DNA from: Candidatus Magasanikbacteria bacterium CG_4_10_14_0_2_um_filter_33_14
Lineage (GTDB): Bacteria; Patescibacteriota; Patescibacteriia; Magasanikbacterales; UBA922
Assembly: GCA_002793035.1 (NCBI GenBank)
Contig: PFPL01000045.1
Coordinates: 9,669-73,668 of the forward strand
DNA: 64,000 nucleotides
Reading direction: 5' to 3'
The notes under the pieces were generated by a model, which was not told the DNA's origin, searched no databases, and saw only the letters and a list, made by a program, of their open reading frames with translations. Position 1 is the stretch's first letter. Each line of letters starts with the position of its first letter. Positions 1-64,000 of the stretch are shown here, piece by piece. Made by a program: the position numbers and the translations under genes.

Positions 1-370
1 ATGATAAAACAAAGATTATATAGTAATGCCGTCTAATAATTTCTTTCATTGTCAAATTCCTCAAGAAACTTTTTGAGGAATCTATCAAAAAAAGAAAAAT
101 AAATATCAAAAAACTGTACACAAAACTGTAGATAAACATCAAATAAGACTGTTAACAATAAAAATTAAATACACAGTGAATCCACAGAAAAAATGAACAA
201 AAAAAGTTATCCAAAATCAACCAACATTTTACAACACACATTATAAACAACTACCAACAACAAATTATTGCTCAACAAAAACAAAATAACCACTTTTCCA
301 CTCTGTACACAGGCCCTATAGTTTACTACTGGTTATATAAATATATATATACTAATAAAACAACAAACAT

Positions 371-1498
371 ATGAAATTCACATGCACAAAAGAAAACCTA
401 GAATATTCTTTGAGTCTCGTGAGTTCTCTAGCTAGTAAACATACAAACTTACCAATCCTGAGTAACGTGCTAATAAAAGCAACTGATTCAGGGATAGAAA
501 TAAGTTCCACTAACTTGGAGATAGCTATCAAAACACAGCTACGTGCCATGGTAGAACAAACTGGTTCTTTTACCGTCCCTGCAAAAACTCTGACTGACTA
601 TGTCCGTCTGCTTACCAACGAGCAAGTAGAAATTAGTTTGTCAGAAAATGAACTCTTGGTAACCTGTGGCAATTCAAGTACAAAAATAAAAGGTTCTTCT
701 GATGAAGATTATCCTATTTTGCCCGAAGTAGAAGAAATAAATTCTTATGTTTTGAAAGTAGACGATTTGAAAAGTGCTATCAGCAAAGTAATAATTGCTG
801 TAGCAAAAAATGAAATTCGTCCGGAACTGTCAGGTCTTTTTTGTTCATTTTTTACTGAAAAATTTGAAGGAATGATTTTGGCAGCTACTGATTCTTATCG
901 ATTAGCCGAAGCACGTCTGAAAGTCTCACAAGGGGAAACTAGAGAGGTAAAATGTATTATACCGTCTAGGGTCGCTTATGAGATAAACAGGCTCTTACAA
1001 GCTGCCAAAAGCCATGGAGGTGAAGAAAATGTACGTTTTTGGGTAAGTGAAAATCAGATAGCTATTCGCTATGATAATTTCGAGATGACTAGTCGTCTTA
1101 TCGAAGGTCGTTATCCTGATTATACTCAAATTATCCCAAATGATTTCAAAACCTCAGCTACCTTTCCACTCGACGTCATGGTGAACAAAATAAAAGCTGC
1201 TAGTTTATTTACTTCTTCTGGTGTAAATGCTGTTTCTTTTGATCTAAATGTAAAAGAAAAAAATATAGATGTCTCTTCTTCTAGTACACAAGCAGGTGAA
1301 CATACTTCTGCTATTGATGTAGAAATTGAAGGAGAAGAAAATTCAATATTACTCAATCACAGTTATGTGTTAGATGGACTTTCTCATATGGAAAGTGAAC
1401 ACGTTGTCTTTGGTGTAAATAGCAAAGACTCTCCTTGTATTTTTCGTCCTGAAGGCAAAGATAATTATTTGTATATTGTCATGCCTATTCGTCAGTAA
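371..1498 (+). CDS. dnaN: DNA polymerase III beta subunit (sliding clamp)
   Basis: 375 aa; N-terminal MKFTCTKENL...SNVLIKA, typical three-domain beta clamp length and motifs; ATG start. Confidence 0.9.
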   Translation: MKFTCTKENLEYSLSLVSSLASKHTNLPILSNVLIKATDSGIEISSTNLEIAIKTQLRAMVEQTGSFTVPAKTLTDYVRLLTNEQVEISLSENELLVTCGNSSTKIKGSSDEDYPILPEVEEINSYVLKVDDLKSAISKVIIAVAKNEIRPELSGLFCSFFTEKFEGMILAATDSYRLAEARLKVSQGETREVKCIIPSRVAYEINRLLQAAKSHGGEENVRFWVSENQIAIRYDNFEMTSRLIEGRYPDYTQIIPNDFKTSATFPLDVMVNKIKAASLFTSSGVNAVSFDLNVKEKNIDVSSSSTQAGEHTSAIDVEIEGEENSILLNHSYVLDGLSHMESEHVVFGVNSKDSPCIFRPEGKDNYLYIVMPIRQ

Positions 1499-1512
1499 TT
1501 TTTAAATACTAA

Positions 1513-1545
1513 ATCTTTCCCATCTTGGGAAGATTGTGGTTTTTA
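1513..1545 (+). terminator. hairpin plus T-tract after dnaN
   Basis: AATCTTTCCCA-tct-TGGGAAGATT stem followed by GTGGTTTTT. Confidence 0.45.
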
Positions 1546-1572
1546 AAATTACATTGAAATTTGTTTAAAACA

Positions 1573-1610
1573 AAAACAATTCCAACTTATCGGAATTGTT
1601 TTTGTGGTTT
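1573..1610. terminator. bidirectional hairpin terminator between dnaN (+) and the Qng1-like gene (-)
   Basis: AAAACAATTCC-aacttatc-GGAATTGTTTTT followed by a T-run. Confidence 0.45.
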
Positions 1611-1643
1611 TAATTATGTTTTATATATTAAATAATTTATTAT

Positions 1644-2621
1644 TTAATAAGCAGTTGTTCTTGTTAAGTGATAAGGTCTGTCTTCTGGAAAATCTTTTCT
1701 ACCTTCTAACCATAAAGAATCATTGATTTGAATTGCTGTTATGTTTGGAAAATTTTCTTGTACTTTTTGTTTGATAATTTCATTGGCCCAGACAGTGTTT
1801 GCTCTGATTTCAATTTCTTCCTCACTATTTTTTTCTAATTCAATTTTATTGTCTATCTTGTGACTTAGAGATTCATCATATTCTAAAATACCAAGCCTGC
1901 GTAAAACAAAAGGAACTTTATAATCAGCACAAGCTGTAAGTTTGTTTGTATTTTTTATCTGACAAAATTCTTCTCTACAAACTTGAGATATATCATTGAT
2001 AAGGACTTGTGCTCTTTTATAAAAATATATTTTTTCTCCTTTATAAGTAGCCTCATCTTGAAAAGATGGGAAATATTTTATTAGTAAATCTAATAATTTT
2101 TGTGAATCATTTTGTGTTTGCTTTATTAAATTAGAAAAACTTCCTGAAAAATTTTCTAATAAACTTTTTCCTATCTCTCTAACAATTTGCAATCTTTCTT
2201 TAAATAAAGGTATTTGTATATTACCTTCCAAAATTTTTGCAAAATCATTTTCGTCTATTTCTGATAAATATTTGGCATCTAAAATTGGAAAATTGTTTTC
2301 TAGTGCTTTACCAAGAGAAGTAATCATACAATATGAACCTCCTTTTATTTCTTTGTCTTTGTAAGTTATTTGCCATTTTGGTTTGCCCCAATAAGAAAAA
2401 TTTATGGAATTAAAAATTAATAGAAAATTTAGAAGTTCTTCTGTTTTTATTTTTGTTAGAGTAAAAGGAGAATTAGCAAACCAGTGAGTGACATTTTTTT
2501 GTAAAAAATTATTAGAAAATTCAATTATTTTATTTTCATTTATTTTTACATGTTGTGATTGTTCACTTACAAAGTGACAAGATTCTAATATTTTATTCAT
2601 ATTATTTTTATTATCAATCAA
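1644..2621 (-). CDS. queuosine salvage protein, DUF2419/Qng1 family (queuosine 5'-phosphate N-glycosylase/hydrolase-like)
   Basis: 325 aa. Motifs INFSYWGKP, FYKRAQVLINDI and CADYKVPFVLRRLGIL align with conserved blocks of the human C9orf64/Qng1 family (FVTDTLNFSFWSE, FYKRAQILVADTW, FADYRLPQVL). Confidence 0.65.
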   Translation of the reverse strand: MIDNKNNMNKILESCHFVSEQSQHVKINENKIIEFSNNFLQKNVTHWFANSPFTLTKIKTEELLNFLLIFNSINFSYWGKPKWQITYKDKEIKGGSYCMITSLGKALENNFPILDAKYLSEIDENDFAKILEGNIQIPLFKERLQIVREIGKSLLENFSGSFSNLIKQTQNDSQKLLDLLIKYFPSFQDEATYKGEKIYFYKRAQVLINDISQVCREEFCQIKNTNKLTACADYKVPFVLRRLGILEYDESLSHKIDNKIELEKNSEEEIEIRANTVWANEIIKQKVQENFPNITAIQINDSLWLEGRKDFPEDRPYHLTRTTAY

Positions 2622-2690
2622 TTATAATATAGAGTATTAAATTTGTAAAACAAAACAAAAACCACCGTTTGTACGATGGTTTTTTATTTT

Positions 2691-5531
2691 TTATTTTATC
2701 TCAGTATTCACACTTGTTACACTTATATTATCATCTTGATCTAGAGTTTCTGCTATTAGTTTGTATTGACCTTTGGCAGGAGCTTCTCTCCAGTTTATAA
2801 TCAACTGATTGTTTATTAGATTTCCAAAATTTGTTACTTCTCCAATCAAATTTTTATTTATACCTTGTTCATAATATAGGGATACTTTTTGGAAACTTTC
2901 CAATTTTATTGGTTTGAGTACAATAGCTTTTGGAAAATTGGAAATTTCAATAGAACTATAATCTCCTTGAAAGATGGCTTGAGATTTTACTTCTTCAGCG
3001 CTTAAACTGAATTTTACATCTTGATATCTTTTGTTGCCAATATCATCTTCTACAATTATTGTTAGTTTGTGTTCACCAGGACTTTGTTCTTGCATGTAGT
3101 AGTGTAAGTTGAAAGGGTGTGATGTCTCTACTCCAACATAGACATCATCTATTTTATAACTTACTTTGGCAACACCTCTTGGTGCACTAAAACGAATATC
3201 AGTATCAAGCTGTCTGTCGTACACATTTTGTCCTTCAGTAGGGTACACAACCTCCATACTTGGTATAAGATCTAGACTGTGGGCATCATCATATTCTGTT
3301 GGTGGTTCATCGAAGCTAAAATTCCAATCAGGGTTTGCTTCTTTGTTTCTTGTTATCCAATCTTGTATACCTTGTTCCCAAGCTTCATACTGTGGATCGC
3401 TAGCTGGATTTTCTGGTGCGTCTCCACGAGGATCATCTTTTTTCACGTAGTAAAGAATAGAATGTGGTTGGATAAAAGTCTTTTCTTCTATATATTCGGC
3501 AGGTGTAGAACTTGTTGCAATTTTGCCTGTGGCTTTGTCTACTTGAAGAGTAATTTTACCACCTTCTGATCCTCGGAGTACTGGTTTTTGTGCATCATTT
3601 TCTGGTAAAGCTGGGAAGCTTTCAACAGCAGATCCTTCCAAAGCTTGTTTCATATAACTATTCCAAATTTTGGCAGCGACCATACTACCACCAAAACCAC
3701 GTTTCATAGGAGTATTATCTGTATTTCCTGCCCAGACACCGGTGACAATTGATGGTGTATATCCAATTGTCCAAGCATCTACATAACCATTTGTGGTACC
3801 TGTTTTGGCCGCTACAGGTCTACCTGGCAATGTTAGCACTCCACCTGCTCCAAAAGCATAAGCACGTGCAGGATCATCACTCAAAATGTTGGAGATACTA
3901 TCAGCTACTTTTTCATCGAGCACTCTTTCACCTTTTTGATTTTTCCATTCTTCCAAAACTTTGCCGTTGGAATCTTCCACTTTTAGAATACTATTGATAT
4001 CGTGTCTATAACCTCTATCTGCAAAAACAGCAAAGGCATTTGTATGTTCAATAAGTTTTACTTCTCCTCCACCAAGAACAAGTGACAAACCAAAGTTTCC
4101 ATTACTCAAAGTGGTATAACCCATTTTTTCAGAAAATTTTTCTGCACCACCTTCTCCAACTAGATACATCATTTTGACAGCTGGAATATTTAGAGATCCT
4201 TGTAGTGCTTGGCGAACAGTGATAGGACCATGCTCTTTCAAATCATAATTTTTTGGAATGTAATCTCTTCCAGAAGAAGCAAAATTGGTAACTGTATCAA
4301 AGAGGACTGTGTCTGGTGTATAACCTTTTTCAAACCCTGCGGCATAGACAATTGGTTTGAAAGAAGAACCTGGTTGTCTATTTCCTAGTGTAGCTACATT
4401 GAATTGTCCATCTATTGAATCATCAAAAAAATCTTTGGAACCTATCATGGCTAAAATTTGTCCTGTTTTTGGATCGATAGAAACAAGAGATGTGTTGTCG
4501 GCATCTGCAGCGGATAATATATCGCCAGCTTCTTCGTCTATTACTTTTTGAGCGACTTCTTGTTTGTCCCAATCTAGAGTTGTAATAACTTTTAGACCAC
4601 CTGTGTCTACGGTACTTTCTCCATATTTTGAAACCAATTGTTCTTTGACATAAAGAACAAAGTGAGGTGCTTCAATATTATTGAAAGTTTGTTTTATTAT
4701 CAATTCTTCTGCCTGAGCCTCTTCCATAGCTTCTTTTGTGATGTAGCCTTCAGCTTGCATTCTACTCAATACAAAGTCACGGCGTTTTTTTAGAGCTTCA
4801 TGATTGTTTAGATATGTTGAAGGTGCTTTTGGTAGACCTGCTAAGGTAGCTGATTCAGCTAGATCAAGTTCACTGACATGTTTACCAAAATAACTTTGGG
4901 ATGCGGACTCTACACCATAGTTGCTAGAACCATAAGGAATTTCGTTGAAATAAATTTTTAGTATTTGATCTTTGCTATATTTTTGTTCTAGCTTGATAGT
5001 CATTACGGCTTCTTTTATTTTACGTAAGATAGAATGTTCATTGGTAAGAATAGCATTTTTGACAAGTTGTTGTGTTAGTGTGGAAGCACCACTACCAATA
5101 CTTTTTTTGGTGAAAATACCGACTATAATAGAACGTAAAATGGACATAGGTCTAATACCTTTGTGTTCATAAAATTTTGTATCTTCTGTTGCTACTAAAC
5201 CATTTATTAAATCTTTTGGAATCTTATCTAATTCTACAATTGTACGTTTTTCATCACCAAATATTTCATAGAGAAGATGTTCACCTGTTCTATCATAAAT
5301 CTTGGTACTTTGAGCTACTGTTCTATCTGTGAGTTTGTCTGGATCTGGTAGATCTTTACTAACCCAAGCTGTAAGTATTGTGAGAAATAAAAAACTAAAA
5401 ACAGCAACGAAAAGAGAAAAATATATTACAAATTTTTTGATTTTTCTTTTTAGTTCAGAATCTTTTTTGTTTTTATTTTTTTTATTTTTTAAATAGCCGT
5501 AGGAACGCTTATTTAGTTGTGGAATAGGCAT
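2691..5531 (-). CDS. class A penicillin-binding protein (PBP1A-type glycosyltransferase/transpeptidase)
   Basis: GT51 motifs EDTKFYEHKGI and GASTLTQQLVKN; transpeptidase SSFK (SxxK), SLN and KTGT; N-terminal TM. The ORF track starts at an upstream TTG (5582); the first ATG (MPIPQL) is at 5531. Confidence 0.85.
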   Translation of the reverse strand: MPIPQLNKRSYGYLKNKKNKNKKDSELKRKIKKFVIYFSLFVAVFSFLFLTILTAWVSKDLPDPDKLTDRTVAQSTKIYDRTGEHLLYEIFGDEKRTIVELDKIPKDLINGLVATEDTKFYEHKGIRPMSILRSIIVGIFTKKSIGSGASTLTQQLVKNAILTNEHSILRKIKEAVMTIKLEQKYSKDQILKIYFNEIPYGSSNYGVESASQSYFGKHVSELDLAESATLAGLPKAPSTYLNNHEALKKRRDFVLSRMQAEGYITKEAMEEAQAEELIIKQTFNNIEAPHFVLYVKEQLVSKYGESTVDTGGLKVITTLDWDKQEVAQKVIDEEAGDILSAADADNTSLVSIDPKTGQILAMIGSKDFFDDSIDGQFNVATLGNRQPGSSFKPIVYAAGFEKGYTPDTVLFDTVTNFASSGRDYIPKNYDLKEHGPITVRQALQGSLNIPAVKMMYLVGEGGAEKFSEKMGYTTLSNGNFGLSLVLGGGEVKLIEHTNAFAVFADRGYRHDINSILKVEDSNGKVLEEWKNQKGERVLDEKVADSISNILSDDPARAYAFGAGGVLTLPGRPVAAKTGTTNGYVDAWTIGYTPSIVTGVWAGNTDNTPMKRGFGGSMVAAKIWNSYMKQALEGSAVESFPALPENDAQKPVLRGSEGGKITLQVDKATGKIATSSTPAEYIEEKTFIQPHSILYYVKKDDPRGDAPENPASDPQYEAWEQGIQDWITRNKEANPDWNFSFDEPPTEYDDAHSLDLIPSMEVVYPTEGQNVYDRQLDTDIRFSAPRGVAKVSYKIDDVYVGVETSHPFNLHYYMQEQSPGEHKLTIIVEDDIGNKRYQDVKFSLSAEEVKSQAIFQGDYSSIEISNFPKAIVLKPIKLESFQKVSLYYEQGINKNLIGEVTNFGNLINNQLIINWREAPAKGQYKLIAETLDQDDNISVTSVNTEIK

Positions 5532-5736
5532 AAAATTGTTTTCTAAATTCTTAAAATTGAGAGTCAGAAATTTGACAATCAATTGTTGATATTGTATCAG
5601 ACTATTGACAAAAACACCATATTATGGTACAATAGGGCGTCGGTAAATAAAGGTACTTTGATTATAAGGTATCTTTTTGTTTTAGAGGATTCCATTTCTT
5701 TGAAACAATGAATTTTTACCTAAAATAAGCAAAAAT

Positions 5737-6282
5737 ATGAAATTTTCTTTCAAAAAAGTGCTAAGTAGACAGGTTTTTGAGGTAAGTATTTCGTTTGTTA
5801 TTGTTATCTCTTTCTTTACAAGTACTCTATTACCTCAAGTTGTAGATGCTCAAACTGGATTTTTCGCTAATCTTAGCGGAATATTCTCAAAAGATGATAT
5901 TTCTGAAGAAATTTTAGAAAATTCAGCTCTTTTCCCAGATCTTGAAGACGCTGAACCAAGAAAAATAGTTTATTCTGTCATGACCGCTTACTCTAGTGAA
6001 GCTGCTCAAACAGATGATTCACCTTGTATCCCTGCTGATTATAAATATAATTTGTGTGAACATTACGAACAAGAAGGTGAACAAAATAGTATTGCTGCCA
6101 ACTTTTTGCCTATGGGTACAAAAGTACGTTTTCCAGATCTATATGGTGATAAAATCTTCGTTGTTCGTGATCGTATGAATGCTAGATATGGATATGGTAG
6201 AGGAGATATTTGGATGCCTACCAAGGCTGAAGCTATTTCTTTTGGGGTCAAAAGAGTGAAGATGGAAATCTTTTATAGATAA
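5737..6282 (+). CDS. 3D-domain (MltA/YuiC-like) cell-wall protein with signal peptide
   Basis: 181 aa; signal/TM; the C-terminal MTAYSSEAAQTDDSPCIPADY...YGRGDIWMPTKAEAISFG resembles the 3D (Asp-rich) domain of YocH/YuiC-type proteins. Confidence 0.5.
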   Translation: MKFSFKKVLSRQVFEVSISFVIVISFFTSTLLPQVVDAQTGFFANLSGIFSKDDISEEILENSALFPDLEDAEPRKIVYSVMTAYSSEAAQTDDSPCIPADYKYNLCEHYEQEGEQNSIAANFLPMGTKVRFPDLYGDKIFVVRDRMNARYGYGRGDIWMPTKAEAISFGVKRVKMEIFYR

Positions 6283-6315
6283 AATTCACGAAAACATAAA
6301 AACACTAAAACAAAA

Positions 6316-6351
6316 AAACAATCCCAATAAAATTGGGATTGTTTTTATTTT
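6316..6351 (+). terminator. rho-independent terminator
   Basis: AAACAATCCCAAT-aaa-ATTGGGATTGTTT plus TTTATTTT. Confidence 0.5.
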
Positions 6352-6412
6352 GAAATTTTGATATTAAAAACTGTTTGGAAATTAAAAATTCCTAAATTTA
6401 GGAATTTTTATA

Positions 6413-6470
6413 GAGGTACCGGCGAGAATCGCCCCGCCCTTCGCGAAGGGCGGGGGTTGCAGACTCTGCT
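6413..6470 (-). repeat. partial duplicate of the tRNA-Cys 3' end (T-arm/acceptor) fused to a perfect 24-bp GC palindrome
   Basis: AGGTACCGGCGAGAATCG (18 bp) repeats the 3' end of the adjacent tRNA-Cys. It is followed by CCCCGCCCTTCGCGAAGGGCGGGG (a perfect palindrome). No 5' acceptor complement is present, so it is not a functional tRNA. Confidence 0.5.
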
Positions 6471-6487
6471 TTAATTTTAAGTTTGTT

Positions 6488-6562
6488 TGGAGGTACCGGC
6501 GAGAATCGAACTCACGAATAGAGGTTTTGCAGACCCCTGCCTTACCGCTTGGCTACGGTACC
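6488..6562 (-). tRNA. tRNA-Cys (GCA)
   Basis: Manual cloverleaf: acceptor GGTACCG/CGGTACC, D-arm GCC/GGC, anticodon loop CTGCAAA (GCA), T-arm GTGAG-TTCGATT-CTCGC, discriminator T, CCA encoded. Confidence 0.85.
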
Positions 6563-6827
6563 ATAATATTTTTTACCCAGCTATGATAACACAAAATCTT
6601 TTTAATTTCAATAGTTTACAATTTGTAAAGATAATCTTAACAAAAAGTTATATACATGTTATAGTATGCTGTTCCGTTTTATACGGATAAGTACATTACA
6701 AAAGATAGTTTTAGTGGAGTTTTTTGTCGGTAGGGGATTTTTGTTTCTTTTTTTAAGATATAGAAATCCCCATTCCGACAGGATAATTCTGTTCGGATTT
6801 TACTTTCCAGGGGGAAAGGAGTTTGCC

Positions 6828-7889
6828 GTGATTCTCAATTTCCGTTTCTTGAGCACTCTCGTGCTCATGGCGTTCTTCGTCCTCGTCTCGGCTTGCCGAT
6901 CGGGTGAAGAGGATACTTTCAACAAAGAACTGCTGAGCAACTCGGCTACGGTCGTCAAGCAGCCAAAACCTCAGTGGGGAGGCGCCAAGGAAGACCGCGA
7001 CCAGTGGGGTGAGAGCTCCAAGCCGGAGATGGTTGAGTGCCCTCTCGACCACAATAACCGGTTCAATAAACATTGGGATATGGTGTCCTCTGACACTTGT
7101 CTGGCGCGTGTTCGTCATTCTTCCCCCTCCTACCTCAAGCTACAGCAGGAGAACGACGAGCGTGTCAAGTTGGAGGCACAGCAGAAGACTCATGAAGAGC
7201 ATGAGAAGGCTCGTCGCATCGAAGAAAGGAAGGTGCTCGTAGAGCGTCTCAAGACTTGCTTCGACAAGGAAGATAGTCGTCCTCAGTGGCGACAGGATGT
7301 CGAGTTTGGACTTCGTGCCAAGGACGTTCTTCTCGAGGTGCAGTACGACGACTACGTCGACAGCAAGGTCTATCCCTGCTATGACGACGCGAGGCTCTGC
7401 GTCAAGGATGTCGAGGGCTGTGAGCTCGTCGAGCAGTCCAAGAAGTACAACCTCGAGCGAGACAAGAACTTCGTCGCGCTTATTTGGAAGATTCTCAACT
7501 CCAAGGAGGAGATCGCTCCCCGACAGTTCTGTTGGGATGGATGCTCGGTCTTCTCGCGTGGTGATCTCGCTCGTAAGACGATGGTTGTCATGGAGAAGTA
7601 CGGGTGGACGCCTGAGGACTTCGGCTCCAAGACCGATGACTTCGTGGTGGCCATCAAGAAGAGTTATCAAGAGGCCTTCAAGTTCGCCACCCAGGACATT
7701 GAAGTCGTCTTCAAATGCAAAAAGGACGACCAGGAGGGAGTATTCCTCGACGAGGATTGTCAGTTTCTCGAAACTGAGCAATCCGATGTTTTGTCGGCTC
7801 TCTGTGACGAGTTCTTGAGAACGGCTTCCTTTGCTGGGCTGACCTCTGAGCAGATCAGCAAGCTCCATTGTGAGGGTTTTGACGAGTAG
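6828..7889 (+). CDS. GC-rich, cysteine-rich, acidic putative lipoprotein (compositionally foreign)
   Basis: GTG start preceded by GGGGAAAGGAG; signal peptide ending in lipobox LVSAC; about 14 Cys; coiled-coil segment. GC content clearly far above the flanks by eye (codons ctc/gtc/gac/aag). The overlapping ORFs on the other strand and frame are GC-rich artefacts. Confidence 0.55.
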   Translation: MILNFRFLSTLVLMAFFVLVSACRSGEEDTFNKELLSNSATVVKQPKPQWGGAKEDRDQWGESSKPEMVECPLDHNNRFNKHWDMVSSDTCLARVRHSSPSYLKLQQENDERVKLEAQQKTHEEHEKARRIEERKVLVERLKTCFDKEDSRPQWRQDVEFGLRAKDVLLEVQYDDYVDSKVYPCYDDARLCVKDVEGCELVEQSKKYNLERDKNFVALIWKILNSKEEIAPRQFCWDGCSVFSRGDLARKTMVVMEKYGWTPEDFGSKTDDFVVAIKKSYQEAFKFATQDIEVVFKCKKDDQEGVFLDEDCQFLETEQSDVLSALCDEFLRTASFAGLTSEQISKLHCEGFDE

Positions 7890-8126
7890 ATCGTCGACAT
7901 TCTCCATCTAGACTATCTTTTGGAGGGGAGAACGGTAAACAGTGTAATATCTGTCCCGTTTTCCCATTCCATTCGACTATCTTTTTTATAAATTAGAAAA
8001 GATTGAGAAACAAAAAACTGCCTTAAAAAAGACGGTTTTTTGTTTTAGAGTAATTATTTTCTTTGAATTATTATGTCAATAAAAGGTTGAAAAATATCTT
8101 AAAATGAGTTATACTGCATCTCACTT

Positions 8127-9524
8127 ATGAATAAGACTTTTTACAAGCTATTGTTGTCTTTGTTGAAGGGCTTGGTTTTTTTGAAGAGAGCCTTGTTTTG
8201 GGTACTTGGATTTGTATGGAAGTTTTTACTTCTTATCAATGATTTGTATAAACATACCTTGGGTTTTGCTATTTTTAAAATATTTTTTTATATAAAAAAA
8301 TATTTTAATAAGTTTCGTTTTTTCAAACAAGAAAGTAAAATAGAATTTTTTGGTCGTAGAGGAACACTACAATTAGCTTTTTTTGTAGTGTTTTTTATTA
8401 TTATGATTCCACATACTCGTTTGTATAGTAAAGGCTTGGGAGAAATACCTGGTAGAAATTCTCTTTTTTATAGTGTTATTGATCATGGTGATCAAGATTT
8501 TTATGAAGATGAAATAGTAAATGTAGATATAAATGCTGGTCAAACGTCTATTGGTATTGATTGGAAATCGGGTAGTGTTTCTTCTCAAGATTTGAAAGAA
8601 GCTACAGGACAAAATAATTCAAACCAAGATTTGTTGGCACTCACTTCTGGTGGAACAGCTGTAACCAAACCAACTATAATACCTGGTGCTACTATTGTCT
8701 CAAATAATACTAACAATGATACTCAAATAATAAAAAATGGTTCGACAGAAATAAAAGAATATACCGTCCAAAATGGAGATGTGATTGGTGCTATTGCCGA
8801 AAAATTTGGTATTAGTGTTAGTACTATTTTGTGGGCCAATAATTTAAATAGTCGTTCCTATATTCGACCTGGACAGGTACTAACAATTTTACCAACTGAC
8901 GGAGTCACACACAAAGTAGTTGGTGGAGATACTGTTTCAAAAATTGCGAGACTCTATGATGCAGAAAGTGAAGATATTATAAAATTCAATAAATTAGAAG
9001 AAGGTGGTGCGGATATTGTAATAGGAGAAATGCTTATAATTCCTGGTGGAGAAAAACAAATAGCCGTAGTTGCTCCTTCTAAAACCACTGTGGTAACTCG
9101 TCCTTCTTCTTTTGACAATGTTGTACCTGTTTCTTCTCCGGAGACACCTGCTGGCTCTGGTTATTTGTGGCCAACCGATGCTCGTATTATTACTCAATAT
9201 TTTGGTCTTACTCACAATGCTATTGATATTGCTGGACCTATTGGTACGAGAATTTATGCAACAAAAGCGGGTAAAGTGATTACTTCACAATGTGGTTACA
9301 ATGGTGGTTATGGTTGTTATGTTAAGATTGATCATGGTAATGGAGTAATATCACTTTATGGTCATGCTTCAAAACTTCTGGTTAATCTCGGGGACTATGT
9401 TACTCAAGGTCAAAATATCATGTTGATGGGTTCTACTGGACGTTCTACTGGTCCTCATGTTCATTTTGAAATTCGTGTCAACGGACGAACGCAAAATCCT
9501 TTGTCTTATGTGAGAAAGCCGTAA
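8127..9524 (+). CDS. LysM-domain M23 family metallopeptidase
   Basis: Two LysM repeats (YTVQNGDVIGAIAEKFGISV; HKVVGGDTVSKIARLYD). C-terminal M23 motifs (IDHGNGVISLYGH ... TGPHVHFEIR). Confidence 0.8.
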   Translation: MNKTFYKLLLSLLKGLVFLKRALFWVLGFVWKFLLLINDLYKHTLGFAIFKIFFYIKKYFNKFRFFKQESKIEFFGRRGTLQLAFFVVFFIIMIPHTRLYSKGLGEIPGRNSLFYSVIDHGDQDFYEDEIVNVDINAGQTSIGIDWKSGSVSSQDLKEATGQNNSNQDLLALTSGGTAVTKPTIIPGATIVSNNTNNDTQIIKNGSTEIKEYTVQNGDVIGAIAEKFGISVSTILWANNLNSRSYIRPGQVLTILPTDGVTHKVVGGDTVSKIARLYDAESEDIIKFNKLEEGGADIVIGEMLIIPGGEKQIAVVAPSKTTVVTRPSSFDNVVPVSSPETPAGSGYLWPTDARIITQYFGLTHNAIDIAGPIGTRIYATKAGKVITSQCGYNGGYGCYVKIDHGNGVISLYGHASKLLVNLGDYVTQGQNIMLMGSTGRSTGPHVHFEIRVNGRTQNPLSYVRKP

Positions 9525-9554
9525 CGTGAGTTTATAAAGTTTTAAACTAAAAAC

Positions 9555-9589
9555 AAAGACCACTATATTATTTAGAGTGGTCTTTTTTT
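9555..9589. terminator. bidirectional hairpin terminator
   Basis: AAAGACCACT-atattatttag-AGTGGTCTTT plus TTTTT, between convergent genes. Confidence 0.5.
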
Positions 9590-9607
9590 GTGAAAAATAA
9601 TTTGATT

Positions 9608-9910
9608 TTAACTTTCTTCCAAAATTATTTTGTTTTGAAAGGTTCCTTTTTCTTCAGCTTTTGATTGTCTTGTTTTTTCTATATTTTCTTTGTCTATATT
9701 ATACAAATCGCAAAGAGCTAAAATTACTTCTTCTATATCAGCAAGTTCTTCTACATTTTTATCTGTCAAAAATTCTGTGACTTCTTCTTGTAATTTTTTT
9801 AGAAGTTTTTCTTCGTATTCTTTTTCATCAGCAATATGAATTTTGTATTTTACTTTTTTATCATCCAAAATTTTTGGAATTTTGTCACGGATTAGTTTGT
9901 TGTATTTCAT
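9608..9910 (-). CDS. MazG-like nucleotide pyrophosphohydrolase family small protein
   Basis: 100 aa; KLIRDKIPKIL ... EE..E..E.ADIEEVILAL pattern typical of the small MazG-like/YpjD-type NTP pyrophosphatase fold. Confidence 0.5.
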   Translation of the reverse strand: MKYNKLIRDKIPKILDDKKVKYKIHIADEKEYEEKLLKKLQEEVTEFLTDKNVEELADIEEVILALCDLYNIDKENIEKTRQSKAEEKGTFQNKIILEES

Positions 9911-10018
9911 AAAAATTTAAATTATATAAAAAGTATATCTTTATTTATCTTGATGTGTCAAATAAAATTAAACAAACAAAAAAAGAACTTTTTGGTTCTT
10001 ATATTTTTTATGGGGGTG

Positions 10019-10055
10019 CCTGCGAGGAAAAAGAAAAGTTCTCTTTCCTCGCAGG
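10019..10055. other. GC-rich 12-bp-stem hairpin in a divergent intergenic region
   Basis: CCTGCGAGGAAA-N13-TTTCCTCGCAGG. Confidence 0.3.
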
Positions 10056-10185
10056 ACTTGGTTGTTGGTCCCTGTTTAGTTGTGTGTGATCCACTGGTAG
10101 CAATACTTAATGATTTTTTTGATGTTAAAAAAACTTTGTGTTATAATCAAATAAATTTTACAAATTAATTTTTTAAGGAGGGCAT

Positions 10186-13100
10186 ATGGATAAAAGATTT
10201 TTTGTTATAAAAAAATTTTATTTTTTAATTTTGGTTACACTCTTTTTGAGTGTTTTTTTATTTATTAATTTTGTGCGAGGTTCAAATAATGATATTGTCA
10301 TCACTGAAATTTGTCCGACTGGTTGTGCCAGTAGTGGTGAACAGTGGATAGAAATTTATAACAAAGGTAGTGAAGATGTCGATTTGTCTGGTTGGCGTTT
10401 TTGGGAAGCTGAAACTAACCATACACTAAGTATTAGTGTGAGTAGTACGATTCAAAGTTTTGTTTTGTCACCAGGAAGTTACGCTATAATCTCGCAAAAT
10501 GATATTACATTTTTTGATTTGCACCCAGAAGTTTCAATTTTGGTTTTAGATAGCTCTTGGAGTACTTTAAATAAAAGTGGTGAAGAAATTGGGATAAAAA
10601 TGGGTAGTGGAGATAGTGAATTCATTGAAAAATTTATTTATAAGTCAATTGAAAATAATTTTTCTTTAGAAAAAATTGATTACAATATTAATTCAACTGA
10701 CGAAAATAATTGGAAAGAGCATCCTGATGGAAATACTGTTGGAGGAAAGAATTATTGGTTTGTTGCAAATAATGATAACGACACAAATATTGTACCTGTT
10801 ACCAAAATTATTACCAATGGTACAGATTTTAAAATTGGAGAAGAAATAAATTTTGATGGTAGTCATTCGAGAGATAGTGATGGTCAAATTGTAGATTATA
10901 AATGGATTTTCGATAATAATACTTTGGCGACAAGCTCTGTTTTTTCTTACATCTTTCAAACAGTTGGACAATATGAAATTAGATTAGAGGTAACTGATAA
11001 TGATGGAGCAAAAGCGAGTGATACTTTTAATTTAAATATTTTAGAAGATTCAACTACCTCAACTTTATCAATAGGAACAACGAGTACGGATAATATTTTT
11101 TATAATATTGTTATCAACGAATTTGTGAGCGATCCTGTTTTGGAAGAAGATGAGTGGATAGAAATTTATAATAATTCTACTTCAACAATAGATCTAATAA
11201 ACTGGGAATTACATGAAGGTATCAAAGATAGTACTAGTACAAAAAAAATGAAAACTTTAGATAGTGTTTTGGAGGCTAATAGTTTTCTTGTTATTAATTT
11301 TAGTTCTAGTAAACTGAATAATTCAGGGGATAGAATTGTTTTTTATGATGATTTGGGAAATATTGTTGATCAAGTACGCTATGGAGATTGGATAGATCCA
11401 GATGATGAAAATTTGGCTGACAATGCACCTGCTACTTCAGATCCAAATGCAGTGGCGAGAATTGTAGATGGACAAAATATAGGAAATAATAAAAATGATT
11501 TTGCTGTAACAACTGAAAAAACACAAGGAGAACCAAATATTATCAAAGCACTTGTACCAGAATCAAATAATTCAAGCGGTGGAGGTGGTTCAAATTATAC
11601 ACCAATTAAAACTTACAGTCCGAAAAATATTTTGATAAATGAAATAGTTTCTGATCCTGCCGACGGTGAAGAAGAATTTGTTGAGTTGTATAACAACACT
11701 TCAGAAACTATAGATTTAACAAATTGGAAATTATCTGATGGAAGTGAAGCTGATACAATTTTGGATGGAGAAATATTGGCAAAAAAATATTTTGTTGTAG
11801 AAAAACCAAAAGGTAGTCTCAACAACGCGGGAGACTTAGTATTACTGACCGATCCTAGTGGACAAGAAATTGACAAAGTTGTCTATGGTACTTGGGATGA
11901 CGGAAATATTTATGACAATGCTTCTCCTGCCAATGATCCTTATTCACTTATCAGAAAAGTAGAAGGTCAAGATTCTGACAATGATTATTATGATTTTGTA
12001 ATTACTGATACTATCACCAAAAATGCCAAAAATATTTTTTCGATGAGTGGAGAAGAAAAAAGTTTAAATGAAAATATAATTTTACAAAGTAATATTGTTA
12101 TCAATGAAGTCTTTCCCAATCCAAAAGGTAGTGATAGTGAAGATGAATTCATTGAACTCTTTAACAAAGGGCAAGAGACTTTAGACTTGAAAGATTGGCA
12201 ACTATCTGATTCCACTAAGAAAAAATATACTATCAAGCAAGGAATTTTGAAACCAGGTGACTATTTTTTATTTAAACGTTCGATGACGGGTATTGCTCTC
12301 AATAATACAGGAGGAGACGAAGTAAAATTATATTCAGTGAGTGGCTCTGTAGTTGATCAAGTTAGTTATCCTGGTAGTGCAGAAGAAGACCTTAGTTATG
12401 TAAAAACTGAAGAGGGTAACTGGGTTTGGACGAGCAAAATCACTGCTGGCACTAAAAATATTATTGAAGGAAAAAGTGCTGAACCAATTATTGTAATTGA
12501 TGCTGACACTGAAGTCGCTGTTAACGAGTGGGTAACTTTTGATGCTTCTGATACTGTTAGTCCTGATGGTAAAAAACTTAGTTTCAATTGGGATTTCGCT
12601 GATGGTACTGATGATGAAGGTGCGAGTGTGGAACACAAATTTAGAGAAGAAGGCGTTTACTCTGTAACTTTGAAAGTCGATGATGGCACAAATAGTACTG
12701 AAAAACAAATTATAGTTACTGTAAAACTTAGTAGTGATTTTGTAGGAGGTTACAATGGTATAAGTGATGTTTTCAATTTACAAATTTCAGAAATTTTACC
12801 AAATCCTACTGGTTCGGACACTACAGAATTTATTGAACTATATAATCTAACTGATGAAACTATAGATATTTCAGGTTTGAAACTTGACGATGAAGAAGGT
12901 GGCTCCAAAGCTTATACAATTCCTGATAACACAATTATTCTAGCTCATGAATACAAGGTTTTTGGAAGACAAGATACCAAGTTGGCTTTGAACAACACTA
13001 GTGATTCTGTTCGTATTCTTTATCCTGATGGGACAATAATCAATGAAATAAGATTCGATGATGTGGTAGAAGGGGCCTCTTATGTACGTGATAGCGAGGG

Positions 13101-13959
13101 ATCTTGGCTTTGGACTAGTAACGTGACACCAGGAGCTGAAAATTTTGTAGCTGTTGTGCCACAAGTAAAAGGAACTAAAATTATTAAAGGAAAAAGTAAC
13201 GACATCAAACCTATTATCAACACGACTTTGTCCAAAGTTCGAGATGAAGATATTGGAGACTTAGTCTTTGTGACTGGCACAGTAGCGGTCGAGCCAGGCG
13301 TAATGGGAACACAATATTTTTATATTGTAAATGAAGTGGCAGGGGTGCAAGTATATATGTATAGCAAAGATTTTCCAAAATTAGAAATTGGTGATGAAGT
13401 TGAAATTACTGGTGAAATCACTGAGAGTGGCAATGAAACGAGAATAAAACTGAAAGAAAAAAGTGATATCAAAAAAATAGGGCATACAGATTTACCACAA
13501 GGACAAGTGGTTGAATTGGCGAATATAGGAGAAAGTTTTGAAGGGAGTTTAATAAAAGTAAATGGGGAAATTACTGAAATAAAAACTTCTTATATGTATG
13601 TAGATGATGGAACAGAAGAAATAAAAGTCTATTTCAAAGCTGGATCTGGAATTAAAAAAGATGTTTTTCGTGAAGGTGACTTGGTTGTTGTCACTGGACT
13701 TTTGCACCAAACTAAAACAGAGTATCAGCTTTTACCACGTACACAAAATGATATTATGAAAACTGGTGTAACTGAAGATTTTGTGACAAAACAAGAACAA
13801 GCTAAGAATCAAGATAATGCTGATATGGTCGAAAAATATTTGACTGCGACAGCAGGAGGTGTGACAGCAATATTTTTTGGGTTGTTTGCCAAGAATAGTG
13901 GTGGTAAGTTTTGGGAGAAAGTGAGGGGCTTTTTGAGAAAGATTTTTAGTAAAAAATAA
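10186..13959 (+). CDS. giant surface protein: five lamin-tail-domain (LTD) repeats, two PKD-like domains, two C-terminal OB-fold nucleic-acid-binding domains, C-terminal TM anchor
   Basis: Strong RBS AAGGAGGG. Repeated LTD signature I.INE...G..E(W/F)IE(I/L)YN...DL..W.L.D occurs five times. PKD-like DGSHSRDSDGQIVDYKWIF and FDASDTVSPDGKKLSFNWDF. OB-fold-like LVFVTGTVAVEPG...IGDEVEITGEI and GSLIKVNGEITEIK...GDLVVVTGLL. Hydrophobic C-terminus. Confidence 0.75.
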   Translation: MDKRFFVIKKFYFLILVTLFLSVFLFINFVRGSNNDIVITEICPTGCASSGEQWIEIYNKGSEDVDLSGWRFWEAETNHTLSISVSSTIQSFVLSPGSYAIISQNDITFFDLHPEVSILVLDSSWSTLNKSGEEIGIKMGSGDSEFIEKFIYKSIENNFSLEKIDYNINSTDENNWKEHPDGNTVGGKNYWFVANNDNDTNIVPVTKIITNGTDFKIGEEINFDGSHSRDSDGQIVDYKWIFDNNTLATSSVFSYIFQTVGQYEIRLEVTDNDGAKASDTFNLNILEDSTTSTLSIGTTSTDNIFYNIVINEFVSDPVLEEDEWIEIYNNSTSTIDLINWELHEGIKDSTSTKKMKTLDSVLEANSFLVINFSSSKLNNSGDRIVFYDDLGNIVDQVRYGDWIDPDDENLADNAPATSDPNAVARIVDGQNIGNNKNDFAVTTEKTQGEPNIIKALVPESNNSSGGGGSNYTPIKTYSPKNILINEIVSDPADGEEEFVELYNNTSETIDLTNWKLSDGSEADTILDGEILAKKYFVVEKPKGSLNNAGDLVLLTDPSGQEIDKVVYGTWDDGNIYDNASPANDPYSLIRKVEGQDSDNDYYDFVITDTITKNAKNIFSMSGEEKSLNENIILQSNIVINEVFPNPKGSDSEDEFIELFNKGQETLDLKDWQLSDSTKKKYTIKQGILKPGDYFLFKRSMTGIALNNTGGDEVKLYSVSGSVVDQVSYPGSAEEDLSYVKTEEGNWVWTSKITAGTKNIIEGKSAEPIIVIDADTEVAVNEWVTFDASDTVSPDGKKLSFNWDFADGTDDEGASVEHKFREEGVYSVTLKVDDGTNSTEKQIIVTVKLSSDFVGGYNGISDVFNLQISEILPNPTGSDTTEFIELYNLTDETIDISGLKLDDEEGGSKAYTIPDNTIILAHEYKVFGRQDTKLALNNTSDSVRILYPDGTIINEIRFDDVVEGASYVRDSEGSWLWTSNVTPGAENFVAVVPQVKGTKIIKGKSNDIKPIINTTLSKVRDEDIGDLVFVTGTVAVEPGVMGTQYFYIVNEVAGVQVYMYSKDFPKLEIGDEVEITGEITESGNETRIKLKEKSDIKKIGHTDLPQGQVVELANIGESFEGSLIKVNGEITEIKTSYMYVDDGTEEIKVYFKAGSGIKKDVFREGDLVVVTGLLHQTKTEYQLLPRTQNDIMKTGVTEDFVTKQEQAKNQDNADMVEKYLTATAGGVTAIFFGLFAKNSGGKFWEKVRGFLRKIFSKK

Positions 13960-14073
13960 TTTTATTATTTAGATAGTAGTTAACAATTATTAATTAATAA
14001 TTAGTAATTATTAATTTTTTCTAGAAGTTTTTCTGATTTTTTGTTATAATATGTTTGTGATTTAAAATTTTTC

Positions 14074-15774
14074 ATGATTGATAATATTTTTATACAAATT
14101 TCCGTACTACTTGGCATTACAGTGTCCGTGGCTTTTTTGATGCGTGTTTTGCGCCAGCCTTTACTTATTGCTTATTTGATAGCTGGTATTATTGCAGGGC
14201 CGTTATTTTTGAATTTATTACAAAGTGGTGGTCAGACTTTCGATGCTTTGGCAGAATTTGGTGTAGTTTTGCTTTTGTTTGTAGTTGGTCTTAGTTTGAA
14301 TATACAACATATTAAAAGTATTGGTAAAGTAGCCGTGATTGCTGGACTAGCGCAGGTAATTTTTACAGCATCTTTAGGTTTTCTTATTTTGTTGGCCATG
14401 AAGTTTCCAGCTTCTTCAGCTATTTATTTGGCTTTAGCTTTGACTTTTTCTAGTACTATTATAATTGTTAAATTATTGGCTGACAAAAAGGATACTGAGA
14501 GTGTATATGGGCGCTATACGATTGGTCTCATGGTTGTACAAGACATTGTGGCTATTTTTCTTATGATGATAATTACTTCTCTTGGTCAAGGTAATAATAT
14601 TTGGATAGAAATAGGTGAGCTCGTGGGTAAAATATTTATTTTAGTGGGTTTTGTAGGTTTTACGGCTAGATATATTGTCCCAAAAATTTTGCAAAGCGTG
14701 GCTAAGTCTGGAGAGTTTCTTTTTATTTTTACGTTGACCTGGTGTTTTGGTATTGCTAGTTTACTTTATTGGTTGGGCTTTTCACTAGAAATTGGTGCTA
14801 TAGTGGCCGGACTGACTCTTGGCTCATCACCATTTCAATCAGAAATTTCTAGTCGTATTAAGCCTTTGCGAGATTTTTTTATTGTGATATTTTTTATCAT
14901 TTTGGGTAGTGAGATGGCTTTAAGTAATTTGGGAGATATTTGGTTACCAGGTTTAGTTTTATCTCTTTTTATTTTGATTGGCAATCCTTTTGTTCTTTAT
15001 TGGGCTTTTCGTTCCCAAAAATTTACCAGACGTAATAGTTTTTTAGCTGGTGTTACCGCCGCTCAGGTTAGTGAATTTGGTTTTGTGTTACTTATCGTGG
15101 GTAGAAATTTGGGGCATGTAATGGGAGCAGAATTGGAGGTCTTTACCATTGTGGCGTTGACCACTATTATTGTGTCTTCTTATTTGATTACTTATAGCGA
15201 GAAAATTTTTGAATTTTTGCGACCATTATTTAATCTGTTTGGGCCAGATAAGCATAGACAACGAGAAAAAAAACCAGAAATATTTAGCAACTGGGTTTTT
15301 GGCTACCATCGTATTGGTTGGAAAGTCTGTGAAGCCTTTTCGGAAAAAAATATGAAATATGCAGTAGTGGATTTCAATCCTGAAGCAGTGAAAACTTTGA
15401 AAAACAGAGGAATATCTGTATTTTTTGGGGATGTCAGTGATGTAGAATTTTTGGAGAGTCTTCCTTTGGAAAAAGCCAAGATGATAGTCTGTACTATACC
15501 AAGTGCTGAGGATCAAATAACTTTGTTTAAGCACATTAGAAAAATAAATAAGGGAGTGATTTTGGTGGGTAATTTGTATTATAATACTTATTTGGATGAT
15601 TTGTATGAAGCAGGAGCTAATTATGTTATGATGACTCATTTGTTGGGTGGTAGCTGGATTGCTGAGGTTATCAAAAATAAAACTTGGACAGATAAGACCT
15701 TTCAAGATCTTCGTAAAGATCAAAAAGAAGAAATGAAACTTCACTTCACTTCAGGAATTAATGAGACAAAATAG
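14074..15774 (+). CDS. CPA2-family cation/proton antiporter with C-terminal RCK/TrkA-N domain
   Basis: About 12 TM helices; C-terminal Rossmann-like VVDFNPEAVKTLKNRGISVFFGDVSD. Confidence 0.8.
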   Translation: MIDNIFIQISVLLGITVSVAFLMRVLRQPLLIAYLIAGIIAGPLFLNLLQSGGQTFDALAEFGVVLLLFVVGLSLNIQHIKSIGKVAVIAGLAQVIFTASLGFLILLAMKFPASSAIYLALALTFSSTIIIVKLLADKKDTESVYGRYTIGLMVVQDIVAIFLMMIITSLGQGNNIWIEIGELVGKIFILVGFVGFTARYIVPKILQSVAKSGEFLFIFTLTWCFGIASLLYWLGFSLEIGAIVAGLTLGSSPFQSEISSRIKPLRDFFIVIFFIILGSEMALSNLGDIWLPGLVLSLFILIGNPFVLYWAFRSQKFTRRNSFLAGVTAAQVSEFGFVLLIVGRNLGHVMGAELEVFTIVALTTIIVSSYLITYSEKIFEFLRPLFNLFGPDKHRQREKKPEIFSNWVFGYHRIGWKVCEAFSEKNMKYAVVDFNPEAVKTLKNRGISVFFGDVSDVEFLESLPLEKAKMIVCTIPSAEDQITLFKHIRKINKGVILVGNLYYNTYLDDLYEAGANYVMMTHLLGGSWIAEVIKNKTWTDKTFQDLRKDQKEEMKLHFTSGINETK

Positions 15775-15900
15775 GCTTGTGGAAGGAATAGTTATAAGTA
15801 TTGACTTTTTATTACATTATTGATATAATTTTCTCGTCTAAAAAAGTCTTATATCTCTTATGTAATTCGTAGCTTTTATGAATTATCCAAAGATATATAT

Positions 15901-15973
15901 GGGCCAGTAGCTCATCTGGTAGAGCGCCGCCCTTGCACGGCGGATGTGGCGGGTTCGAGTCCTGTCTGGTCCA
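15901..15973 (+). tRNA. tRNA-Ala (TGC)
   Basis: Acceptor GGGCCAG/CTGGTCC, D-arm GCTCA..AGAGC, anticodon loop CTTGCAC (TGC), T-loop TTCGAGT; CCA not encoded. Confidence 0.85.
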
Positions 15974-16031
15974 CAAGGCTTCGCTACGCTATGCCTTGTA
16001 AACTTATTAGTTTATAATATAGCGTTCGGAA

Positions 16032-16298
16032 TTGATTAAGTTTATCAGTATATTTATGTTATATTTTGTTTATATAATAAAGTGTGCTGATGACTCTTTT
16101 TATATAGGCCTTACTTCAAATTTGAATAGACGAATAAAACAAAATTCCGATGGTATAAAAAGTTGTTTGTCTAGTAAACAAAAACCTGTAAAATTAGTTT
16201 TCTTTTCTGCTTTTCCAAATAAATATATTACTGCTAAGTTTGAGAAGTACTTAAAAACTCATTCTGGCAGGAATTTTCGTGGTAAACATTTTATATAG
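16032..16298 (+). CDS. GIY-YIG nuclease superfamily small protein (UPF0213-like)
   Basis: YFVYIIKCADDSFYIGLTSNLNRRIKQ matches the GIY-YIG signature; start may be the internal ATG (MLYFVY) at 16056. Confidence 0.7.
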   Translation: MIKFISIFMLYFVYIIKCADDSFYIGLTSNLNRRIKQNSDGIKSCLSSKQKPVKLVFFSAFPNKYITAKFEKYLKTHSGRNFRGKHFI

Positions 16299-16329
16299 TT
16301 GCTTGCTCGGCAGAGCGAAGCGACGACGA

Positions 16330-16404
16330 GCCGAGGTAGCTCAGTGGTAGAGCAGTGGACTGAAAATCCTCGTGTCGGGAGTTCAATTCTCCCCCTCGGC
16401 ACCA
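16330..16404 (+). tRNA. tRNA-Phe (GAA)
   Basis: Acceptor GCCGAGG/CCTCGGC, anticodon loop CTGAAAA, T-arm GGGAG-TTCAATT-CTCCC, CCA encoded. Confidence 0.85.
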
Positions 16405-16505
16405 GTCTTCGTCAGGAGTATTTTCTCCTGACTACACCTGGTAAACGAATTTCTTTTTTAGAAATAGTTTACGAGGCGTAGCCTGATGAAATCAGGACGA
16501 AGCCT

Positions 16506-16579
16506 CGGAGTGTAGCTCAGTTGGCTAGAGCACTGCGTTTGGGACGCAGGGGTCGAAGGTTCAAGTCCTTTCACTCCGA
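16506..16579 (+). tRNA. tRNA-Pro (TGG)
   Basis: Acceptor CGGAGTG/CACTCCG, anticodon loop TTTGGGA, T-loop TTCAAGT. Confidence 0.85.
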
Positions 16580-16680
16580 CAAATTTTATAAGAAACTTTC
16601 CAAAGATGGAAAGTTTTTTGTTAGACAAATATTTGAAATTGTTATAAAGTTAATGAAAATAATTTATAAATTTTAAAAAT

Positions 16681-17253
16681 ATGGATATAGAATTTGAAGC
16701 TACGTTTATTGATATAGATTTAGATATCTTTCGTAAAAAATTGAAAAGTGTCGGAGCCGAGTTAATCAATCCAGAACGATTGATGAAAAGAGTTGTTTTT
16801 GATCCACCTCAAGATATGGCGGGAGCTTGGTTGCGTGTACGTGATGAAGGTGACAAAATTACGATGAGTATCAAACAAGTTACAGGAAACAAAATCGATG
16901 AACAAAAAGAGACGGAGTTAATAATTGATAATTTTGAAGAGGGTGTGAAATTTTTGGAATCAATTGGTGGTAAGAAAAAATCTTACCAAGAAAACAAGAG
17001 AGAATCTTGGTTGTATAGAGAGGCTAAGATAGAGATTGATACTTGGCCTGGGCTTGAATCCTTTGTTGAAGTTGAGGCAAAGTCAGAAAAAATGGTAAAA
17101 AGTATTTCTGAAGATTTGGGATTGGACTTTTCAAAAGGACTTTTTGGTTCTGTTGAGATTGTATACAAAATAAAATTAGGAATACCTCCCAAAGTTATAA
17201 ATGATGAAACACCAGAAATAACTTTTGAGAATCCACCATTACAATATAAATAA
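16681..17253 (+). CDS. CYTH-domain protein (class IV adenylate cyclase / triphosphatase family)
   Basis: 190 aa; N-terminal MDIEFEATFIDID and alternating acidic beta-strand pattern typical of CYTH. Confidence 0.6.
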   Translation: MDIEFEATFIDIDLDIFRKKLKSVGAELINPERLMKRVVFDPPQDMAGAWLRVRDEGDKITMSIKQVTGNKIDEQKETELIIDNFEEGVKFLESIGGKKKSYQENKRESWLYREAKIEIDTWPGLESFVEVEAKSEKMVKSISEDLGLDFSKGLFGSVEIVYKIKLGIPPKVINDETPEITFENPPLQYK

Positions 17254-17263
17254 TAATTTTTAT

Positions 17264-17719
17264 ATGTCAGACAAAAATACAAAATCATTATTCAAAGAAA
17301 CCTACTTGTCAGTAATAAAAAATAGTGTTGGAACCAAAAGTTTTCAAAATTTTTATGCTAAAATAAATAATAAAAAACAAGATATTATGAATGGTGGAGA
17401 ATTGTCTTGTGCTTTTTTTGTTTCTTCAATTACAACTATGTTTGGTTTATCTGCTAGAGTTCACGGAACTGTTGATAATGCTGTAAAAGATTTTTTAAAT
17501 TTTGGTTGGGTTGAAATTAAAAAACCTCGTATTGGTGCAATTTTAATTTGGGAAGATTTGAATTTTGAAGGAGAGAAACACAAACATATTGGTTTTTATA
17601 TTACAAAGGATGAGGCCATTAGTAATAATAGTGTGAAAAAAGTTCCACAAAAACACTCTTGGGATTTCAAAGGTAAGAGAAAAGTTGTAAAGATTTTGTG
17701 GAATGAAAAATTGAAATAA
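17264..17719 (+). CDS. hypothetical protein (possible Cys/His hydrolase-like)
   Basis: 151 aa from the internal ATG (MSDKNTKS), avoiding overlap with the upstream gene; no family recognised. Confidence 0.4.
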   Translation: MSDKNTKSLFKETYLSVIKNSVGTKSFQNFYAKINNKKQDIMNGGELSCAFFVSSITTMFGLSARVHGTVDNAVKDFLNFGWVEIKKPRIGAILIWEDLNFEGEKHKHIGFYITKDEAISNNSVKKVPQKHSWDFKGKRKVVKILWNEKLK

Positions 17720-17786
17720 TAATAAAAAAAGATTGAATTATAAATTTAATCTTTTTTTATTTCTTAATTTTATAACACTTAATTTA

Positions 17787-19310
17787 TTATTCCACCTTCG
17801 CTCGATACTGCAAAGCTTCCGCCACATGCTCGGTGGCAATATCTTCTACTCCAGCAAGATCAGCAATTGTTCTGGCTAGTTTTAGGATTCTATGATAACT
17901 ACGAGCAGAAAGATTCATGTGAGTAACAGCTTGTCTGAGTAAATCAATCGAATTATCATTTAGTTTACAAAAGTTTTTGATGTCTTTGTTTTTCATTTCG
18001 CTATTTGAACTATAAGAACTATTTTCAAATCTTTTGTTTTGAATTTCTCTAGCTTTTTCTACACGTTCACGAATTTTTTCTGAAGTCTCGGACATTGTGT
18101 CACCAGAAAGTTTTTCAAAAGGAACACGAGGTACTTCAACATGCAGGTCAATTCTATCGAGTAGGGGGCCACTGATTTTCTTTCTATACTTTTCTATTTG
18201 CAGTGGACTACAACTACAATTTTTATCAGGGTCGCTGGCATATCCACAAGGGCAAGGGTTTTGACTGGCAACTAGTGTAAAGCTCGCTGGGAAGCTCACA
18301 GTGCCTTGTGCGCGAGAAATAGTGACCACACCGTCTTCTAGTGGTTGTCTTAGATTTTCCAATACTAAGCGAGGGAATTCAGGAAATTCATCGAGGAAAA
18401 GTATGCCACGATGAGACAAAGAAATTTCGCCAGGTCTTGGATATTTTCCTCCACCAACTAGGGCGACAGCGGAAGCAGAGTGATGTGGTGTGCGAAATGG
18501 CCTTTGACTTATTATTGGTTTGTCTGGGGGGAGCATGCCCGCCACAGAATAGATTTTGGTGACCTCAATTGCTTCTTTGGTTGTCATTTGTGGCAGTATG
18601 GAAGGTAGAGTTCTTGCAAGCAAAGTTTTACCAGAACCAGGAGGTCCTGATAGTAAAATGTTGTGTCCACCGCTGGCCGCAATTTCCAAACCACGTTTGG
18701 CAAACTCTTGGCCTTTGACATAAGCCATGTCTAGTTCGTTGACAGGATTTTCAAACCATTCTTCTAGAGAAATGTTTTCCATTTTTTTTATTTCAGCTTC
18801 ACCTAGAATATGGTTTATTACTTCTGCAAAAGTTTTTACAGGATAAATATTTATGCCATGAATGATAGCAGCCTCTTTAGCATTGGCTTCTGGGACAAAA
18901 ATATTTTTATAACCTTTGTCTCGTGCGAAAATAGCCAAAGGAAGAATACCGTTGGTGTGTCGCAGAGTCCCGTCCAAAGCTAGCTCACCCACAAAAATAC
19001 TATCTTGCAAATTGATAGTAGTTAGTTTTTCTGAAGAGACATACATGCCGATAGCAATCGGTAAATCATAAGCAGTTCCTTCCTTACGGACGTCAGCAGG
19101 GGCTAGATTGATAATAATTCTACTATTGTTTGGGAAAGAAAGATTGGTGTTTTTCCATGCAGTTCTTATTCTTTCTTTGGCTTCTTGAATGGCCGTGTCT
19201 GGTAATCCTACTATTTGAAAACCTGGCCAACTACCTGAGATATCTACTTCCACTTCAATAGGAGTACAGTCTAAGCCCAAAATAGCGACAGAATTTATTT
19301 TTATAAACAT
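17787..19310 (-). CDS. comM: YifB/ComM family Mg-chelatase-like AAA+ ATPase (competence protein ComM)
   Basis: 507 aa; N-terminal Lon-like domain, Walker A GPPGSGKT, ChlI-type AAA domain, C-terminal helical domain. Confidence 0.85.
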   Translation of the reverse strand: MFIKINSVAILGLDCTPIEVEVDISGSWPGFQIVGLPDTAIQEAKERIRTAWKNTNLSFPNNSRIIINLAPADVRKEGTAYDLPIAIGMYVSSEKLTTINLQDSIFVGELALDGTLRHTNGILPLAIFARDKGYKNIFVPEANAKEAAIIHGINIYPVKTFAEVINHILGEAEIKKMENISLEEWFENPVNELDMAYVKGQEFAKRGLEIAASGGHNILLSGPPGSGKTLLARTLPSILPQMTTKEAIEVTKIYSVAGMLPPDKPIISQRPFRTPHHSASAVALVGGGKYPRPGEISLSHRGILFLDEFPEFPRLVLENLRQPLEDGVVTISRAQGTVSFPASFTLVASQNPCPCGYASDPDKNCSCSPLQIEKYRKKISGPLLDRIDLHVEVPRVPFEKLSGDTMSETSEKIRERVEKAREIQNKRFENSSYSSNSEMKNKDIKNFCKLNDNSIDLLRQAVTHMNLSARSYHRILKLARTIADLAGVEDIATEHVAEALQYRAKVE

Positions 19311-19440
19311 AAAGAAGTTTATTAGTTGATTGGTTTAATAGATTATTTGTTAATATATAAATTATAAAAAAATCTTCCCTTGCTGGAAGACTTTATTTGA
19401 AACTTATCTAATGCCCTCCAGCAAGAAATTGTTTTTTATA

Positions 19441-19878
19441 TTATTTACTTTTTTTATTTTTACTTAATAATAAAACCGCTCCAATTACAATAGTAATATC
19501 AGCTAGATTCATGACAGAAGTTAGAACACGAAAGTAATCGATAGTAATAGAAAAAACAATTCTATCAATAAGATTGGAAATGGCTCCAGCAAAGATAAGA
19601 CAGACTCCTAGATAGAAATGATTTGTTTTGTGTGTATTTTTATTCCACCAATAGGCTAGAGCTAGTAAAATAAGAGGTGTTAATAGTAATATAAAAAACT
19701 GTGGCACAGGTAGTCCAAAGGCAATGCCAGGATTAGGGAAGTATTCCCAGCCAAGCCAAGGCTTCAAGAGATAAAAACGAAAACTTTGATTGTGAAAAGC
19801 CAAGTATTTGAGAAATTGATCTAATACAAACAAAAAACCACTTAGCAGAAAATATATCTTCAAGTGGTTTGATTTCAT
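19441..19878 (-). CDS. lspA: lipoprotein signal peptidase II
   Basis: 145 aa, 4 TM; conserved NPGIAFG and ISNLIDR...LADITIVIGA blocks. Confidence 0.75.
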   Translation of the reverse strand: MKSNHLKIYFLLSGFLFVLDQFLKYLAFHNQSFRFYLLKPWLGWEYFPNPGIAFGLPVPQFFILLLTPLILLALAYWWNKNTHKTNHFYLGVCLIFAGAISNLIDRIVFSITIDYFRVLTSVMNLADITIVIGAVLLLSKNKKSK

Positions 19879-19899
19879 ATTAAAACTTTGAAAAGCTAA

Positions 19900-20286
19900 T
19901 TAAAGCTCTTGAGTGATAGTCTTTTTACAACTAACACAAGAACCAGAAGTAGGTCTTGCACGCAATCTTTTTTCTTCAATAGGTTGTTTACAGTATTTAC
20001 AAATACCATAAGTACCTGCTTTGATAGATTTCAAAGCCTTGTCTACATCTTTCAATTCTTTTTCAAGTTGTAGTTCTACAGGTTTGTTCGCTAAGTATTC
20101 TGTGACTTCTTGGGTGTTTTCGTCCACATCGTCGCCATATTCAGAGTAAGATGTTTCATATTCATCAGCTACATGTGGATCTTTTTTTGCAAATTTATCT
20201 AATTCAGCTACTAATTTAGCTCTTTGTTCGGTAATTAAAGTTTCCATCTCTTTGATAAGTTGTGGATCTAGTGTTATTTTTGTCAT
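19900..20286 (-). CDS. DksA/TraR-family C4 zinc-finger protein
   Basis: C-terminal CKYCKQPIEEKRLRARPTSGSCVSC; coiled-coil N-terminus. Confidence 0.7.
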   Translation of the reverse strand: MTKITLDPQLIKEMETLITEQRAKLVAELDKFAKKDPHVADEYETSYSEYGDDVDENTQEVTEYLANKPVELQLEKELKDVDKALKSIKAGTYGICKYCKQPIEEKRLRARPTSGSCVSCKKTITQEL

Positions 20287-20371
20287 ATTATTTTATTGTT
20301 TTTATAGGAAAATTATATAATAATTTAGCTAAAAAGGCAAGAGGGGAAGTTTTATTTTTAATTTTGGCAAA

Positions 20372-20640
20372 AAAAAAGAGGCAAACCGTGGCCCAAATAG
20401 AATTTAGTGGCTGGTGCCTCTAGTAATCCCAATGTGCCGGTATTGTCCAAGCTTCTTAAATACTTTAATTTCTTAAAATACTTAAATAGCTTGGAAAATG
20501 CCAGGTAAAACCTGGGATTTTATAGCTTTGACCGCTCGCTGGTGGAAGCCTCTGACAAGTTTCTGTTTAGGAACGCTTGTTATGGTAGAGGACACCTGTT
20601 AAACTTTTGTGTTTGTTTTTGGACATTCTCCGAAGAGATT
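20372..20640 (+). ncRNA. GC-rich structured RNA candidate, possibly RNase P RNA (rnpB)
   Basis: A GC-rich island in AT-rich context with no ORF. UGCCAGGUAAAACCUGGG resembles the E. coli RNase P segment UGCCAGGUAACGCCUGGG. GUAUUGUCCAAGC (P4 5' strand-like, cf. AAAGUCCGGGC) is complementary to the downstream UUUUUGGACAUUC (P4 3' strand-like). The conserved ACAGARA was not found, so the call is weak. Confidence 0.3.
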
Positions 20641-20851
20641 GTCTGGGTGCAAGCAGTGCTCTAAGCTGTGAGAGAGATTCCCACGTGTGTCTTCTTACCG
20701 TATATCTCTGATATCCGTTATCGAAGTCTTCATGTTGGAAACTCTTTTGTAATGTTCACAAATATATTATACCATTTTTTTCACTATTTGTCAATAGTGC
20801 GGGGTTATTGGCTTAGTTTAGCGTAAAAATAGTATATATTAGCCAAAAAAA

Positions 20852-20871
20852 TGTATAAACTAGTCTATACA
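20852..20871. repeat. dyad-symmetric motif copy 1 (TGTATAnnnnnnnnTATACA)
   Basis: tgtataaactagtctataca. Confidence 0.5.
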
Positions 20872-20891
20872 ATGTTAAAAAGAATGATAAC

Positions 20892-20932
20892 TTGTCCACA
20901 AAAGCGAAGAGTTTTCCACAGCTTTATCCACA
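20892..20932 (+). promoter_or_regulatory. cluster of three co-oriented DnaA boxes
   Basis: TTGTCCACA (20892-20900), TTTTCCACA (20913-20921), TTATCCACA (20924-20932, perfect consensus); a fourth TTGTCCACA lies at 21224-21232. Confidence 0.45.
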
Positions 20933-20933
20933 A

Positions 20934-20953
20934 TGTATAGGATAATCTATACA
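20934..20953. repeat. dyad motif copy 2
   Basis: tgtataggataatctataca, abutting the perfect DnaA box. Confidence 0.5.
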
Positions 20954-21079
20954 AAAACTAGTTTTCACTTGTGAAAAAACAGTGGATTTGTTGTGACTTG
21001 TTGTATTTTCAAATAGCTTGATCTATGTTTTTTGTGTGTAATACATCTTTTTATTGTTGTTCCCTAAGATTATGTACAA

Positions 21080-21099
21080 TGTATAGGAAAGTCTATACA
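21080..21099. repeat. dyad motif copy 3
   Basis: tgtataggaaagtctataca. Confidence 0.5.
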
Positions 21100-21234
21100 A
21101 ATATCAATATTCATTATGTTTGGGATTATTTTTTAAAAAATATTTGTATTCTCCAAAAAAGATAGATAAAATTTTTCATAAAATTTGACTGTTATACACA
21201 GTTTTTGAGTCTTTTCCCCAGTATTGTCCACATT

Positions 21235-21254
21235 TGTATAGGTTTTTGTAGACA
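21235..21254. repeat. dyad motif copy 4 (left boundary of the GC-rich islet)
   Basis: tgtataggtttttgtagaca; direct repeat of the copy at 22594-22613. Confidence 0.5.
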
Positions 21255-21385
21255 AATTATATAAAAACATTAACTTATAAAAAAAAACACCAATAAATTG
21301 GTGGGTTTGTAATATTGAATAGTATGTTGTGCAGGTTCCCGCGTCTTCCCTCCTTGTTTTAAGAGTTGACGCGGGTTACCTTGTT

Positions 21386-21864
21386 TTATCCCAAGTAGAG
21401 ACCTCTCTTTTTGAGCTTCTCCAGAGTGGTCCAGCCCTGCTTGAAGGCTCTCTGGGTAAACACCTGCCCTAAGCGTTTCAGCTTGTCGGTATATGGGGTC
21501 CAAGTAGAGCAGCGAACCCTTTCCTCTTCGTTGACACCACGCATGATGTCGAAACTATTGAGGGGTGGGCGTAGAGGTTGAGCAGGATGGTCTCGCCATC
21601 TGCTTTGTTTTCGGGGAGGTGGCCGTGTTCGAAGTAGTCGAGGGCTTCCTCTCAGGTGAGCCACTTTTTCTCCAGTCCGTGCAAGAACCAGCTGATCTGG
21701 TTTGTGCCGAGACGTTGGAAGCTCGGCATGATTTGCCGGAGATCTTCAAGAATTCTCTTGAGGATCTGGAAATCCTCACTAGAAATATTCTCGAGATCAG
21801 AGATCAGCTGCTCGCAGTCTCGCAAGGTGCAAGCCAGCTGTTGATATGTCCTGTCAATTGGCAA
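21386..21864 (-). pseudogene. third gene of the GC-rich islet operon, interrupted by an in-frame TGA and a frameshift
   Basis: TTG start 6 nt after GGAGGA. The 70-aa ORF ends at TGA (21652-21654); same-frame read-through gives a plausible RKPLDYFEHGHLPENKADGETILLNLYAHP. A second frame continues as ...EEERVRCSTWTPYTDKLKRLGQVFTQRAFKQGWTTLEKLKKRGLYLG to 21386. Confidence 0.4.
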
Positions 21865-21866
21865 TT

Positions 21867-22130
21867 TCAGTCCTCCTGGTTGCAGTTGCCTTTGCAGCAG
21901 CAGTTATCTCTTGGGTCGCACTTGTTGCATTTGGAACAGTGCCGGTAATGACAATGTTCACATTTGCAGGTGAAGCGTTCGTCGATGATAGCTCGACAGT
22001 AGAAGCAGGTTGTGAAGTACCATCTCTTTCCACAATTGGGACAAAGACGAGCAGGATAGCCGTCTTTTGTTTCGTCCGATGTGGAAATGTGTCCGCATTC
22101 GCAGACGTATTCGTTGGTCTGTCTGTTCAA
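21867..22130 (-). CDS. cysteine-rich zinc-ribbon-like small protein, paralog 2 (novel family)
   Basis: 87 aa, 17 Cys. Shares with the upstream paralog the pattern CxCG-x9/10-GxPARxC-x2-CxKxWYxTTCFxC-x4-DER-...-CDP-x3-CxCxGxC. GC-rich codon usage. Confidence 0.6.
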   Translation of the reverse strand: MNRQTNEYVCECGHISTSDETKDGYPARLCPNCGKRWYFTTCFYCRAIIDERFTCKCEHCHYRHCSKCNKCDPRDNCCCKGNCNQED

Positions 22131-22249
22131 ATTTGTTTCTCCTTTGTAAGTGGACTTATTTTAAGTATAGCTAGGGAAATTGTTAAATGTCAATTTTTTT
22201 TATAAACAATGAAGCCCTCTTGTATTTCACAAGTGGGCTTTATCATTGA

Positions 22250-22519
22250 TCAGCAGGACCCTTCGCAGGTGCATTCACCTGAAGGATCACAGCTTCCGCA
22301 AGTGGGGCAGTGGAGGTTTTTGCAGACATTACAGACCTTGTTGAGACGTTCGTCTAGATGAGTGTCACAGAGAAAACAGGTAGTATAGTACCAAATTTTC
22401 TCGCAACTAAGACAGCGCCTGGCAGGATTACCATGCTTGTAGTCAGCCGTGGTGTATCCTCCACAGTCGCAAATATTTTTTGGATCAATCTTTTTTGCAG
22501 GACCTTCTCTAACACGCAT
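22250..22519 (-). CDS. cysteine-rich zinc-ribbon-like small protein, paralog 1 (novel family)
   Basis: 89 aa, 16 Cys; RBS AAGGAG 6 nt upstream of ATG; first gene of the minus-strand operon. Confidence 0.6.
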   Translation of the reverse strand: MRVREGPAKKIDPKNICDCGGYTTADYKHGNPARRCLSCEKIWYYTTCFLCDTHLDERLNKVCNVCKNLHCPTCGSCDPSGECTCEGSC

Positions 22520-22559
22520 TTTGTAGCTCCTTCTTGGGAAGTGTCAAAGAGATACTTTT

Positions 22560-22587
22560 AGTATAGTACTTTGACATGTTATGTCAA
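22560..22587 (-). promoter_or_regulatory. near-consensus sigma70-type promoter for the islet operon
   Basis: On the minus strand: TTGACA-N16-TATACT, 39 nt upstream of the ATG. The -35 lies within the palindrome TTGACATAACATGTCAA. Confidence 0.45.
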
Positions 22588-22593
22588 TACTTT

Positions 22594-22613
22594 TGTATAG
22601 ATTGTTGTAGACA
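22594..22613. repeat. dyad motif copy 5 (right boundary of the islet, just upstream of the promoter)
   Basis: tgtatagattgttgtagaca. Confidence 0.5.
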
Positions 22614-22822
22614 AAGTGCATGAAAACATTTAAACATAAAAGTATCAAAACAATATAAATAAAAATAACAATAAAAAATTTATTATAAATATAAGTAAAA
22701 TGTTTTTATAATTTTGTTTTCTTGTTCTGGTATTTCATTGTTTTTATGAAATGAAATTATCAACACCTGCCCAATAATAGTAAAAAATGCTATACTACTT
22801 TTGTAACAATTAATCTTTTTAT

Positions 22823-23755
22823 ATGAATAAAAATATTGAAATCTTGCAAAATTTTAATTTGAAAAACATGCCCAATTTGGATGTGGCTGTGTTGGGAGCT
22901 CTGGAACTTTTTATGTCTGCTAAGTTACCAAAGTACACTGTAAAATTCAAAAAACCTTTGGTAGTTGGTAGTGGTAATGCTGCTGTTACTGGTAAGGTTT
23001 TGTTCTCTGATAGAGAAGCCGTCTTTGCTGACGAGAGTACTTATCTTGAAAAATTAAATACCATAAAGGGAATAGACGGAGCTATTCTTTTTTCTGCTTC
23101 TGGTAGTAAACATGCTATTCCAATTGCTAGAGAGCTAAAGAAACGTGGTATCAAAACTTTTTTAATTACTAACAATGGCAATGCTCCTGCAAAAAGATTT
23201 GTTACATCTGAAAATTTTTTTGTATTTCCAAAAAATCGTGAACCTTATACATATAATACGTCTACTTATATGGGAATGATTTTTGGAAAGACTCATGAAG
23301 AGCCAGAGCATATTTATAATTTTCTTTTGAAGAAAACTAGTAAAGAATTAAAAAAGAATTTTTTGAAATACGATGCTTTTTATTTGTTGATTCCTGAAGA
23401 ATTTTCTGCTATGAGTGAGATGTTTATGACAAAGTTTGATGAAATGTTTCAACCGGTTGTATCTGGTAGAGTTTTTACTATAGAGCAAAGCAAACATGCT
23501 AAGAGCGTTGTCAAAAATGATAAAGAACTTTTTATAAGTTTTGGTTATGAAAATAAGACTTTTGGTTTGGCAAAAAATAGACTAAATATTACTTTACCAA
23601 AACATGTGGATTATGCTGGTTTTATGTCTGTAGTTTATTATGTGATAGGTAATATTCAAGCAAGTCATCCTCCATATTTCAAAAAAGGAATTGTCAGTTA
23701 TTGTAAGAATGCTTCAAAGATTTTTGGGTATGAGATTAAGCCTATCGTAGAATAA
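22823..23755 (+). CDS. hypothetical protein (possible SIS-like sugar-phosphate-binding fold)
   Basis: 310 aa; LVVGSGNAAVTGKV...AILFSASGSKHAIPIARELKKRGIKTFLITNN resembles the SIS domain pattern; weak. Confidence 0.5.
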   Translation: MNKNIEILQNFNLKNMPNLDVAVLGALELFMSAKLPKYTVKFKKPLVVGSGNAAVTGKVLFSDREAVFADESTYLEKLNTIKGIDGAILFSASGSKHAIPIARELKKRGIKTFLITNNGNAPAKRFVTSENFFVFPKNREPYTYNTSTYMGMIFGKTHEEPEHIYNFLLKKTSKELKKNFLKYDAFYLLIPEEFSAMSEMFMTKFDEMFQPVVSGRVFTIEQSKHAKSVVKNDKELFISFGYENKTFGLAKNRLNITLPKHVDYAGFMSVVYYVIGNIQASHPPYFKKGIVSYCKNASKIFGYEIKPIVE

Positions 23756-23778
23756 AAACAAATACTTCAGAATAATTT

Positions 23779-23870
23779 CCCCTCCTAGTAGGAGGGGCTA
23801 GGGGAGGTCCACAGAAAATCAAGACGTTTTATTTTACAAAAGACCCCCTCTACCTCCCCCTAATAGGGGG
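23779..23870. other. nested GC-rich hairpin element upstream of the zwf-gnd fusion
   Basis: CCCCTCCTA-g-TAGGAGGGG; TAGGGGAGGT...ACCTCCCCCTA; CCCCCTAATAGGGGG. Confidence 0.3.
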
Positions 23871-23895
23871 AGAATCATTTTTTAAATTATTTATT

Positions 23896-26274
23896 ATGAA
23901 AAAACAAAAACAATTTTTAATTCCCGAAGTCCCAACAATATTTACCATCTTTGGAGCTACGGGAGACTTGATGGAACACAAAATTATTCCATCATTATTT
24001 TTTCTTTACAAACAAAAAAGATTACCAAAACATTTGAAAATTTTGGGCTTTGCGCGTCGTGATCTTAGTCATAAAGATTTTCGCAAAAAAGTATTGTCAG
24101 TTTTGCAAGAAATGAATTTTGTAAAAAATGAAAAACAGGCAGAAAAATTTTTGGAATTTTTTGAATACGTAAGAGGTGATTTTGCTGATGCTAAAAGTTT
24201 TGAAAGTTTGGGAGAAAAAGTAAAAGAAATAGAAGACGTTTGGAAAATTTGTGCTAACAAACTTTATTATTTAGCTGTGCCACCAAACTTCATGTCTGAA
24301 ATTGTGAGTAATTTGAAACGTACCAAACTTAGTGATCCTTGTGGTGGAAATATGGGATGGTCTCGTGTGATTGTGGAAAAACCAATTGGTTATGATAGAA
24401 ATAGTGCACAGGAATTGGAAAAGACATTGTCTATTTTGAAAGATGAACAAGTCTATCGCATTGATCATTATTTTGGTAAAGAAATGGTACAAGGAATTTT
24501 CAATTTTCGTTTTTCCAACAATTTTCTTGAGTCAGATTGGAACAATAAACATATTGAAAAAATTGAAATTAAGTTACTTGAAAGTATTGGCGTAGAAACT
24601 CGTGGAAATTTTTATGATAAAGTTGGTGCTTTGCGTGATGTGGGACAAAATCATTTACTTTCTGTTTTGGCTTTACTTGCCATGGACGATCCTCGTGATG
24701 CAAGTGCTGAAAGTGTGCGTGAGATGCGTGAAAAACTTTTGTCACAAATTACTATCATGAATAGTGAGGAAGTAAAAAAAAATACTTTTCGTGCTCAGTA
24801 CGAAGGTTATGACAATATTGCAGGAGTGGAAAAAAATTCTGAAACAGAAACTTATTTCAAATTGAAATTAAATATTGAATCTTTACGTTGGAGTGATGTA
24901 CCTATATATATTGAAAGTGGTAAGAAGGTTGGTCCTGCCAAAAAAGAAGTAGTAGTCACTTTCAAAGACCGTGAACCTTGTATTTGGTGTCAGCCGACTG
25001 GTCCTGCCAAAAATAAAGTAGTATTTTCTTTTGCACCTAAACAAGAAATAAATATAGATTTTTGGCAACGTAAACCAGGGTTTGAAGATGTACTAGAAAA
25101 ACGGGATTTCAAATTTTTGCTTTATAAAAAACAATCAAAATTTCCTTATGTGGAGGAGTATGCCAAACTTTTTTATGATGCCATACAGGGTCAACAGCGC
25201 TGGTTCATGACACGTGAAGAAGTTTTGCACGAATGGCGTATTGTTGATCCAATACTCAAAGCTTGGGAAAAAAGAAGTGTACCTCTTCATACGTATAAAG
25301 TGGATAATAGAGAAATTGTAGATATTGCTGACGACTTTTTCTTAACTAATGAAAAGAATTTCAAAAAAGAAATTGCTATTATGGGTCTTGGTCGTATGGG
25401 CGGAGGGTTGGCACAAAATTTGTTGGAAAAAGGCTGGAAAGTGGTTGGTCATAATAGAACTTGGGAAGTAACAGAAAAGTTGGAAAGTGTGGGTTTGACT
25501 GGCGCAAAAGAGGTAAAAGAAATGGTGGAAAAATTGATAGCGCCGAGAATAGTGTGGCTTATGTTACCAAACGGTAAACCTGTTGACGAGGCAATTTTTG
25601 ATAAAAAAGACGGGTTAATAAATTATTTAGAAAAAGGTGATATCATAATTGATGGAGGAAATTCTTATTTCAAGGACAGTGTTGAACGTGCTAAAAAATT
25701 GCAAAAATATGGTATTCACTTTCTCGATGCTGGTGTTTCGGGTGGTCCTGGTGGAGCTCGCAAAGGTGCTTGTGTGATGATTGGTGGTGACAAAAAAGTT
25801 TTCGCTAGTATTGAAACTCTTTTCAAAGATATGTCTGTTACCAATGGTTACGAATTTTTCCCTGGTTCTGGTGCTGGACACTTTGTCAAAATGGTTCACA
25901 ATGGAATTGAATATGGTATGATGCAAGCTCTTGGTGAAGGTTTCAATGTCATGAAAAAGTCTAATTACAAACTTGATTTGAAAAAAATCACTAGTGTGTA
26001 TAATAATGGTAGTGTGATTGAGTCCAGACTTGTTGGTTGGCTTTATGATGCTTTTGAAATTTATGGCATTGATCTCAAGAAGATAAGTGGTAAAGTAGAT
26101 AGTAATGGTGAAGGTGCTTGGACAGTAGATACTGCCAAAGCAATGAAATTGAAAGCAAAAGTAATAGAAGAATCTCTAAATTTTCGTAAACAATCACAAA
26201 AAAATCCAGATTATACTGGGCAAGTTGTTTCTGCTTTGCGGGGGCAGTTTGGGCAACACAAAGTAGAAAAGTGA
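23896..26274 (+). CDS. fused glucose-6-phosphate 1-dehydrogenase (Zwf) / 6-phosphogluconate dehydrogenase-like (Gnd) protein
   Basis: 792 aa. The N-terminus has G6PD motifs (FTIFGATGDLMEHKIIP; RIDHYFGKEMVQ). The C-terminal approx 300 aa has the 6PGDH NAD-binding fold (IAIMGLGRMGGGLAQNLLEKGWKVVGHNRT; GGNSYFKDSVERAKKLQKYGIHFLDAGVSGGPGGARKGACVMIGGD). Confidence 0.8.
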   Translation: MKKQKQFLIPEVPTIFTIFGATGDLMEHKIIPSLFFLYKQKRLPKHLKILGFARRDLSHKDFRKKVLSVLQEMNFVKNEKQAEKFLEFFEYVRGDFADAKSFESLGEKVKEIEDVWKICANKLYYLAVPPNFMSEIVSNLKRTKLSDPCGGNMGWSRVIVEKPIGYDRNSAQELEKTLSILKDEQVYRIDHYFGKEMVQGIFNFRFSNNFLESDWNNKHIEKIEIKLLESIGVETRGNFYDKVGALRDVGQNHLLSVLALLAMDDPRDASAESVREMREKLLSQITIMNSEEVKKNTFRAQYEGYDNIAGVEKNSETETYFKLKLNIESLRWSDVPIYIESGKKVGPAKKEVVVTFKDREPCIWCQPTGPAKNKVVFSFAPKQEINIDFWQRKPGFEDVLEKRDFKFLLYKKQSKFPYVEEYAKLFYDAIQGQQRWFMTREEVLHEWRIVDPILKAWEKRSVPLHTYKVDNREIVDIADDFFLTNEKNFKKEIAIMGLGRMGGGLAQNLLEKGWKVVGHNRTWEVTEKLESVGLTGAKEVKEMVEKLIAPRIVWLMLPNGKPVDEAIFDKKDGLINYLEKGDIIIDGGNSYFKDSVERAKKLQKYGIHFLDAGVSGGPGGARKGACVMIGGDKKVFASIETLFKDMSVTNGYEFFPGSGAGHFVKMVHNGIEYGMMQALGEGFNVMKKSNYKLDLKKITSVYNNGSVIESRLVGWLYDAFEIYGIDLKKISGKVDSNGEGAWTVDTAKAMKLKAKVIEESLNFRKQSQKNPDYTGQVVSALRGQFGQHKVEK

Positions 26275-26835
26275 GGTTAATCTGAAAATAACAATCCTGA
26301 TATCCGGATAATCCAGATTTACGGATATTTTTCTCCTATTAAGAGGGGGTAAGGGAAATCTTTAGTAAAGTAAAACATCAAGTTCAAATTTACTAGATAC
26401 TGAGTAAATAAAGATTCAACTATCCGGAAATTCCGGATAACTGAAAATGGCAATAACAAAAAACAATCTCTCAAGATTGTTTTTTGTTATTTATTAAGGA
26501 ATTTCTTTTTTTACATCGGGATCATTTTTCATATACTTCCATAATTCTTCAAAAAGCAGGGAATGTGTAACAATGAAATTCGTTATCCAGCGTTGTAACG
26601 AAATTCGTTCTTTCAGACTCATTTCGTCATTCCTTTTATATTTTAAAAGCTCTTGTTTTTCTCTTTTAACATTGACTAAAAGGTGTTTTTGTAATAGAAT
26701 TGGTTTGATTATGATTTGAAAAAAGTTATTTTCGTTTTCATTATTTTGTTAGAAAAAATTATTTATATTTAAGAAACCTGCCTGCCGGCAGGCAGGGATC
26801 CCTCTGCTTAAGGCTGTTCAGGATGACATAACCCT

Positions 26836-27927
26836 ATGCTATCACTCGCCATCGTCGGACTACCAAACGTCGGGAAATCTACACTTTTTAACGCACTTAC
26901 CAAAAGTAAACAAGCTGATGCTGCCAACTATCCTTTTTGTACTATTGAACCTAATGTGGGAGTGGTAGAGGTGCCTGATGAACGTCTGCAACCTTTGGCT
27001 GAGACTTCCAAAGCTCTGAAGATTGTACCAACCGCGATTGAATTTGTGGATGTGGCTGGTTTGGTGAAAGGTGCTTCAGAAGGTGAAGGACTTGGAAACA
27101 AATTTTTGTCTCATATCAGAGAATGTGATGCTATTATTCAAGTTGTGCGTGCTTTTGAGGATGGAAATATTACGCATGTGCATGGTAAAGTAGATCCAAA
27201 AGATGACAGTGAGGTAATCAATCTTGAACTTATTATGGCTGACTGGCAGACTGTAAGTAAAAGATTGGATAGAGTTCGAAAAGATGCCAAAGGTGTAAGA
27301 GCAAAAGAATTATCCAAAGAGTTGGAACTACTTGAAAAACTTGATGCGCATCTTCAATCTGGGAAACCTGCTAGAACTTTGGAAGATGATGGTTCGTTCG
27401 TTGTTGGTGAAGATGAACAATTGATTTTGCGTGATTTGCATCTTATTTCTATGAAGCCACTTATGTATGTGGTGAACATAGAGGAACGAGGAACGGGGAA
27501 TGAGGAACGAAACTATGATCTTGACGCACCATATATTGAAGTTTGTGCGAAGTTGGAAGCTGAACTTTCAGAGCTTAGCGATGAAGATTCTAAAGATTTT
27601 ATGGCAGATTTGGGAATGACACAAAGTGGTCTAGACAAATTGATTGTGGCTGGTTACAAACTTCTCAATCTCGTAACTTATTTTACTTCTGGTGTGCAAG
27701 AAACTAGGGCTTGGACTGTGACCAAAGGTGCCAAAGGTCCTGAAGCGGCTGGTGTAATTCATACAGATTTTATCAAGGGTTTTATCAAAGCTGATGTGGT
27801 AAACTGGAAAGATTTTGTAGAGCATGGTGGTTGGAATGGAATAAAGGGTACTGGTAAAATGCGTCTCGAAGGAAAAGAATATATTGTCGAAGATGGAGAT
27901 GTTGTTTATTTTCATGTGGCGACATAA
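26836..27927 (+). CDS. ychF: ribosome-binding ATPase YchF (Obg-family GTPase)
   Basis: [33 protein letters not shown]-terminal TGS domain. Confidence 0.85.
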
Positions 27928-28076
27928 AGTGGATTGTGGAACGGGGAATGACATACAGATTACAAATTATACAGATTTACAAAAAAGGATTTACTTACGA
28001 CCAGAGGGAGTAAGTTTGTATCGGATTAACTCACTCTTTTTAGTCGTGAGTATATTCCACATTATTAAATTTTTTT

Positions 28077-28472
28077 ATGCGAATTGGAGTAATTATCTTA
28101 CAAGATAAAAAAATATTATTAATGCATAGATTCAAAAAAGGTAGAGAATTTTTTTCTTTACCAGGTGGTGGAGTAGAGGAAAATGAAAGTGTAGAAGAAA
28201 CGGCAACTCGAGAAGCAAAGGAAGAAACAAGTTTAGATATTATTTTGGGAGAAAAGTTTTTTGAATATTATAATGATTTTGATAAGAGAAAAAACATCGT
28301 TTTCTTAACCAAAGAATTTTTAGGTGAAGTAAAGCTTGGTGGGCCTGAAGTAGATAGAATTTCAAAAGAAAATAAATATATGTTGGAGTGGCATGATTTG
28401 AGTGAATTAAAAAAATTGAATATTGTTCCAGAAATATTGAAAGATAAATTAGTCGAAAAATATGGAGTTTAA
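28077..28472 (+). CDS. NUDIX hydrolase
   Basis: Nudix box GGGVEENESVEETATREAKEETSL. Confidence 0.75.
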   Translation: MRIGVIILQDKKILLMHRFKKGREFFSLPGGGVEENESVEETATREAKEETSLDIILGEKFFEYYNDFDKRKNIVFLTKEFLGEVKLGGPEVDRISKENKYMLEWHDLSELKKLNIVPEILKDKLVEKYGV

Positions 28473-28854
28473 AAAGCTTTTGGAAGAACTAAAGAAATTA
28501 AATTTGCCTGTTGAACAATATGCAATATTTGGTAGTGGTCCAATGGCTATAAGAAGTATAAGAGAATCTAGTGATTTGGATATTGTTGTTTTAGATGAAC
28601 TTTGGCAAAAATTTGTTAGTAAATATTCAACAAAGGAAGGAAACGAAAGTATTATCCAAGTTGGCAACATTGAAATTTGCAAAGACATTTTGCCTTGGCT
28701 TGATGACACGGAAGAGATGATAAAGAGATCCGATATTATTGAGGGGTTACCTTTTTTAACTCTAGAAGATACAATTAATTTTAAAACAAAATTGGGAAGG
28801 GAGAAAGATAAAAAGGATATAGAACTTATAAAAGAGTATTTAGAAAAAAACTAG
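28462..28854 (+). CDS. minimal nucleotidyltransferase-fold protein
   Basis: AIFGSGPMAIRSIRESSDLDIVV (GS...D.D pattern). Confidence 0.5.
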   Translation: MEFKKLLEELKKLNLPVEQYAIFGSGPMAIRSIRESSDLDIVVLDELWQKFVSKYSTKEGNESIIQVGNIEICKDILPWLDDTEEMIKRSDIIEGLPFLTLEDTINFKTKLGREKDKKDIELIKEYLEKN

Positions 28855-28862
28855 CTTGTAAG

Positions 28863-30053
28863 CTAGTTATTTTTTATAAATTTCCAAATCTCTCTCCCAA
28901 CAAACTGAGCAGGTCGGTGATAAAGTAGTGATCTTTCACCATTGGCAAAATTTTCAATTTCAAAACCTAGATTTTTTATTTCATCGAGGCATCTTATATA
29001 TAGCCAGACATTTCCAAACTTGAATTTTGGAATGATGAAAATAACAGTCCCTTCATTTTTCAAAATTTTATAAAAAGTCTTGAAAGTGTTTATATACAAT
29101 TTTGCTAGTTCATCTGTTTGGTTATCAAGCACAATTTTTGGTTCACGTCCGTGGAGAGGTTTGCCCATGTATGGTTCAGCCACGATAGCATCTATACTTT
29201 GTGGTTTTAGTTTGCCAGATAGTTCTGTACTAGGACTTAAAAAAATATTTGTTTTAATCTTCTTTAAATTATCTTTTTCTATCAACCAAGCTACATTTTT
29301 TTCACTATCTGCTACGGCTTTTTCACTGATATCACTACCAATAATATTTTTGAAACCAAGAGAAAGAGCTTCGTTCAAAACAGTACCTGAACCGCAAAAA
29401 GGATCTAATATTACAGCTTCGGTATCTACTTCGGCTAGATTGATCATAGTTCTCGCTAGTTTTGGTGGGAGCATTCCAGAGACATTGTCGGCCACAGGTC
29501 TATCGTAGTCGCGAGCACTAAAGCCTTCGATATCTTGGATATAGATAGTTTTATAAACATTATTTTGAAAAACGGTAAAATGGCTTTTACTTTCTATTAG
29601 TTTATTGTGCAAAATAGTTGCGGTATTTTTGGTCTCGACATAGCGGACAGATTTGCCAAGAGCTTTTAATTCTTTTTTGATAGAGATAGCTAGTTTGCTG
29701 TTGGTAGGAGAAATAGAAAAATTGATTTTGCCAGTTTCTTGTTTTGATAAATAATCGACGATTATGTTTTGAGGATAACCATCACTCTCTACATGGACTC
29801 CGACTTGGATAATAGCCCCAAACTTTTTGGACAATTCTTCGATTTCTTCTTCTGTGGCAATTACGTCTAGAATAAAAAAATCATTTTTGTTTTCGATTTC
29901 TTTGTATTCTATTTGGGCGTGCTTTAAAACCGCCAAGACTTCGGCGGTTGAGATATGAGGTTGATGTCCTAGTTCGAATAAATATTTCATAGATGATTTT
30001 GATACTATTCTTAGTGTATGGTCTAGACTACAGGTATTTGGGGTATATGTCAA
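28863..30053 (-). CDS. THUMP-domain / UPF0020-family RNA (guanine-N2) methyltransferase-like protein
   Basis: MLPPKLARTMINLA...ILDPFCGSGTVLNEA (SAM motif I) and AEPYMG (DPPY-like motif IV). Confidence 0.65.
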   Translation of the reverse strand: MTYTPNTCSLDHTLRIVSKSSMKYLFELGHQPHISTAEVLAVLKHAQIEYKEIENKNDFFILDVIATEEEIEELSKKFGAIIQVGVHVESDGYPQNIIVDYLSKQETGKINFSISPTNSKLAISIKKELKALGKSVRYVETKNTATILHNKLIESKSHFTVFQNNVYKTIYIQDIEGFSARDYDRPVADNVSGMLPPKLARTMINLAEVDTEAVILDPFCGSGTVLNEALSLGFKNIIGSDISEKAVADSEKNVAWLIEKDNLKKIKTNIFLSPSTELSGKLKPQSIDAIVAEPYMGKPLHGREPKIVLDNQTDELAKLYINTFKTFYKILKNEGTVIFIIPKFKFGNVWLYIRCLDEIKNLGFEIENFANGERSLLYHRPAQFVGREIWKFIKNN

Positions 30054-30428
30054 TTAGTTACTATCTGTAGTTGTTGCGAATTGTGTAGTAGAAGTAGGTA
30101 GTATAAGTGTTTTGTTGAATAAATCACGGGATATTTGAAGTTCTTTAGTATCTTGATTTTTATTGTCCCATGCAGCAACGGCATCTTCATAATTTTTGAA
30201 GTTTATTGCTTCAAAATTTTTGATATTATTTACGATAGCTAGGGTATCCAGTTGTCCTAATGTTTTGTAAACATTGTTATAAACGAAATAAGCCGTAGTG
30301 ACAAAAGTACCTAGAAGTATAAATAAGGAAAATAGATTAACTATTTTTATTTTTTTGAAGCGATTATATTCTCTTGATTGAGGTAGTTCAGGCTTTGTAT
30401 TTGATTTTATTTTTTTGAAAAAGTTCAT
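30054..30428 (-). CDS. small membrane protein, last gene of the T4P operon (PilP-like position)
   Basis: 124 aa, single N-terminal TM; operonic with pilMNO. Confidence 0.4.
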   Translation of the reverse strand: MNFFKKIKSNTKPELPQSREYNRFKKIKIVNLFSLFILLGTFVTTAYFVYNNVYKTLGQLDTLAIVNNIKNFEAINFKNYEDAVAAWDNKNQDTKELQISRDLFNKTLILPTSTTQFATTTDSN

Positions 30429-30437
30429 AAGAAGATT

Positions 30438-30977
30438 TTATTTTGTAAATACAGAGGCACTAAAAGACAAAGAAACAGTTTGTTCAGCTGTTTTTGTCCA
30501 GCTAAGAGAGTCTATAATTAAGTAAAAAGGTAATTGTTCTAAAGTAGATAAATATTGCAAGCAATCGTAAAAGGTACCTCTAATACTAAAGTTTAAAATA
30601 AAACTTTTTTCAGCACCTTCTTGGATGGTTAGGCTCTGTGTTACTTTTTTTTCTATAGCCAAGTCTTCAAGGTTTTGTATAAGATTTATAGCTTCATCTT
30701 TTTCTATAATACTTTGTCTTAGCGGGATTACTTTTTCTTTTATAGTGTCTAATTCAGCTATAGATTTTTTTAGAAGTTTTATTTTTTTATATTGATCTTC
30801 TGATTTTTGTTCTATGTTTTGGATATCATTTTTTAAATTTTTTATTTGTTGTATGGCAGGTAAAATAACAAAAATAATAATAGTTGATGCTAAAAAAACA
30901 ACTATCAAAGTAGAGGTTAGTAGCTGTATTGTAGGGTTCTTTTTTTTGTTTGCCATATTATTTGATTTTAGCATCAA
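30438..30977 (-). CDS. type IV pilus assembly protein PilO-like
   Basis: 179 aa, N-terminal TM, coiled-coil, operon position after PilN. Confidence 0.5.
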   Translation of the reverse strand: MMLKSNNMANKKKNPTIQLLTSTLIVVFLASTIIIFVILPAIQQIKNLKNDIQNIEQKSEDQYKKIKLLKKSIAELDTIKEKVIPLRQSIIEKDEAINLIQNLEDLAIEKKVTQSLTIQEGAEKSFILNFSIRGTFYDCLQYLSTLEQLPFYLIIDSLSWTKTAEQTVSLSFSASVFTK

Positions 30978-31503
30978 TATTAAAGGCGATGTTTTCTTTT
31001 TTTGTTAAATCAGAAACAGGTGAGTTTATATTGGACAAATTTTCATTTTTATTTAATGCTTCTTGAAAATCCAAAAAATTTTGTCTAGTTTCTGCAGTAC
31101 CTGAAAATTTTATAGTTTTATTTTTGTAATCAATATTTAAACTAGTTAGTATTATTCCTGGGGGAGTAGAGGATGCCAAGGAAATAATTGTTGGTGTTAC
31201 AATATGATATTTTGATTGAATATCTACTACCTGTTTAGTGAGATTGTTTATATCAGAAATTTCTTTGGTGGCTGAAGTGTAGTTACTGCTTACGACCACA
31301 GTATTTTGGGCAATATTTGTAAAGTATTTTTCTAATAAATTTTGTGAAAAAAGTAAGGTCATTGCTGCAATACTAATACCAATCAAGATCATTTGGAAAA
31401 GACTTTGTACAAACTTAAATTGAGCCGTGTGGAGGTTCTTTTCTTGTTTTTTTTTGTTTAGTAAATTTAATCTAAGAGGATACATATTTTTATATAGAGT
31501 CAC
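30958..31503 (-). CDS. type IV pilus assembly protein PilN-like
   Basis: 181 aa, N-terminal TM, follows pilM with overlap. Confidence 0.5.
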   Translation of the reverse strand: MTLYKNMYPLRLNLLNKKKQEKNLHTAQFKFVQSLFQMILIGISIAAMTLLFSQNLLEKYFTNIAQNTVVVSSNYTSATKEISDINNLTKQVVDIQSKYHIVTPTIISLASSTPPGIILTSLNIDYKNKTIKFSGTAETRQNFLDFQEALNKNENLSNINSPVSDLTKKENIAFNIDAKIK

Positions 31504-32590
31504 TTTTGGTAAAAGGATTGTCTGCTGCTCTGAGAGCTAGTCCAATAGCAACAGAATATTTGATAGATTCTTCATAAGGTATACCTATCATTTTTTTACT
31601 ATTAAGATTTTTCCACATTCTACCTGCTTTGCATTCAATGTTTAGTTCTTTTGATAAAATTTTGTCTAACCCTTTTAAGATTGAGCCTCCTCCACACATA
31701 GTGATATGAGTAATTTTATTCGTTTCAGGGAAATGACTATAATAAAAATAAATATCTTTTTGGATTTGTTCAACAAATTTTTGAGTTTGTCCCATGAGTG
31801 TCAACCAAGCTTTGTTTTTGTTTTTGTATTCCAAACCATTTTCTATTTTTTCTTTCTCGGCTTGTTCATGGGTAAGAGATAATTTTTGGGATAAAGCTGT
31901 TGTGAGTAGTTCTCCAGAATAATTTATAGTAGAACTAAATTGGATTGTTTCATTGTCATAAATTATTATACTACTACGTGTGCCCCCAATGTCTAGTATA
32001 GCTCTAGCTTCGTTTTCATATTTTTTTTCAGCTGTGACCATCGCTCTAGAAATAGCAATTGATTCTAAGTCAATTGCCAATATATTTAATCCTGCCTTTT
32101 CTATTAGGCTTATATAACTATCTGTAATTACTTTTGGTGCTGCCGCTAGGACTACTTTTGTTTTTCCACCTTGAGAAGGTATCGCTTCCCAATCTAGATA
32201 GCGACCATCTTTTTCTTCAAAAGGAATATATTTTTGTGCTTCTATTTCAATATCATCTTGGATTATTTCATCAATATTTTTGTTGATGATAATCAGTTTT
32301 ACAAATGTATGAATCTCTGGCAAATTTATTACTACCCAAGGACTTTTTATTGGTTTTTCTTTTTGATTACTGCCTTTTAATAATTTTTGTATATAGTGTA
32401 TGACCTGTGCTTCTGCCATAATTTCACCGTTTATGATAAGTCCTGGTGGTAGTGAAATGTTTCTGACATTTTTTATATTAAAAGAGGGTTCGCTATTTTC
32501 ATGCGAGACATTTTCTAATTGGACTAATTTGATAGAAAGATCACTGATATCAAGTCCAAAAGCTCCTGGAAAGGGATTAGCACTAAACAT
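31490..32590 (-). CDS. pilM: type IV pilus assembly protein PilM (actin-like ATPase fold)
   Basis: 366 aa; ILAIDLESIAISRAM...ILDIGGTRSSIIIYD blocks typical of PilM/FtsA-like. Confidence 0.75.
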   Translation of the reverse strand: MFSANPFPGAFGLDISDLSIKLVQLENVSHENSEPSFNIKNVRNISLPPGLIINGEIMAEAQVIHYIQKLLKGSNQKEKPIKSPWVVINLPEIHTFVKLIIINKNIDEIIQDDIEIEAQKYIPFEEKDGRYLDWEAIPSQGGKTKVVLAAAPKVITDSYISLIEKAGLNILAIDLESIAISRAMVTAEKKYENEARAILDIGGTRSSIIIYDNETIQFSSTINYSGELLTTALSQKLSLTHEQAEKEKIENGLEYKNKNKAWLTLMGQTQKFVEQIQKDIYFYYSHFPETNKITHITMCGGGSILKGLDKILSKELNIECKAGRMWKNLNSKKMIGIPYEESIKYSVAIGLALRAADNPFTKSDSI

Positions 32591-32592
32591 AA

Positions 32593-33720
32593 TTAAAAAT
32601 TTTGTGTTAGGTTGTACATTGGCATAACGACAGCTACTGCAATACCACCAACACCAAGACCTAATAATAAAATTATGGCTGGTTCAATGATTGTTGAAAA
32701 GTTTTTCATAGTTTTGTCTACTTCATTGGAGTAAAACTTGGAAAGTTCATGTAATAATTTGTCTATTTCACCTGTTTTTTCTCCAACCATAATCATTTCT
32801 GTAACCATTGGTGGAAAAATAGCGTCATACTCTCGTAAACATTGTGACAATGTGATACCTTTTTTAATTTTTTCTGTAGATTCTTTCAATGCTTCTCTAT
32901 ATATTAGATTACTACAAATTTCACTACTAATATCTACTGCTTGTACTATAGGAATGGTACTTTTGAGGAGAGAAGAAAGTGTTAGGGAAAATCTAGCTAA
33001 ATTTATCTGTTTTATTATTTTGCCAGCGATAGGTAAGTTGATATTTATTTTATGAATAAATCTTTTGAAGTTAATAGATTTTTTTAGAGTATAAATATAC
33101 AATGCGAGAAAAGAAGCAATAGATAATAGGACTATTATCATATTGATAGGTTGACTCAAAAAGTCAGTCACGGCGACGAGCACTCTTGTTGGTAGGGGTA
33201 GTTCTGTATCTATGTCTTTGAAAAGTACTGTGATTTTTGGTAAAACGAAAGTTACCATGACAATACCAACTGCTGAAATAGCTATCAAAATTACAATAGG
33301 ATATATCATAGCTCCTTTTATCGTAGAAGTCAGTTCATAATTTTTTTTCATTTGGTTTACTACTTGCCCCAAAGATTCTTCTAGTTTACCAGACAGCTCT
33401 CCTGACGCAATCATTTTTACGTAAATTGGTTGAAATACCTTTGGAAATTCATTTAGTGTTTCACTAAGTTGACTTCCACTTTCTACACCTGCTTTTATAC
33501 TATTTACTACAGATTGCAATTTTTTGTTTTCAATTTCTTTACTTAATACATCTAGACTTTCTAATAGTGATAAGCCTGCACCAAGCATGGTATTTAGGTG
33601 TTCCAAAAAGAAGACTTTATCAATAGCTTTTATTTTTGTAAAATTTTTTATAAAAAAATCATTCATCTTTTTCTCAAAAGCTGACAATTCTTTTTCTTTT
33701 TTCTTTTTCTTAGAAAACAT
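32593..33720 (-). CDS. pilC: type IV pilus platform protein PilC (GspF family)
   Basis: 375 aa; duplicated T2SS-F domains; 3 TM. Confidence 0.8.
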   Translation of the reverse strand: MFSKKKKKEKELSAFEKKMNDFFIKNFTKIKAIDKVFFLEHLNTMLGAGLSLLESLDVLSKEIENKKLQSVVNSIKAGVESGSQLSETLNEFPKVFQPIYVKMIASGELSGKLEESLGQVVNQMKKNYELTSTIKGAMIYPIVILIAISAVGIVMVTFVLPKITVLFKDIDTELPLPTRVLVAVTDFLSQPINMIIVLLSIASFLALYIYTLKKSINFKRFIHKININLPIAGKIIKQINLARFSLTLSSLLKSTIPIVQAVDISSEICSNLIYREALKESTEKIKKGITLSQCLREYDAIFPPMVTEMIMVGEKTGEIDKLLHELSKFYSNEVDKTMKNFSTIIEPAIILLLGLGVGGIAVAVVMPMYNLTQNF

Positions 33721-33818
33721 ATATTCAATAAATTACAAATTTCAAAATCCAAATTATTTTTTTAATAAAACTATTTTATTTTTGATATTTGGATTTTGTT
33801 ATTTAATATTTATTAAAA

Positions 33819-35555
33819 TTATTCTTTTGTTACTCGCAATACTTCTTCTATAGTAGTAGTTCCTTGTTTGGCTTTTATGAGACCATCTTCAAAAAGATTT
33901 ATCATACCGTTGCTTTCTGCATAATTTTTTATATCTTGGGCGGTGCCTCTTTCATTGATCATTTTTGTTAATGGTTCATCTATTACTAATACTTCATAAA
34001 TACCTAGACGACCTTTGTAGCCAGTGTTGCCACACTTACTACAACCTTCACCTCTATAGAACGTCATTTGAGAAATATTGGATGTTATATCTTTGTCCTG
34101 TATATTTTCTGAGGTAAAAAGTTTTCCTAAATTTTGTCCGTGAGTCATCTTTTCTAATTCTTTTATTTCTTCTTTTGATAGCTTGTAATCTTTTTTACAA
34201 TAAGGGCATATTTTTCTTACTAGACGTTGGGCTATAATTATATTGGTAGTAAATCCTACTAAAAAAGGAGGTATATCCATATCTACCAGACGAGGTAGTG
34301 TGGTAGGAGCATCATTGGTATGAAGAGTCGAGAGAACTAAGTGTCCAGTCATAGCCGCGTGGATGGCTACTTCGGCAGTTTCTTTATCACGTATTTCTCC
34401 AACCATAATGACATCTGGATCTTGGCGCAAAAATGCACGTAAACCAGATGCAAAAGTAAATCCTGCTTTTGGATTTATTTGACTTTGATTAATACCGGCG
34501 ACATGGTATTCGATAGGGTCTTCAATAGTACAGATATTTATATTTGGTCTGTTTAAAATTCCTAATACTGAATATAGTGTTGTGGTTTTACCACTACCTG
34601 TTGGACCGGTGACCAAGATCATCCCATGTGGTTTTTTGATAGAGTCTTCAACTAAAACTTTTACTTTTGGTGAGAAACCAAGATTTTCTAGACTTAGAGC
34701 TTTTTGACCTTCGTGCAAAAGACGCATAACTATTTTTTCACCGTCGTATACAGGCATGATGGAAACACGAAAAGACAGTTTTTCATCTCCCAATTTTATT
34801 TTGAAACGACCATCTTGAGGGAGCATGTGCTCATCAATTTTTAGTTCTGACAAAATTTTGATACGTGCTGTGACACCACTTTGTACCAATTTTGGTAAGG
34901 ACATGACTTGTGCTAATAGTCCATCAATACGATAACGTACGATAACTTCTTTTTCTGTTGGTTCAATATGGATATCACTAGCACCTTCTAGCACCGCATG
35001 TTCTAAAATAGAGTTCACGATATTTATGATAGGAAGTTCTTCTGCTATTTTTTTTAGGTTAGCTGGATTGGAAGTATTTTCATCTAAGTCACTATGTAAT
35101 TGCAAAATCACTTTGTCTGTTGAAATATCGGAGTGATATTTTTTTAGAGCATCTTTTATTTGTCCTGGAGTAGATAAGTATACTTTTGGTGTAAGACCTG
35201 TTTTTCTTCTCAAAAATTCTATAGTTTGAATATCATTTGGATCTACCATCGCGACACTAAGTTCATTTTCTGTTTTTTGAAAAGCTACAGTGCCGTGTTC
35301 GTGAGCAAATTCATCTGGGATTAAACTCAAAACATCTTGTCTTATTTCTTTTCCTTTTAGATCTATAAAAGGAGTAGAAAATAGTTGGGCAGCTGCTTGA
35401 TACAGTTCATCTTCTTTTATAATATTTTCAGCAGTAAGATATTCTTCCAGAGAAACTTTTTTTTCTTTGGCTTCTTTTTTGTATTTTTTTAAATTTTTAT
35501 CGTCTATTTTGAAACTATTTTTGAGAAGTGTTTCTAGAATATTTTTGACAAGCAT
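33819..35555 (-). CDS. pilB: type IV pilus assembly ATPase PilB (GspE family)
   Basis: Walker A GPTGSGKTTTLYS; Asp box; C-terminal CxxC tetracysteine (CPYCKK...CSKCGNTG). Confidence 0.85.
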   Translation of the reverse strand: MLVKNILETLLKNSFKIDDKNLKKYKKEAKEKKVSLEEYLTAENIIKEDELYQAAAQLFSTPFIDLKGKEIRQDVLSLIPDEFAHEHGTVAFQKTENELSVAMVDPNDIQTIEFLRRKTGLTPKVYLSTPGQIKDALKKYHSDISTDKVILQLHSDLDENTSNPANLKKIAEELPIINIVNSILEHAVLEGASDIHIEPTEKEVIVRYRIDGLLAQVMSLPKLVQSGVTARIKILSELKIDEHMLPQDGRFKIKLGDEKLSFRVSIMPVYDGEKIVMRLLHEGQKALSLENLGFSPKVKVLVEDSIKKPHGMILVTGPTGSGKTTTLYSVLGILNRPNINICTIEDPIEYHVAGINQSQINPKAGFTFASGLRAFLRQDPDVIMVGEIRDKETAEVAIHAAMTGHLVLSTLHTNDAPTTLPRLVDMDIPPFLVGFTTNIIIAQRLVRKICPYCKKDYKLSKEEIKELEKMTHGQNLGKLFTSENIQDKDITSNISQMTFYRGEGCSKCGNTGYKGRLGIYEVLVIDEPLTKMINERGTAQDIKNYAESNGMINLFEDGLIKAKQGTTTIEEVLRVTKE

Positions 35556-35715
35556 AAAATTTTTTTAGATATTGTAATTATAACATATTTTTTGTAATTA
35601 GGTAACTAGGTCGTAGGTGTGAAAAATAAAACAGAGATACAATTTATATAAAAGGGAGATAATAAAAAAACTAGCTTATGAGCTAGTAGATATTTTTTAA
35701 ATTGTGTGTACCTCT

Positions 35716-35758
35716 CCGTCCCGATCGAATTGACTTCGATCGGGACGGATTGGGGTGG
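35716..35758. repeat. GC-rich hairpin repeat, copy 1
   Basis: CCGTCCCGATCGAA-ttgac-TTCGATCGGGACGG followed by attgGGGTGG; near-identical to the copy at 38309-38346. Confidence 0.55.
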
Positions 35759-36313
35759 TGCGTTCACTTGGGTTCGTCACTATCCTTTTGAGACAGTTTC
35801 TGAAACTCCTCTAATTTCTTTTCCAGTTTCTTGATTCTCTTATTGTCTAGCATTCCTCCTATTCCCAGGAAGATGACAGCTAGCTCGAGTAAGATATGTG
35901 TGAGGGTGTCTGGCACTTTTTACCTTTGCACCCGGGGGGACGTGGGAATCCGGGCGACAGCTGAATTTAGCACATTATTATTATGTCAAGAATTAGAGGT
36001 GAATTTATGGAGTGAAAAAGGTCTGTTTGATTAGTTTCAAAGCTCTTTAAATAAGGCAAACTGACGTTTGCCACTCCTAATTTTTCAAAAAATCTTATTA
36101 ATTAATAAACAAATTAACGAAAAAACCTAAGTTTAGACCTTTTCCTTGACAATTTAGGTCTTTTTTGTTATAGTGTTTTCACCTTTGGTGTTTTGTAAAA
36201 CTTAAAAAATAAGTGTTTTATTTTGAACTTGTTAATAGAAGCTAAAATGTCGAATTTAGCCAAAATTAGCCTTAAAAAAAGACAACATAAAACTTGCAAA
36301 ACAAAAAAAAATT

Positions 36314-36904
36314 ATGAAATATTACGAAATGTTGTGTGTCCTTCCAGGGACAATGACTGAAGAAGAGGTTAAATCTGATGTAGATTTGGTCTCTCAAAGT
36401 GTCGCTAAGTATGAAGCTAGCGATGTTACTATAGAGGATATGGGGAAAAGTCGTTTGGCTTATCCTATAAAACATATTCGCTATGGTTATTTCCAATTGT
36501 ATAGATTCAATTTGGAAGAAGAAAATATCACAAAATTGGAAAAAGAATTACGCCTAATGGACAAAATGTTGCGTATTACTGTTTCTGTTTGTGATCCTAG
36601 TAACACTGTTAGTTATAAATTAGCTTTAGATCCTACTGCTCCTAGTGCTCCACCAAAAGCTGACAAGGAAGACAGACCTAGAACTAATAGAACAAACAGA
36701 ACAGAAGAAAAGAAGGAAGAAAAAACTTCTGATGAGGTAAAAGAAACTGTAGAAGAAAAGAAGGAAGAAGTGAAAGAAGAAGTCGTTGTTGAAAAGACAG
36801 TTGAAAAACCTGTAGAAGAAAAATCTGAAAAAACAAAAATGAGTGTGGAAGATATTGATAAAAAATTGGACGAAATCTTGCAAGATGATATAGATAAGGT
36901 ATAA
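36314..36904 (+). CDS. rpsF: 30S ribosomal protein S6 with long K/E-rich C-terminal extension
   Basis: MKYYEMLCVLPG...; approx 100 aa core plus approx 95 aa charged tail. Confidence 0.85.
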   Translation: MKYYEMLCVLPGTMTEEEVKSDVDLVSQSVAKYEASDVTIEDMGKSRLAYPIKHIRYGYFQLYRFNLEEENITKLEKELRLMDKMLRITVSVCDPSNTVSYKLALDPTAPSAPPKADKEDRPRTNRTNRTEEKKEEKTSDEVKETVEEKKEEVKEEVVVEKTVEKPVEEKSEKTKMSVEDIDKKLDEILQDDIDKV

Positions 36905-36947
36905 AATAATATTATAGTTAAATTTACTTATCTTTAATTAAAAAAAT

Positions 36948-37388
36948 ATGGACCTAAACAGAGCAACCATTATCGGACGTCTTACCCGAGATCCAGAAGT
37001 AAAGACTACTCCTTCTGGACAAACTGTCGCTAATCTTAGCGCCGCTACCAATCGTGTTTGGACTGATAAATCAGGTGTCAAACAAGAAAAAGTAGAATTC
37101 CATAACATAGTTATTTGGGGAAAGCTAGCTGAAATAGCTGGTCAGTATCTAAGTAAAGGACGTCAAGTTTATCTTGAAGGACGTCTTGAAACTCGTGATT
37201 GGACAGGACAAGATGGTGTCAAAAAATATCGTACAGAGATTGTTGCCGATAATATGATTATGCTTGGTGGTAATAATTCTGGTGCTGGTAAAGGTTCTTT
37301 TGGAAATGATACTTCTGTTTCTAATGACAACACTGATCAAAGTAGTTCAGACAGTGATGAAATCAAAGTAGAAGATATTCCATTCTAA
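36948..37388 (+). CDS. ssb: single-stranded DNA-binding protein
   Basis: OB-fold; acidic C-terminal DIPF tip. Confidence 0.85.
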
Positions 37389-37401
37389 GACAATTGTTAT
37401 T

Positions 37402-37635
37402 ATGATTAGAAATAATAATCAAACACAAAAAAAAGAAAAACAATGTTTCTTTTGTGTCAATAAAGACAAACATATTGATTACAAAGACAATGAAACTTTG
37501 CGCAGATTTACATCTTCATATATGAAGATCCAACCTCGTAGACGTAGTGGTCTTTGTGCCAAACATCAACGTCAAGTAGCGAAAGCTATCAAGCAAGCTC
37601 GTATTGCTGGACTTCTAGCTTTTGTTCCTAAATAA
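37402..37635 (+). CDS. rpsR: 30S ribosomal protein S18
   Basis: CFFC...[27 protein letters not shown]. Confidence 0.85.
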
Positions 37636-37922
37636 GACACTGATTACACTGATTAGTGAAAGATTACACAGATTATAAAAAACTCTCGAGAATTCGGGAG
37701 TTTTTTGTTTTGAAAAAATTTAATGTTATGGAGTGACAAGTAAAAGCTTGTCACTTATGCACTAGACAAGCTGTCACTTGTCATTTCTTTTTTTGTGGGA
37801 TGGCGGGAAGCGAGCGAGGATTAGCTTGTTGACATTTTTGGTAGATTATGTTAATTTCAAATGTCCTTTTGGACTGTGTTGCCATGAGGTGACATATTAC
37901 ATAAGTTGAAAAAGGGGATAAA

Positions 37923-38291
37923 ATGTCAGAAAATGCAAAAGTAAGTTGGGTAATATTTTTTATTTTTACCATTGGCTTTGGGTCTGGAGGTATTTTCGAT
38001 AACTGTGTGGTACACAGCGAAAACTGCTTCACGGCCAAGGAGGCCAAGGCTTGTGACATCTTCACGCTCGATGGTAAGACTGTCTACACCGTCAGCTGGC
38101 CCTACCCGGAGGATAAGGAGCACAAGTACTGCTCCGTGCCTGACATCATGGTCAGGTGCAAGGGACCTTCTGGAGAGCCGGCCTGTTTTGAGAAGGTGAT
38201 GATAAACGACGATGTCTACAACTTTCCGGAGTGGGGCATCTGCCCTGCAACACCGCCAGCTCCGAAGGCTGAGGCGGAGCCTGGAAGCTGA
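37923..38291 (+). CDS. small secreted/membrane-anchored Cys-rich protein with a GC-rich mature domain
   Basis: 122 aa. AT-rich N-terminal hydrophobic segment (VSWVIFFIFTIGFGSGG) followed by a GC-rich region with 8 Cys. Terminated by hairpin repeat copy 2. Confidence 0.5.
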   Translation: MSENAKVSWVIFFIFTIGFGSGGIFDNCVVHSENCFTAKEAKACDIFTLDGKTVYTVSWPYPEDKEHKYCSVPDIMVRCKGPSGEPACFEKVMINDDVYNFPEWGICPATPPAPKAEAEPGS

Positions 38292-38308
38292 CAACACGCG
38301 CTGCCAAA

Positions 38309-38346
38309 CCGTCCCTTTCGAATTATATTCGATCGGGACGGGGTGG
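38309..38346. repeat. GC-rich hairpin repeat, copy 2
   Basis: CCGTCCCTTTCGAA-ttata-TTCGATCGGGACGG-GGTGG. Confidence 0.55.
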
Positions 38347-38466
38347 CTCATCAAAATATTTTTGAAAATATAAGTTAGTTTAAAAACTAATTTTTTTATT
38401 TAACTATTTTTCCAAAATAAGGTATAATACACAAGAATAAAAATAATGCTTCAAATTTTTTTAGTT

Positions 38467-38916
38467 ATGGAAAATATTGAAAAAAATAATTTACATGAAA
38501 GAGAAAAAAATCCTGAAATTAATAAAGAAAAAGAAATTACACCTGAAGTAAAAGCAGCCGCGACAATGGAGCGTGCTGATATTTTGGTCAAAGAATTAAA
38601 GTCTAGCAAACAACAATTGCAAAATATCATGATAAACATTACTCAAGTTATGCAGGCCATCCAAGCTCTTCGAAAGCAATTGCAACTAGCGGTTAATGAT
38701 GAAAATATTTCTTCTATTGAACAAGATAAAAAAATGATAGAAAAACTGAAGAAAAAAATAGCAGGACATACTGATGAATTAATCAAGATGAAAGAAAATT
38801 TGATAACTGCCCAAACTATTCAATTGAGTGAAGCTGAAGGTGGTGAAATTACAGAAAATATGAAAAATAAAGCAAGAGAAATGGTTGAAAATATTATTGC
38901 TAAAATTTCTTCTTAA
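38467..38916 (+). CDS. hypothetical coiled-coil protein
   Basis: About 150 aa from the internal ATG (MENIEKNN); K/E-rich helical. Confidence 0.4.
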   Translation: MENIEKNNLHEREKNPEINKEKEITPEVKAAATMERADILVKELKSSKQQLQNIMINITQVMQAIQALRKQLQLAVNDENISSIEQDKKMIEKLKKKIAGHTDELIKMKENLITAQTIQLSEAEGGEITENMKNKAREMVENIIAKISS

Positions 38917-38921
38917 AAAAT

Positions 38922-40745
38922 ATGCAGAGCCTGTCAAAACTCAACAAAAATAAAAAAGCTTTTAGCCTCGTAGAAACTGTGGTGGCTATCGCTATTTTTG
39001 TTATTTTTGCTTTGGGTATTTATGGTAGTATCCAGTATATTTATAAAGTTATTTATAGTTCACGTGTCCAAATTATTGAGACAGCTATTTTAAACGAACA
39101 AATGGAAGTAATTAGAAATATGGATTTCAATGATGTTGGAATTGTTTCTTCGGTTCCTTTGGGTATCTTAAATAGAAATGTTACTGTGACTCGTAATGAC
39201 ATGGATTTTCTCGTTACTAGAAGTATTAGAAATATGGATGATCCGGCAGACGGTCTAATTGAAAATGGTACTGATAGTAATCCAAATGATTACAAATTAG
39301 TTTTTTTAGAAGTGATGTGTGTAAATTGTGCACAGCAAAAACCTCTTTCTATTTCTTCTTATGTGGCTGATTCTTTTCCTGAAAGTACCACCAATGCTGG
39401 AGCACTCTTTGTCAATGTGACAGATTCAAATTATAATCCTATGCAAGGTGCTACTGTTCACATTGTAAGTAATGAACCAAGTATTGATATCGACATGACT
39501 GATACTACAGATAATAATGGACAATTGAAAATATATAGTATCACTTCTTGTTACAAATGTTATGAAATAACAGTGTCTAAATCTGGTTATTTGTCTGATA
39601 GGACTTGGTCTGTTAGTGAATTTACCAGTTCAACTCCAGTAAATGAACATGCTACTGTAAATACTGAGGATGTGACTGATACTTTTTTTCAATTAGATGT
39701 GTCTTCTCAAGTTGATATTCAGACACTTAATCAAGAATGTACACCTGTAGGTAATGTTAGTTTGGATATAAAAGGTGGAGGTATTATTGGAACTGTAGAC
39801 GATGTGTATAGATTGGAAAGTACGATACAAACCGATAGTAATGGCGATTATTCTCTTACAAATTTACATTGGGGAGATTACGATTTTATGGTTAATAATT
39901 TCAATTATCTAGGTTCTATCCCTGCCCAACCTTTGGGTGTGTTGGCTGATTCTACTCAAATTCAAAGTATTATTGTGGCACCAAGTACTGCAAAATCTTT
40001 ATCTATTTTGGTCAAAGATGCTGGTAGTCAGTTGCCAATATCCAATGCCAAAGTGACTTTGACATCAGGGAGCAATGATTATATTAATTATACAGGTCTT
40101 GGTTTTTTGTATCAAAATGATTGGTCAGGTTTGTCTGGACATGAATTTTATGATTTTACTGTTGGTTATTGGTTGGCTAATAATATAGAGTACAATTCTA
40201 GTGAAAATCCTTTTGGTTTGAGATTGTCAGAAGTAAGTTCTGGACTTTATGAAAATTCTGGAACTCTTGAATCTGCTACTTTTGATTTTGGTAGTACAGA
40301 CGTTGATTATATTAATCTTGATTGGCAATATGACCAACCAACAAGTACTACAATTAAGTTTCAAATAGCCACTAGCAATTCTTCGACACCTAGTATTTGG
40401 GATTATTTAGGATCAGATGGTACAGGAGCTACTTATTATGATATTACGACTCAAGATATAAATGATATTCATGATGGTGATCGTTATTTACGTTATAAAG
40501 TATATTTGGACTCAGTAGATGAGGATCCTATTTCTGGTTATTCTCGTTATACTCCTACCGTTTCTGAAGTGGATATTTTTTATGTAAAGATTTGTAGTCT
40601 TCCTGGGCAATCTTATTTTGATACCATTGACCAAAGTTCTGGCAATACTATAAGTATTGAAGCTGATGGTTATGAGATATTAACTATAACGGATGTAGAC
40701 ATTAGTAGTAATATTACTACTTCTACAGAGTTGAATGCTTTATAG
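38922..40745 (+). CDS. large type IV pilin-like protein (prepilin-type N-terminus, big extracellular domain)
   Basis: N-terminal KKAFSLVETVVAIAIFVIF (prepilin cleavage/methylation-like, Ala at -1); 607 aa. Confidence 0.6.
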   Translation: MQSLSKLNKNKKAFSLVETVVAIAIFVIFALGIYGSIQYIYKVIYSSRVQIIETAILNEQMEVIRNMDFNDVGIVSSVPLGILNRNVTVTRNDMDFLVTRSIRNMDDPADGLIENGTDSNPNDYKLVFLEVMCVNCAQQKPLSISSYVADSFPESTTNAGALFVNVTDSNYNPMQGATVHIVSNEPSIDIDMTDTTDNNGQLKIYSITSCYKCYEITVSKSGYLSDRTWSVSEFTSSTPVNEHATVNTEDVTDTFFQLDVSSQVDIQTLNQECTPVGNVSLDIKGGGIIGTVDDVYRLESTIQTDSNGDYSLTNLHWGDYDFMVNNFNYLGSIPAQPLGVLADSTQIQSIIVAPSTAKSLSILVKDAGSQLPISNAKVTLTSGSNDYINYTGLGFLYQNDWSGLSGHEFYDFTVGYWLANNIEYNSSENPFGLRLSEVSSGLYENSGTLESATFDFGSTDVDYINLDWQYDQPTSTTIKFQIATSNSSTPSIWDYLGSDGTGATYYDITTQDINDIHDGDRYLRYKVYLDSVDEDPISGYSRYTPTVSEVDIFYVKICSLPGQSYFDTIDQSSGNTISIEADGYEILTITDVDISSNITTSTELNAL

Positions 40746-40760
40746 TTTAAAATTATTATT

Positions 40761-41378
40761 ATGATCAAAAATAAAAAAGCTTTTACTCTAATTGAAATTA
40801 TCGTTGTGATGGCTATTTTTTCTATTTTGGTGGCAGGATCTTCTTGGTTTGTGATTGGTACCAACAAAGATTTGGCGGTAATGTGGGAGCAACTAATCAC
40901 TCAAAATGAAGGTAAAAAAACTATTGATCATGTTGTCAATTATGTACGTCGTGCTGAGACATCTAGTGTTGGAGCTTATGCTTTGGATACTACAGAAGAG
41001 TACAATTTGGTTTTTTATGCCAATGTAGATGATGATTCTATGATAGAAAAGGTGAAATTTTGGTTGGATACAGATAATATCTTAAAAGAAACTATAACCA
41101 AGCCAAGTAGTACAGCTTCTTCCAATTTATATGAAAATGGATCATCATATACAGTAAATTTAGCTGAAAATGTGAAAAATATGATTGTTGGTAATCCTGT
41201 CTTTTTGTATTATGACGAAAATTATACGGGGATAGGTAGTCCTCTTAGTGGTAATTTCAATTTTACTGATGTACGTGTAGTACAGGTTCAGTTAGAATTA
41301 GAAAAAGATCCTACAAAAACACCAGTACCTTTGCATGTAGAGAGTAAAGCTTTTATTAGGAGTACGAAAACAAATTAA
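40761..41378 (+). CDS. type IV pilin / pseudopilin-like protein
   Basis: N-terminal KKAFTLIEIIVVMAIFSILVAG. Confidence 0.65.
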   Translation: MIKNKKAFTLIEIIVVMAIFSILVAGSSWFVIGTNKDLAVMWEQLITQNEGKKTIDHVVNYVRRAETSSVGAYALDTTEEYNLVFYANVDDDSMIEKVKFWLDTDNILKETITKPSSTASSNLYENGSSYTVNLAENVKNMIVGNPVFLYYDENYTGIGSPLSGNFNFTDVRVVQVQLELEKDPTKTPVPLHVESKAFIRSTKTN

Positions 41379-41417
41379 TTATTTCAATGTAGAATAAATA
41401 TACACGAATAACTTTGT

Positions 41418-42746
41418 ATGAAAGATTTTTTTAAGAAGTTAAAACTAAATAAAAAAGGATCGGCTTTTCTTTTTGTCATGGTTTTTGGTTTTATTGGTTT
41501 TATGACTATTACTATTGGGATGACTTCTTATGCTATTTTCGAGTCCAAGGCTTCGAAACAGACTTATCGAAAAGATCTAGCCTTTCATATTGCGGAAGCT
41601 GGAATAGATTATTATCGTTGGCATCTAATGAGTTCTCCAGAAGATTATTATGATGGACAGGGTAGTGGTGCTATTGGTCCTTATGTTCATGATTATTATG
41701 ATAAAGATGGTAATGTTGTTGGTACTTTTTCTATTGAAATAGATGTGCCTCCACAGGGTACTTATGTTGTGGCTGTTCGTTCGACTGGTTGGTCACTTGA
41801 AAATCCTAATAGTAAACGCACTATAGAAGCTTATTTTGGTTATGAATCTTTTAGTGATTCTTCTTTTGTTGTTAATGCTGATATGCGCTTTAGTTCTACT
41901 AGTTTTGTTCATGGTAAGACATTTGCTAATGGTTGTATAGAGTTTGATGGTACTAGTGATTCTTGGGTAGATAGTGCTAAAGGAGCCAATCAGTGTTCTT
42001 ATGGCAATGATGGCGTTTATGGTACAGGTGGACCAACAGAATTTTGGCGTTATGGTTTGCCGGTAAGAAGTTTTGCTGGTATTGGTGATAATTTTGATAT
42101 GTTAAAAGATATGGCCAATTCACCAGAAGGAATCAATTTAGGATCATCAAGTCGTTGGCATATTGTCTTTTTAGACAATGGTACTTTCAATTTGTATCGT
42201 GTAAATAATTATTCTTCAACTAAATATGATATAACTTCAGAAACTTTTCAAAGTAATCAGAGTTTACCTGAAAATGGTGTTATTTATAGTACTCGTAGTA
42301 TTTGGGTAGAAGGTGTTGTCAAAGGTAGAGTCAGTGTTGTAGCTGATAATGGGGCGGCAATTTTAATCCCGGGTAATCTCTTATATAGTGAAAAACATGC
42401 TGATGATATTTTGGGTTTATTGTCTGACACAAATATCATAATTCCGTATGATGTCCCTAATGATATGGAAATTGATGGAGCTTTATTGGCTAAATCGGGA
42501 AGTATTTCTAGGCCATATTTTTCTTATAGTTATGGAAGCAAATACATTAGAGATTCTTTGAGTGTTTTTGGTTCACAAATACAATATTCTAGCGGTGGTT
42601 TAAAATGGGTTAATAGTTATGGTACAATAATATCTGGATTTATTGATACTATTTATACCTATGATGGAAATTTACTTTATAAACCACCCGTTGGTATTCC
42701 TGTTATTCCGGAATATAAGCTTATTAGTTGGCATGAACTTAATTAG
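41418..42746 (+). CDS. PilX-like pilus-associated protein
   Basis: N-terminal KKGSAFLFVMVFGFIGFMTITIGMTSYAI resembles the PilX N-terminal domain. Confidence 0.45.
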   Translation: MKDFFKKLKLNKKGSAFLFVMVFGFIGFMTITIGMTSYAIFESKASKQTYRKDLAFHIAEAGIDYYRWHLMSSPEDYYDGQGSGAIGPYVHDYYDKDGNVVGTFSIEIDVPPQGTYVVAVRSTGWSLENPNSKRTIEAYFGYESFSDSSFVVNADMRFSSTSFVHGKTFANGCIEFDGTSDSWVDSAKGANQCSYGNDGVYGTGGPTEFWRYGLPVRSFAGIGDNFDMLKDMANSPEGINLGSSSRWHIVFLDNGTFNLYRVNNYSSTKYDITSETFQSNQSLPENGVIYSTRSIWVEGVVKGRVSVVADNGAAILIPGNLLYSEKHADDILGLLSDTNIIIPYDVPNDMEIDGALLAKSGSISRPYFSYSYGSKYIRDSLSVFGSQIQYSSGGLKWVNSYGTIISGFIDTIYTYDGNLLYKPPVGIPVIPEYKLISWHELN

Positions 42747-42826
42747 TTAACAATTTTAAAATTTTTGTTGGTAAAAAAATCAATACTTTGTTATAATATA
42801 GCAAAGTAATTTTATTAAAATATTTT

Positions 42827-43693
42827 ATGCAAAAAGTTCGTAAAGGAGTAATAACTGTGGCTGGGTTTGGGACTAGGTTTTTACCTGCTACCAAAGCCAT
42901 GCCAAAAGAAATGTTGCCTGTTTTAGATAAACCAGTTTTGCAATATATAGTAGAAGAAATGGTGGCTAGTGGAATTACCGAAATTATTTTGGTAACAAGT
43001 TCACAAAAGCGTGCTATCGAGGACCATTTTGATAGAGACAAAGATTTTGAAAATTTTTTAGAGAGTAAAGGAAAGCTAGAAAAAATTAGTTCATTAATTG
43101 ATTTATCAAAAAAAGTAAGATTTTTTTATACTAGACAAGCAGAACCTTTGGGTAATGGTCATGCTTTGTTATGTGCTCGTGAATTTATAGGTGACGAGCC
43201 TTTTGTATTTTCTGATGGGGATAGTATTATCGATTCAAATGTACCTGTAGTCAAACAACTTTTGAAAGTTTTCAAAAAACAAAATGCTTCGGTAATTGGG
43301 GTGCAAAAAATAACAGACACAGAAGCTATGACTAAGTATGGCAATGTCTATGGTAAAGCTATCAAAGAAAAAAAGACATATAGAGTAACAGAATTCATAG
43401 AGAAACCAAGTATAGAAAAAGTATCCAAAGATGGTTTGATTGTGGGTGGAATGCGTTATGTTTTTACCAAAGATATTTGGGCGATGCTTGAGTCACAAAA
43501 GAAGGGAAGAGATGGTGAAATTTGGTTGTCAGATGCTGCCAATGCTTTGGCTCAAAAGAAAAAATTTATGGCTTATGAATATGAAGGTGTTTATTTTGAT
43601 ACGGGAGACAAATTAGCCTTACTCAAGGCCTCCATACATTTCGCCAAAAAAGATCCGGATATTAAAGATAAAATAGACGAATTATTAGTTTAG
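42827..43693 (+). CDS. galU: UTP--glucose-1-phosphate uridylyltransferase
   Basis: GVITVAGFGTRFLPATKAMPKEMLPV... Confidence 0.85.
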   Translation: MQKVRKGVITVAGFGTRFLPATKAMPKEMLPVLDKPVLQYIVEEMVASGITEIILVTSSQKRAIEDHFDRDKDFENFLESKGKLEKISSLIDLSKKVRFFYTRQAEPLGNGHALLCAREFIGDEPFVFSDGDSIIDSNVPVVKQLLKVFKKQNASVIGVQKITDTEAMTKYGNVYGKAIKEKKTYRVTEFIEKPSIEKVSKDGLIVGGMRYVFTKDIWAMLESQKKGRDGEIWLSDAANALAQKKKFMAYEYEGVYFDTGDKLALLKASIHFAKKDPDIKDKIDELLV

Positions 43694-43708
43694 TAATTAA
43701 AATTCTTT

Positions 43709-44440
43709 ATGAAGTTTGGAATTTATAAAATATTTGGAATATTGGTGTTTGTTTTTGTTATATCTTTTTTTAAGATTGATTTGGTTTTTTCTGAAAGTAA
43801 ATATTGTAAGTGTACTTCAGACAAAGGTGTTTGCGAAGAAGGGGCAAAGTTAAAAAGTGATTGTGATAAGATGGTACAAGATTCAAATGGTCAATTTACT
43901 CAATGTGTAATGACAACTACTGATAAAAATTGTTCTGCTCTTGCTACGTCTAGAAAATTCTGTGCTTGTGCTGCTGACAAAAGCGATTGTGGTCCTACTA
44001 TTTATGCTGACTTACCAGAATGTGATAGGAACAAAGGTGCTGTCAATGCTAGTTACCAATGTATTCAAGTTGAAAATGGAAAAGGCTGTAGTTCACTTGT
44101 GGATGCTACCCAAAATGGTGATCAATCTGGTAGTAGTCAAGGAGGTTCAGCTTCTAGCTTTCTAGGTGATTTGGACCCACAAATAAAAGGATTAAATAAA
44201 TTACAAGGTGTAGATAATTTACAACAACTGATTGGTCGTGCCATTTCTGCTCTCTTGGGTATTTTGGGTTCTATAGCTTTGGTTATGATGCTTTTTGGTG
44301 GATTTACTTGGATGACTTCTGCTGGTAATGTTGAAAAAAGGAAAAAAGCTACAGGTATTATAATTTGGTCTGTGTTGGGCGTGTCTATCATTTTTGCTAG
44401 TTACGCTATGGTTAATTTTGTTTTGGATATCTTTAAATAA
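43709..44440 (+). CDS. VirB2/TrbC-like (T4SS-pilin-like) two-TM protein with N-terminal Cys-rich ectodomain
   Basis: Signal peptide, about 10 Cys, then LFGGFTWMTSAGNVEKRKKATGII + second TM (family core). Confidence 0.5.
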   Translation: MKFGIYKIFGILVFVFVISFFKIDLVFSESKYCKCTSDKGVCEEGAKLKSDCDKMVQDSNGQFTQCVMTTTDKNCSALATSRKFCACAADKSDCGPTIYADLPECDRNKGAVNASYQCIQVENGKGCSSLVDATQNGDQSGSSQGGSASSFLGDLDPQIKGLNKLQGVDNLQQLIGRAISALLGILGSIALVMMLFGGFTWMTSAGNVEKRKKATGIIIWSVLGVSIIFASYAMVNFVLDIFK

Positions 44441-44445
44441 ATATT

Positions 44446-45825
44446 ATGTTTAAAAAAATTTCAGTGCTCTCTCTTCTTTCTATATTTTTGTTGACAGCTG
44501 GGTTTGGTTGTAAGAGTGTTTCACAAACTGAGCAAGCATCTATTAAGGCGGTTAAGCTTACTTATTGGACTGTGTATAATGATGTGGATGAGTTACGTGT
44601 TTTGGCACAACAATATACACAGCGTTATCCACATGTGTCTATCAATATAAAACAAGTAAAATATGAGGAATTTGATAGTTTGTTTACCAATGCTTTGGCT
44701 GATGATGTTGGTCCAGATATTGTTTCTCAGCACGTGAGGTGGCTTCGTAAAAATCAATCTAGATTATTACCAGCACCTGGAGTAACAAAGATGCATCGTA
44801 TTGTAATTGCCAATAATTTTTCAAAAGAACAACAATTTTTGACAGATTCCAATGCTTTGCCTTCTGCTAGTTATATAAAAAATAATTATGTTCAAACTGT
44901 TTATAATGATGTTGTGCTCGACAAACAAATTTATGGTTTGCCTTTGTCTATGGATACTCTTTCTATTTTTTATAATCAGGATTTACTTGATAGAGCAGGT
45001 ATTGCCGAAGCCCCAAAAAATTGGAATGCTTTTGCTGAAGATGTCCAAAAACTTACTAAGTTCAATAGTATTGGAGATATCATCCAATCTGGTGCAGCTC
45101 TTGGTACTGCCAATAATATCAATGCCGCTACAGATATCATTGCTATGTTTATTATGCAAAGTGGACTAAAAGTAGCTAGTGGTAATACAGTTACTTTTGC
45201 GGCAGGTATAGACAAAGCTCAAGATAGAAATGTATCTATTTTGAGTGCTCTTGATTTTTATACTGATTTTGCTAGACCTACCAAAGAAGTTTATAGTTGG
45301 AATGAAAAGAAAGGTGATGCCTTAGATGAATTTGTTCGTGGTAGAGTAGGTTTTTATTTTGGTTATTCTTATGATTTTGCAACTATAAAACAAAGATCTC
45401 CTCAAATGAATTTACGTATTATGCCAATGCTACAGCTTGATCCAGAAAATCCAAGCAATGTAGCTAATTATTGGGTGGAGTCAGTCGTCCAAAAAACAAA
45501 ATATCCAAATGAAGCTTGGGATTTTGTAAGGTTTATTACTTCTCCAGAAAATGTAGCCAAGTATACAGAAAAGATTTTTAGTCCAAGTCCAATTCGTGCA
45601 CAAATCACACTTCAACAGGAAGATGAAAATCTTGGACCTTTTGCTACGCAAGCTTTATTTGCTGAAAATTGGTACAAAGGTAAAGATGTGGATGCTGTCG
45701 CTACTTCTTTTGATTCTATGATTACAGAACTTTTGAAACCATCTGATGATGAAAATGATTTATTGAAAAAAGATAAGCAAATCATTATTAATACCGCTGC
45801 CAGAATTCAGCAGACAATGCAATAA
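44446..45825 (+). CDS. orphan extracellular solute-binding lipoprotein (SBP family 1-like)
   Basis: Lipobox LTAGFGC; MalE-like sugar SBP blocks; no adjacent permease or ATPase. Confidence 0.65.
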   Translation: MFKKISVLSLLSIFLLTAGFGCKSVSQTEQASIKAVKLTYWTVYNDVDELRVLAQQYTQRYPHVSINIKQVKYEEFDSLFTNALADDVGPDIVSQHVRWLRKNQSRLLPAPGVTKMHRIVIANNFSKEQQFLTDSNALPSASYIKNNYVQTVYNDVVLDKQIYGLPLSMDTLSIFYNQDLLDRAGIAEAPKNWNAFAEDVQKLTKFNSIGDIIQSGAALGTANNINAATDIIAMFIMQSGLKVASGNTVTFAAGIDKAQDRNVSILSALDFYTDFARPTKEVYSWNEKKGDALDEFVRGRVGFYFGYSYDFATIKQRSPQMNLRIMPMLQLDPENPSNVANYWVESVVQKTKYPNEAWDFVRFITSPENVAKYTEKIFSPSPIRAQITLQQEDENLGPFATQALFAENWYKGKDVDAVATSFDSMITELLKPSDDENDLLKKDKQIIINTAARIQQTMQ

Positions 45826-45828
45826 TAT

Positions 45829-47112
45829 ATGAAAAATTTTTATAAAATTTTATTTTTTACAGTAATATTGTTTGCTTCATTATTTTCTTTGCAGAGTACT
45901 GTTTTAGCAGCTGGTCCTGTAGATGATTTTTTTTCTTCCGTAGACAAAGGTTTGAATTATCAGTGTTGCCTGTTGAAAAGGTCAAATGATCAGACTGTAG
46001 CTTGTGTAAAAAATCATACAGTAGGGGGTGGTTCAAGAATAGGTTGTTATGAAAATTATTCTGATCCTGAAACTGTAAATGCTAGGATTCAAGAAATGTA
46101 TTATAGTGGTGATACTTTGTATGATTTTAGGACTCAAAATATAACAAAGTTAGAGAATGTCGACTGTAATGCTATTGCTGCTTGTGTAGAGTTTTCAGAT
46201 CAAGAAAAAATGTTTTCAGGTACAATAAGTAAAAGTGATTTTGATTTAATTAATATAGCTACTTTCAATGTCAAAGTATCAAAAATGTTGCCTGTTACTG
46301 ATTATAATTTTAGTAAATTAGAATGTATCAATTGTAATATCACGCCAGGATTAAAAGCTACTAGTGGTAGTTTTTCTATATCAAATAGTAATTTGAGTGT
46401 ACATGAACTAACTATGAATTTTGAGTTGACGCCTTACGAGTATATAAAGGGGAGTCAAGACAAAAAGTTGCCAGCTACTGTTAATTTAGAATTTAAGGCT
46501 AGTGGAAAAACATCTGAGGGTAAAGATCTTACAACTTTTTTAAAATTTCCTTTGATTATAAAAGGAGCCAACTGTAAAGATTTTGATAATGATGAAGCAA
46601 AATGTTCTACCAATAGTGGCTGTCTGTTTGTTTCTGCAACCAAAAAATGTGGAGAAGTCGCCGATGCTTCTCTATGTAGTGTCTTGAACAAAAATGAGTG
46701 TGCCGTTTCTATAGCTTGTACACAGGATGCTAACGAAAAGTGTGTAAGCAATGTTTCCAAAGCTGTAGATGAATATATTGCCAAGGATCATCAAATGCCT
46801 AAAGGTTATTCAGGGCCTTTACCTGAGTGTGCTTTTGATGGCTCTTGTCGTGATGTAAACAAGTTGGTAGAGCTAGCGCTAAAAGTAGTTGATTATTTGT
46901 TTTCTATTGTAGCTGGTTTAGCTTTCGTTTTCTTTATTTATGGAGGATTTACTTGGATATTTTCTTTTGGAAATCCCGAAAAAGTAAAAAAAGGTCAACA
47001 GATTTTTGTCTATGCTGTGATTGGTCTTATCATTGTATTTAGTGCTTATATATTGGTTAGTTTCTTGCTCAATGTTTTGGGTGTGAATGATGCATATATA
47101 ATTATAAATTAA
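45829..47112 (+). CDS. VirB2/TrbC-like two-TM protein with large N-terminal Cys-rich ectodomain
   Basis: Signal peptide, approx 330-aa Cys-rich region, then IYGGFTWIFSFGNPEKVKKGQQI + TM. Confidence 0.5.
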   Translation: MKNFYKILFFTVILFASLFSLQSTVLAAGPVDDFFSSVDKGLNYQCCLLKRSNDQTVACVKNHTVGGGSRIGCYENYSDPETVNARIQEMYYSGDTLYDFRTQNITKLENVDCNAIAACVEFSDQEKMFSGTISKSDFDLINIATFNVKVSKMLPVTDYNFSKLECINCNITPGLKATSGSFSISNSNLSVHELTMNFELTPYEYIKGSQDKKLPATVNLEFKASGKTSEGKDLTTFLKFPLIIKGANCKDFDNDEAKCSTNSGCLFVSATKKCGEVADASLCSVLNKNECAVSIACTQDANEKCVSNVSKAVDEYIAKDHQMPKGYSGPLPECAFDGSCRDVNKLVELALKVVDYLFSIVAGLAFVFFIYGGFTWIFSFGNPEKVKKGQQIFVYAVIGLIIVFSAYILVSFLLNVLGVNDAYIIIN

Positions 47113-47119
47113 AAAAATT

Positions 47120-47482
47120 ATGAAAATATCTTTTAAGAGTTCATTTTTTCTTATAATGTCTGTGGCTTTATCATTTTTTGTTTATAATTTGGTACAGGCT
47201 GTGAATTGTGAGGACAATAGAACTTGTCTAGAAAACCCCATAAAAAGTAATACTATTCCGGAAATTTTTGGTAATGGAATTAAGATATCTACTGGTATTA
47301 TGGGTTCACTTGCGTTGTTAGTTTTTATTTATGGTGGGGCTGTTTGGCTTACTTCTGCAGGCAATCCAGAAAAAGTAAAGAAAGGTACGAGTGCTATGGT
47401 TTGGGCTGTGTTGGGTATGGTTGTTATTTTTAGTAGTTATGCTATAATTAACCTAGTTTTGAATGGGTTGGGAGTAAATTAA
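47120..47482 (+). CDS. VirB2/TrbC-like small two-TM protein (paralog)
   Basis: IYGGAVWLTSAGNPEKVKKGTSA. Confidence 0.55.
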   Translation: MKISFKSSFFLIMSVALSFFVYNLVQAVNCEDNRTCLENPIKSNTIPEIFGNGIKISTGIMGSLALLVFIYGGAVWLTSAGNPEKVKKGTSAMVWAVLGMVVIFSSYAIINLVLNGLGVN

Positions 47483-47633
47483 AACATTGATTGCACGGAT
47501 TTAATAAGATTACACTGATATTTACTTAGTAAGAATATAATTACGATAAATAAGTTATAAAATACTTACAATATTTTTTAAAAAAATATAATTATGTTAA
47601 AAAAAACTTTTGCATTGAAGGGAGGTGATACAC

Positions 47634-48083
47634 ATGAATTTGTTATATAAGCTTGCTAAATACAAAACAGTTCTTTCAATTATTTTTGTATTAGCTTTAG
47701 GACTTGTGCTATCACCAAATTTGGCTATGGGTCAAGGTTATGATCCAAATGATCCATTCGGCGTTGACGTCGTTGAACAAGGTGATGGTTCAGAGGGAGG
47801 CGGACTTGCTCTAGGTACTTCAGATTTGAGAGCTACTATCGTTAGAGTAATCAATATCGCTTTGAGTTTACTTGGTATCGTAGCTGTTGTCGTCGTACTT
47901 ATCGGTGGTTTCCAATGGATGACTGCTGGTGGTGATGACGGTAAAGTAGAAACAGCTCGTAAATGGATTTTCTCAGGTATTATTGGTCTTGCTATTATTC
48001 TTAGTGCTTGGGCTATCGCTAGATTTGCTCTTGTCAATCTTGGTAACGCTACCAACACTCCTGGTGCTGAAAATTATCAATAA
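47634..48083 (+). CDS. VirB2/TrbC-like small two-TM protein (paralog)
   Basis: GGGAGGTG RBS then ATG; LIGGFQWMTAGGDDGKVETARKWI. Confidence 0.55.
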   Translation: MNLLYKLAKYKTVLSIIFVLALGLVLSPNLAMGQGYDPNDPFGVDVVEQGDGSEGGGLALGTSDLRATIVRVINIALSLLGIVAVVVVLIGGFQWMTAGGDDGKVETARKWIFSGIIGLAIILSAWAIARFALVNLGNATNTPGAENYQ

Positions 48084-48205
48084 ATTTAAATTTCAGAGCA
48101 GATATTTGCAAAAATATTCTGCTCTGAATATTTATTTTGAGAGGATAAAAAATTATTTTTCACAAAAATTTTTGGAAAATCATCTTTTATTCTTTATAAA
48201 ACATT

Positions 48206-48634
48206 ATGATAAACAAAAAGTTAATTAATTTAGTTTTTGTTTTTTTATTTGCTTTCGCTGTCTTGGTACCAGCTAGTGCACCAACTTTGGCAGCGCCTAG
48301 TTCTACTTGTGATCAAGAAGGGGATTTATTGGGTCTTGGTTGTGTAGGAAGTAATACAGGTCTTAGTGACAAAGATCCTCGTATTATTATTGTCCAAATT
48401 ATAAATGTTATACTTGGTTTATTGGGAATCGTAGTTACTGTGCTTATTGTCTATGCTGGATTTTTGTGGATGACAGCCGGTGGTGAAGAGTCAAAAGTAG
48501 AAAAGGCAAGAAAGATTATTGTTGCAGCCATTATTGGACTTGCTATTATCTTGTCAGCTTTTGCTATTACTAGGTTTGTTTCTTTTGGTCTTTATCAAGC
48601 AACAATGGGTAGTGAATATCCTGTTGCTAAATAA
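48206..48634 (+). CDS. VirB2/TrbC-like small two-TM protein (paralog)
   Basis: VYAGFLWMTAGGEESKVEKARKII. Confidence 0.55.
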   Translation: MINKKLINLVFVFLFAFAVLVPASAPTLAAPSSTCDQEGDLLGLGCVGSNTGLSDKDPRIIIVQIINVILGLLGIVVTVLIVYAGFLWMTAGGEESKVEKARKIIVAAIIGLAIILSAFAITRFVSFGLYQATMGSEYPVAK

Positions 48635-48644
48635 TTTTGTATTT

Positions 48645-49310
48645 ATGAATAATAAAAAATTTTTTTTAACATTTGGATTCCTTACTGGTTTTTTTCTTCT
48701 GGTTATGATGTTTGCTCCAGGTTTTGCTTTTGCTGACAATTATGGTCTAGATGCAACTGCTGGAGCCGCAGGTTTGCCTAGTGGTGTAGATTTGCCAACT
48801 GTTTTGGGTAATGTGATTGGTACAGCACTTTCTATGATTTCTGTATTATTTTTTGGTCTCATGCTTTATGGTGGAATTATGTGGATGACAGCCAGGGGAA
48901 AGAGTGAAAACACTCAAAAAGCACTTGATACTATTATCGCAGCTATCATTGGTGTGGTGATTGTCTTGGCTGCTTATGCTATTACCAATTTTGTTTTTAG
49001 TAACGTTCAATCTGGAGCGGGTGGTGCAGGTGGCGGAACTGGAGGAACTGGAGGCAATAATACTCCACCTGTTTCTCAGTCATGTGTTATTGGTAATACA
49101 GAGGTTTCTAGTTTTTGTTCTACAGCATGTAATGTTGTTCAGGATGCTTGTACAGGAAATGATTACTGTCAAGATTTTTGTAAACCTAATGATACAGGTC
49201 TTCTTTGTATTCCTATGGCTTCTCAATCCTCTTTGTGTTCTGTATATTCTAATGTTATTGCAAATTGTACAGCTGTAGAGTCTGACACAGAATTGTGTAA
49301 AGTACAATAA
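48645..49310 (+). CDS. VirB2/TrbC-like two-TM protein with Gly-rich linker and C-terminal Cys-rich domain
   Basis: LYGGIMWMTARGKSENTQKALDTI; SGAGGAGGGTGGTGGNN linker; 12 Cys in the last approx 85 aa. Confidence 0.5.
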   Translation: MNNKKFFLTFGFLTGFFLLVMMFAPGFAFADNYGLDATAGAAGLPSGVDLPTVLGNVIGTALSMISVLFFGLMLYGGIMWMTARGKSENTQKALDTIIAAIIGVVIVLAAYAITNFVFSNVQSGAGGAGGGTGGTGGNNTPPVSQSCVIGNTEVSSFCSTACNVVQDACTGNDYCQDFCKPNDTGLLCIPMASQSSLCSVYSNVIANCTAVESDTELCKVQ

Positions 49311-49314
49311 ATTT

Positions 49315-49686
49315 ATGCGTAAATTTTTGGTAACAATTTTATTTGTAGGAATTAGTCTATTTTCTGTTTCCAATGTTTATGCAAAAAAAACTTTGAATGA
49401 TGCTGATAGTGCACTAGATACTGTATCTCAAAAAACAGGAATTGATCAAAAAGATTTTTCAGCTGTTACAGGAAATGTAGTGAACATGATTTTTATTTTT
49501 GTAGGGTTGATATTTTTTGCTTTGATGGTCTATGCTGGTCTCCGTTGGATGACAGCTCGTGATCAAGCCGACAAAGTAGAAAAGGCTAGAAATACGATGA
49601 TAGCCGCTGTGATAGGTCTTATAATCGTCGTAGCCGCTTATGCTATTACCAATTTCTTACAAACCAAAATTATAAATGGTGGTTAA
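49315..49686 (+). CDS. VirB2/TrbC-like small two-TM protein (paralog)
   Basis: VYAGLRWMTARDQADKVEKARNTM. Confidence 0.55.
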   Translation: MRKFLVTILFVGISLFSVSNVYAKKTLNDADSALDTVSQKTGIDQKDFSAVTGNVVNMIFIFVGLIFFALMVYAGLRWMTARDQADKVEKARNTMIAAVIGLIIVVAAYAITNFLQTKIINGG

Positions 49687-49695
49687 AATTTTCAT

Positions 49696-50067
49696 ATGAA
49701 AAAAATAAAAAATATTTTTGCAAATTTGTTTATAGCTTTTATATTGGCTTCATCTTTTACTTTGCCGGTATTTGCTCAAGGTATCAAAAATGCTGGTGAT
49801 AATCTAGATCCTATCGCTCAAAAAGCGGGGATTACTGAAGGTGATGTCGGAAATATTACGGGTACTGTTATCTCTGCTATTTTGAGTCTGGTTGGTATTA
49901 TTTTTCTAATTCTCATGGTTTACGCTGGTATTATTTGGATGACAGCCAGAGGTGATGATAGTAAGACTGAAAATGCTAAGAAAACGATTACAGCCTCAAT
50001 AATAGGTCTTTTTATAGTAGTAAGTGCTTATGCTATTACTCAATTTGTAACTAGTAGATTTAACTAA
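49696..50067 (+). CDS. VirB2/TrbC-like small two-TM protein (paralog)
   Basis: VYAGIIWMTARGDDSKTENAKKTI. Confidence 0.55.
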   Translation: MKKIKNIFANLFIAFILASSFTLPVFAQGIKNAGDNLDPIAQKAGITEGDVGNITGTVISAILSLVGIIFLILMVYAGIIWMTARGDDSKTENAKKTITASIIGLFIVVSAYAITQFVTSRFN

Positions 50068-50072
50068 ATTTT

Positions 50073-50480
50073 ATGAAATATATATTTTTTTCTTTTCTAC
50101 TTATTTTTTCTTTTGTTACTTTTGCGCCACAAGCTTTGGCTTTGGATTTGGGAGGTGACACTCTAAAAAATGCTGCTGACAAAGGTGGTTATGACAAAAA
50201 TACCAATGAAACAACTTTGGCTAGCAATATTGGTATGGTAGTGAATATTATCTTGTCTATTATTGGTGTTTTGTTCACTGTTTTGATGGTTTATGCTGGA
50301 TATACTTGGATGGTAGCTAGAGGTGATGAGACAAAGATAGATAAGGCTAAGAAAATTATTACAGCTTCTATTATTGGACTTATTATTACACTTGGAGCTT
50401 ATAGTATTACCAACTTCATTATTCCAAGAATACTTGATCAGACTCTTGCTCAAGTAAATAGTTGGTTATTATTTGTCTAA
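50073..50480 (+). CDS. VirB2/TrbC-like small two-TM protein (paralog)
   Basis: VYAGYTWMVARGDETKIDKAKKII. Confidence 0.55.
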   Translation: MKYIFFSFLLIFSFVTFAPQALALDLGGDTLKNAADKGGYDKNTNETTLASNIGMVVNIILSIIGVLFTVLMVYAGYTWMVARGDETKIDKAKKIITASIIGLIITLGAYSITNFIIPRILDQTLAQVNSWLLFV

Positions 50481-50482
50481 TT

Positions 50483-50899
50483 ATGAATAAATTCTCAAAA
50501 ATTATTTTAACTTTAATTTTTTCAGTGATAATTTTGTCTCCTTCGCTTTCTTTGGCACAGACAAATACCTCTACCAAAAGTACCAAAGACTCAGCTTTGG
50601 AACAACTTCACGCTGGCGCAAATGGAGCAGGCCTTCAAGAACAATCTAGTGATCCTAGAATTATTGCCTCTCGTATTATAAAAACATTCCTTAGTTTATT
50701 GGGTACGATGTCAATTTTCTTGTTTGTATATGCTGGATATCTACTTATAACATCACATGGTGAATCAGAAAAAGTGACAAAAGCCCGAAAGATTATGACT
50801 GGGGCAGTGATTGGTATGCTTTTGATATTACTTTCATTTAGTATTACGAATTTTGTAGGTAACAAATTGCAAGAGAGTATAAATCAGACTTCTAATTAA
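50483..50899 (+). CDS. VirB2/TrbC-like small two-TM protein (divergent paralog)
   Basis: VYAGYLLITSHGESEKVTKARKIM. Confidence 0.5.
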   Translation: MNKFSKIILTLIFSVIILSPSLSLAQTNTSTKSTKDSALEQLHAGANGAGLQEQSSDPRIIASRIIKTFLSLLGTMSIFLFVYAGYLLITSHGESEKVTKARKIMTGAVIGMLLILLSFSITNFVGNKLQESINQTSN

Positions 50900-50904
50900 T
50901 ATTT

Positions 50905-51372
50905 ATGATTAGAAAAAAAATAATTTTATTTTTGTTGGTAATCCTTGGTGTTTTCTGCTTTACAAATTTTTCTTTAGCGGTAAACTCTACTACTGAGAGT
51001 CTTATTGATTCTATAAATTCTCAGAACCAGGCTTTTGAAAATAGTTCAGAAGTGGGTGCCCCACAAGACATTAGAATAATTATAGCTAAAATTATAAAAA
51101 TATTTTTGGGTTTTGTTGGGTTTTTAGCCACTGCCTATTTGGTATATGGTGGTTATTTGTATATGACTTCTGCTGGTAATGAAACTAGAGCAGAGGATGC
51201 TAGTAAAATTATGCTGTATAGTGCTCTAGGTATCTTTATTATTTTGGCTTCTTATAGTATAACCAATTTTGTATATAAATCATTTCAAGCAAGTTTAGAA
51301 CAGACACAGACGACAGGTAGCCAAAATTCTGGTGGAACAAATTTTTCCAATGAAAATTCTTTTAGACCGTAA
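50905..51372 (+). CDS. VirB2/TrbC-like small two-TM protein (divergent paralog)
   Basis: VYGGYLYMTSAGNETRAEDASKIM. Confidence 0.5.
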   Translation: MIRKKIILFLLVILGVFCFTNFSLAVNSTTESLIDSINSQNQAFENSSEVGAPQDIRIIIAKIIKIFLGFVGFLATAYLVYGGYLYMTSAGNETRAEDASKIMLYSALGIFIILASYSITNFVYKSFQASLEQTQTTGSQNSGGTNFSNENSFRP

Positions 51373-51416
51373 CTTGAAAAGAAATTAATTTTTTAGTCTG
51401 ATGAAAAGTCAGACTT

Positions 51417-52223
51417 TTGTTTATAAGTGAAGATATGACCGAAAAAATACAAGGACCTTTATTTTCTATAGTAATCCCAGCCTACAATGAAGAGAAAACA
51501 ATAAGCTCTTGTCTTGATTGTGCCAAAAAAGTCAAAATAGATTTTGACTATGAAATCATTGTTGTGGACAATAACTCAAAAGATAAAACTTCTCAAATTG
51601 CTAAAGATGCAGGAGTAAAAGTATTTTTAGAAACCAAACAGGGTGTGGGAGCCGCTAGAAAAAAAGGTACACAAGAGGCTACTGGTTTTTTTATATTACA
51701 CATAGACGCTGACACTCATTTACCAGAAAATTATTTGGAAGAGGTTTTGAAGAGATTCGAAAAAGATTCGGATTTGGTTTGTGTGGGTGGTCAAATGTTT
51801 TTTTATGATGCTCCTCTTTGGAAAGATATTATGAGAGTTTTTTTGCATCATGCTCTTTGGTTTTTTGCGGTAATTATCTCTCGTAAATCACAAGGTCCTA
51901 TGGGTAACAATATGACTTTTCGTAAAGATGTTTATGATCTGACTAGTGGTTTTGATGAAACTTTGCATTTTGGTGAGGATATGGATATCAGCAAAAAAAT
52001 GTCAGACTTTGGGAAAGTAAAACTCGACATGTCTCTTAAGTGCCCAGTGTCTTCTCGTCGTTATAAGATAAATAAAAGTTTGTTTGATTATTCTATGAAT
52101 TTTTTCAAGATGAGTACCAAAGGGGAATTACACAAAAATGAACTTCCTCCTGCCAATGAAGTGGTCAAAAAACATTTTCCAAAATTGAAAGATATTATAC
52201 ACAAAAATAAAAAAAGGGACTAA
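51417..52223 (+). CDS. family 2 glycosyltransferase
   Basis: FSIVIPAYNEEKTISSCLD...IIVVDNNSKD, DAD motif (HIDADT). Confidence 0.75.
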   Translation: MFISEDMTEKIQGPLFSIVIPAYNEEKTISSCLDCAKKVKIDFDYEIIVVDNNSKDKTSQIAKDAGVKVFLETKQGVGAARKKGTQEATGFFILHIDADTHLPENYLEEVLKRFEKDSDLVCVGGQMFFYDAPLWKDIMRVFLHHALWFFAVIISRKSQGPMGNNMTFRKDVYDLTSGFDETLHFGEDMDISKKMSDFGKVKLDMSLKCPVSSRRYKINKSLFDYSMNFFKMSTKGELHKNELPPANEVVKKHFPKLKDIIHKNKKRD

Positions 52224-52231
52224 GTCCCTTT

Positions 52232-52777
52232 TTATTTTTCCCAAGTAACTTCTGCTATACTTTCTTTTTTATTTAGATATCGTGCCAAAGTAAATAAGTA
52301 ATCACTTAGCCTATTTAAATATTTTGGAATATTTGTTTCTAGTTCGTAGTGTTGATCTAGCTTGATAATCACTCGTTCAGCACGACGACATACCGCTCTG
52401 GCCTGAAAAGCAAGAGAAGCTGTAACAGAACCACCTGGTAATATAAACTGTGTGAGTTCTGGTAGTTCTATCGACATTTCATCAATATTATTTTCTAAAA
52501 ATTCTAAATCATTATCTTTTATTTTTGGTATTTTTACTAAATCTGTTTGTACTGCTGCTAAGTTTGAACCAAGATTAAATAGTTTGTTTTGTATTTTTTG
52601 TAAAGATTTTTTTTCGATGTCAAATTTTTCATCTAAATAAGAAATAAGTGTACCTAAAAAACTATTGAGTTCGTCGACTTCTCCAATAGCTTCCATTTCT
52701 ACACAATTTTTGAAAACTCGTTTACCACCAAGCAGAGAAGTCTCTCCTTGGTCTCCAGTTTTGGTATAGATTTTCAT
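52232..52777 (-). CDS. PduO-type ATP:cob(I)alamin adenosyltransferase
   Basis: MKIYTKTGDQGETSLLGGKRV...; conserved C-terminal helices. Confidence 0.8.
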   Translation of the reverse strand: MKIYTKTGDQGETSLLGGKRVFKNCVEMEAIGEVDELNSFLGTLISYLDEKFDIEKKSLQKIQNKLFNLGSNLAAVQTDLVKIPKIKDNDLEFLENNIDEMSIELPELTQFILPGGSVTASLAFQARAVCRRAERVIIKLDQHYELETNIPKYLNRLSDYLFTLARYLNKKESIAEVTWEK

Positions 52778-52914
52778 ATAATATAGTCTAATGTCGAAAG
52801 TCTATAAAGTCCTTAAAGTCGACAGTGAATTAATTTTTTAGTTTAAACTTTTTATAAATCCATAAAGTAATTTTCATATAAGAAAGACTTTATAAACTTT
52901 ATGAACTTTAGACT

Positions 52915-53331
52915 TTACAAACTCTTGTTTATATATTTTTTTTCATTGAAAAGTAACACTATGAGTATCAGAAATGATGCAATACAAGATTCTATCAACC
53001 AGCCGACACCAATTGCCATACCAATAGCCGCTGTAGCCCAGAGACCTGCTGCTGTAGTCAAACCAACGATTATATCGCCATTTAGTTTGTGTTTGTGTAT
53101 AATGACACCAACACCCAAGAAACCTATTCCTGTGACTATTTGAGCAGCTACACGGCCTGTTTCTACACCAAAGGCATTGATAGAAAGAATTGTAAACAAA
53201 GCAGAACCGACTGAAACTAGTGCATAAGTTCGTGGGCCAGCCATTTTGCCGATAGCTACTCTTTGCCAGCCGAGCATACCACCTAAGATGATTGCTAGTA
53301 ATAGTTGTCCGGTAAAGTACAAATAATGCAT
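52915..53331 (-). CDS. MgtC/SapB family membrane protein
   Basis: LGWQRVAIGKMAGPRTYALVSVGSALFT...GLWATAAIGMAIGVG. Confidence 0.75.
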   Translation of the reverse strand: MHYLYFTGQLLLAIILGGMLGWQRVAIGKMAGPRTYALVSVGSALFTILSINAFGVETGRVAAQIVTGIGFLGVGVIIHKHKLNGDIIVGLTTAAGLWATAAIGMAIGVGWLIESCIASFLILIVLLFNEKKYINKSL

Positions 53332-53467
53332 AGATATTGATTTATTTTGTAATTAAGTATAGTATACCAAATAGTTTATAAAGTAGAAAGTTTATAAAGT
53401 TAATTCAAGCGGAAATGGGAACGGGGAATGAGGAATGAATTTTTTAAATCAGTGAAATCAATGTTTT

Positions 53468-54487
53468 ATGAGCCAAGTTTTTCATATAGCAAAAAATAAA
53501 GAAATTTTGGAAAAACGTTTCGAAATAATTAAGTTAATTCGTGAGTTTTTTTGGTCACGTGATTTTGTGGAAGTCGAAGTTCCACTCATAATCAAACATC
53601 CTGGACAAGAACCAAACATTTCAGCGATTGAAACAATTTTTCATAATGAAATGAAACAAGAATTTAGAGGATATCTACATACTTCACCAGAATATACGAT
53701 GAAAAAAATGTTGGCAGCAGGTTTCACAAATATTTTTTATTTGGGCAAGACTTTTCGTGATGAAGAAAGTTTTGGTGGTACTCACAATCCTGAATTTACC
53801 ATGTTAGAGTGGTACCAAGTAAACTCTAATATGTTTGATATTATGCGAGATGTTGAAGGTTTGTTCAAATTTATAATGGAACGAGGAATGGGGAATCCCG
53901 AAAAGCTTCGCATCGGGACAAGTGAGGAACGAAGTTTTAATTTTGAGCGTATAGAAATGAAGAAATTGTGGAAAGAAATAGTGAATGTTGATTTAGATAA
54001 TTATCTTACTCTAGAAAAAATGTTGGAATTGTGCAAACAAAAAAAATATAATATTGAAGATACTGAAAGTTACGAAGAGTTGTTTTATCGTATTTTTTTG
54101 CAAGAAATTGAACCTGAACTAAAAAATATGGGAGCGGTAATCGTTTACAATTATCCGAGCTCTATGGCTTCACTTTCTAGACTTTCTGAAACTGATCCAA
54201 ATTATGCTGAGCGTTTCGAAGTCTATATCGATGGTTTAGAGCTTGCCAATGCTTTTTCGGAATTGACAGACAAAGACGAACAGTTGAAACGTTTGCAAGA
54301 AGAACAACAAGAACGTGAAAGACAAGGAAAAAAGGTCTATGAAATAGATATGGAATTTATAGAAGCTGTAGGTCAAATGCCAAAATCAGCGGGGATTGCT
54401 CTTGGTGTAGACAGACTTATACAAGTTCTTACATCTTGTCAAAATATAGATAATGTGTTAACATTGCCCTTAAGTAAGCTATTTTAA
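53468..54487 (+). CDS. epmA: EF-P (R)-beta-lysine ligase EpmA (PoxA; truncated LysRS-like class II core)
   Basis: 339 aa; class II motifs (FRDEES, HNPEFTMLEWY, GIALGVDRL); located immediately upstream of efp. Confidence 0.7.
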   Translation: MSQVFHIAKNKEILEKRFEIIKLIREFFWSRDFVEVEVPLIIKHPGQEPNISAIETIFHNEMKQEFRGYLHTSPEYTMKKMLAAGFTNIFYLGKTFRDEESFGGTHNPEFTMLEWYQVNSNMFDIMRDVEGLFKFIMERGMGNPEKLRIGTSEERSFNFERIEMKKLWKEIVNVDLDNYLTLEKMLELCKQKKYNIEDTESYEELFYRIFLQEIEPELKNMGAVIVYNYPSSMASLSRLSETDPNYAERFEVYIDGLELANAFSELTDKDEQLKRLQEEQQERERQGKKVYEIDMEFIEAVGQMPKSAGIALGVDRLIQVLTSCQNIDNVLTLPLSKLF

Positions 54488-54506
54488 TGCTTTAATGTAA
54501 AATCAT

Positions 54507-55070
54507 ATGGGAGATACAACTGATATCAAAAAGGGTGCTGTGATTCGTCACAATAATCAATTATACGTCATCAACACTTTCCAATTTGTGAATCCTGGCA
54601 AAGGCCAAGCTTTTTTCAAATGTAAATTGAAAAGTATTGGTGGTGACAAAGGTATGGAACTTACTTACAAAAGTGGAGAAACTATAGACTCAGTGGAAGT
54701 TCAAAGTCAAAATGTTCAATTTTTATATAAGACTGGTAGTGTCTATTCTTTTATGAATCAAGATACTTATGAAACTATTGAAGTTTCAGAAGATGTTATT
54801 GCTGAAGATGGTAAATATTTGAAGGAAGGTTTAGATGTCGTAGCTTCTATGCACGATGGACAAATCGTAGCTATCAACCTACCAAAAAAAATAAATTACA
54901 AAGTAGTGACTGCTCCACCAGCTGTAAAAGGTGACAGTAGTAGTGGTAATGTTACTAAAGAAATTATTCTTGACAATGGCTTAATAGTTTATGCGCCTAT
55001 CTTTATCAAAGAAGGAGAAGAAATATTGGTCAATACTGAGACGGGTGAATATGGTGGAAGAGTAGTCTAA
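54507..55070 (+). CDS. efp: translation elongation factor P
   Basis: 187 aa; KGAVIRHNNQLYVI...NPGKGQAFFKCKLK loop. Confidence 0.9.
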   Translation: MGDTTDIKKGAVIRHNNQLYVINTFQFVNPGKGQAFFKCKLKSIGGDKGMELTYKSGETIDSVEVQSQNVQFLYKTGSVYSFMNQDTYETIEVSEDVIAEDGKYLKEGLDVVASMHDGQIVAINLPKKINYKVVTAPPAVKGDSSSGNVTKEIILDNGLIVYAPIFIKEGEEILVNTETGEYGGRVV

Positions 55071-55093
55071 AAATTATTCAAAAATTACAAAAA

Positions 55094-55130
55094 AAAGTAG
55101 GGACAGGTCTAGACCTGTCCCTACTTTTTT
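55094..55130. terminator. perfect 15-bp-stem hairpin terminator
   Basis: AAAGTAGGGACAGGTCTAGACCTGTCCCTACTTTTTT. Confidence 0.6.
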
Positions 55131-55152
55131 AGAAAATAATTTATAAAAACAA

Positions 55153-55185
55153 AAAATCCTATGTAGTTTACATAGGATTTTTTTT
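55153..55185. terminator. second hairpin terminator
   Basis: AAAATCCTATGTA-gttt-ACATAGGATTTTTTTT. Confidence 0.55.
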
Positions 55186-55189
55186 AATT

Positions 55190-55468
55190 TTATTTTAAAA
55201 TCAAATAAATTATAAATATTTGCAGCATCAGTATTACCGCCATCATCGCTTGAAAACTTAGTTTTTTAGTTTTGTGTCTAAACATTTTCATGCCGAGTAA
55301 TGCTCCAAGTGACCCTCCAATTAGAGACATAATCCATAGAGTTTTTTCACTTACACGTCTATTGTTGTTTATCGCTTTTCCTTTGTCTATTCCAAAGGTA
55401 ATAAATGTTATCAAATTAATTAGTATAAAATAGATAATTATAAATTGTAAACTCAATGTTTTTAACAT
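55190..55468 (-). CDS. DUF1294 family membrane protein
   Basis: FGIDKGKAINNNRRVSEKTLWIMSLIGGSLGALLGMKMFRHKT. Confidence 0.6.
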   Translation of the reverse strand: MLKTLSLQFIIIYFILINLITFITFGIDKGKAINNNRRVSEKTLWIMSLIGGSLGALLGMKMFRHKTKKLSFQAMMAVILMLQIFIIYLILK

Positions 55469-55574
55469 AGTATAAGTTCATAAAGTTAAAAGCCTGCCTG
55501 CAGGTTCATAAAGTAATTGTAAATTTAAAATACTTTTAACTTTAAAAACTTTATGAACTTTGTAAACTTAGTTT

Positions 55575-56132
55575 TTAATTCATATCAAGTTTAATATCTT
55601 GCATGTGATATTTTCGGTCTTCATCGGCTAGTTTGATAAGTTGTTCACGTACATGATTTGGTCTGTGAACATTTTTAAAAATTATATTAGTATTAGAAGA
55701 GGCTGTTTTGATGAATACATCGCCGTATTGGAAAATAGTAGCAAAAAAACCTTGTACTGTGGCTGTAGCATCTTGAATTCTATACAAATCTAATTCGGTA
55801 ATTTCTCTATGAAAAAGTCCATGTTGTTCAATATCCACTATTCTATCATTGGTTACAATCCACATGTCGAGATAAAAATCTAGGAATCTAACATAAAAAA
55901 ACAGATAAGTAGATAGATAGTAGACACTACCAAATAAAATAAAAGTTGTTTTTATTTCTGTATTCAAAAAAAGTTGAGGGTAAAGACTGTTTATCATGAA
56001 GTACAGTGCTACTGGTGTAAGTAGTAAAACAATGAATAGAAGAACAACAGGAATGAAAGTAAAAGGATGGCGGTGCAATACAAAAATTATTTTTTCATAA
56101 CTTTTTTGTTTGATGACTTTTGAAACGCTCAT
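55575..56132 (-). CDS. membrane protein with bacterial PH (bPH_2/YdbT-like) domain
   Basis: Two N-terminal TM helices then a PH-like beta domain. Confidence 0.5.
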   Translation of the reverse strand: MSVSKVIKQKSYEKIIFVLHRHPFTFIPVVLLFIVLLLTPVALYFMINSLYPQLFLNTEIKTTFILFGSVYYLSTYLFFYVRFLDFYLDMWIVTNDRIVDIEQHGLFHREITELDLYRIQDATATVQGFFATIFQYGDVFIKTASSNTNIIFKNVHRPNHVREQLIKLADEDRKYHMQDIKLDMN

Positions 56133-56187
56133 ATATTTTTATTACGTAAAAAATGTAAAATTTTTGTTGAGTATAATTAATAATATT

Positions 56188-56478
56188 TTATTTGAACCAA
56201 TTAATATCAAGTAAAACAATACTTTGTGACCAATCCACTTGAGCTACAACTTGCCAAGTATAATAGAGTGTAAGCATGGTCAAAGCGAGCATAATAAAGG
56301 TAACACTAAAACTAGTAAAATTGATAGAACTCATGGTGACAATGTGATAAAAATTTATTAGTGAAAAAATAAAAAAAATACAAAGGAATATTAAGTAGGC
56401 GAAGAGTATAATGTAGAAAGGTATACTTATCATAAAATATAAAATTACAATATTTATTATTAATTTACAAATTTTCAA
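56188..56478 (-). CDS. hypothetical hydrophobic small protein (doubtful)
   Basis: TTG start, AT-rich, 96 aa, may be spurious. Confidence 0.2.
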   Translation of the reverse strand: MKICKLIINIVILYFMISIPFYIILFAYLIFLCIFFIFSLINFYHIVTMSSINFTSFSVTFIMLALTMLTLYYTWQVVAQVDWSQSIVLLDINWFK

Positions 56479-56849
56479 TTTTCATTTTTCAAAATTTTTT
56501 TTGTACTTCTTATTATACTAGCAAAAATGAGATTAAGTTCATGAGCTTCTTTCCATAATGTTCGAGCTTTATCTATGTTTGTTTCATTACCGTGTGCAAT
56601 TATTTCCAACTAAAGTTTTGTCTCCTTTATTTCTTTTTTTGCAATATCAATTTTGTGTACAAAATCTTTCTTTGATTCGGCCTCGTTGGCTTCATAGTAA
56701 TTTGCAGCTTGGCTAGTACCAGACTTAATCAGTTGATTAATCATTGTATTATTAATTTGATTAGTACTAATAGATTTGCAAAAGCTAATTATTTCTTTTG
56801 CAAATTGTGCAGTACGTTTTTCTAAGTCATATTCTTTTTTATCCTCCAT
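56474..56849 (-). pseudogene. four-helix-bundle protein (23S rRNA IVS-protein family) with in-frame TAG at a conserved Trp position
   Basis: The 79-aa ORF ends KKEIKETKL-TAG (56610-56612). The same frame continues as LEIIAHGNETNIDKARTLWKEAHELNL, matching the family's ETxYWLEL... block; the TAG sits where W is expected. Confidence 0.45.
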
Positions 56850-56887
56850 AGAAATATTTGAAAATTGTAAATTGTAAAATTGAAAAT

Positions 56888-57961
56888 TTACATAAGTTCA
56901 CTTTGTCTTGGCATTTTCTTTCCCAAGTGTTCGTAAGCTTTTCCTGTTGCTTTTCGTCCTCTTGGAGTTCTTTCTAGCATTCCAATTTGAAGCAAAAATG
57001 GTTCGTAGATAGTTTCGACAGTATCCATCTCTTCAGCTATAGCAGAGGACAATGTGTTTAGTCCTACAGGACCACCAGCAAAGTTGTCAATAATAAAATG
57101 TAATATTTTTCTATCAATTTCATCAAGTCCATATTCGTCAACATTGAGCATGTCGAGAGCTGCCTTTGCAATTTCTATATTTATTATACCATTATGTTTG
57201 ACTTGTGCGTAGTCCCTGACTCTTTTTAACAATCTATTAGCTATACGAGGAGTTTTGCGTGAGCGGATAGCTATTACTTTGTCAGCATTATTTTCAATAT
57301 TCACCTCAAGAAGTTCGGCGTTACGATTTATGATTTTTTCAATGTCGCTGTCTTCATAAAAGTTTAGATGATAAACATGACCAAAGCGATCACGGAGTGG
57401 GGAAGACAACAGGTTTAATTTGGTAGTAGCTCCAATTAAGGTAAATTTTTCAAGAGGCATTCGAAGTGTACGTGCTGTTGGTCCTTTGCCGATGATGATG
57501 TCGAGGGCATAATCTTCCATGGCACTATAGAGTACTTCTTCAACAGATTTGTTGACGCGATGTATTTCATCGATAAACAAAATATCACCTTCTGACAAGT
57601 TTGAAAGAATTGCGGCAAGATCACTGACACGTTCGAGTGCTGGTCCTGCTGTTACTTTTATATTCACACCCATTTCTTTGGCGATGATATTGGCTAGAGT
57701 AGTTTTGCCAAGACCAGGGTTACCATAGAGCAATACGTGTTCTATTGGCTCTTCTCTTTTTTTTGCGGCTTCAATGGAAATGATGAGAGGTTCTTTGATA
57801 TGGTTTTGTCCGACAAACTCAATCAGATTTTGAGGACGCAAAGAATTTTCAATAGATTGTTCCTCTTTATCATCAAGTTCTGTTGGTGTAACCAAACGTT
57901 CCTCTTCATTTTTTAATGAGGGATTCAATTCATCATCTAGTTCGTAAACTTCGTAGGTCAT
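56888..57961 (-). CDS. ruvB: Holliday junction branch migration helicase RuvB
   Basis: [18 protein letters not shown]...[10 protein letters not shown]. Confidence 0.9.
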
Positions 57962-58448
57962 AGGGTGATTTTTACTTGTTTTTATTTAGGAAAAGGTCTG
58001 TATTTTCTTTCGGTATTGGAATAACACAAATTTTACACAAATCGACACAAATATTTTTAAAGACTTTCGACTTTATAAACTTTATGAACTTTTGACTCAT
58101 GTATATTTTACGCTATTTTGTGAACTTAATCAATCTATACAAGGCGGACTAAATTTTTTTTAAAACATTTTTTGGATAACATCTGTACATTTTGTGGATA
58201 ACTTTTTTATTTTTGTGCGTATCTTTTTTGTGCTTGTTTTTTTATGGCTAAACTAAGCCGAAGATAGGTCGTTTTGAGCAATTCAAAACTATGTGTTATA
58301 ATAGTTATTGTCTACAAAAAACACAAGATGTTGTGTGAAAAGATTTATTAGACCACTATATATAGTATTATTTTAATTTAGAATTTTTTAGAAAAGAAAA
58401 ATTAGTTTGTGTGATTTTTGTTTTTTAAATTCTAATTTTTTATAAATT

Positions 58449-61400
58449 ATGAGCGCTGTCAATTTGAAAGTTTTCCAAGGTTTGAACCTAGGACAGGAGA
58501 CTGATGTGCAGTTTTCCTATGAAGAAAATGGTTTGCATTTTCGTCGCGTTTTCAGTCAAGAAGGCAAAAGCCCTTTTGATATGGTAGAGTATGAAAAGAG
58601 GACTTCTATAATCCGTGAGCCAAGTGGTACAGTGGTTTTTGAAATGAAAGATATTGAAATCCCAAAAAACTGGTCACAAGTAGCCACTGATATTATCGCT
58701 CAAAAATATTTTCGTAAAACTGGCGTACCACAATATAATGACGATGGTACAATGAAGCTAAACGCTGACGGGTCACCCATGCTTGGACCTGAAACTAGCG
58801 TAAAGCAGACTGTCCATCGTCTCGCTGGTACTTGGCGTTATTGGGCTGAAAAGTATGGTTATTTTGCTTCGTCCAAAGATGCTGAGATTTTTTATGATGA
58901 AATTATTGTGATGCTTTTGCGTCAGATGGTAGCTCCAAATTCTCCACAGTGGTTCAATACAGGTCTCAATTGGGCTTATGGAATCAATAGTGAGTCTCAA
59001 GGACATTATTATGTAGATAATGAAAGTGGTGAAACAAGACGTTCCGAAGATGCTTATACTCATCCTCAACCACATGCATGTTTTATCCAATCTATCAAAG
59101 ATGATTTGGTAAACGAAGGTGGTATTATGGATCTTTGGGTGAGAGAAGCAAGACTTTTCAAATATGGTTCGGGTACTGGTACCAATTTTTCCAATCTTCG
59201 TGGTCGTGGTGAGCCTTTGTCTGGCGGTGGTAGATCCAGTGGTCTTATGAGTTGGCTTCGTATTGGTGATCGTGCAGCAGGAGCTATCAAATCAGGTGGA
59301 ACTACAAGACGTGCTGCCAAGATGGTAACTCTCAATCTTGATCATCCAGATATTGAAGAATTTATCAATTGGAAAGTAGAAGAAGAAAAGAAAGTGGCCG
59401 CTCTTATCGCTGCGGGTTATCCAAGTGATTACGAAGGTGAAGCTTATCAGACAGTTTCAGGTCAAAACTCCAACAATTCAGTTCGTGTTCCAAACAAATT
59501 CATGACAGCTCTAGACAACGATGCTAGTTGGAATCTTACTTGGCGTATAGACGGAAGTGTTTGTAAGACTATCAAAGCTCGTAAACTTTGGGATGAAATT
59601 GCTTATGCTGCTTGGTCTTGTGCTGATCCAGGTCTTCAATATGATGACAATATCAACGAATGGCATACTTGTCCTCAATCGGGCAGAATCAATGGTTCAA
59701 ATCCTTGTAGTGAATACATGTTCCTCGACAACACTGCTTGTAATCTAGCATCATTTAATCTTGCTCACTTTTTTGAAAATAGTACCAATACTTTTTTGGT
59801 TGATGAATTCAAACATGGTGTTCGTCTTATGACAACAGTATTGGAGATTTCTGTGCTTATGGCACAATTTCCAAGTGAAGAAATTGCTCGTGGTAGTTAT
59901 GATTTCCGTACTCTTGGTCTTGGTTATGCCAATTTAGGTTCAGTACTTATGACAGCAGGAATTTCTTATGAATCAAATGAGGCTTATGGATTTTCTGCAT
60001 CTGTGACAGCTCTTATGACTGCTGAAAGTTATAAGACTAGTGCGGAGATGGCCAAGTTCAAAGGTCCTTTTATAAAATTTGAAAAAAATAGGGAAGACAT
60101 GCTTCGCGTCATGCGCAATCATAGACGTGCTGCTTTCAATTCACCTATTACTGAATATGAAAAACTTGCTGTAAAACCAGTAGCTATCAATCCACAATAT
60201 GCTCCAGCTTATTTGCTTGCCGCTGCTCGTGAAAGTTGGAATGATGCCGTAGACATGGGTGAAAAATTTGGGTTTAGAAATGCACAAACAACTTTGCTTG
60301 CGCCAACTGGTACTATTGGATTACTTATGGATTGTTCTACTACAGGTGTTGAGCCAGATTTTGCTCTTGTAAAATTCAAAAAGCTGGCAGGTGGAGGATA
60401 TTTTCGTATTGTCAACGAAGCTGTTCCAGAAGCCTTGCGCAATTTGAACTATAGTGAAAATGAAATCAAAGATATTTTGAATTACATGCGTGGTACTGCG
60501 GATATCACCAAAGCTCCACATATCAATGCTGAGACTTTGAAAGCAAAAGGCTTCAACAATGAAGATATCGCTGCTATAAACAAAGCTCTCGAAGGTGCTT
60601 TTGAAATAAAATTCATTTTCAATGTTTGGACATTGGGTGAAGAAACATTACAAAGACTTGGTTTCAAAGAAGAAAAATACAATGATCCAAGTTTTGATTT
60701 ATTAAAAGAATTAGGATTCACTGCTCAACAAATTGAAGAAGCAAATGATTATGCTTGTGGTACAATGACAATTGAAGGTGCCCCACACTTGAAAGAATCT
60801 GATTACAAAGTATTTGATACTGCCAACAAAAATGGTAAAAAAGGGACAAGATTTATTCATTATCTTGGTCACATTCGTATGATGGCTGCTGTACAACCAT
60901 TCCTCTCAGGTGCGATTTCAAAGACTATAAACATGCCAAATGAAGTCAGTCTCGAAGATGTGAAGACTGCTTATGAAGAAGGTTGGAAACTTGGTCTAAA
61001 AGCGGTTGCTCTTTATAGAGACGGATGTAAATTGAGTCAACCTCTAGCTACTTCTTCTAAAAACAATGATAAAAAAGAAGATGAAGAATTAGAAGAAACT
61101 GTAGAAGAAAAAATGGCAGAAGAGATTATTGAAAGAAGTAAAGAACAAATCGAGCAAATCGCCAAGATGTTGCCAGTAAGTGAAGAAGATGTGAACGATG
61201 CTGTATTTCAAGCTAGTCAAATCCTTAGTAATCACGCTGGTATTCACACTCCGATGGAATCTTATACCAAAGATGGTCAAGTAGCCGAACGTCGTGTTTA
61301 TCTTCATGGTGAAAAACGCAGACTTCCTTCCAAACGTGGAGGTATCACTGTTGCTACCAAGATTGGTAATCAACAAATCTGGCTTCGTACTGGTGAATAT

Positions 61401-61973
61401 CCAGATGGCAAGCTAGCGGAAATATTTATCGATATGTACAAAGAAGGTGCGACTGTCAGAAGTCTACTAAACATGTTTGCAATTTCTGTTTCTATGGGCT
61501 TGCAATACGGTGTACCTCTTGAGAAATATGTTGAAAATTTTGTCTTTACAAGATTTGAACCTAGTGGTTTCACAGATCATCCAAATGTAAAAAATTCTAC
61601 TTCTATTCTAGATTTCGTCTTCCGTATTTTGGGAATGGAATATCTTGGAAGGACAGATTTTGTCCAAGTACCACCAAAAGGAATTCAAAAAAACAAATTT
61701 GAAAATATGGTGAAGATGAGAGAGGGCATGAAGATGCAAGAAAGTCTAGAATTGAAAAGTGTTGTTGAAGAAAAACCAGTTGTGAACAATGATTTACAAG
61801 CCGAGCTTCCTGTGGTTTCTGAGGTCAGAAACGAAGCTGTGAGTGCTTCAGACGCCGCACTTTCAGAAATGATGGGAGATGCACCCGCTTGTCCGACTTG
61901 TGGGCATATTACTGTACGAAATGGGAGTTGTTATAAGTGTTTGAATTGTGGAGATAGTTTGGGGTGTAGTTAA
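58449..61973 (+). CDS. nrdJ: class II adenosylcobalamin-dependent ribonucleotide reductase
   Basis: 1174 aa; NPCSEYMFLDNTACNLAS active-site block; C-terminal zinc ribbon CPTCG...CYKCLNCG. Confidence 0.9.
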   Translation: MSAVNLKVFQGLNLGQETDVQFSYEENGLHFRRVFSQEGKSPFDMVEYEKRTSIIREPSGTVVFEMKDIEIPKNWSQVATDIIAQKYFRKTGVPQYNDDGTMKLNADGSPMLGPETSVKQTVHRLAGTWRYWAEKYGYFASSKDAEIFYDEIIVMLLRQMVAPNSPQWFNTGLNWAYGINSESQGHYYVDNESGETRRSEDAYTHPQPHACFIQSIKDDLVNEGGIMDLWVREARLFKYGSGTGTNFSNLRGRGEPLSGGGRSSGLMSWLRIGDRAAGAIKSGGTTRRAAKMVTLNLDHPDIEEFINWKVEEEKKVAALIAAGYPSDYEGEAYQTVSGQNSNNSVRVPNKFMTALDNDASWNLTWRIDGSVCKTIKARKLWDEIAYAAWSCADPGLQYDDNINEWHTCPQSGRINGSNPCSEYMFLDNTACNLASFNLAHFFENSTNTFLVDEFKHGVRLMTTVLEISVLMAQFPSEEIARGSYDFRTLGLGYANLGSVLMTAGISYESNEAYGFSASVTALMTAESYKTSAEMAKFKGPFIKFEKNREDMLRVMRNHRRAAFNSPITEYEKLAVKPVAINPQYAPAYLLAAARESWNDAVDMGEKFGFRNAQTTLLAPTGTIGLLMDCSTTGVEPDFALVKFKKLAGGGYFRIVNEAVPEALRNLNYSENEIKDILNYMRGTADITKAPHINAETLKAKGFNNEDIAAINKALEGAFEIKFIFNVWTLGEETLQRLGFKEEKYNDPSFDLLKELGFTAQQIEEANDYACGTMTIEGAPHLKESDYKVFDTANKNGKKGTRFIHYLGHIRMMAAVQPFLSGAISKTINMPNEVSLEDVKTAYEEGWKLGLKAVALYRDGCKLSQPLATSSKNNDKKEDEELEETVEEKMAEEIIERSKEQIEQIAKMLPVSEEDVNDAVFQASQILSNHAGIHTPMESYTKDGQVAERRVYLHGEKRRLPSKRGGITVATKIGNQQIWLRTGEYPDGKLAEIFIDMYKEGATVRSLLNMFAISVSMGLQYGVPLEKYVENFVFTRFEPSGFTDHPNVKNSTSILDFVFRILGMEYLGRTDFVQVPPKGIQKNKFENMVKMREGMKMQESLELKSVVEEKPVVNNDLQAELPVVSEVRNEAVSASDAALSEMMGDAPACPTCGHITVRNGSCYKCLNCGDSLGCS

Positions 61974-61994
61974 TTTGAAAAATTATAGAAAAAC

Positions 61995-62029
61995 AAAACC
62001 AGTTTTGAAAGAGACTGGTTTTTTATTTT
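61995..62029 (+). terminator. rho-independent terminator after nrdJ
   Basis: AAAACCAGT-tttgaaagag-ACTGGTTTTTTATTTT. Confidence 0.55.
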
Positions 62030-62034
62030 ACTAT

Positions 62035-62090
62035 ACAATTGGTTGACAATTATTTTAATTTACCAAAATTATTTATTGTCAACCAATTGT
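62035..62090. repeat. perfect 16-bp inverted repeat pair
   Basis: ACAATTGGTTGACAAT-N24-ATTGTCAACCAATTGT between convergent nrdJ and the kinase gene. Confidence 0.5.
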
Positions 62091-62095
62091 CAACT

Positions 62096-62932
62096 TTAAT
62101 AATTGCTAAACTTTTTCAACAACTTCACAGACTTTTCATATCTTTTTCTATTTACCTTATAAAAATATGGCATCATATAGAGTAAATGTAAAATTGCAAA
62201 GTATTTTATTTTTTTCATGTCCAATTTTTCTTTATATCCTTCCAAAACACTCTTAAACATTTTATTGGATATCTCTAGGTAGAGTTTTCCAAAGTCGTAT
62301 TCTACTGGTCCACAATTTACGTCTCCAAAATCGATGATACCAACCAATTTGTTATTTTTTATCAAAATGTTATCTGGAGTTAGATCAAAATGTAAAAGAA
62401 AAGATTTTTTTTCATCAAAAAAGTTTATATTTTCATAAATAAATTTTTCTAAATGTTTTAGAAGTTTTTTATTAAAAGATTTTATTTTTTTGAGTCTTGG
62501 AAAAGTTTGTTTGATTAAACTGTCTAGAAAATCTCTGGGGTTTTTGTGTTCACCTTTGCCGTTTTTTTGTAATTCTCCAAAACCAGACATTTTTATCTTG
62601 TGGATTTTTTTTAGATTTTTACCCAAAGAAAAAAAGAATTCTTCTGGTTTATTTCTTTCTGGCTTTTTACCGTCTAGAAAACTTTCAATCAAATAATTTT
62701 TGCCTTTGAAAAAAATTTTTGGAATAAATTTTTGATTGAGATTAGAACAAACAAAGTTTTCTCTATAAACCATTATTTCTTTTCCTGCTTGTGGTTTTTT
62801 AAAAATGTATTTTTTACTTTTTGTTTCTACTATTTTTACTATTTGTTCTAAACCGTTTGACGAATCAGTCATTTTAACTACATTTTCATTTAGTTTTTCT
62901 TTGAAAATTTTTATGATTTGTTTGTCGAGCAT
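62096..62932 (-). CDS. aminoglycoside/choline-kinase-family phosphotransferase (APH-like)
   Basis: HFDLTPDNILIKNNKLVGIIDFGDV (Brenner/APH motif). Confidence 0.65.
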   Translation of the reverse strand: MLDKQIIKIFKEKLNENVVKMTDSSNGLEQIVKIVETKSKKYIFKKPQAGKEIMVYRENFVCSNLNQKFIPKIFFKGKNYLIESFLDGKKPERNKPEEFFFSLGKNLKKIHKIKMSGFGELQKNGKGEHKNPRDFLDSLIKQTFPRLKKIKSFNKKLLKHLEKFIYENINFFDEKKSFLLHFDLTPDNILIKNNKLVGIIDFGDVNCGPVEYDFGKLYLEISNKMFKSVLEGYKEKLDMKKIKYFAILHLLYMMPYFYKVNRKRYEKSVKLLKKFSNY

Positions 62933-62941
62933 ATTTTTAAG

Positions 62942-63724
62942 TTAATTTTCTTTAGAAGCTTCCCACAAAGTATCAAAAATACTGCGAAGCATTTGTACTA
63001 CATATTCATCTTCAATGAGTACTACTAGGGGAGCTTTAGGTTGCCAGATAGTTACTTTGTTGGCATAGAGCATGAAGCCAGTAACAAAAGGAAGTTTTCC
63101 TTTAAAAAATCTAGTAGTACGCATTTGTTCTTCGTCGGTGTTTCGTAGAGTTGTGGCATCATCGCCCTGTGTAAGGAGGGCGTTTAGATGTAAATTTTTT
63201 TCTGTTCTCTTTTTTATCCATTGTAATTCAGTATCCCAAGAAATCATATCAATAAAAGCATCTGCTGAACCAAAAAAACTAATTGTATCTTTTGTTTCAT
63301 CAATAACTTGAAAAAATAATTTAAGCCACTCATCTTCACCTTGAAATATTTTTACTTTTGTTGGAGTTTCTCCTTGGTGATAGAGAGCAAGTAAATCTGG
63401 CATTGATCCAACGAGTGTGTGATCGAGATTATTCACTGTTCTTTTTTTATCACGCAATTTTTCTAGTACGGTTGTTGGTGGCTCGACCATGAAAGTGCGG
63501 GTGTATTTTTTTCTTTCCGAAAATTTGGCTAGGCCGTATTTTTCAAGACCAGCAATGACCTTGTAAACATTGGGTCTTGGCATATCTAAGTGTTCTGCCA
63601 AGGAGGCTATAGTAGATGGGCCTAGTGAAAGTGAGATTGTGTATAAGTCGGCTTCATTATCTGTCAAACCAAGCTCTTTTAGGGAAGTGTAGAGATTTTG
63701 TTTCATTTCTATATCTGTAGGCAT
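62942..63724 (-). CDS. TrmB-family transcriptional regulator
   Basis: N-terminal wHTH LGLTDNEADLYTISLSLGPSTIASLAEHLDMPRPNVYKVIAGLE; first ATG (MPTDIEM) taken as the start. Confidence 0.6.
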   Translation of the reverse strand: MPTDIEMKQNLYTSLKELGLTDNEADLYTISLSLGPSTIASLAEHLDMPRPNVYKVIAGLEKYGLAKFSERKKYTRTFMVEPPTTVLEKLRDKKRTVNNLDHTLVGSMPDLLALYHQGETPTKVKIFQGEDEWLKLFFQVIDETKDTISFFGSADAFIDMISWDTELQWIKKRTEKNLHLNALLTQGDDATTLRNTDEEQMRTTRFFKGKLPFVTGFMLYANKVTIWQPKAPLVVLIEDEYVVQMLRSIFDTLWEASKEN

Positions 63725-63879
63725 AGCTGATATTTTTAAGAAGTGTATATAATTATTATACACTATATAATAAATTAAGTCAATATATTGACAGATATGT
63801 ATAAATATAGTATATTCAACTGTCTGAAATCTACAACTAGGTAGGTGGAAGACATGTTCTTTACAAGGAGGTCACAGCA

Positions 63880-64000
63880 GTGAAGATTGATCCTGGAGAG
63901 ATTAAACAGAATTTTGAGAAGAATAATTCGCTGAAGAAGGTCCTTGTTCTTCGCGATATTCTCATCAAGACTTTGTTGTACAACGTCTTTATGACAGGTG
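63880..64000 (+). CDS. partial CDS (5' end only), unknown function
   Basis: AAGGAGGT RBS then GTG; VKIDPGEIKQNFEKNN...; runs off the window edge. Confidence 0.3.
   Translation, partial: MKIDPGEIKQNFEKNNSLKKVLVLRDILIKTLLYNVFMTG

What the first reader, a model, noticed from the sequence alone, without database searches (positions are those of the whole stretch)
6828..7889. Strongly GC-atypical gene for a Cys-rich acidic lipoprotein next to tRNA-Cys
This 1.06-kb ORF has GC-rich codon usage. The overlapping reverse and alternate-frame ORFs are typical GC-rich artefacts. It sits in an AT-rich genome immediately 5' of tRNA-Cys, with a partial tRNA 3'-end repeat on the other side. It encodes a lipobox signal peptide (LVSAC), about 14 Cys, a coiled-coil segment and many D/E residues. 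It is preceded by an imperfect inverted repeat (GTCGGtaGGGGATTT ... AAATCCCCattCCGAC) and followed by short direct repeats (GACTATCTTTT twice). The likeliest explanation is horizontal acquisition, possibly from a high-GC host or partner organism, of a secreted or surface effector.
Basis: partly seen in the sequence, partly recalled or inferred. Interest (0 to 1): 0.7.

Follow-up and report, generated by a model that had tools for sequence, protein, structure and literature searches.

The report
Persistently GC-rich orphan lipoprotein gene cassette
A real but uncharacterised surface-lipoprotein gene in an AT-rich groundwater bacterium (Candidatus Magasanikbacteria) uses GC-rich codons, and this looks like a long-maintained property of the gene rather than a leftover of recent transfer from a GC-rich donor.

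Summary
ORF 6828-7889 has 53% GC and GC3 0.69, in a 33.6% GC window where 40 other long ORFs have GC3 0.13-0.29 (z about 13). It has an RBS, a lipobox signal peptide (Cys23), 13 Cys and 19% Asp+Glu.

The gene is a self-contained unit, about 6617-8084, with its own promoter, structured leader, 3' UTR and terminator. It lies between tRNA-Cys and a LysM/M23 peptidase gene. Four alleles exist (window, L002, L001, L011), all at this site. Two related genomes (L007, L008) have empty sites.

No homologue exists elsewhere in about 15 billion proteins, so no GC-rich donor is visible. The alleles are 91%, 47% and 31% identical to the window protein. Their synonymous sites are nearly randomised, yet all keep GC3 0.68-0.72. 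The flanking UTRs stay AT-rich and conserved.

The tRNA repeat does not bracket the gene, and no integrase is present.

What keeps the gene GC-rich is unresolved. A second GC-rich, Cys-rich exported-protein family (37923-38291) behaves similarly.

The parts
6617..8084 (+). Whole accessory cassette, inserted relative to empty tRNA-Cys/M23 sites. Boundaries are uncertain by about 10 nt and there is no clear target-site duplication.
   Evidence: Alignment of filled sites (window, L001, L011) with empty sites (L007, L008).
6637..6665 (+). Sigma-70-type promoter: TTAACA, 17-nt spacer, TG-extended TATAGT. The -35 box is TTGACA in the other three alleles.
   Evidence: conservation.
6672..6827 (+). 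Conserved AT-rich 5' leader of about 155 nt (36% GC). It contains a small hairpin near 6674-6688, the invariant stretch ACATTACAAAAGATAGTTT, the long hairpin 6726-6779 extended to about 6716-6790, and a hairpin at 6803-6818 that pairs part of the Shine-Dalgarno sequence.
   Evidence: 47 predicted pairs, 3 with compensatory changes; GC.
6815..6821 (+). Shine-Dalgarno sequence AAAGGAG, 6 nt before the GTG start.
   Evidence: Sequence. The start position is shared by L001 (GTG) and L011 (ATG).
6828..7889 (+). CDS of 353 aa with GC3 0.69. Residues 1-22 (6828-6893) form the signal peptide. The lipobox Cys23 is at 6894-6896. A variable acidic linker, a long charged helix and a Cys-rich all-alpha C-terminal domain ending in ...QLHCExxDD follow.
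7879..7897 (+). Conserved hairpin with the stop codon in its loop.
   Evidence: 7 pairs, kept in all four alleles.
7902..7922 (+). 3' UTR segment complementary to the 5' leader at 6699-6719 (21 nt, 81%). It contains the first GACTATCTTTT copy (7911-7921).
   Evidence: I5, D10; conservation.
7921..7971 (+). Conserved 3' UTR hairpin (GGAGGGGAGAACGG...CCGTTTTCCCATTCC).
7975..7985 (+). Second GACTATCTTTT copy.
   Evidence: D10.
8008..8045 (+). Intrinsic terminator hairpin plus T-run, with compensatory changes in L011.
   Evidence: I7; pairs 142-160 and 144-158 changed on both sides.
6488..6562 (-). tRNA-Cys(GCA). This is context: it forms the conserved left flank of the insertion site.

Best explanation
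The feature is a single-gene accessory transcription unit specific to one group of Candidatus Magasanikbacteria (CPR/Patescibacteria). It lies between tRNA-Cys and the LysM/M23 peptidase gene.

**How it most likely works**
- A strong promoter drives a conserved, structured leader of about 155 nt. One hairpin in this leader occludes the Shine-Dalgarno sequence. This rests on sequence and conservation; the regulatory role is inferred.
- The product is inferred to be exported by Sec, cleaved by signal peptidase II and lipidated at Cys23, which would tether it to the outer face of the membrane.
- It is inferred to present an acidic linker, a long charged helix and an all-alpha head rich in conserved cysteines, which probably form disulfides.
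- It evolves far faster than its neighbours, at the protein level about 2-4 fold versus L002 and 10-fold versus L001. It exists as deeply diverged alleles. This is the pattern expected for a surface protein in an arms race with a host cell or phage. The divergence is shown; the cause is inferred.

**The GC-rich codon usage**
- It is genuine, but it is a long-standing, actively maintained state of the coding sequence. It is not the residue of a recent import from a high-GC donor.
- The unit uses the genome's rare codons: AAG, GAG, CAG, CTC, GTC and NNC, with no ATA or TTA.

**What keeps it GC-rich (rough odds, not demonstrated)**
- About 0.35: selection acting on the coding sequence itself. This could be slow, rare-codon translation or a more stable GC-rich mRNA for a cysteine-rich exported protein.
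- About 0.2: GC-biased repair of heteroduplexes when diverged alleles recombine.
- About 0.2: an old import with unexpectedly slow amelioration.
For: **Real coding gene**
- dN/dS is below 1 in the + frame (0.31, 0.40, 0.45). Composition shows codon periodicity (GC3 > GC1 > GC2). The start, RBS, lipobox and 11-12 Cys positions are conserved.

**Block insertion with its own signals**

**Restricted family**
- Only four alleles exist, all at this site.

**Stationarity of GC3**
- GC3 is 0.69, 0.68, 0.72 and 0.70 in the four alleles.
- Between the window and L001, same-amino-acid codons are identical in 92 of 159 cases. Codon usage alone predicts 75, so roughly 80% of synonymous sites have been redrawn.
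- GC3 is the same at variable-residue codons (0.68-0.72) as at invariant-residue codons (0.73-0.81).
- Redrawing that many sites at the genome's equilibrium (GC3 about 0.22) would require an impossible ancestral GC3 above 1. This step is inference.

**Boundaries follow the CDS**
- The first 30 codons already have GC3 0.67, while the UTRs are 35-36% GC.

**Not the genome's optimal codons**
- rpsF, rpsR and ssb in the same window have GC3 0.19-0.25 and prefer AAA and GAA.

**Old presence**
- L011, which carries the gene, is at least as distant from the window as the empty-site genomes. M23 protein identity is 69.5% for L011, against 69.4% and 68.8% for the empty-site genomes.

**Stable in populations**
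- The window allele is identical on at least 12 contigs, and the L002 allele on 5.

**A second case**
- The GC-rich, Cys-rich TM-anchored family at 37923-38291 has the same codon signature. In a genome whose flanks are 92-97% identical, it is swapped or relocated.
Against: - Only four alleles exist, which amounts to about three independent lineages.
- The dS estimates are Nei-Gojobori values near saturation, and they depend on aligning very divergent proteins.
- Outgroup polarisation of the window/L002 differences gave 27 GC-to-AT against 7 AT-to-GC changes. Taken at face value this suggests present decay. However, the same test gives the opposite bias for the AT-rich neighbour, as expected from a saturated outgroup, so it is uninformative.
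- No function is shown. Both AlphaFold models are poor (pLDDT 49 and 52.5).
- Lgt and LspA are not in the window, so lipidation is inferred from sequence alone.
- mRNA folding compared with synonymous shuffles is not consistently unusual. The alleles give z of -1.2, -1.5, -2.3 and -5.6; control genes give -0.6 to -3.9.
- An unsampled GC-rich donor cannot be excluded by database absence.
Confidence: 0.6

Rival explanations
1. The gene was acquired horizontally from a high-GC organism, such as the host of this episymbiont. It still shows the donor's composition because amelioration is incomplete.
For: - The composition pattern (GC1/2/3 of 0.58/0.33/0.69) looks like a native gene of a genome of about 55% GC.
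- The unit is an indel relative to L007 and L008.
- It lies next to a tRNA gene in a region with other rearrangements.
- Other GC-rich patches exist in the window and in L008, which could mean repeated imports.
- CPR bacteria depend on hosts (background knowledge).
Against: - No homologue exists anywhere outside this locus.
- GC3 is unchanged in alleles with near-saturated synonymous divergence, and is equal in conserved and replaced codons.
- The inserted block includes AT-rich native-type promoter, UTRs and terminator, which are conserved at 72-77% even to L011.
- No integrase or flanking att repeat is present. The gene lies on the tRNA's 5' side.
Confidence: 0.2
2. GC-biased gene conversion at a recombination hot spot. 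Deeply diverged alleles are exchanged across the conserved flanks. GC-biased repair of the many mismatches in heteroduplex DNA then drives the variable CDS, but not the conserved UTRs, toward GC.
For: - Cassette divergence does not track flank divergence. Window vs L001 gives CDS 60% and UTRs 74%, against 89% for the adjacent M23 start. Window vs L002 gives CDS 94.2%, matching M23 at 94.3%.
- Between the window and L002, dS is mosaic: 0.055 in the N-terminal half and 0.231 in the C-terminal half.
- GC enrichment stops where sequence conservation begins.
- The tm122 family shows allele swapping between close genomes.
- An association between recombination and higher GC3 in bacteria is published (PMC4450053).
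Against: - A shift of GC3 from about 0.22 to 0.70 would have to come from conversion bias alone, and nothing here shows it can be that strong.
- The first 23 codons (signal peptide) are well conserved yet already GC3-rich.
- No direct recombination test was possible with four alleles.
Confidence: 0.2
3. A programmed variation system. One version is a vlsE-like expression site fed by silent cassettes. Others are a DGR target, or a gene switched by inversion between the flanking inverted repeats at 6699-6719 and 7902-7922.
For: - The gene encodes a surface lipoprotein that is GC-rich in an AT-rich genome, with an upstream inverted repeat and flanking short repeats. This superficially resembles vls, where cassettes are 49% GC against 28.6% for the chromosome (PMC11499132).
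- A 21-nt inverted repeat, 81% complementary, flanks the CDS.
- DGRs are reported to be common in CPR (recalled from the literature, not checked here).
Against: - No paralogous or template-like copy of any part of the gene is found in 64 kb.
- No reverse transcriptase or recombinase was found among the annotated ORFs.
- Coding-strand GC skew is 0.05-0.09 with few G-runs, against about 0.52 in vls.
- Each allele is identical across many independent assemblies, and always in the same orientation.
Confidence: 0.04
4. Artefact. The region could be a chimeric assembly or contamination, or a non-coding GC-rich region whose ORF is fortuitous.
For: GC-rich DNA in an AT-rich genome opens long ORFs in several frames.
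Against: - The same junctions appear in independent assemblies from several projects and assemblers.
- Purifying selection and codon periodicity are specific to one frame. The signal peptide and Cys framework are conserved across 31-47% identical alleles.
- There is no Rfam match.
Confidence: 0.01

Closest known systems
tRNA-linked genomic islets and compositionally atypical ORFan genes attributed to horizontal transfer
   Same: Atypical GC and codon usage. It is adjacent to a tRNA gene and shows presence/absence among relatives. It has no homologues and encodes a surface or secreted product.
   Different: It lies on the 5' side of the tRNA. There is no integrase and no flanking att repeat. 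The block carries native-type AT-rich regulatory DNA. The composition is stationary across deeply diverged alleles instead of ameliorating.
Borrelia VlsE / vls antigenic-variation locus (PMC11499132)
   Same: A surface lipoprotein gene whose GC content (about 50%) far exceeds that of an AT-rich genome. The authors of that paper argue the high G+C and GC skew are kept by selection rather than transfer. Inverted and direct repeats occur nearby.
   Different: No silent cassettes are found in 64 kb. There is no strong GC skew or G-runs (0.05-0.09 against about 0.52). There is no within-population variation and no sequence or detectable fold relationship. Variation here is between lineages, not within a clone.
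Bacterial lipoproteins (SPase II substrates; PROSITE PS51257-type lipobox, pattern recalled from memory)
   Same: The n-region carries Arg, an uncharged hydrophobic h-region follows, and L-V-S-A-C places Cys at residue 23. The L011 allele keeps this with A-A-A-C at residue 19.
   Different: The mature domain belongs to no described lipoprotein family. The processing enzymes were not seen in the window.
Hypervariable surface-protein loci kept as deep allelic lineages between conserved flanks, such as phage-receptor or adhesin genes under diversifying selection
   Same: Flanks and UTRs are conserved, while the coding part is far more diverged than the neighbouring genes. dS is mosaic, and allele divergence is decoupled from genome divergence.
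   Different: Such loci are not normally marked by a complete reversal of codon usage.

Membership tests
Bacterial lipoprotein (Sec/SPase II substrate) | N-terminal K/R, an uncharged hydrophobic stretch, then lipobox [LVI][ASTVI][GAS]C with Cys at residues 15-35 | tested here: met
   MILNFRFLSTLVLMAFFVLVSAC has R6 and C23. It was the only ORF in the window to match. The feature is conserved in L002, L001 and L011.
Bacterial lipoprotein (Sec/SPase II substrate) | Genome encodes Lgt and LspA, and the product is lipid-modified | not testable with these tools
   Neither enzyme appears among the window ORFs scanned with Pfam. The rest of the genome is not available.
Integrase-mediated tRNA-linked genomic island | Integrase or recombinase gene within or next to the island | tested here: not met
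   The cassette holds one ORF. Its neighbours are a 181-aa protein of unknown function, PBP1a and a LysM/M23 peptidase.
Integrase-mediated tRNA-linked genomic island | Island lies at the tRNA 3' end and is bracketed by a direct repeat of that end | tested here: not met
   The gene is upstream of the tRNA's 5' end. The repeat (6405-6431 and 6482-6508) lies on the 3' side with only about 56 bp between its two copies. It is absent from L002 and L011.
Integrase-mediated tRNA-linked genomic island | Atypical composition and presence/absence among relatives | tested here: met
Recent horizontal transfer from a high-GC donor (amelioration model) | Homologues in a donor lineage with matching composition | tested here: not met
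   No hit outside the locus in 5.8 billion proteins, in 1.84 billion representatives, or in viral contigs.
Recent horizontal transfer from a high-GC donor (amelioration model) | Composition drifts toward the recipient's as synonymous divergence increases | tested here: not met
   GC3 is 0.68-0.72 in all four alleles despite near-saturated synonymous sites. GC3 is equal in variable and invariant codons.
vls-like segmental gene-conversion system | Array of silent cassettes about 90% identical to the expressed gene | tested here: not met
   No second copy of any segment in the 64-kb window. The rest of the genome was not searched.
vls-like segmental gene-conversion system | High G+C together with strong coding-strand GC skew and G-runs | tested here: not met
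   High G+C is present. GC skew is only 0.05-0.09, against 0.52 reported for vls.
vls-like segmental gene-conversion system | Sequence varies within a population | tested here: not met
   Identical protein on at least 12 contigs (window allele) and 5 contigs (L002 allele).
Diversity-generating retroelement target | Reverse transcriptase plus a template repeat matching a variable repeat with adenine-specific differences | tested here: not met
   No template-like repeat and no RT among the ORFs scanned. Tested in the window only.
Invertible (phase-variable) DNA segment | Flanking inverted repeats, a nearby site-specific recombinase, and both orientations observed | tested here: not met
   The inverted repeat is present (21 nt, 81%). 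No recombinase was found, and all assemblies show one orientation.

The most novel reading that the evidence does not exclude
Magasanikbacteria carry a class of small, self-contained cassettes for fast-evolving, cysteine-rich exported proteins. This lipoprotein and the tm122 family at 37923-38291 are two examples. Their coding regions are held at about 50-55% GC (GC3 0.6-0.7) inside a 33% GC genome by a gene-specific force. That force would be either selection for rare-codon or GC-rich mRNA, or strong GC-biased repair tied to allele exchange. On this reading, a compositional island that looks like horizontal transfer is instead a stable, functionally maintained state linked to hypervariability.
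Probability: 0.3. Interest if true: 0.75.

Novelty: new variant of a known kind. Interest (0 to 1): 0.5.

Why it matters
Atypical GC and codon usage is routinely read as evidence of horizontal transfer. Here the same signal persists through near-complete turnover of synonymous sites, in a gene with no relatives anywhere else. That would make it a clean natural case of gene-specific maintenance of base composition against strong AT mutation pressure.

This bears on how compositional HGT detectors are interpreted. It also bears on the debate between selection and biased gene conversion as drivers of bacterial GC content.

Biologically, the cassette and the similar tm122 family are candidate cell-surface determinants of host or phage interaction in an uncultured CPR lineage whose partners are unknown.

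Tried and rejected
- **Family and structure searches gave nothing.** This covers Pfam, NCBIfam, PHROGs and PADLOC, a PDB profile search, phage GenBank blastn and viral contigs by DNA motif and by protein profile.
- **Structure prediction failed twice.** The mature protein with 3 sequences gave pLDDT 49. The C-terminal domain with 4 sequences gave pLDDT 52.5. I therefore ran no fold search.
- **Metagenome scan with the conserved leader motif.** It returned only a copy of the L002 allele and one chance hit.
- **Rfam on the leader and 3' UTR.** Only sub-threshold noise.
- **Outgroup polarisation of window/L002 substitutions.** Rejected as uninformative because the outgroup is saturated. The AT-rich neighbour shows the mirror-image bias.
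- **mRNA folding against synonymous-codon shuffles.** No consistent excess structure relative to control genes.
- **Translational selection for optimal codons.** Rejected. Ribosomal-protein genes in the same window use the opposite codons.
- **DGR, vls-like and inversion models.** Rejected.
- **Antisense ORF as the real gene.** Rejected on frame-specific constraint. Antisense stops can only arise from sense TTA, CTA or TCA codons, which are nearly absent.
- **Target-site duplication at the cassette ends.** TCAATA occurs at both ends in the window but is not conserved in L001 or L011.
Full report
**1. What is there**

The window is 33.6% GC. It starts just after dnaA/dnaN of a Candidatus Magasanikbacteria (CPR) genome. 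The ORF product is GenBank PIZ95750.1, annotated 'hypothetical protein'.

The ORF runs from GTG 6828 to TAG 7889 and encodes 353 aa. It is 53.4% GC with GC1/GC2/GC3 of 0.58/0.33/0.69. Forty other ORFs of at least 150 aa have mean GC3 0.226 (sd 0.035, maximum 0.288), so this ORF is about 13 sd out. The GC rise spans about 6800-7960.

The longer 407-aa ORF called by annotation pipelines starts at ATG 6666, inside the -10 region, and is not conserved. L001 and L011 start at the position of GTG 6828, behind an AAAGGAG or GGAG Shine-Dalgarno sequence.

The overlapping ORFs (7140-7907 and 6753-7118 on the minus strand, 7297-7818 on the plus strand) are by-products of the composition. In the relevant antisense frame, a stop can only arise from a sense TTA, CTA or TCA codon. 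The gene has one such codon.

The product begins MILNFRFLSTLVLMAFFVLVSAC. That gives an n-region Arg, an uncharged h-region, and a lipobox with Cys at residue 23. It is the only ORF in the window with such an N-terminus. The protein has 13 Cys (3.7%, against 0.8% in background genes), 19.3% Asp+Glu and 14.5% Lys+Arg. Low-confidence models predict a long charged helix followed by an all-alpha C-terminal part.

**2. The gene is one self-contained unit**

- An extended -10 promoter lies at 6637-6665: TTAACA, 17 nt, TG-n-TATAGT. The -35 box is TTGACA in the other alleles.
- A leader of about 155 nt (36% GC) follows.
- A small hairpin at 6803-6818 pairs part of the Shine-Dalgarno sequence. It shows compensatory changes in L001 and L011.
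- After the stop codon come a hairpin holding the stop codon in its loop, then the first GACTATCTTTT, a conserved GC-containing hairpin (7921-7971), the second GACTATCTTTT, and an intrinsic terminator at 8008-8045 with compensatory changes.
- The invariant leader stretch AAAAGATAGTTT is complementary to both GACTATCTTTT copies. The pair 6699-6719 and 7902-7922 is 21 nt long and 81% complementary. This could be 5'-3' UTR pairing or a repeated protein-binding site. I could not distinguish between these.

**3. Relatives and the insertion site**

Two searches of 5.8 billion proteins and an exhaustive HMMER profile search of 1.84 billion representatives found only members of this locus:
- the window allele and a fragment of it;
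- P0001 (91% identical; Magasanikbacteria RIFOXYC12_FULL_33; loci L002-L005 and L013);
- P0002 (45-47% identical; L001);
- P0004 (31% identical; L011; Patescibacteria STC_93).

All four alleles lie between tRNA-Cys and the LysM/M23 peptidase gene. Two other Magasanikbacteria genomes have the tRNA followed directly by the M23 promoter. They are L007 (CG10_36_16) and L008 (SO_2016_LW3_30). Aligning filled and empty sites places the inserted block at about 6617-8084, which is promoter through terminator.

By M23 protein identity, L011 (69.5% to the window) is no closer to the window than the empty-site genomes are (69.4% and 68.8%). L007 and L008 pair with each other at 82%. The unit is therefore either old and was lost once, or it has moved between lineages by recombination in the conserved flanks.

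The gene cannot be an assembly artefact. The same junctions recur in ENA, JGI, Logan and NCBI assemblies.

**4. The tRNA signature does not apply**

The gene lies upstream of the tRNA's 5' end and is divergently oriented. The partial copy of the tRNA 3' end (6405-6431) lies beyond the tRNA's 3' end. It is part of a 77-bp insertion absent from L002 and L011, with only about 56 bp between the two copies. No integrase is present.

**5. Evolution of the coding region**

Window vs L002 (genome-wide DNA identity about 91-94%):
- The gene has dS 0.135, dN 0.042 and dN/dS 0.31.
- Its neighbours have dS 0.19-0.33, dN 0.011-0.027 and dN/dS 0.035-0.14.
- dS is mosaic within the gene: 0.055 in the N-terminal half and 0.231 in the C-terminal half.

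Window vs L001:
- The gene has dS about 1.2 and dN 0.48.
- The adjacent M23 start has dS 0.475 and dN 0.047.
- DNA identity is 60% in the CDS and 74% in the UTRs. It is 89% in the M23 start and 96% in the tRNA.

Window vs L011:
- CDS identity is 50%, UTRs 72-77% and M23 69-72%.

Three conclusions follow. The + frame is under purifying selection, so the gene is real. The protein evolves far faster than its neighbours, about 2-4 fold versus L002 and 10-fold versus L001. Cassette divergence does not scale with flank divergence, which suggests deep allelic lineages exchanged by recombination rather than a steady local hypermutation.

Each allele is identical on many contigs from different samples. 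There is therefore no rapid programmed variation.

**6. The composition is stationary**

GC3 is 0.69, 0.68, 0.72 and 0.70 in the four alleles. All share the same reversed codon choice. For the window allele:

| Codon(s) | Gene | Background genes |
|---|---|---|
| AAG (Lys) | 84% | 14% |
| GAG (Glu) | 76% | 14% |
| CTC (Leu) | 60% | 7% |
| ATA and TTA | none | 30% of Ile and 23% of Leu |
| A at third position | 0.08 | 0.33 |

Between the window and L001, codons for identical residues are the same in 92 of 159 cases. Codon usage alone predicts 75, so about four fifths of synonymous positions have been redrawn. GC3 is as high in codons whose amino acid differs (0.68-0.72) as in invariant ones (0.73-0.81).

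If those positions had been redrawn at the genome's equilibrium of about 0.22, present values would require an ancestral GC3 above 1. That is my inference. Something therefore keeps G and C at synonymous sites.

The bias begins within the first codons and ends at the stop codon. The first 30 codons have GC3 0.67, and the UTRs are 35-36% GC. It is not the genome's set of favoured codons either. rpsF, rpsR and ssb in this window have GC3 0.19-0.25 and prefer AAA and GAA.

Native mRNA folding is not consistently stronger than in synonymous shuffles. The alleles give z of -1.2, -1.5, -2.3 and -5.6. Three control genes give -0.6, -1.8 and -3.9.

**7. What it most likely is and does**

The sequence-level points are shown. 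The unit has a promoter, a structured leader, a lipobox signal peptide, a conserved framework of 11-12 Cys with variable spacing (which fits disulfides better than a metal site), and an acidic, helical mature part.

The functional reading is inferred. The product would be exported by Sec, cleaved by SPase II and lipidated at Cys23. It would be displayed on the cell surface and evolve under diversifying pressure from a host cell or phage. The neighbourhood is rich in envelope and surface genes: PBP1a, LysM/M23, a 1257-aa LTD/PKD protein, type IV pilus genes and T4SS-pilin-like proteins.

For the GC maintenance I give rough odds:
- 0.35 for selection on the coding sequence itself, through rare-codon or slow translation, or mRNA stability, for a cysteine-rich exported protein;
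- 0.2 for GC-biased heteroduplex repair during allele exchange. An association between recombination and GC3 in bacteria is reported in PMC4450053. Nothing here shows that conversion bias alone could shift GC3 by about 0.45;
- 0.2 for an old import with unexpectedly slow amelioration;
- the remainder for causes not considered.

**8. Comparison with known systems**

The closest analogy in behaviour is Borrelia vlsE. It is also a surface lipoprotein gene held at about 49% GC in a 28.6% GC genome, which the authors attribute to selection (PMC11499132). Its defining features are absent here:
- there are no silent cassettes in 64 kb;
- GC skew is 0.05-0.09 rather than about 0.52;
- there is no within-population variation.

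DGR and invertible-segment models also fail. There is no RT, no template repeat, no recombinase and only one orientation. It is not an integrase-type tRNA island (section 4).

The mature protein matches no described family. It is probably a lipoprotein by its signal sequence only.

**9. A second case in the same window**

The scan for GC3-rich ORFs found two more patches.

- The ORF 37923-38291 encodes 122 aa: an AT-rich TM anchor followed by a GC-rich ectodomain with 7 Cys. It has the same codon signature (AAG 8 vs AAA 1, GAG 8 vs GAA 2, third-position A 0.14).
- In the L002-type genome the flanks are 92-97% identical. There, the syntenic gene is a GC-rich 132-aa protein only 27% identical. 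A 63% homologue (P0006) sits at a different intergenic site that is empty in the window.
- The patch 21300-22520 holds two paralogous proteins of 87 and 89 aa with 16 and 14 Cys.

GC-rich, Cys-rich, fast-changing cassettes therefore appear to be a recurring feature of these genomes. This argues for a class-specific cause and raises the interest of the finding. I followed it only partly.

**10. Verdict**

Novelty: a new variant of a known kind. The region looks like a horizontally acquired compositional islet but behaves as a maintained state.

Interest is 0.5. The conclusion rests on only four alleles, and the maintaining force and the protein's function remain unknown.

Noticed in passing
window 37923-38291 (GC-rich part about 37990-38290); L019 799-1197 (-) and 3001-3378 (+): This is a second GC-rich gene (GC3 0.61). 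It has an AT-rich N-terminal TM anchor and a GC-rich ectodomain with 7 Cys, and the same AAG/GAG/NNC codon signature as the lipoprotein gene. In the L002-type genome (flanks 92-97% identical) the syntenic gene is a different GC-rich protein, only 27% identical. A 63% homologue (P0006) sits at another intergenic site that is empty in the window. No Pfam or PADLOC match.
   Followed up: partly
window 21300-22520: A patch of about 1.2 kb at 47-55% GC. The minus-strand ORFs 21867-22130 (87 aa, 16 Cys) and 22250-22519 (89 aa, 14 Cys) are paralogous, zinc-ribbon-like and match no family. Further GC-rich ORFs at 21386-21864 (-) and 21565-21948 (+) overlap, and it is unclear which is real.
   Followed up: partly
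window 6405-6470 (hairpin 6432-6455); L007 1892-1915 and 2339-2362: This is a truncated tRNA-Cys-like copy. It keeps the anticodon-loop and 3' acceptor segments, but the region between them is replaced by a perfect GC-rich palindrome, CCCCGCCCTTCGCGAAGGGCGGGG. It is a 77-bp insertion absent from L002 and L011. L007 carries two copies of the GC hairpin; the one I read (around 2339-2362) sits in a full-length tRNA-Cys-like variant that ARAGORN does not call. A short ORF that I read by eye as a GIY-YIG nuclease lies between the tRNA copies (about L007 2070-2310, minus strand). The tRNA-Cys locus looks like a hot spot for small insertions.
   Followed up: partly
window 6383-6410; L011 about 4512-4539: A perfect 28-nt AT-rich palindrome, TAAAAATTCCTAAATTTAGGAATTTTTA, lies just beyond the tRNA-Cys 3' end. 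It is conserved in L011.
   Followed up: no
window 10186-13959: The 1257-aa LTD/PKD surface-protein gene is only 76-78% identical in DNA to its L002 and L003 counterparts, while surrounding genes are 91-94% identical. It is another fast-evolving surface gene in the same neighbourhood, but it has normal AT-rich composition (GC3 0.20).
   Followed up: no
window 9911-10157 vs L002 13250-14105: L002 has about 850 bp with no match in the window; the called NUDIX hydrolase gene (13256-13702) lies within this stretch. This is a small indel between genomes that are about 93% identical.
   Followed up: no
L008 806-1498: A 230-aa ORF with 58% GC and GC3 0.67 lies next to the PBP1a gene in a genome that lacks the lipoprotein cassette. 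It has no Pfam match. It is another GC-rich orphan in an AT-rich Magasanikbacteria genome.
   Followed up: no
window 6699-6719 vs 7902-7922 and 7975-7985: The invariant leader sequence AAAAGATAGTTT is complementary to both 3' UTR GACTATCTTTT copies in all four alleles. This could be 5'-3' UTR pairing or a repeated protein-binding site. It remains unexplained.
   Followed up: partly

What the first reader, a model, noticed from the sequence alone, without database searches (positions are those of the whole stretch)
20852..21260. DnaA-box cluster and repeated dyad motifs in a very AT-rich intergenic block
Four co-oriented DnaA boxes include one perfect TTATCCACA (20924-20932). Three of them lie within 41 bp. 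They are interleaved with four copies of a TGTATAGG-N4-TCTATACA dyad, each preceded by caa/cca. A stretch of about 90% A+T follows at 21100-21190. This is 20 kb from dnaN, so it is either a DnaA-titration or regulatory site, or an origin or iteron-like region associated with the adjacent foreign islet (plasmid or phage remnant). The alternative is the true oriC displaced from dnaA.
Basis: seen in the sequence. Interest (0 to 1): 0.55.

Follow-up and report, generated by a model that had tools for sequence, protein, structure and literature searches.

The report
Secondary DnaA-box cluster, not an origin
The DnaA-box and dyad cluster is real and conserved across about 20 lineages of Magasanikbacteria-like CPR bacteria, but it is not the replication origin: it is a second DnaA-assembly site about 20 kb from the true origin, tied to the promoter of an undescribed structured small RNA gene.

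Summary
There are five co-oriented DnaA boxes with at most one mismatch, including a perfect TTATCCACA at 20924. There are also four dyads of the form TGTATA-N8-TATACA, plus a fifth at 22594. This clustering is far beyond chance.

The organism is a Candidatus Magasanikbacteria bacterium (CPR). Third-codon GC skew flips at dnaA/dnaN, not at 21 kb. A conserved unit of tandem boxes, GGCC, CTA and an AT run lies just upstream of dnaN. The chromosomal origin is therefore at dnaA.

The GC-rich islet is an optional cassette that is absent in close relatives, so the cluster does not belong to it.

The cluster has a near-fixed layout in 22 lineages. Relative to box 3, the forward boxes sit at -32, -12 and 0. 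A dyad follows at +10, and reverse boxes often sit at +45 and +57. A second dyad lies at about -71 or -81. A consensus promoter lies at about -157 to -180 and drives a roughly 390-nt structured RNA with no Rfam match. That RNA is followed by dksA-like, lspA and usually comM. The right-hand neighbour varies.

In four lineages the cluster lies 18-26 kb from dnaN.

Best reading: a secondary DnaA-box cluster that works like B. subtilis DBCs or E. coli datA, with an unknown dyad-binding partner. DnaA binding itself is inferred, not shown.

The parts
20368..20759 (-). Gene for a structured small RNA of about 390 nt, not in Rfam. It is the invariant left neighbour of the cluster. The start site is inferred at about 20759, and the 3' end is a long stem plus U-run ending at about 20368.
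   Evidence: Eight species align. Of 81 pairs, 95.8% of cells are paired. 21 pairs change on both sides, against 8.9+/-2.2 in shuffles (0/500 reach it) and 1-5 in slid controls. Invariant G-U pairs fit only the minus strand. No Rfam match at E<=1 or E<=0.5. No tmRNA was found. The same RNA type is recognisable in distant lineages.
20766..20794 (-). Consensus sigma-70 promoter of the small RNA: -35 TTGACA (20794-20789), 17-bp spacer, -10 TATAAT (20771-20766).
   Evidence: Read from the sequence. Present in all 26 loci examined (about 22 distinct lineages), 124-180 bp left of box 3; 124 is a variant with a 32-bp deletion. Invariant in alignment A2.
20808..20850 (+). TTGGCTTAGTTTAGCG ... TTAGCCAAAAAA repeats between the promoter and dyad 1. 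Function unknown.
   Evidence: Conserved in relatives. Similar TT[AG]GC-N5-TTAGC motifs occur in the yidD-rnpA spacer and upstream of dnaA.
20852..20871 (.). Dyad 1, TGTATAAACTAGTCTATACA. Centre at about -102 from the inferred RNA start.
   Evidence: Found in most lineages at -71/-72 or -81/-82 from box 3, with single cases at -60 and -68 and a -39 deletion variant.
20892..20900 (+). DnaA box 1, TTGTCCACA (offset -32).
   Evidence: A box with at most 2 mismatches sits at this offset in 21 of 22 lineages, amid unconserved spacer.
20912..20920 (+). DnaA box 2, TTTTCCACA (offset -12).
   Evidence: Present in 22 of 22 lineages.
20924..20932 (+). DnaA box 3, perfect TTATCCACA (offset 0). Likely the nucleating high-affinity site.
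   Evidence: Perfect in all 7 species that carry the cluster among those found through a neighbouring protein, where the box was not part of the search.
20934..20953 (.). Dyad 2, TGTATAGGATAATCTATACA, starting 1 bp after box 3.
20970..20989 (-). Two reverse-oriented DnaA-box-like sites: TGTGAAAAA at 20970-20978 (2 mismatches) and AGTGGATTT at 20981-20989 (3 mismatches). They face the forward boxes across dyad 2.
   Evidence: Reverse boxes with at most 2 mismatches occur at +45/46 in 15 of 22 lineages. They occur at +57/58 in 10 of 21 lineages with enough flank (one contig ends too early). The background rate is 0.019 per position. One lineage (L107) has five at 10-12 bp spacing.
21070..21099 (+). 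Extra partial module specific to this species: decayed box TTATGTACA plus perfect dyad 3, TGTATAGGAAAGTCTATACA.
   Evidence: It is 80% identical to 20924-20967, 146 bp away. Relatives have no counterpart.
21192..21254 (+). Module B: TTATACACA (21192), TTTTCCCCA (21212), TTGTCCACA (21224) and dyad 4 (21235-21254). The box spacing of 20 and 12 bp matches module A. Dyad 4 overlaps a possible rightward promoter, TTGTAT-17-TTATAT.
   Evidence: A second box-plus-dyad lies at +134 to +190 in most lineages. It is lost in L014.
21230..21282 (+). Left copy of a 53-nt direct repeat that brackets the islet.
   Evidence: 79% identical to 22589-22641.
21283..22588 (-). Optional GC-rich cassette (54% A+T). 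It carries Cys-rich small ORFs, for example 22250-22519 (89 aa) and 21867-22130 (87 aa), then frame-disrupted sequence. It has its own promoter and a terminator (21283-21310). It is not part of the cluster.
   Evidence: no Pfam match. Absent in L014, L016 and L018. A shorter version is present in L022, L105 and L108, and a cassette carrying the same gene in L125.
22589..22641 (+). Right copy of the 53-nt repeat, with dyad 5 (22594-22613). The dyad sits just upstream of the -35 of the Cys-rich gene's promoter.
294..362 (+). Context, not part of the cluster: the likely unwinding module of the true oriC. It reads TTTTCCACT-c-TGTACACA, GGCC, CTA..., then an AT run ending 8 bp before dnaN.
   Evidence: The same unit is conserved in L136, L138 and L140. 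The skew switch falls here.

Best explanation
This is a secondary DnaA-box cluster outside oriC. It is a conserved place where the initiator DnaA assembles without starting replication.

Anatomy, which the sequence shows directly:
- Three co-oriented boxes with starts 20 and 12 bp apart end 1 bp before a 20-bp dyad, TGTATA-N8-TATACA.
- One or two (in one lineage five) reverse-oriented boxes lie beyond the dyad, so the box arrays point at each other across it.
- A second dyad lies 71 or 81 bp to the left.
- A second box-plus-dyad module lies 134-190 bp to the right.
- The whole block sits upstream of a consensus promoter that fires away from it into a structured small RNA of about 390 nt.

Proposed working, which is inferred:
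1. DnaA lands on the perfect box 3 and fills the weaker neighbouring boxes cooperatively.
2. An unidentified dimeric protein occupies the dyads and shapes or caps the complex, much as IHF does at E. coli datA.
3. The strong outward promoter keeps the region negatively supercoiled, which favours assembly.

The cluster lies about 20 kb from oriC, so it is copied almost at once after initiation and doubles a DnaA sink at that moment. Its occupancy also probably sets the output of the neighbouring small-RNA promoter. In that sense it would work like the B. subtilis DnaA-box clusters, which both restrain initiation and regulate adjacent genes.
For: The cluster is real and non-random.

It is not the origin:
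- Third-codon GC skew switches at -2 to +2 kb. A switch at 21 kb fits 2.3 times worse.
- Cumulative skew has its minimum near dnaN.
- A conserved unit of tandem boxes, GC cluster, CTA and AT run lies upstream of dnaN.

It is conserved:
- Seven species found through the neighbouring PGI-like protein carry it.
- 34 metagenome loci carry box 3 plus the dyad, representing about 20 lineages. Their DksA-like proteins are only 40-89% identical and locus G+C ranges from 36 to 54%.
- Boxes 1 and 2 were not part of the search pattern, yet they are conserved islands in unconserved spacer.
- Reverse boxes recur at +45/46 and +57/58.
- The dyad 1 offset changes in steps of 10-11 bp (60, 71, 81), which suggests helical phasing.

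The left neighbour is constant (RNA, dksA-like, lspA) and the right neighbour varies.

It stays near the origin. The distance from the dnaN start to box 3 is 20.6, 18.0, 25.7 and 23.3 kb in four lineages. In one of them the whole unit is inverted relative to dnaN.

Precedents: datA has co-oriented boxes, an accessory-protein site between boxes, optimised spacing, a position near oriC and stimulation by supercoiling (PMC5742627). B. subtilis DBCs restrain initiation in a position-dependent way and regulate neighbouring genes (PMC3245932).
Against: - No binding data exist. DnaA occupancy, the dyad-binding protein and any effect on initiation are all inferred.
- The tight link to one promoter, with a free-varying right flank, could mean the only function is local transcription control.
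- The boxes lie about 130-175 bp, and the reverse box-like sites about 210-230 bp, upstream of the inferred RNA start. That is far for classical promoter control.
- The promoter-to-box distances fall into length classes (157, 167, 170, 177, 180 bp) that are only partly in helical phase.
- Three of the four lineages with a measured distance to the origin share synteny, so they are not independent.
- Module B is dispensable in at least one species (L014).
- Metagenome loci were found with a pattern that forces box 3 and dyad 2 to be exact, so variants were not sampled.
Confidence: 0.5

Rival explanations
1. It is purely a transcription control region. DnaA and a dyad-binding regulator form an upstream complex whose only role is to switch the small-RNA promoter, and perhaps a rightward promoter at module B. 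It has no meaningful effect on replication control.
For: - The promoter, dyad 1, boxes and dyad 2 keep a near-fixed layout in 22 lineages, while the right neighbour changes freely.
- Dyad 1 offsets change by whole helical turns.
- Dyad 5 sits just upstream of the -35 of the Cys-rich gene's promoter.
- Dyad 4 overlaps a conserved -35/-10-like pair.
- DnaA is a known transcription factor at box clusters (PMC3245932).
Against: - Eight to ten boxes in opposed arrays, plus a second module 300-360 bp upstream of the start site, is far more than a simple operator needs.
- No box overlaps the -35/-10 of the RNA promoter.
- Module B persists next to right-hand genes that point toward it and so need no promoter there.
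- The position near the origin is kept even where the unit is inverted.
Confidence: 0.28
2. It is a second, minor or conditional chromosomal origin (dual oriC). The AT-rich dyad segment between the converging box arrays is the site that opens, helped by the strong outward promoter.
For: - The box arrays point toward a 36-bp AT-rich segment. This is the polarity expected from the box-to-unwinding-site rule (PMC8287927, combined with the E. coli oriC sequence from my own knowledge).
- A strong promoter fires away from the boxes.
- Box density equals that of the densest cluster near dnaA.
Against: - There is no skew switch at 21 kb. Genes on both strands between 1.6 and 20 kb are mostly positive in third-position skew (11 of 13, mean about +0.2), though somewhat lower than the genes beyond.
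- No run of DnaA-trios follows the boxes in any frame (sequence; rule).
- The AT content is ordinary, and no AT island stands out in relatives with higher G+C.
- A complete origin-type module sits at dnaN.
Confidence: 0.06
3. The dyads are core sites for a site-specific recombinase, or are iteron or operator sites of a mobile element. On this view the cluster is a remnant or attachment region for the cassette next door.
For: - The dyads have 6-7 bp inverted arms around a 6-8 bp spacer, like recombinase core sites.
- The cassette is bracketed by 53-nt repeats that each contain a dyad.
- Cassettes of different size sit at the same point in several lineages.
- A nearby 100-bp segment is inverted between two species.
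Against: - No recombinase, rep or transposase gene occurs in any of the loci.
- The spacers of paired dyads differ (GTTTTT against ATTGTT).
- Dyads 1 and 2 are fixed relative to the DnaA boxes in lineages with no cassette at all.
- The element does not occur on viral contigs beyond a chance match.
Confidence: 0.05

Closest known systems
Bacillus subtilis DnaA-box clusters outside oriC (DBCs; Okumura et al. 2012, PMC3245932)
   Same: Both are dense clusters of near-consensus DnaA boxes in intergenic regions outside oriC and next to promoters. The B. subtilis DBCs restrain initiation in a position-dependent way, and some also regulate neighbouring genes. The element here is likewise near the origin and tied to a promoter.
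   Different: This element has a rigid layout, with boxes 20 and 12 bp apart and opposed arrays. It also has a locus-specific dyad for a second, unknown factor, and sits next to a small-RNA gene. The phylum is different (CPR). No function has been tested here.
Escherichia coli datA (DDAH system; PMC5742627)
   Same: Both have a few co-oriented DnaA boxes with a site for a sequence-specific accessory protein among them. Orientation and spacing are optimised or conserved. Both are non-coding, lie next to an RNA gene (the glyVXY tRNA operon there, a small RNA here), and are close to oriC so that they are copied early.
   Different: The accessory site here is a 20-bp dyad, not an IHF site. Reverse boxes are present, whereas the essential datA boxes all face one way. 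The distance to oriC is about 20 kb rather than about 470 kb. Stimulation of ATP hydrolysis is untested.
Escherichia coli DARS1/DARS2 (PMC6868365)
   Same: Both have a three-box core with oppositely oriented boxes and highly conserved spacing. DARS2 also has accessory-protein sites.
   Different: In the DARS core, boxes I and II face each other across 5 bp. Here the opposed boxes are 36 bp apart with a dyad between them. No IHF or Fis sites are recognisable.
oriC basal unwinding system: tandem DnaA boxes, DnaA-trios and an AT-rich element (PMC8287927)
   Same: Boxes 2 and 3 are tandem and co-oriented with a 3-bp gap, as in the origin module. AT-rich DNA follows.
   Different: There is no GC spacer and no run of trios, because the dyad occupies that position. 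There is no skew switch. The genuine module lies upstream of dnaN.
Iteron-type plasmid origins with DnaA boxes
   Same: Both combine DnaA boxes with repeated protein-binding motifs and AT-rich DNA.
   Different: The repeats here are dyads, not tandem direct iterons. There is no rep gene. The locus is chromosomal and syntenic across many lineages.

Membership tests
Chromosomal origin (oriC) | Replication-strand compositional polarity (GC skew) switches sign at the site | tested here: not met
   Third-codon skew switches at -2 to +2 kb (dnaA/dnaN). It is mostly positive on both sides of 21 kb (11 of 13 genes between 1.6 and 20 kb). A switch at 21 kb fits 2.3 times worse.
Chromosomal origin (oriC) | Tandem DnaA boxes followed by a short spacer, at least 3 DnaA-trios and an AT-rich unwinding element | tested here: not met
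   No frame after box 3 gives a run of trios, because the dyad occupies that position (rule). 21100-21190 is 83.5% A+T, which is unexceptional. A conserved unit of this kind lies upstream of dnaN instead.
Chromosomal origin (oriC) | Cluster of DnaA boxes | tested here: met
   Five boxes with at most 1 mismatch in 341 bp. None of 300 simulations reached even 4.
Secondary DnaA-box cluster (B. subtilis DBC type) | Several near-consensus DnaA boxes within a few hundred bp, in an intergenic region outside oriC | tested here: met
Secondary DnaA-box cluster (B. subtilis DBC type) | Bound by DnaA in vivo; deletion advances initiation | not testable with these tools
   Needs ChIP or genetics. The organism is uncultured.
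datA-like DnaA-inactivating locus | Co-oriented essential boxes with an accessory-protein site among them at conserved spacing | tested here: inconclusive
   Three co-oriented boxes and a dyad at fixed spacing occur in 22 lineages. However, the site is a dyad rather than an IHF site, its binding protein is unknown, and reverse boxes are also present.
datA-like DnaA-inactivating locus | Close to oriC, so that copy number rises right after initiation | tested here: met
   18.0-25.7 kb from the dnaN start in the 4 lineages where both lie on one contig. Three of the four share synteny.
datA-like DnaA-inactivating locus | Stimulates hydrolysis of DnaA-bound ATP | not testable with these tools
   Biochemical assay required.
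DARS (DnaA-reactivating sequence) | Core of three boxes with boxes I and II in opposite orientation, separated by 5 bp | tested here: not met
   The opposed boxes are 36 bp apart (box 3 ends at +8, the reverse box starts at +45) with the dyad between them. The DARS definition is from PMC6868365.
Iteron plasmid or phage origin | Adjacent rep/initiator gene and tandem direct iterons on a mobile replicon | tested here: not met
   No rep-like gene in any locus. The repeats are dyads. The viral collection gave only a chance coding-sequence match on two contigs. The location is syntenic and chromosomal.
Site-specific recombination core or att site | Recombinase gene nearby and identical crossover spacers in partner sites | tested here: not met
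   No recombinase was found. The spacers of dyads 4 and 5 differ at 2 of 6 positions.
DnaA-regulated promoter | DnaA boxes overlapping or close to the -35/-10 or the start site | tested here: inconclusive
   For the RNA promoter the boxes lie at about -133 to -173. For a putative rightward promoter at dyad 4, box 3 of module B ends 1 bp before a -35-like TTGTAT. No transcript data are available.

The most novel reading that the evidence does not exclude
This could be a dedicated replication-control locus of a clade of CPR bacteria, a group with no described DnaA regulators. Converging DnaA arrays would be clamped around a dyad bound by an unknown protein. The locus would be kept within about 25 kb of oriC and wired to the promoter of an undescribed abundant structured RNA. 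That RNA sits next to a DksA-family RNA-polymerase-binding protein gene. The locus would then both buffer or convert DnaA after initiation and report replication status to the transcription machinery through the RNA.
Probability: 0.2. Interest if true: 0.75.

Novelty: new variant of a known kind. Interest (0 to 1): 0.55.

Why it matters
Nothing is known experimentally about how ultra-small CPR/Patescibacteria cells time replication. No homologues of the classic E. coli or Bacillus control proteins were examined here.

This locus gives a concrete and testable handle:
- A short DNA fragment with a fixed grammar: three boxes, a dyad and reverse boxes.
- A specific bait, the dyad, for finding a new DNA-binding partner of DnaA.
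- An adjacent new structured RNA whose expression can be followed in metatranscriptomes.

The work also corrects the tempting misreading that any dense DnaA-box cluster is an origin. Finally, it supplies the likely true unwinding module of this clade's oriC, just upstream of dnaN.

Tried and rejected
- Rfam at gathering and at permissive thresholds, on the window and nine relatives. Nothing matched the RNA except chance miRNA hairpins. ARAGORN found no tmRNA.
- By eye and from my own knowledge I compared the RNA with RNase P, tmRNA, SRP, 6S and T-box features. None fits. This was not a formal test.
- Pfam on the islet ORFs and on the extra segment in L031, and NCBIfam on one islet ORF: no families.
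- Viral-contig scan for box plus dyad. It returned the same chance match inside coding DNA on two contigs.
- K-mer search for vocabulary shared between the three spacers near dnaA and the cluster. Only the DnaA-box core is shared. CTGTACAC is specific to the dnaA spacers and the dyad is specific to the cluster.
- A TT[AG]GC-N5-TTAGC motif looked shared between origin-region spacers and the cluster. It also occurs at 36256 in the opposite orientation relative to a promoter. I left it unexplained.
- DnaA-trio search after box 3 in all three frames: none.
- From memory I compared the dyad with LexA, NrdR, parS, CIRCE, dif, IHF and C-protein operators. None has TGTATA-N8-TATACA. These are leads rejected by inspection, not database tests.
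- I tested whether the dyad could itself be a promoter. The 9-bp gap between the -35-like and -10-like parts is too short.
- Helical phasing between the promoter and the boxes is only partly regular (157/167/177 against 170/180 bp), so I do not lean on it.
- nhmmer with the eight-species RNA alignment finds the RNA only in the closer lineages. Distant ones were recognised by shared motifs on inspection. I did not build a covariance model.

Full report
**What is in the sequence**

- Five + strand DnaA boxes match TTATCCACA with at most one mismatch: 20892, 20912, 20924 (perfect), 21192 and 21224. A two-mismatch box lies at 21212.
- TGTATA-N8-TATACA dyads lie at 20852, 20934 and 21080.
- The boxes form two homologous modules, A (20892-20953) and B (21192-21254). 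In each, box starts are 20 and 12 bp apart and the last box abuts a dyad.
- A decayed third copy lies at 21070-21099.
- None of 300 Markov simulations of the window reached 3 co-oriented boxes in 41 bp or 4 in 350 bp.
- The dyad occurs at N8 spacing 15 times in about 0.6 Mb of non-redundant sequence. It occurs 0-1 times at every other spacing, and always at this locus.
- The stretch described as 90% A+T is 83.5% A+T, which is ordinary for intergenic DNA here.

**Organism and the true origin**

Homologues of the flanking 310-aa protein are named Candidatus Magasanikbacteria, which belongs to CPR/Patescibacteria. An overlapping contig extends the window 9.6 kb leftward. It shows the classic order yidD-rnpA-rpmH, then dnaA-dnaN in the opposite direction.

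Per-gene GC skew at third codon positions, expressed on the + strand, gives a clear picture.
- It is negative for genes upstream of dnaA (8 of 9, on both strands).
- It is near zero for dnaA and dnaN.
- It is positive for most genes of both strands from +1.6 kb to 64 kb (11 of 13 up to 20 kb, mean about +0.2).
- A two-parameter model places the polarity switch at -2 to +2 kb. A switch at 21 kb fits 2.3 times worse.
- Cumulative skew agrees.

A conserved unit lies immediately upstream of dnaN in four lineages. It consists of tandem boxes (TTTTCCACT-c-TGTACACA), a GC cluster (GGCC), CTA, and an AT run. This is the architecture of the basal unwinding system described for bacterial origins (PMC8287927). 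The origin is therefore at dnaA/dnaN, and the cluster at 21 kb lies inside the right replichore.

**The islet is a bystander**

The GC-rich block 21283-22588 encodes Cys-rich small ORFs on the minus strand. It has its own promoter and terminator and no Pfam match. It is bracketed by a 53-nt direct repeat at 79% identity.

Close relatives L014, L016 and L018 lack it entirely but keep the cluster. Others carry a shorter or comparable cassette with the same Cys-rich gene. The cluster is therefore not the origin or iteron region of that cassette.

**Conservation and grammar**

Seven species found through the neighbouring protein carry the cluster. The boxes were not part of that search.

A metagenome scan for box 3 plus dyad 2 returned 34 loci from about 20 distinct lineages. 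Their DksA-like proteins are 40-89% identical to the window's and locus G+C ranges from 36 to 54%.

Stacking 22 lineages on box 3 gives the following layout.
- Box 1 at -32 and box 2 at -12 are conserved islands in otherwise unconserved spacer.
- Dyad 2 lies at +10.
- Reverse-oriented boxes lie at +45/46 (15 of 22) and +57/58 (10 of 21 with enough flank), against a background of 0.019 per position. One lineage has five at a 10-12 bp period.
- Dyad 1 lies at -71/72 or -81/82, once at -60 and once at -68.
- A second box-plus-dyad lies at +134 to +190.
- A consensus TTGACA-17-TATAAT promoter on the opposite strand lies at -156 to -180.

The E. coli oriC sequence (my own knowledge) and the 5'-tail requirement reported in PMC8287927 together give a polarity rule. 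By that rule the forward and reverse arrays both point at the dyad segment. Yet no run of DnaA-trios is present there.

**Linkage**

Every locus with enough flank has a DksA/YteA-family gene and lspA, usually followed by comM, to the left.

The right neighbour is variable. It can be the PGI-like gene, an acetolactate-synthase-like gene, an LTD-domain giant protein, holA-like, efp, a sigma-70 gene or ychF. Some of these point toward the cluster.

Between the promoter and the DksA-like gene lies a conserved RNA of about 390 nt on the minus strand.
- 81 pairs are predicted and 95.8% of cells are paired.
- 21 pairs change on both sides, against 8.9+/-2.2 in shuffles and 1-5 in slid controls.
- It has its own terminator, and the DksA-like gene has a separate promoter downstream of it.
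- It matches no Rfam family.

**Position relative to oriC**

In the four lineages where dnaN and the element share a contig, box 3 lies 20.6, 18.0, 25.7 and 23.3 kb from the dnaN start. In the last lineage the whole unit is inverted relative to dnaN. Orientation relative to the replication fork is therefore not conserved, while proximity is. Three of the four lineages share synteny, so this is suggestive rather than strong evidence.

**Interpretation**

The element is best filed as a secondary DnaA-box cluster.

It works like the B. subtilis DBCs, which restrain initiation in a position-dependent way and regulate neighbouring genes (PMC3245932). It also resembles E. coli datA, which has co-oriented boxes, an accessory-protein site at optimised spacing, a position near oriC, and stimulation by negative supercoiling (PMC5742627).

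It fails the defining arrangement of the DARS core, in which opposed boxes are 5 bp apart (PMC6868365). It also fails the tests for an origin, an iteron replicon and a recombination site.

What is shown: the anatomy, the conservation, the linkage, and that it is not the origin.

What is inferred: that DnaA binds, that a dimeric protein binds the dyads, and that the output is DnaA buffering and/or control of the adjacent RNA promoter.

I cannot separate the purely transcriptional reading from the dual-role reading with sequence data alone. I give them 0.28 and 0.5.

**Verdict**

The element is a new, rigidly organised variant of a known kind of element, in a phylum where replication control is unexplored. 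It comes with an undescribed structured RNA next door. Interest is moderate (0.55).

Noticed in passing
window 20368-20759 (- strand): A structured RNA gene of about 390 nt with a perfect consensus promoter and a long-stem terminator. It has strong covariation support and no Rfam match. It always lies upstream of a DksA/YteA-family gene, which has its own promoter. A conserved A/C-rich single-stranded linker (CAAAAACAAACA...) and an invariant ACUGCUU/GAGCGGU helix stand out.
   Followed up: yes
window 294-362; L136 1177-1249; L138 3930-4000; L140 3925-4000: A conserved unit just upstream of dnaN: tandem DnaA boxes, a GGCC (or ACCC) cluster, CTA/TTA, then a TTATATAAATATATATA run. It is probably the true unwinding module of oriC in this clade.
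   Followed up: partly
L001 6862-7378 (2.3-2.8 kb left of the window start): The yidD-rnpA spacer carries six DnaA boxes, three reverse then three forward, two of them perfect. The same spacer in a relative (L138) has none, so this cluster is species-specific.
   Followed up: partly
window 114, 303; L001 8194: CTGTACAC occurs three times, all on the + strand, and only in the two spacers flanking dnaA. It is absent from the other 73 kb. It may be a variant DnaA box or another origin factor's site. It is not conserved as such in relatives.
   Followed up: partly
window 21283-22588: An optional GC-rich cassette with two paralogous Cys-rich (multi-CxxC) small proteins of 87-89 aa, then frame-disrupted sequence. 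It has no family match. Versions carrying the same gene sit at the same spot in other lineages, always with a dyad-bearing repeat on each side.
   Followed up: partly
L016 6689-6800 vs L018 about 6810-6930: A segment of about 100 bp, flanked by 16-nt inverted repeats (GAACATAAAAACAAAT), is 95% identical between two species but in opposite orientation. The flanks are only about 77% identical. It could be an invertible or mobile mini-element downstream of module B.
   Followed up: partly
window 20808-20850, 36256-36282; L001 7017-7040, 7193-7217, 8203-8219: A recurring TT[AG]GC-N5-TTAGC motif followed by an A-tract. It lies next to DnaA boxes at the cluster, in the yidD-rnpA spacer and upstream of dnaA (also in L138 and L140), but also at one unrelated intergenic site.
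   Followed up: partly
window 22823-23755: A 310-aa protein with no Pfam or NCBIfam match here, though a few homologues carry a SIS domain. It lies upstream of a G6PD gene and has 55-60% identical homologues in DPANN archaea (Woesearchaeota, Nanoarchaeota). It is probably a sugar-phosphate isomerase exchanged between CPR and DPANN.
   Followed up: no
window 23896-26274: A single 792-aa ORF fuses glucose-6-phosphate dehydrogenase and 6-phosphogluconate dehydrogenase domains.
   Followed up: no
window 6488-7907: A 51% G+C block with overlapping ORFs on both strands lies next to tRNA-Cys, in a genome of about 33% G+C. Gene calls for this region differ in one other sample (L004), which suggests either a strain-variable insertion at the tRNA or ambiguous gene calling.
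   Followed up: no
L031 2450-3750; L116 +351 to +1328 from box 3: In one lineage a GC-rich segment of about 1.3 kb, with long ORFs on both strands and no family match, sits between module B and the PGI-like gene. It is preceded by a TTGACA-17-TATGTT promoter.
   Followed up: no

What the first reader, a model, noticed from the sequence alone, without database searches (positions are those of the whole stretch)
21235..22613. 1.3-kb GC-atypical islet bracketed by approx 20-bp direct dyad repeats, with its own near-consensus promoter
The segment between the repeat copies tgtataggtttttgtagaca (21235-21254) and tgtatagattgttgtagaca (22594-22613) is sharply GC-richer than the AT-rich flanks. It contains a three-gene minus-strand operon with canonical SD sequences (AAGGAG; GGAGGA). 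It is driven by TTGACA-N16-TATACT, with a palindrome over the -35 and a dyad repeat copy at about -50. Direct repeats flanking a compositionally foreign, promoter-equipped cassette point to site-specific acquisition by integration or a cassette-like mechanism. No integrase lies within it. The payload is entirely unrecognised Cys-rich proteins.
Basis: partly seen in the sequence, partly recalled or inferred. Interest (0 to 1): 0.85.

Follow-up and report, generated by a model that had tools for sequence, protein, structure and literature searches.

The report
Foreign gene islet between duplicated host sites
A 1.3-kb GC-rich piece of foreign DNA, carrying two genes for tiny cysteine-rich (probably zinc-binding) proteins and one broken gene, sits between two copies of a host sequence in a Magasanikbacteria (CPR) chromosome. 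Close relatives have the same site empty with only one copy, so it is a genuine but fairly ordinary small genomic islet that lacks its own integrase.

Summary
A 1,301-bp segment (21288-22588) has 46% GC against 33.6% for the window, and GC3 of 0.44-0.79 against 0.24 for host genes. It lies between two direct copies of a dyad-bearing sequence. These copies are about 53 nt ungapped or about 70 nt gapped, far above chance.

Three related Magasanikbacteria genomes keep the flanking synteny but lack the islet. A fourth lineage has a shorter, diverged islet at the same place.

The cargo is two paralogous 87-89-aa proteins with about 12 conserved Cys. They belong to a very rare family (18 clusters in 1.84 billion proteins, no Pfam or structural match). 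Each gene has its own near-consensus promoter. A third, non-Cys-rich gene is a pseudogene here (TGG to TGA plus a frameshift).

The dyad is a host motif. Three further copies lie upstream among DnaA-box-like clusters and beside an unclassified ~390-nt structured-RNA candidate.

The best reading is an integrase-less, att-flanked islet (CIME-like) made by Campbell-type recombination. Gain versus loss and the recombinase remain unresolved. Interest is moderate.

The parts
21230..21298 (+). Left repeat copy ('D4'). The dyad ATTTGTATAG|GTTTTT|GTAGACAAAT lies at 21232-21257 (20-mer 21235-21254), followed by an AT-rich arm. It is identical in dyad and spacer to the single copy in the empty-site genome L007; L008 differs at one dyad base.
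21279..21303 (-). Intrinsic terminator closing the islet: hairpin CACCAATTTATTGGTG at 21303->21288, followed by a T-run.
   Evidence: sequence
21386..21864 (-). ORF3 pseudogene. It has a TTG start at 21864 and the SD GGAGGA at 21871-21876. An in-frame TGA at 21652-21654 stands where the L012 homologue has TGG (Trp). A frameshift lies between 21526 and 21493. It is 36% identical to the intact 152-aa protein P0021 of L012.
21867..22130 (-). Cys2, an 87-aa Cys-rich protein with a TTG start and the SD AAGGAG. It is 44% identical to Cys1 (alignment) and 53% identical to P0001 over 75 aligned residues.
22164..22193 (-). Promoter of Cys2/ORF3: TTGACA-N18-TATACT (11 of 12).
22210..22240 (-). Hairpin after Cys1, a possible terminator or stabiliser. 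A hairpin at the same position exists in L012 with a different stem sequence.
   Evidence: sequence (inference; not flagged by the terminator scan)
22250..22519 (-). Cys1, an 89-aa Cys-rich protein with an ATG start and the SD AAGGAG. It is 63% identical to P0001 of L012.
22560..22587 (-). Promoter of Cys1: TTGACA-N16-TATACT (11 of 12).
22589..22660 (+). Right repeat copy ('D5'). The dyad 20-mer lies at 22594-22613 with spacer ATTGTT, followed by an AT-rich arm that continues into host right-flank sequence. The dyad centre is about -50 from the Cys1 transcription start.
20852..21099 (.). Host dyads D1 (20852-20871), D2 (20934-20953) and D3 (21080-21099). All are perfect palindromes TGTATAR-N6-YTATACA. 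D1 and D2 are conserved in all five related genomes. D3 is a local duplicate of the D2 unit.

Best explanation
The segment is a small, horizontally acquired genomic islet that has no recombinase of its own. It sits in a Candidatus Magasanikbacteria chromosome between attL/attR-like direct repeats.

Shown:
- The islet is foreign at synonymous sites.
- It is bounded by two copies of a host sequence of about 50-70 bp (a 26-bp dyad plus an AT-rich arm).
- Related genomes have the same site empty with a single copy.
- A diverged version occupies the same site in another lineage.

Inferred:
- A circular DNA carrying a similar dyad-plus-arm site recombined with the host site in a Campbell-type, most likely recombinase-mediated, event. 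This duplicated the site.
- The crossover lay to the right of the dyad spacer. The left copy keeps the host-type spacer, while the right copy has a distinct spacer shared by both islets.
- The recombinase was either supplied in trans or lost with the rest of a larger element, leaving a CIME-like remnant.
- The right copy places the host dyad about 50 bp upstream of the incoming Cys1 promoter, so it may now also act as an operator.

Cargo: two paralogous proteins, each with about a dozen conserved cysteines, probably binding several zinc ions. Each is expressed from its own near-consensus sigma-70 promoter. A partner gene is decaying in this genome. The biochemical role is unknown. A nucleic-acid-related role is a weak guess.
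For: Repeats and their significance.

Empty sites: L007 and L008 have one copy. The left flank matches the window left of D4 and the right flank matches the window right of D5. The distance from dyad to gene is 215 nt in L008 against 209 nt from D5 in the window.

Same-site islet: L012-L017 have 26-nt flanking dyads with 1,087-nt spacing.

Foreign composition: GC3 0.44-0.79 against 0.24 +/- 0.08, including in the pseudogene. GC is 46% against 33.6%.

No recombinase: none lies in the islet or among the window ORFs examined.

Not an assembly artefact: both junctions are 100% identical in independent contigs from many samples and three sources.

Spacer pattern: the D4 spacer is GTTTTT in the window and both empty sites and AGTTTT in L012. 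The D5 spacer is ATTGTT in the window and ATTGGT in L012.

The dyad comes from the host site: Cys-family genes in other hosts have no dyad and no flanking repeats.

Promoters and terminator.
Against: No donor element, attP, circular junction or recombinase was found.

The two copies are only about 79% identical, and their 6-bp spacers differ at 2-3 positions. Present-day recombination by a tyrosine recombinase at the dyad itself is therefore unlikely.

In L012 only the 26-nt dyad is shared between the two ends.

Synonymous divergence between the window and L012 is similar for islet and flank: dS 0.98 and 1.33 against 1.24. This fits one old insertion followed by loss at least as well as repeated site-specific gain. 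An old insertion sits awkwardly with the persisting high GC3.

The dyad is a conserved host motif with other copies, so some of the 'repeat' signal could be regulatory rather than a recombination scar.
Confidence: 0.55

Rival explanations
1. The dyads are operator sites of a host DNA-binding protein, and the two flanking copies are simply neighbouring members of that site array. On this view the islet entered by homologous or illegitimate recombination, for example after natural transformation, and not by site-specific recombination. D5 is kept because it regulates the Cys1 promoter.
For: Five dyads cluster in 1.8 kb. D1 and D2 are conserved at fixed positions in all related genomes, with D1 identical over 20 of 20 bases in four of them. 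The array changes copy number on its own, since D3 is a duplicate of the D2 unit. D5 keeps a fixed position 6-8 nt upstream of the -35 in both islets. In L012 only the dyad is shared between the ends. ComM and type IV pilus genes lie in the window.
Against: In the window the similarity runs well beyond the dyad into the AT-rich arm (score 55 against at most 38 in controls). The empty sites have exactly one copy, with the left flank of D4 and the right flank of D5. This is the signature of a duplication or deletion across the repeats, not of independent operator copies.
Confidence: 0.2
2. It is an IMEX-like element. The dyad, with 10-bp inverted arms around a 6-bp spacer, would be a Xer-type (dif-like) site, and a host XerC/D-type recombinase would integrate the integrase-less element, as with CTX-phi, the gonococcal island or Legionella LME-1.
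For: The dyad has a 10-6-10 geometry. The element is integrase-less and flanked by direct copies of the site, and the downstream copy is modified. Comparable cases are described in PMC9765430 and PMC5357621.
Against: The site is about 20 kb from dnaN, whereas the LME-1/dif site described in PMC9765430 lies close to the replication terminus. GC skew does not change sign here. The host carries several dyad copies rather than one unique dif. By eye, and from memory of the consensus, I saw no resemblance to the conserved XerD arm of known dif sites. The spacers of D4 and D5 differ, and the inferred crossover lies outside the dyad spacer.
Confidence: 0.06
3. It is a native, fast-evolving locus. The genes would be ancestral to this Magasanikbacteria group, GC-rich for selective reasons, and simply deleted in some lineages by recombination between flanking repeats.
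For: The islet is present at the same locus in two lineages whose flanks are as diverged as those of the empty-site genomes. Islet dS is similar to flank dS.
Against: GC3 is 2-3 times the host value even in a pseudogene, which selection cannot maintain. The ORF3 family has no other relative, and the Cys family is vanishingly rare and scattered across unrelated hosts. In hosts of moderate GC the family is compositionally native, which points to transfer into the AT-rich genomes.
Confidence: 0.12
4. It is an assembly chimera or a contaminating fragment.
For: Many assemblies break inside or beside the region, at window positions 20340, 20597, 20739, 21343, 22341, 22415 and 22423. One scaffold has an N-gap at 22414.
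Against: Contigs from ENA, JGI and Logan assemblies of different samples span both junctions at 100% identity. A homologous islet lies at the same site in another lineage.
Confidence: 0.01

Closest known systems
[quoted passage not shown]
   Same: It is a small insert flanked by direct att-like repeats derived from the target. It carries no integrase, excisionase or transfer genes. The empty site in relatives has one repeat copy.
   Different: No parent ICE, IME or prophage using this site is known. The repeats are only about 79% identical. The target is an intergenic dyad rather than a tRNA or gene end. The host is a CPR bacterium. Mobilisation in trans is untested.
IMEX elements (CTX-phi, TLC-phi, gonococcal genetic island, Legionella LME-1) that use host Xer recombinases at dif (PMC9765430, PMC5357621)
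   Same: It is integrase-less and flanked by two direct copies of a dyad site with inverted arms around a 6-bp spacer. The downstream copy is modified.
   Different: It is not at the terminus. The site is not unique in the host. I saw no resemblance to known dif sites by eye. The inferred crossover lies outside the dyad spacer.
pdif modules of Acinetobacter plasmids: genes flanked by XerC/D-like sites (PMC7399989)
   Same: It is a gene module of about 1-3 kb without a recombinase, bracketed by short dyad sites.
   Different: From my own knowledge, pdif sites flank modules in inverted orientation on plasmids. Here the copies are direct, chromosomal and extend about 30-45 nt beyond the dyad.
Integron gene cassettes
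   Same: It is a short mobile-looking unit with one to three small genes of unknown function and a palindromic element at the boundary.
   Different: The cassette has its own strong promoters and a terminator. No intI or attI was found in the window ORFs examined. The boundary repeats are copies of the host target, not attC.
Small multi-zinc-ribbon proteins (for example ZifS TTHA0897, YfgJ)
   Same: The proteins are under 100 aa, have many CxxC pairs and a beta-rich predicted fold.

Membership tests
CIME / integrase-less att-flanked islet | Flanked by direct repeats (attL/attR) that are copies of the target site | tested here: met
   21230-21298 vs 22589-22660 give a local score of 55 against at most 38 in controls. 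There is a single copy in L007 and L008.
CIME / integrase-less att-flanked islet | No integration, excision or transfer genes inside | tested here: met
   The only ORFs are Cys1, Cys2 and the ORF3 pseudogene. None matches Pfam, PHROGs, PADLOC or NCBIfam.
CIME / integrase-less att-flanked islet | Derived from, or mobilised in trans by, a related element with a cognate integrase at the same att site | tested here: inconclusive
   No related element was found in phage, plasmid or viral-contig collections.
CIME / integrase-less att-flanked islet | Excision to a circular form and restoration of attB | not testable with these tools
   This needs read-level data or an experiment.
IMEX (Xer-exploiting element) | The target is the chromosomal dif site at the replication terminus | tested here: not met
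   dnaN lies at 371-1498, about 20 kb away. GC skew shows no + to - switch here. The host has five dyad copies.
IMEX (Xer-exploiting element) | The site has two inverted arms around a 6-8-bp central region | tested here: met
   ATTTGTATAG|GTTTTT|GTAGACAAAT has 8 of 10 arm positions symmetric.
IMEX (Xer-exploiting element) | Recombination is catalysed by host XerC/D (or XerL/S/H) | not testable with these tools
   No Xer gene is in the window ORFs examined. The rest of the genome was not available.
Integron cassette | attC recombination site and an adjacent intI/attI platform; the cassette is usually promoterless | tested here: not met
   There are two 11/12 promoters and a terminator inside. 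No integrase was found in the window ORFs examined.
IS / MITE | Terminal inverted repeats and a short (2-14 bp) target-site duplication | tested here: not met
   No inverted repeat pairs the two islet ends among the 25 longest pairs listed. The duplication is at least 50 bp.
Known protein families for the cargo | Significant match to a curated family or a solved or predicted structure | tested here: not met

The most novel reading that the evidence does not exclude
The dyad-plus-arm site would be the attachment site of a still-active, recombinase-less cassette system in CPR bacteria. Small GC-rich, promoter-equipped modules would be inserted and removed in trans at a 26-bp (10-6-10) site. That site doubles as a host operator in a control region made of DnaA boxes, dyads and a non-coding RNA. 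The Cys-rich zinc proteins would be replication- or nucleic-acid-associated factors. The hints for this are their conserved position next to dnaE in other lineages and a cold-shock-domain fusion.
Probability: 0.1. Interest if true: 0.7.

Novelty: new member of a known kind. Interest (0 to 1): 0.4.

Why it matters
Mobile elements and horizontal transfer in CPR/Patescibacteria are poorly charted. This is a clean, small case with occupied and empty alleles and defined junctions. It could be used to look for the recombinase and donor element that act on these reduced genomes.

It also flags an extremely rare family of small proteins with about a dozen conserved cysteines, which moves between AT-rich and moderate-GC hosts and has no known function.

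Beside the islet lie two further features worth their own study. One is a conserved, strongly promoted ~390-nt structured RNA with no Rfam family. The other is a dyad/DnaA-box array.

None of this overturns current understanding. The islet is an example of a familiar phenomenon.

Tried and rejected
RNA gene as the cause of the GC bump. Rfam found nothing in 20200-22800 beyond chance miRNA-like hits, and the only tRNAs are elsewhere.

Alternative genetic code for the in-frame TGA. This was rejected because the L012 homologue has TGG at that codon and there is also a frameshift. Host ORFs of up to 1,257 aa are open under table 11. The 280-aa 'protein' P0019 is a read-through gene call that translates TGA stops as Trp.

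Homology of the Cys proteins to a T1-like phage helicase. The tblastn E-value was 0.07, but hhalign gave a probability of 1.6%, so it was rejected.

First word-index homologue search. It found nothing. The exhaustive profile search was needed.

Viral-contig scans. The dyad scan gave one hit, inside a coding region of a phage that is not AT-rich, so it is chance. The scan for Cys proteins found none.

Phage and plasmid BLAST of the islet DNA (phages only), Cys1 and ORF3. No match.

Metagenome scan with the 310-aa flank. It only re-found L008 and L009, so site occupancy could not be sampled more widely.

oriC at this locus. dnaN is about 20 kb away and the skew gives no signal, so the DnaA-box clusters were left as an unexplained side observation.

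Population-level empty allele. Every contig carrying the exact 310-aa protein that spans the site has the islet.

First dyad search. It used a pattern one base too long and found nothing. It was corrected.

An alignment of 19 family members was too diverse for a locus scan.

Conclusion withdrawn. I first argued from GC3 persistence that the two islets must be independent recent arrivals. The dS values and a per-lineage recalculation make that argument only borderline, so I do not claim it.
Full report
**1. What is there**

The window is an AT-rich (33.6% GC) chromosome segment. It begins at dnaN (371-1498). By its closest public relatives it belongs to Candidatus Magasanikbacteria, a CPR lineage.

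Between a minus-strand block (ComM, LspA, a DksA/TraR-type zinc-finger gene) and a plus-strand block (a 310-aa gene, a G6PD-6PGD fusion, YchF) lies a 2.5-kb gene-poor stretch. Inside it, 21288-22588 has 46.1% GC. The immediate flanks have 25% and 19%. It is the second most GC-rich 1.3-kb stretch of the window.

The excess is not only an amino-acid effect. GC3 of the islet reading frames is 0.44-0.79 against 0.24 +/- 0.08 for 33 host ORFs.

**2. The repeats**

The pattern TGTATAR-N7-TAKACA has five sites in 64 kb, all between 20852 and 22613. That is 8 strand-matches against 0.75 expected, reached by none of 100 shuffles.

The two copies that flank the islet are similar well beyond the dyad.
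- Ungapped, they share 53 nt at 79%.
- Gapped, 21230-21298 aligns with 22589-22660 at a local score of 55.
- Shuffles reach at most 37, and 350 other AT-rich segments of the window reach at most 38.

Each dyad reads as two 10-bp inverted arms around a 6-bp spacer: ATTTGTATAG|GTTTTT|GTAGACAAAT.

**3. Anatomy of the islet (minus strand)**

- The right repeat (D5) ends 6 nt upstream of a TTGACA-N16-TATACT promoter (22587->22560).
- Cys1 follows (22519->22250, SD AAGGAG), then a hairpin.
- A second promoter, TTGACA-N18-TATACT (22193->22164), comes next.
- Cys2 follows (22130->21867, TTG start, SD AAGGAG).
- ORF3 starts 2 nt after the Cys2 stop. Its SD GGAGGA overlaps the last Cys2 codons.
- A clean intrinsic terminator (hairpin 21303->21288 plus T-run) abuts the left repeat (D4).

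So there are two transcription units, not one operon.

ORF3 is broken. Its in-frame TGA (21652-21654) aligns with a TGG (Trp) codon in the intact 152-aa homologue of a related islet. The C-terminal third continues in another frame.

**4. Related genomes**

A scan with the 310-aa flank protein found three Magasanikbacteria MAGs, L007, L008 and L009, at 81-85% protein identity. All keep the flanking synteny and none has the islet.

In L007 and L008 the sequence left of the dyad matches the window left of D4. A single dyad follows, identical to D4 in L007 and differing at one base in L008. The sequence to its right matches the window right of D5. The dyad-to-gene distance is 215 nt in L008, against 209 nt from D5 in the window.

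L009 lacks the D4 unit altogether.

Conversely, the closest homologue of Cys1 (P0001, 63% identity) lies in a further lineage, L012-L017, whose flank protein is 78% identical. There, a 1.09-kb GC-rich islet sits at exactly the same place. It has one Cys gene plus an intact ORF3 homologue and is flanked by 26-nt dyad copies.

The spacer of the left copy is host-type in every genome: GTTTTT or AGTTTT. The spacer of the right copy is a distinct type shared by both islets: ATTGTT or ATTGGT. If the structure arose by recombination between a host site and an element site, the crossover therefore lay to the right of the dyad spacer, in the AT-rich arm.

**5. Not an artefact**

Contigs from ENA, JGI and Logan assemblies of many samples cover both junctions at 100% identity. 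No contig of this strain shows an empty allele.

Many assemblies do break in or beside the region. The break points are 20340, 20597, 20739, 21343, 22341, 22415 and 22423, and one scaffold has an N-gap at 22414. I cannot explain this without reads.

**6. Age and direction**

Synonymous divergence between the window and L012 is similar for the flank gene and the islet genes.

| Gene | dS | dN |
|---|---|---|
| 310-aa flank gene | 1.24 | 0.14 |
| Cys1 | 0.98 | 0.25 |
| ORF3 N-terminal part | 1.33 | 0.54 |

This pattern fits one old insertion that co-diverged with the host and was later lost precisely in other lineages. It fits at least as well as it fits repeated gains.

Against a long residence, GC3 is still 2-3 times the host value, even in the pseudogene. 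Host four-fold sites are largely turned over between these genomes: identity is 0.35-0.59 against about 0.39 expected at random. A rough decay calculation needs an implausibly GC-rich ancestor for ORF3 but not for Cys1.

I therefore leave gain versus loss open. Either way, the repeats are the boundaries of the event.

**7. Cargo**

Cys1 and Cys2 are 44% identical. They share about a dozen invariant Cys plus W, D-x-R and G/P positions.

An exhaustive profile search of 1.84 billion cluster representatives found only 18 proteins at E <= 1e-3. They share the pattern C-x-C...C-x2-C...W...C...D-x-R...C-x2-C...C-x2-C-x2-C...C.

No match was found in Pfam, PHROGs, PADLOC, NCBIfam or PDB sequences.

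One relative is fused to a cold-shock domain.

In two other lineages of moderate GC, the gene lies between a DUF948 gene and dnaE. In L027 a further 79-aa ORF separates it from dnaE. There it is compositionally native. In another AT-rich host (L018) it is again GC-atypical. None of these other copies has the dyad or flanking repeats. The dyad therefore belongs to the Magasanikbacteria target site, not to the gene family.

ORF3 has no detectable relative other than its L012 counterpart.

**8. Mechanism**

What is shown is a foreign, recombinase-less segment bounded by a duplicated host site, with empty and occupied alleles.

The most economical mechanism is Campbell-type integration of a circular DNA carrying a similar site. 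The recombinase would have been supplied in trans or lost during decay. This is the definition of a CIME (PMC5704250).

Three alternatives were weighed.
- An IMEX-like use of host Xer is attractive because of the 10-6-10 dyad. But the site is near dnaN, is not unique, shows no skew switch, and the inferred crossover lies outside the spacer. Compare PMC9765430.
- Integron cassette and IS/MITE readings fail on defining features.
- The main rival is that the dyads are operators of a host protein and D5 survives because it regulates Cys1. This can be true together with the integration model, since integration would have placed a host operator upstream of the incoming promoter.

**9. Surroundings worth noting**

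The same intergenic region holds three more perfect dyads (D1-D3). It also holds two clusters of three same-strand DnaA-box-like 9-mers, each cluster ending at a dyad.

It further contains a 12/12 extended -10 promoter (20794->20766). This drives a conserved ~390-nt transcript that ends at a U-tailed hairpin. The predicted consensus structure has 104 pairs, 9 of them with compensatory changes. There is no Rfam match even at E <= 10.

**10. Verdict**

It is a new member of a known kind: a small att-flanked genomic islet without an integrase. Its cargo family is uncharacterised and very rare, and its host clade has few described mobile elements. Interest is 0.4.

Noticed in passing
window ~20372-20794, minus strand: A candidate structured RNA of about 390 nt. 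It has a perfect TTGACA-N17-TG-n-TATAAT promoter (20794->20766) and a U-tailed terminal helix. It is 77-80% conserved in L007, L008, L009 and L012, with no ORF. RNAalifold predicts 104 pairs, 9 with compensatory changes. There is no Rfam family even at E <= 10.
   Followed up: partly
window 20892-20932 and 21192-21232 (+): Two clusters of three DnaA-box-like 9-mers (TTGTCCACA, TTTTCCACA, TTATCCACA, and so on). All are on the same strand, and each cluster is followed by a dyad. L007 has two perfect TTATCCACA boxes and one TTTTCCACA box at the equivalent place. The locus is about 20 kb from dnaN, so it may be a secondary DnaA-binding locus.
   Followed up: partly
window 20924-20967 vs 21070-21113: The host dyad array changes copy number on its own. 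D3 is a 44-nt, 80% duplicate of the D2 unit, and the window has about 120 nt here that L007 and L008 lack. Dyad counts are: L009 two plus one degenerate, L007 and L008 three, L012 four, the window five.
   Followed up: partly
window 6666-7889 (+): The most GC-rich stretch of the window (50% GC, GC3 0.65) is a 407-aa ORF with no Pfam or NCBIfam match. It lies between tRNA-Cys and an M23/LysM peptidase gene and is probably another foreign gene.
   Followed up: partly
window 6405-6431 and 6482-6508: A 27-nt direct repeat (89%) duplicates the 3' end of tRNA-Cys (6488-6562, minus strand) 77 nt away. It encloses a GC-rich hairpin (ccccgcccttcgcgaagggcgggg). It looks like an att-type scar or a tiny insertion at the tRNA end.
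   Followed up: partly
L007 ~5800-5900: The empty-site genome L007 carries a GC-rich hairpin insertion of about 100 nt (CGTCCCCCTTCTCGCGAGAGGGGGGACG...) between the dyad and the 310-aa gene. It is absent from the other genomes, so this intergenic region attracts small GC-rich insertions.
   Followed up: no
window 20340, 20597, 20739, 21343, 22341, 22415, 22423: Independent assemblies of this same strain repeatedly end at these points, and one scaffold has an N-gap at 22414 inside Cys1. This suggests co-occurring variants or coverage problems in the region. It is unexplained without reads.
   Followed up: partly
L023-L026 (gene 974-1255 in L023) and L027 (323-583): In two other lineages the Cys-rich family gene lies between a DUF948 gene and dnaE, with host-like GC3. 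In L027 a further 79-aa ORF separates it from dnaE. The family may be native there, and possibly replication-associated.
   Followed up: partly
L018 ~1120-1300: Upstream of the Cys-family gene in this AT-rich host lies a GC-richer stretch of about 170 nt. It has a promoter-like TTGACT, a closing helix (gcgcgttac...gtaacgcgt) and a T-run. It is a possible small RNA gene.
   Followed up: no
P0019 (280 aa; 1,748-nt contig): A public gene call reads straight through the islet, translating TGA stops as Trp. It is an artefact of an alternative-code gene call, not a real protein.
   Followed up: yes
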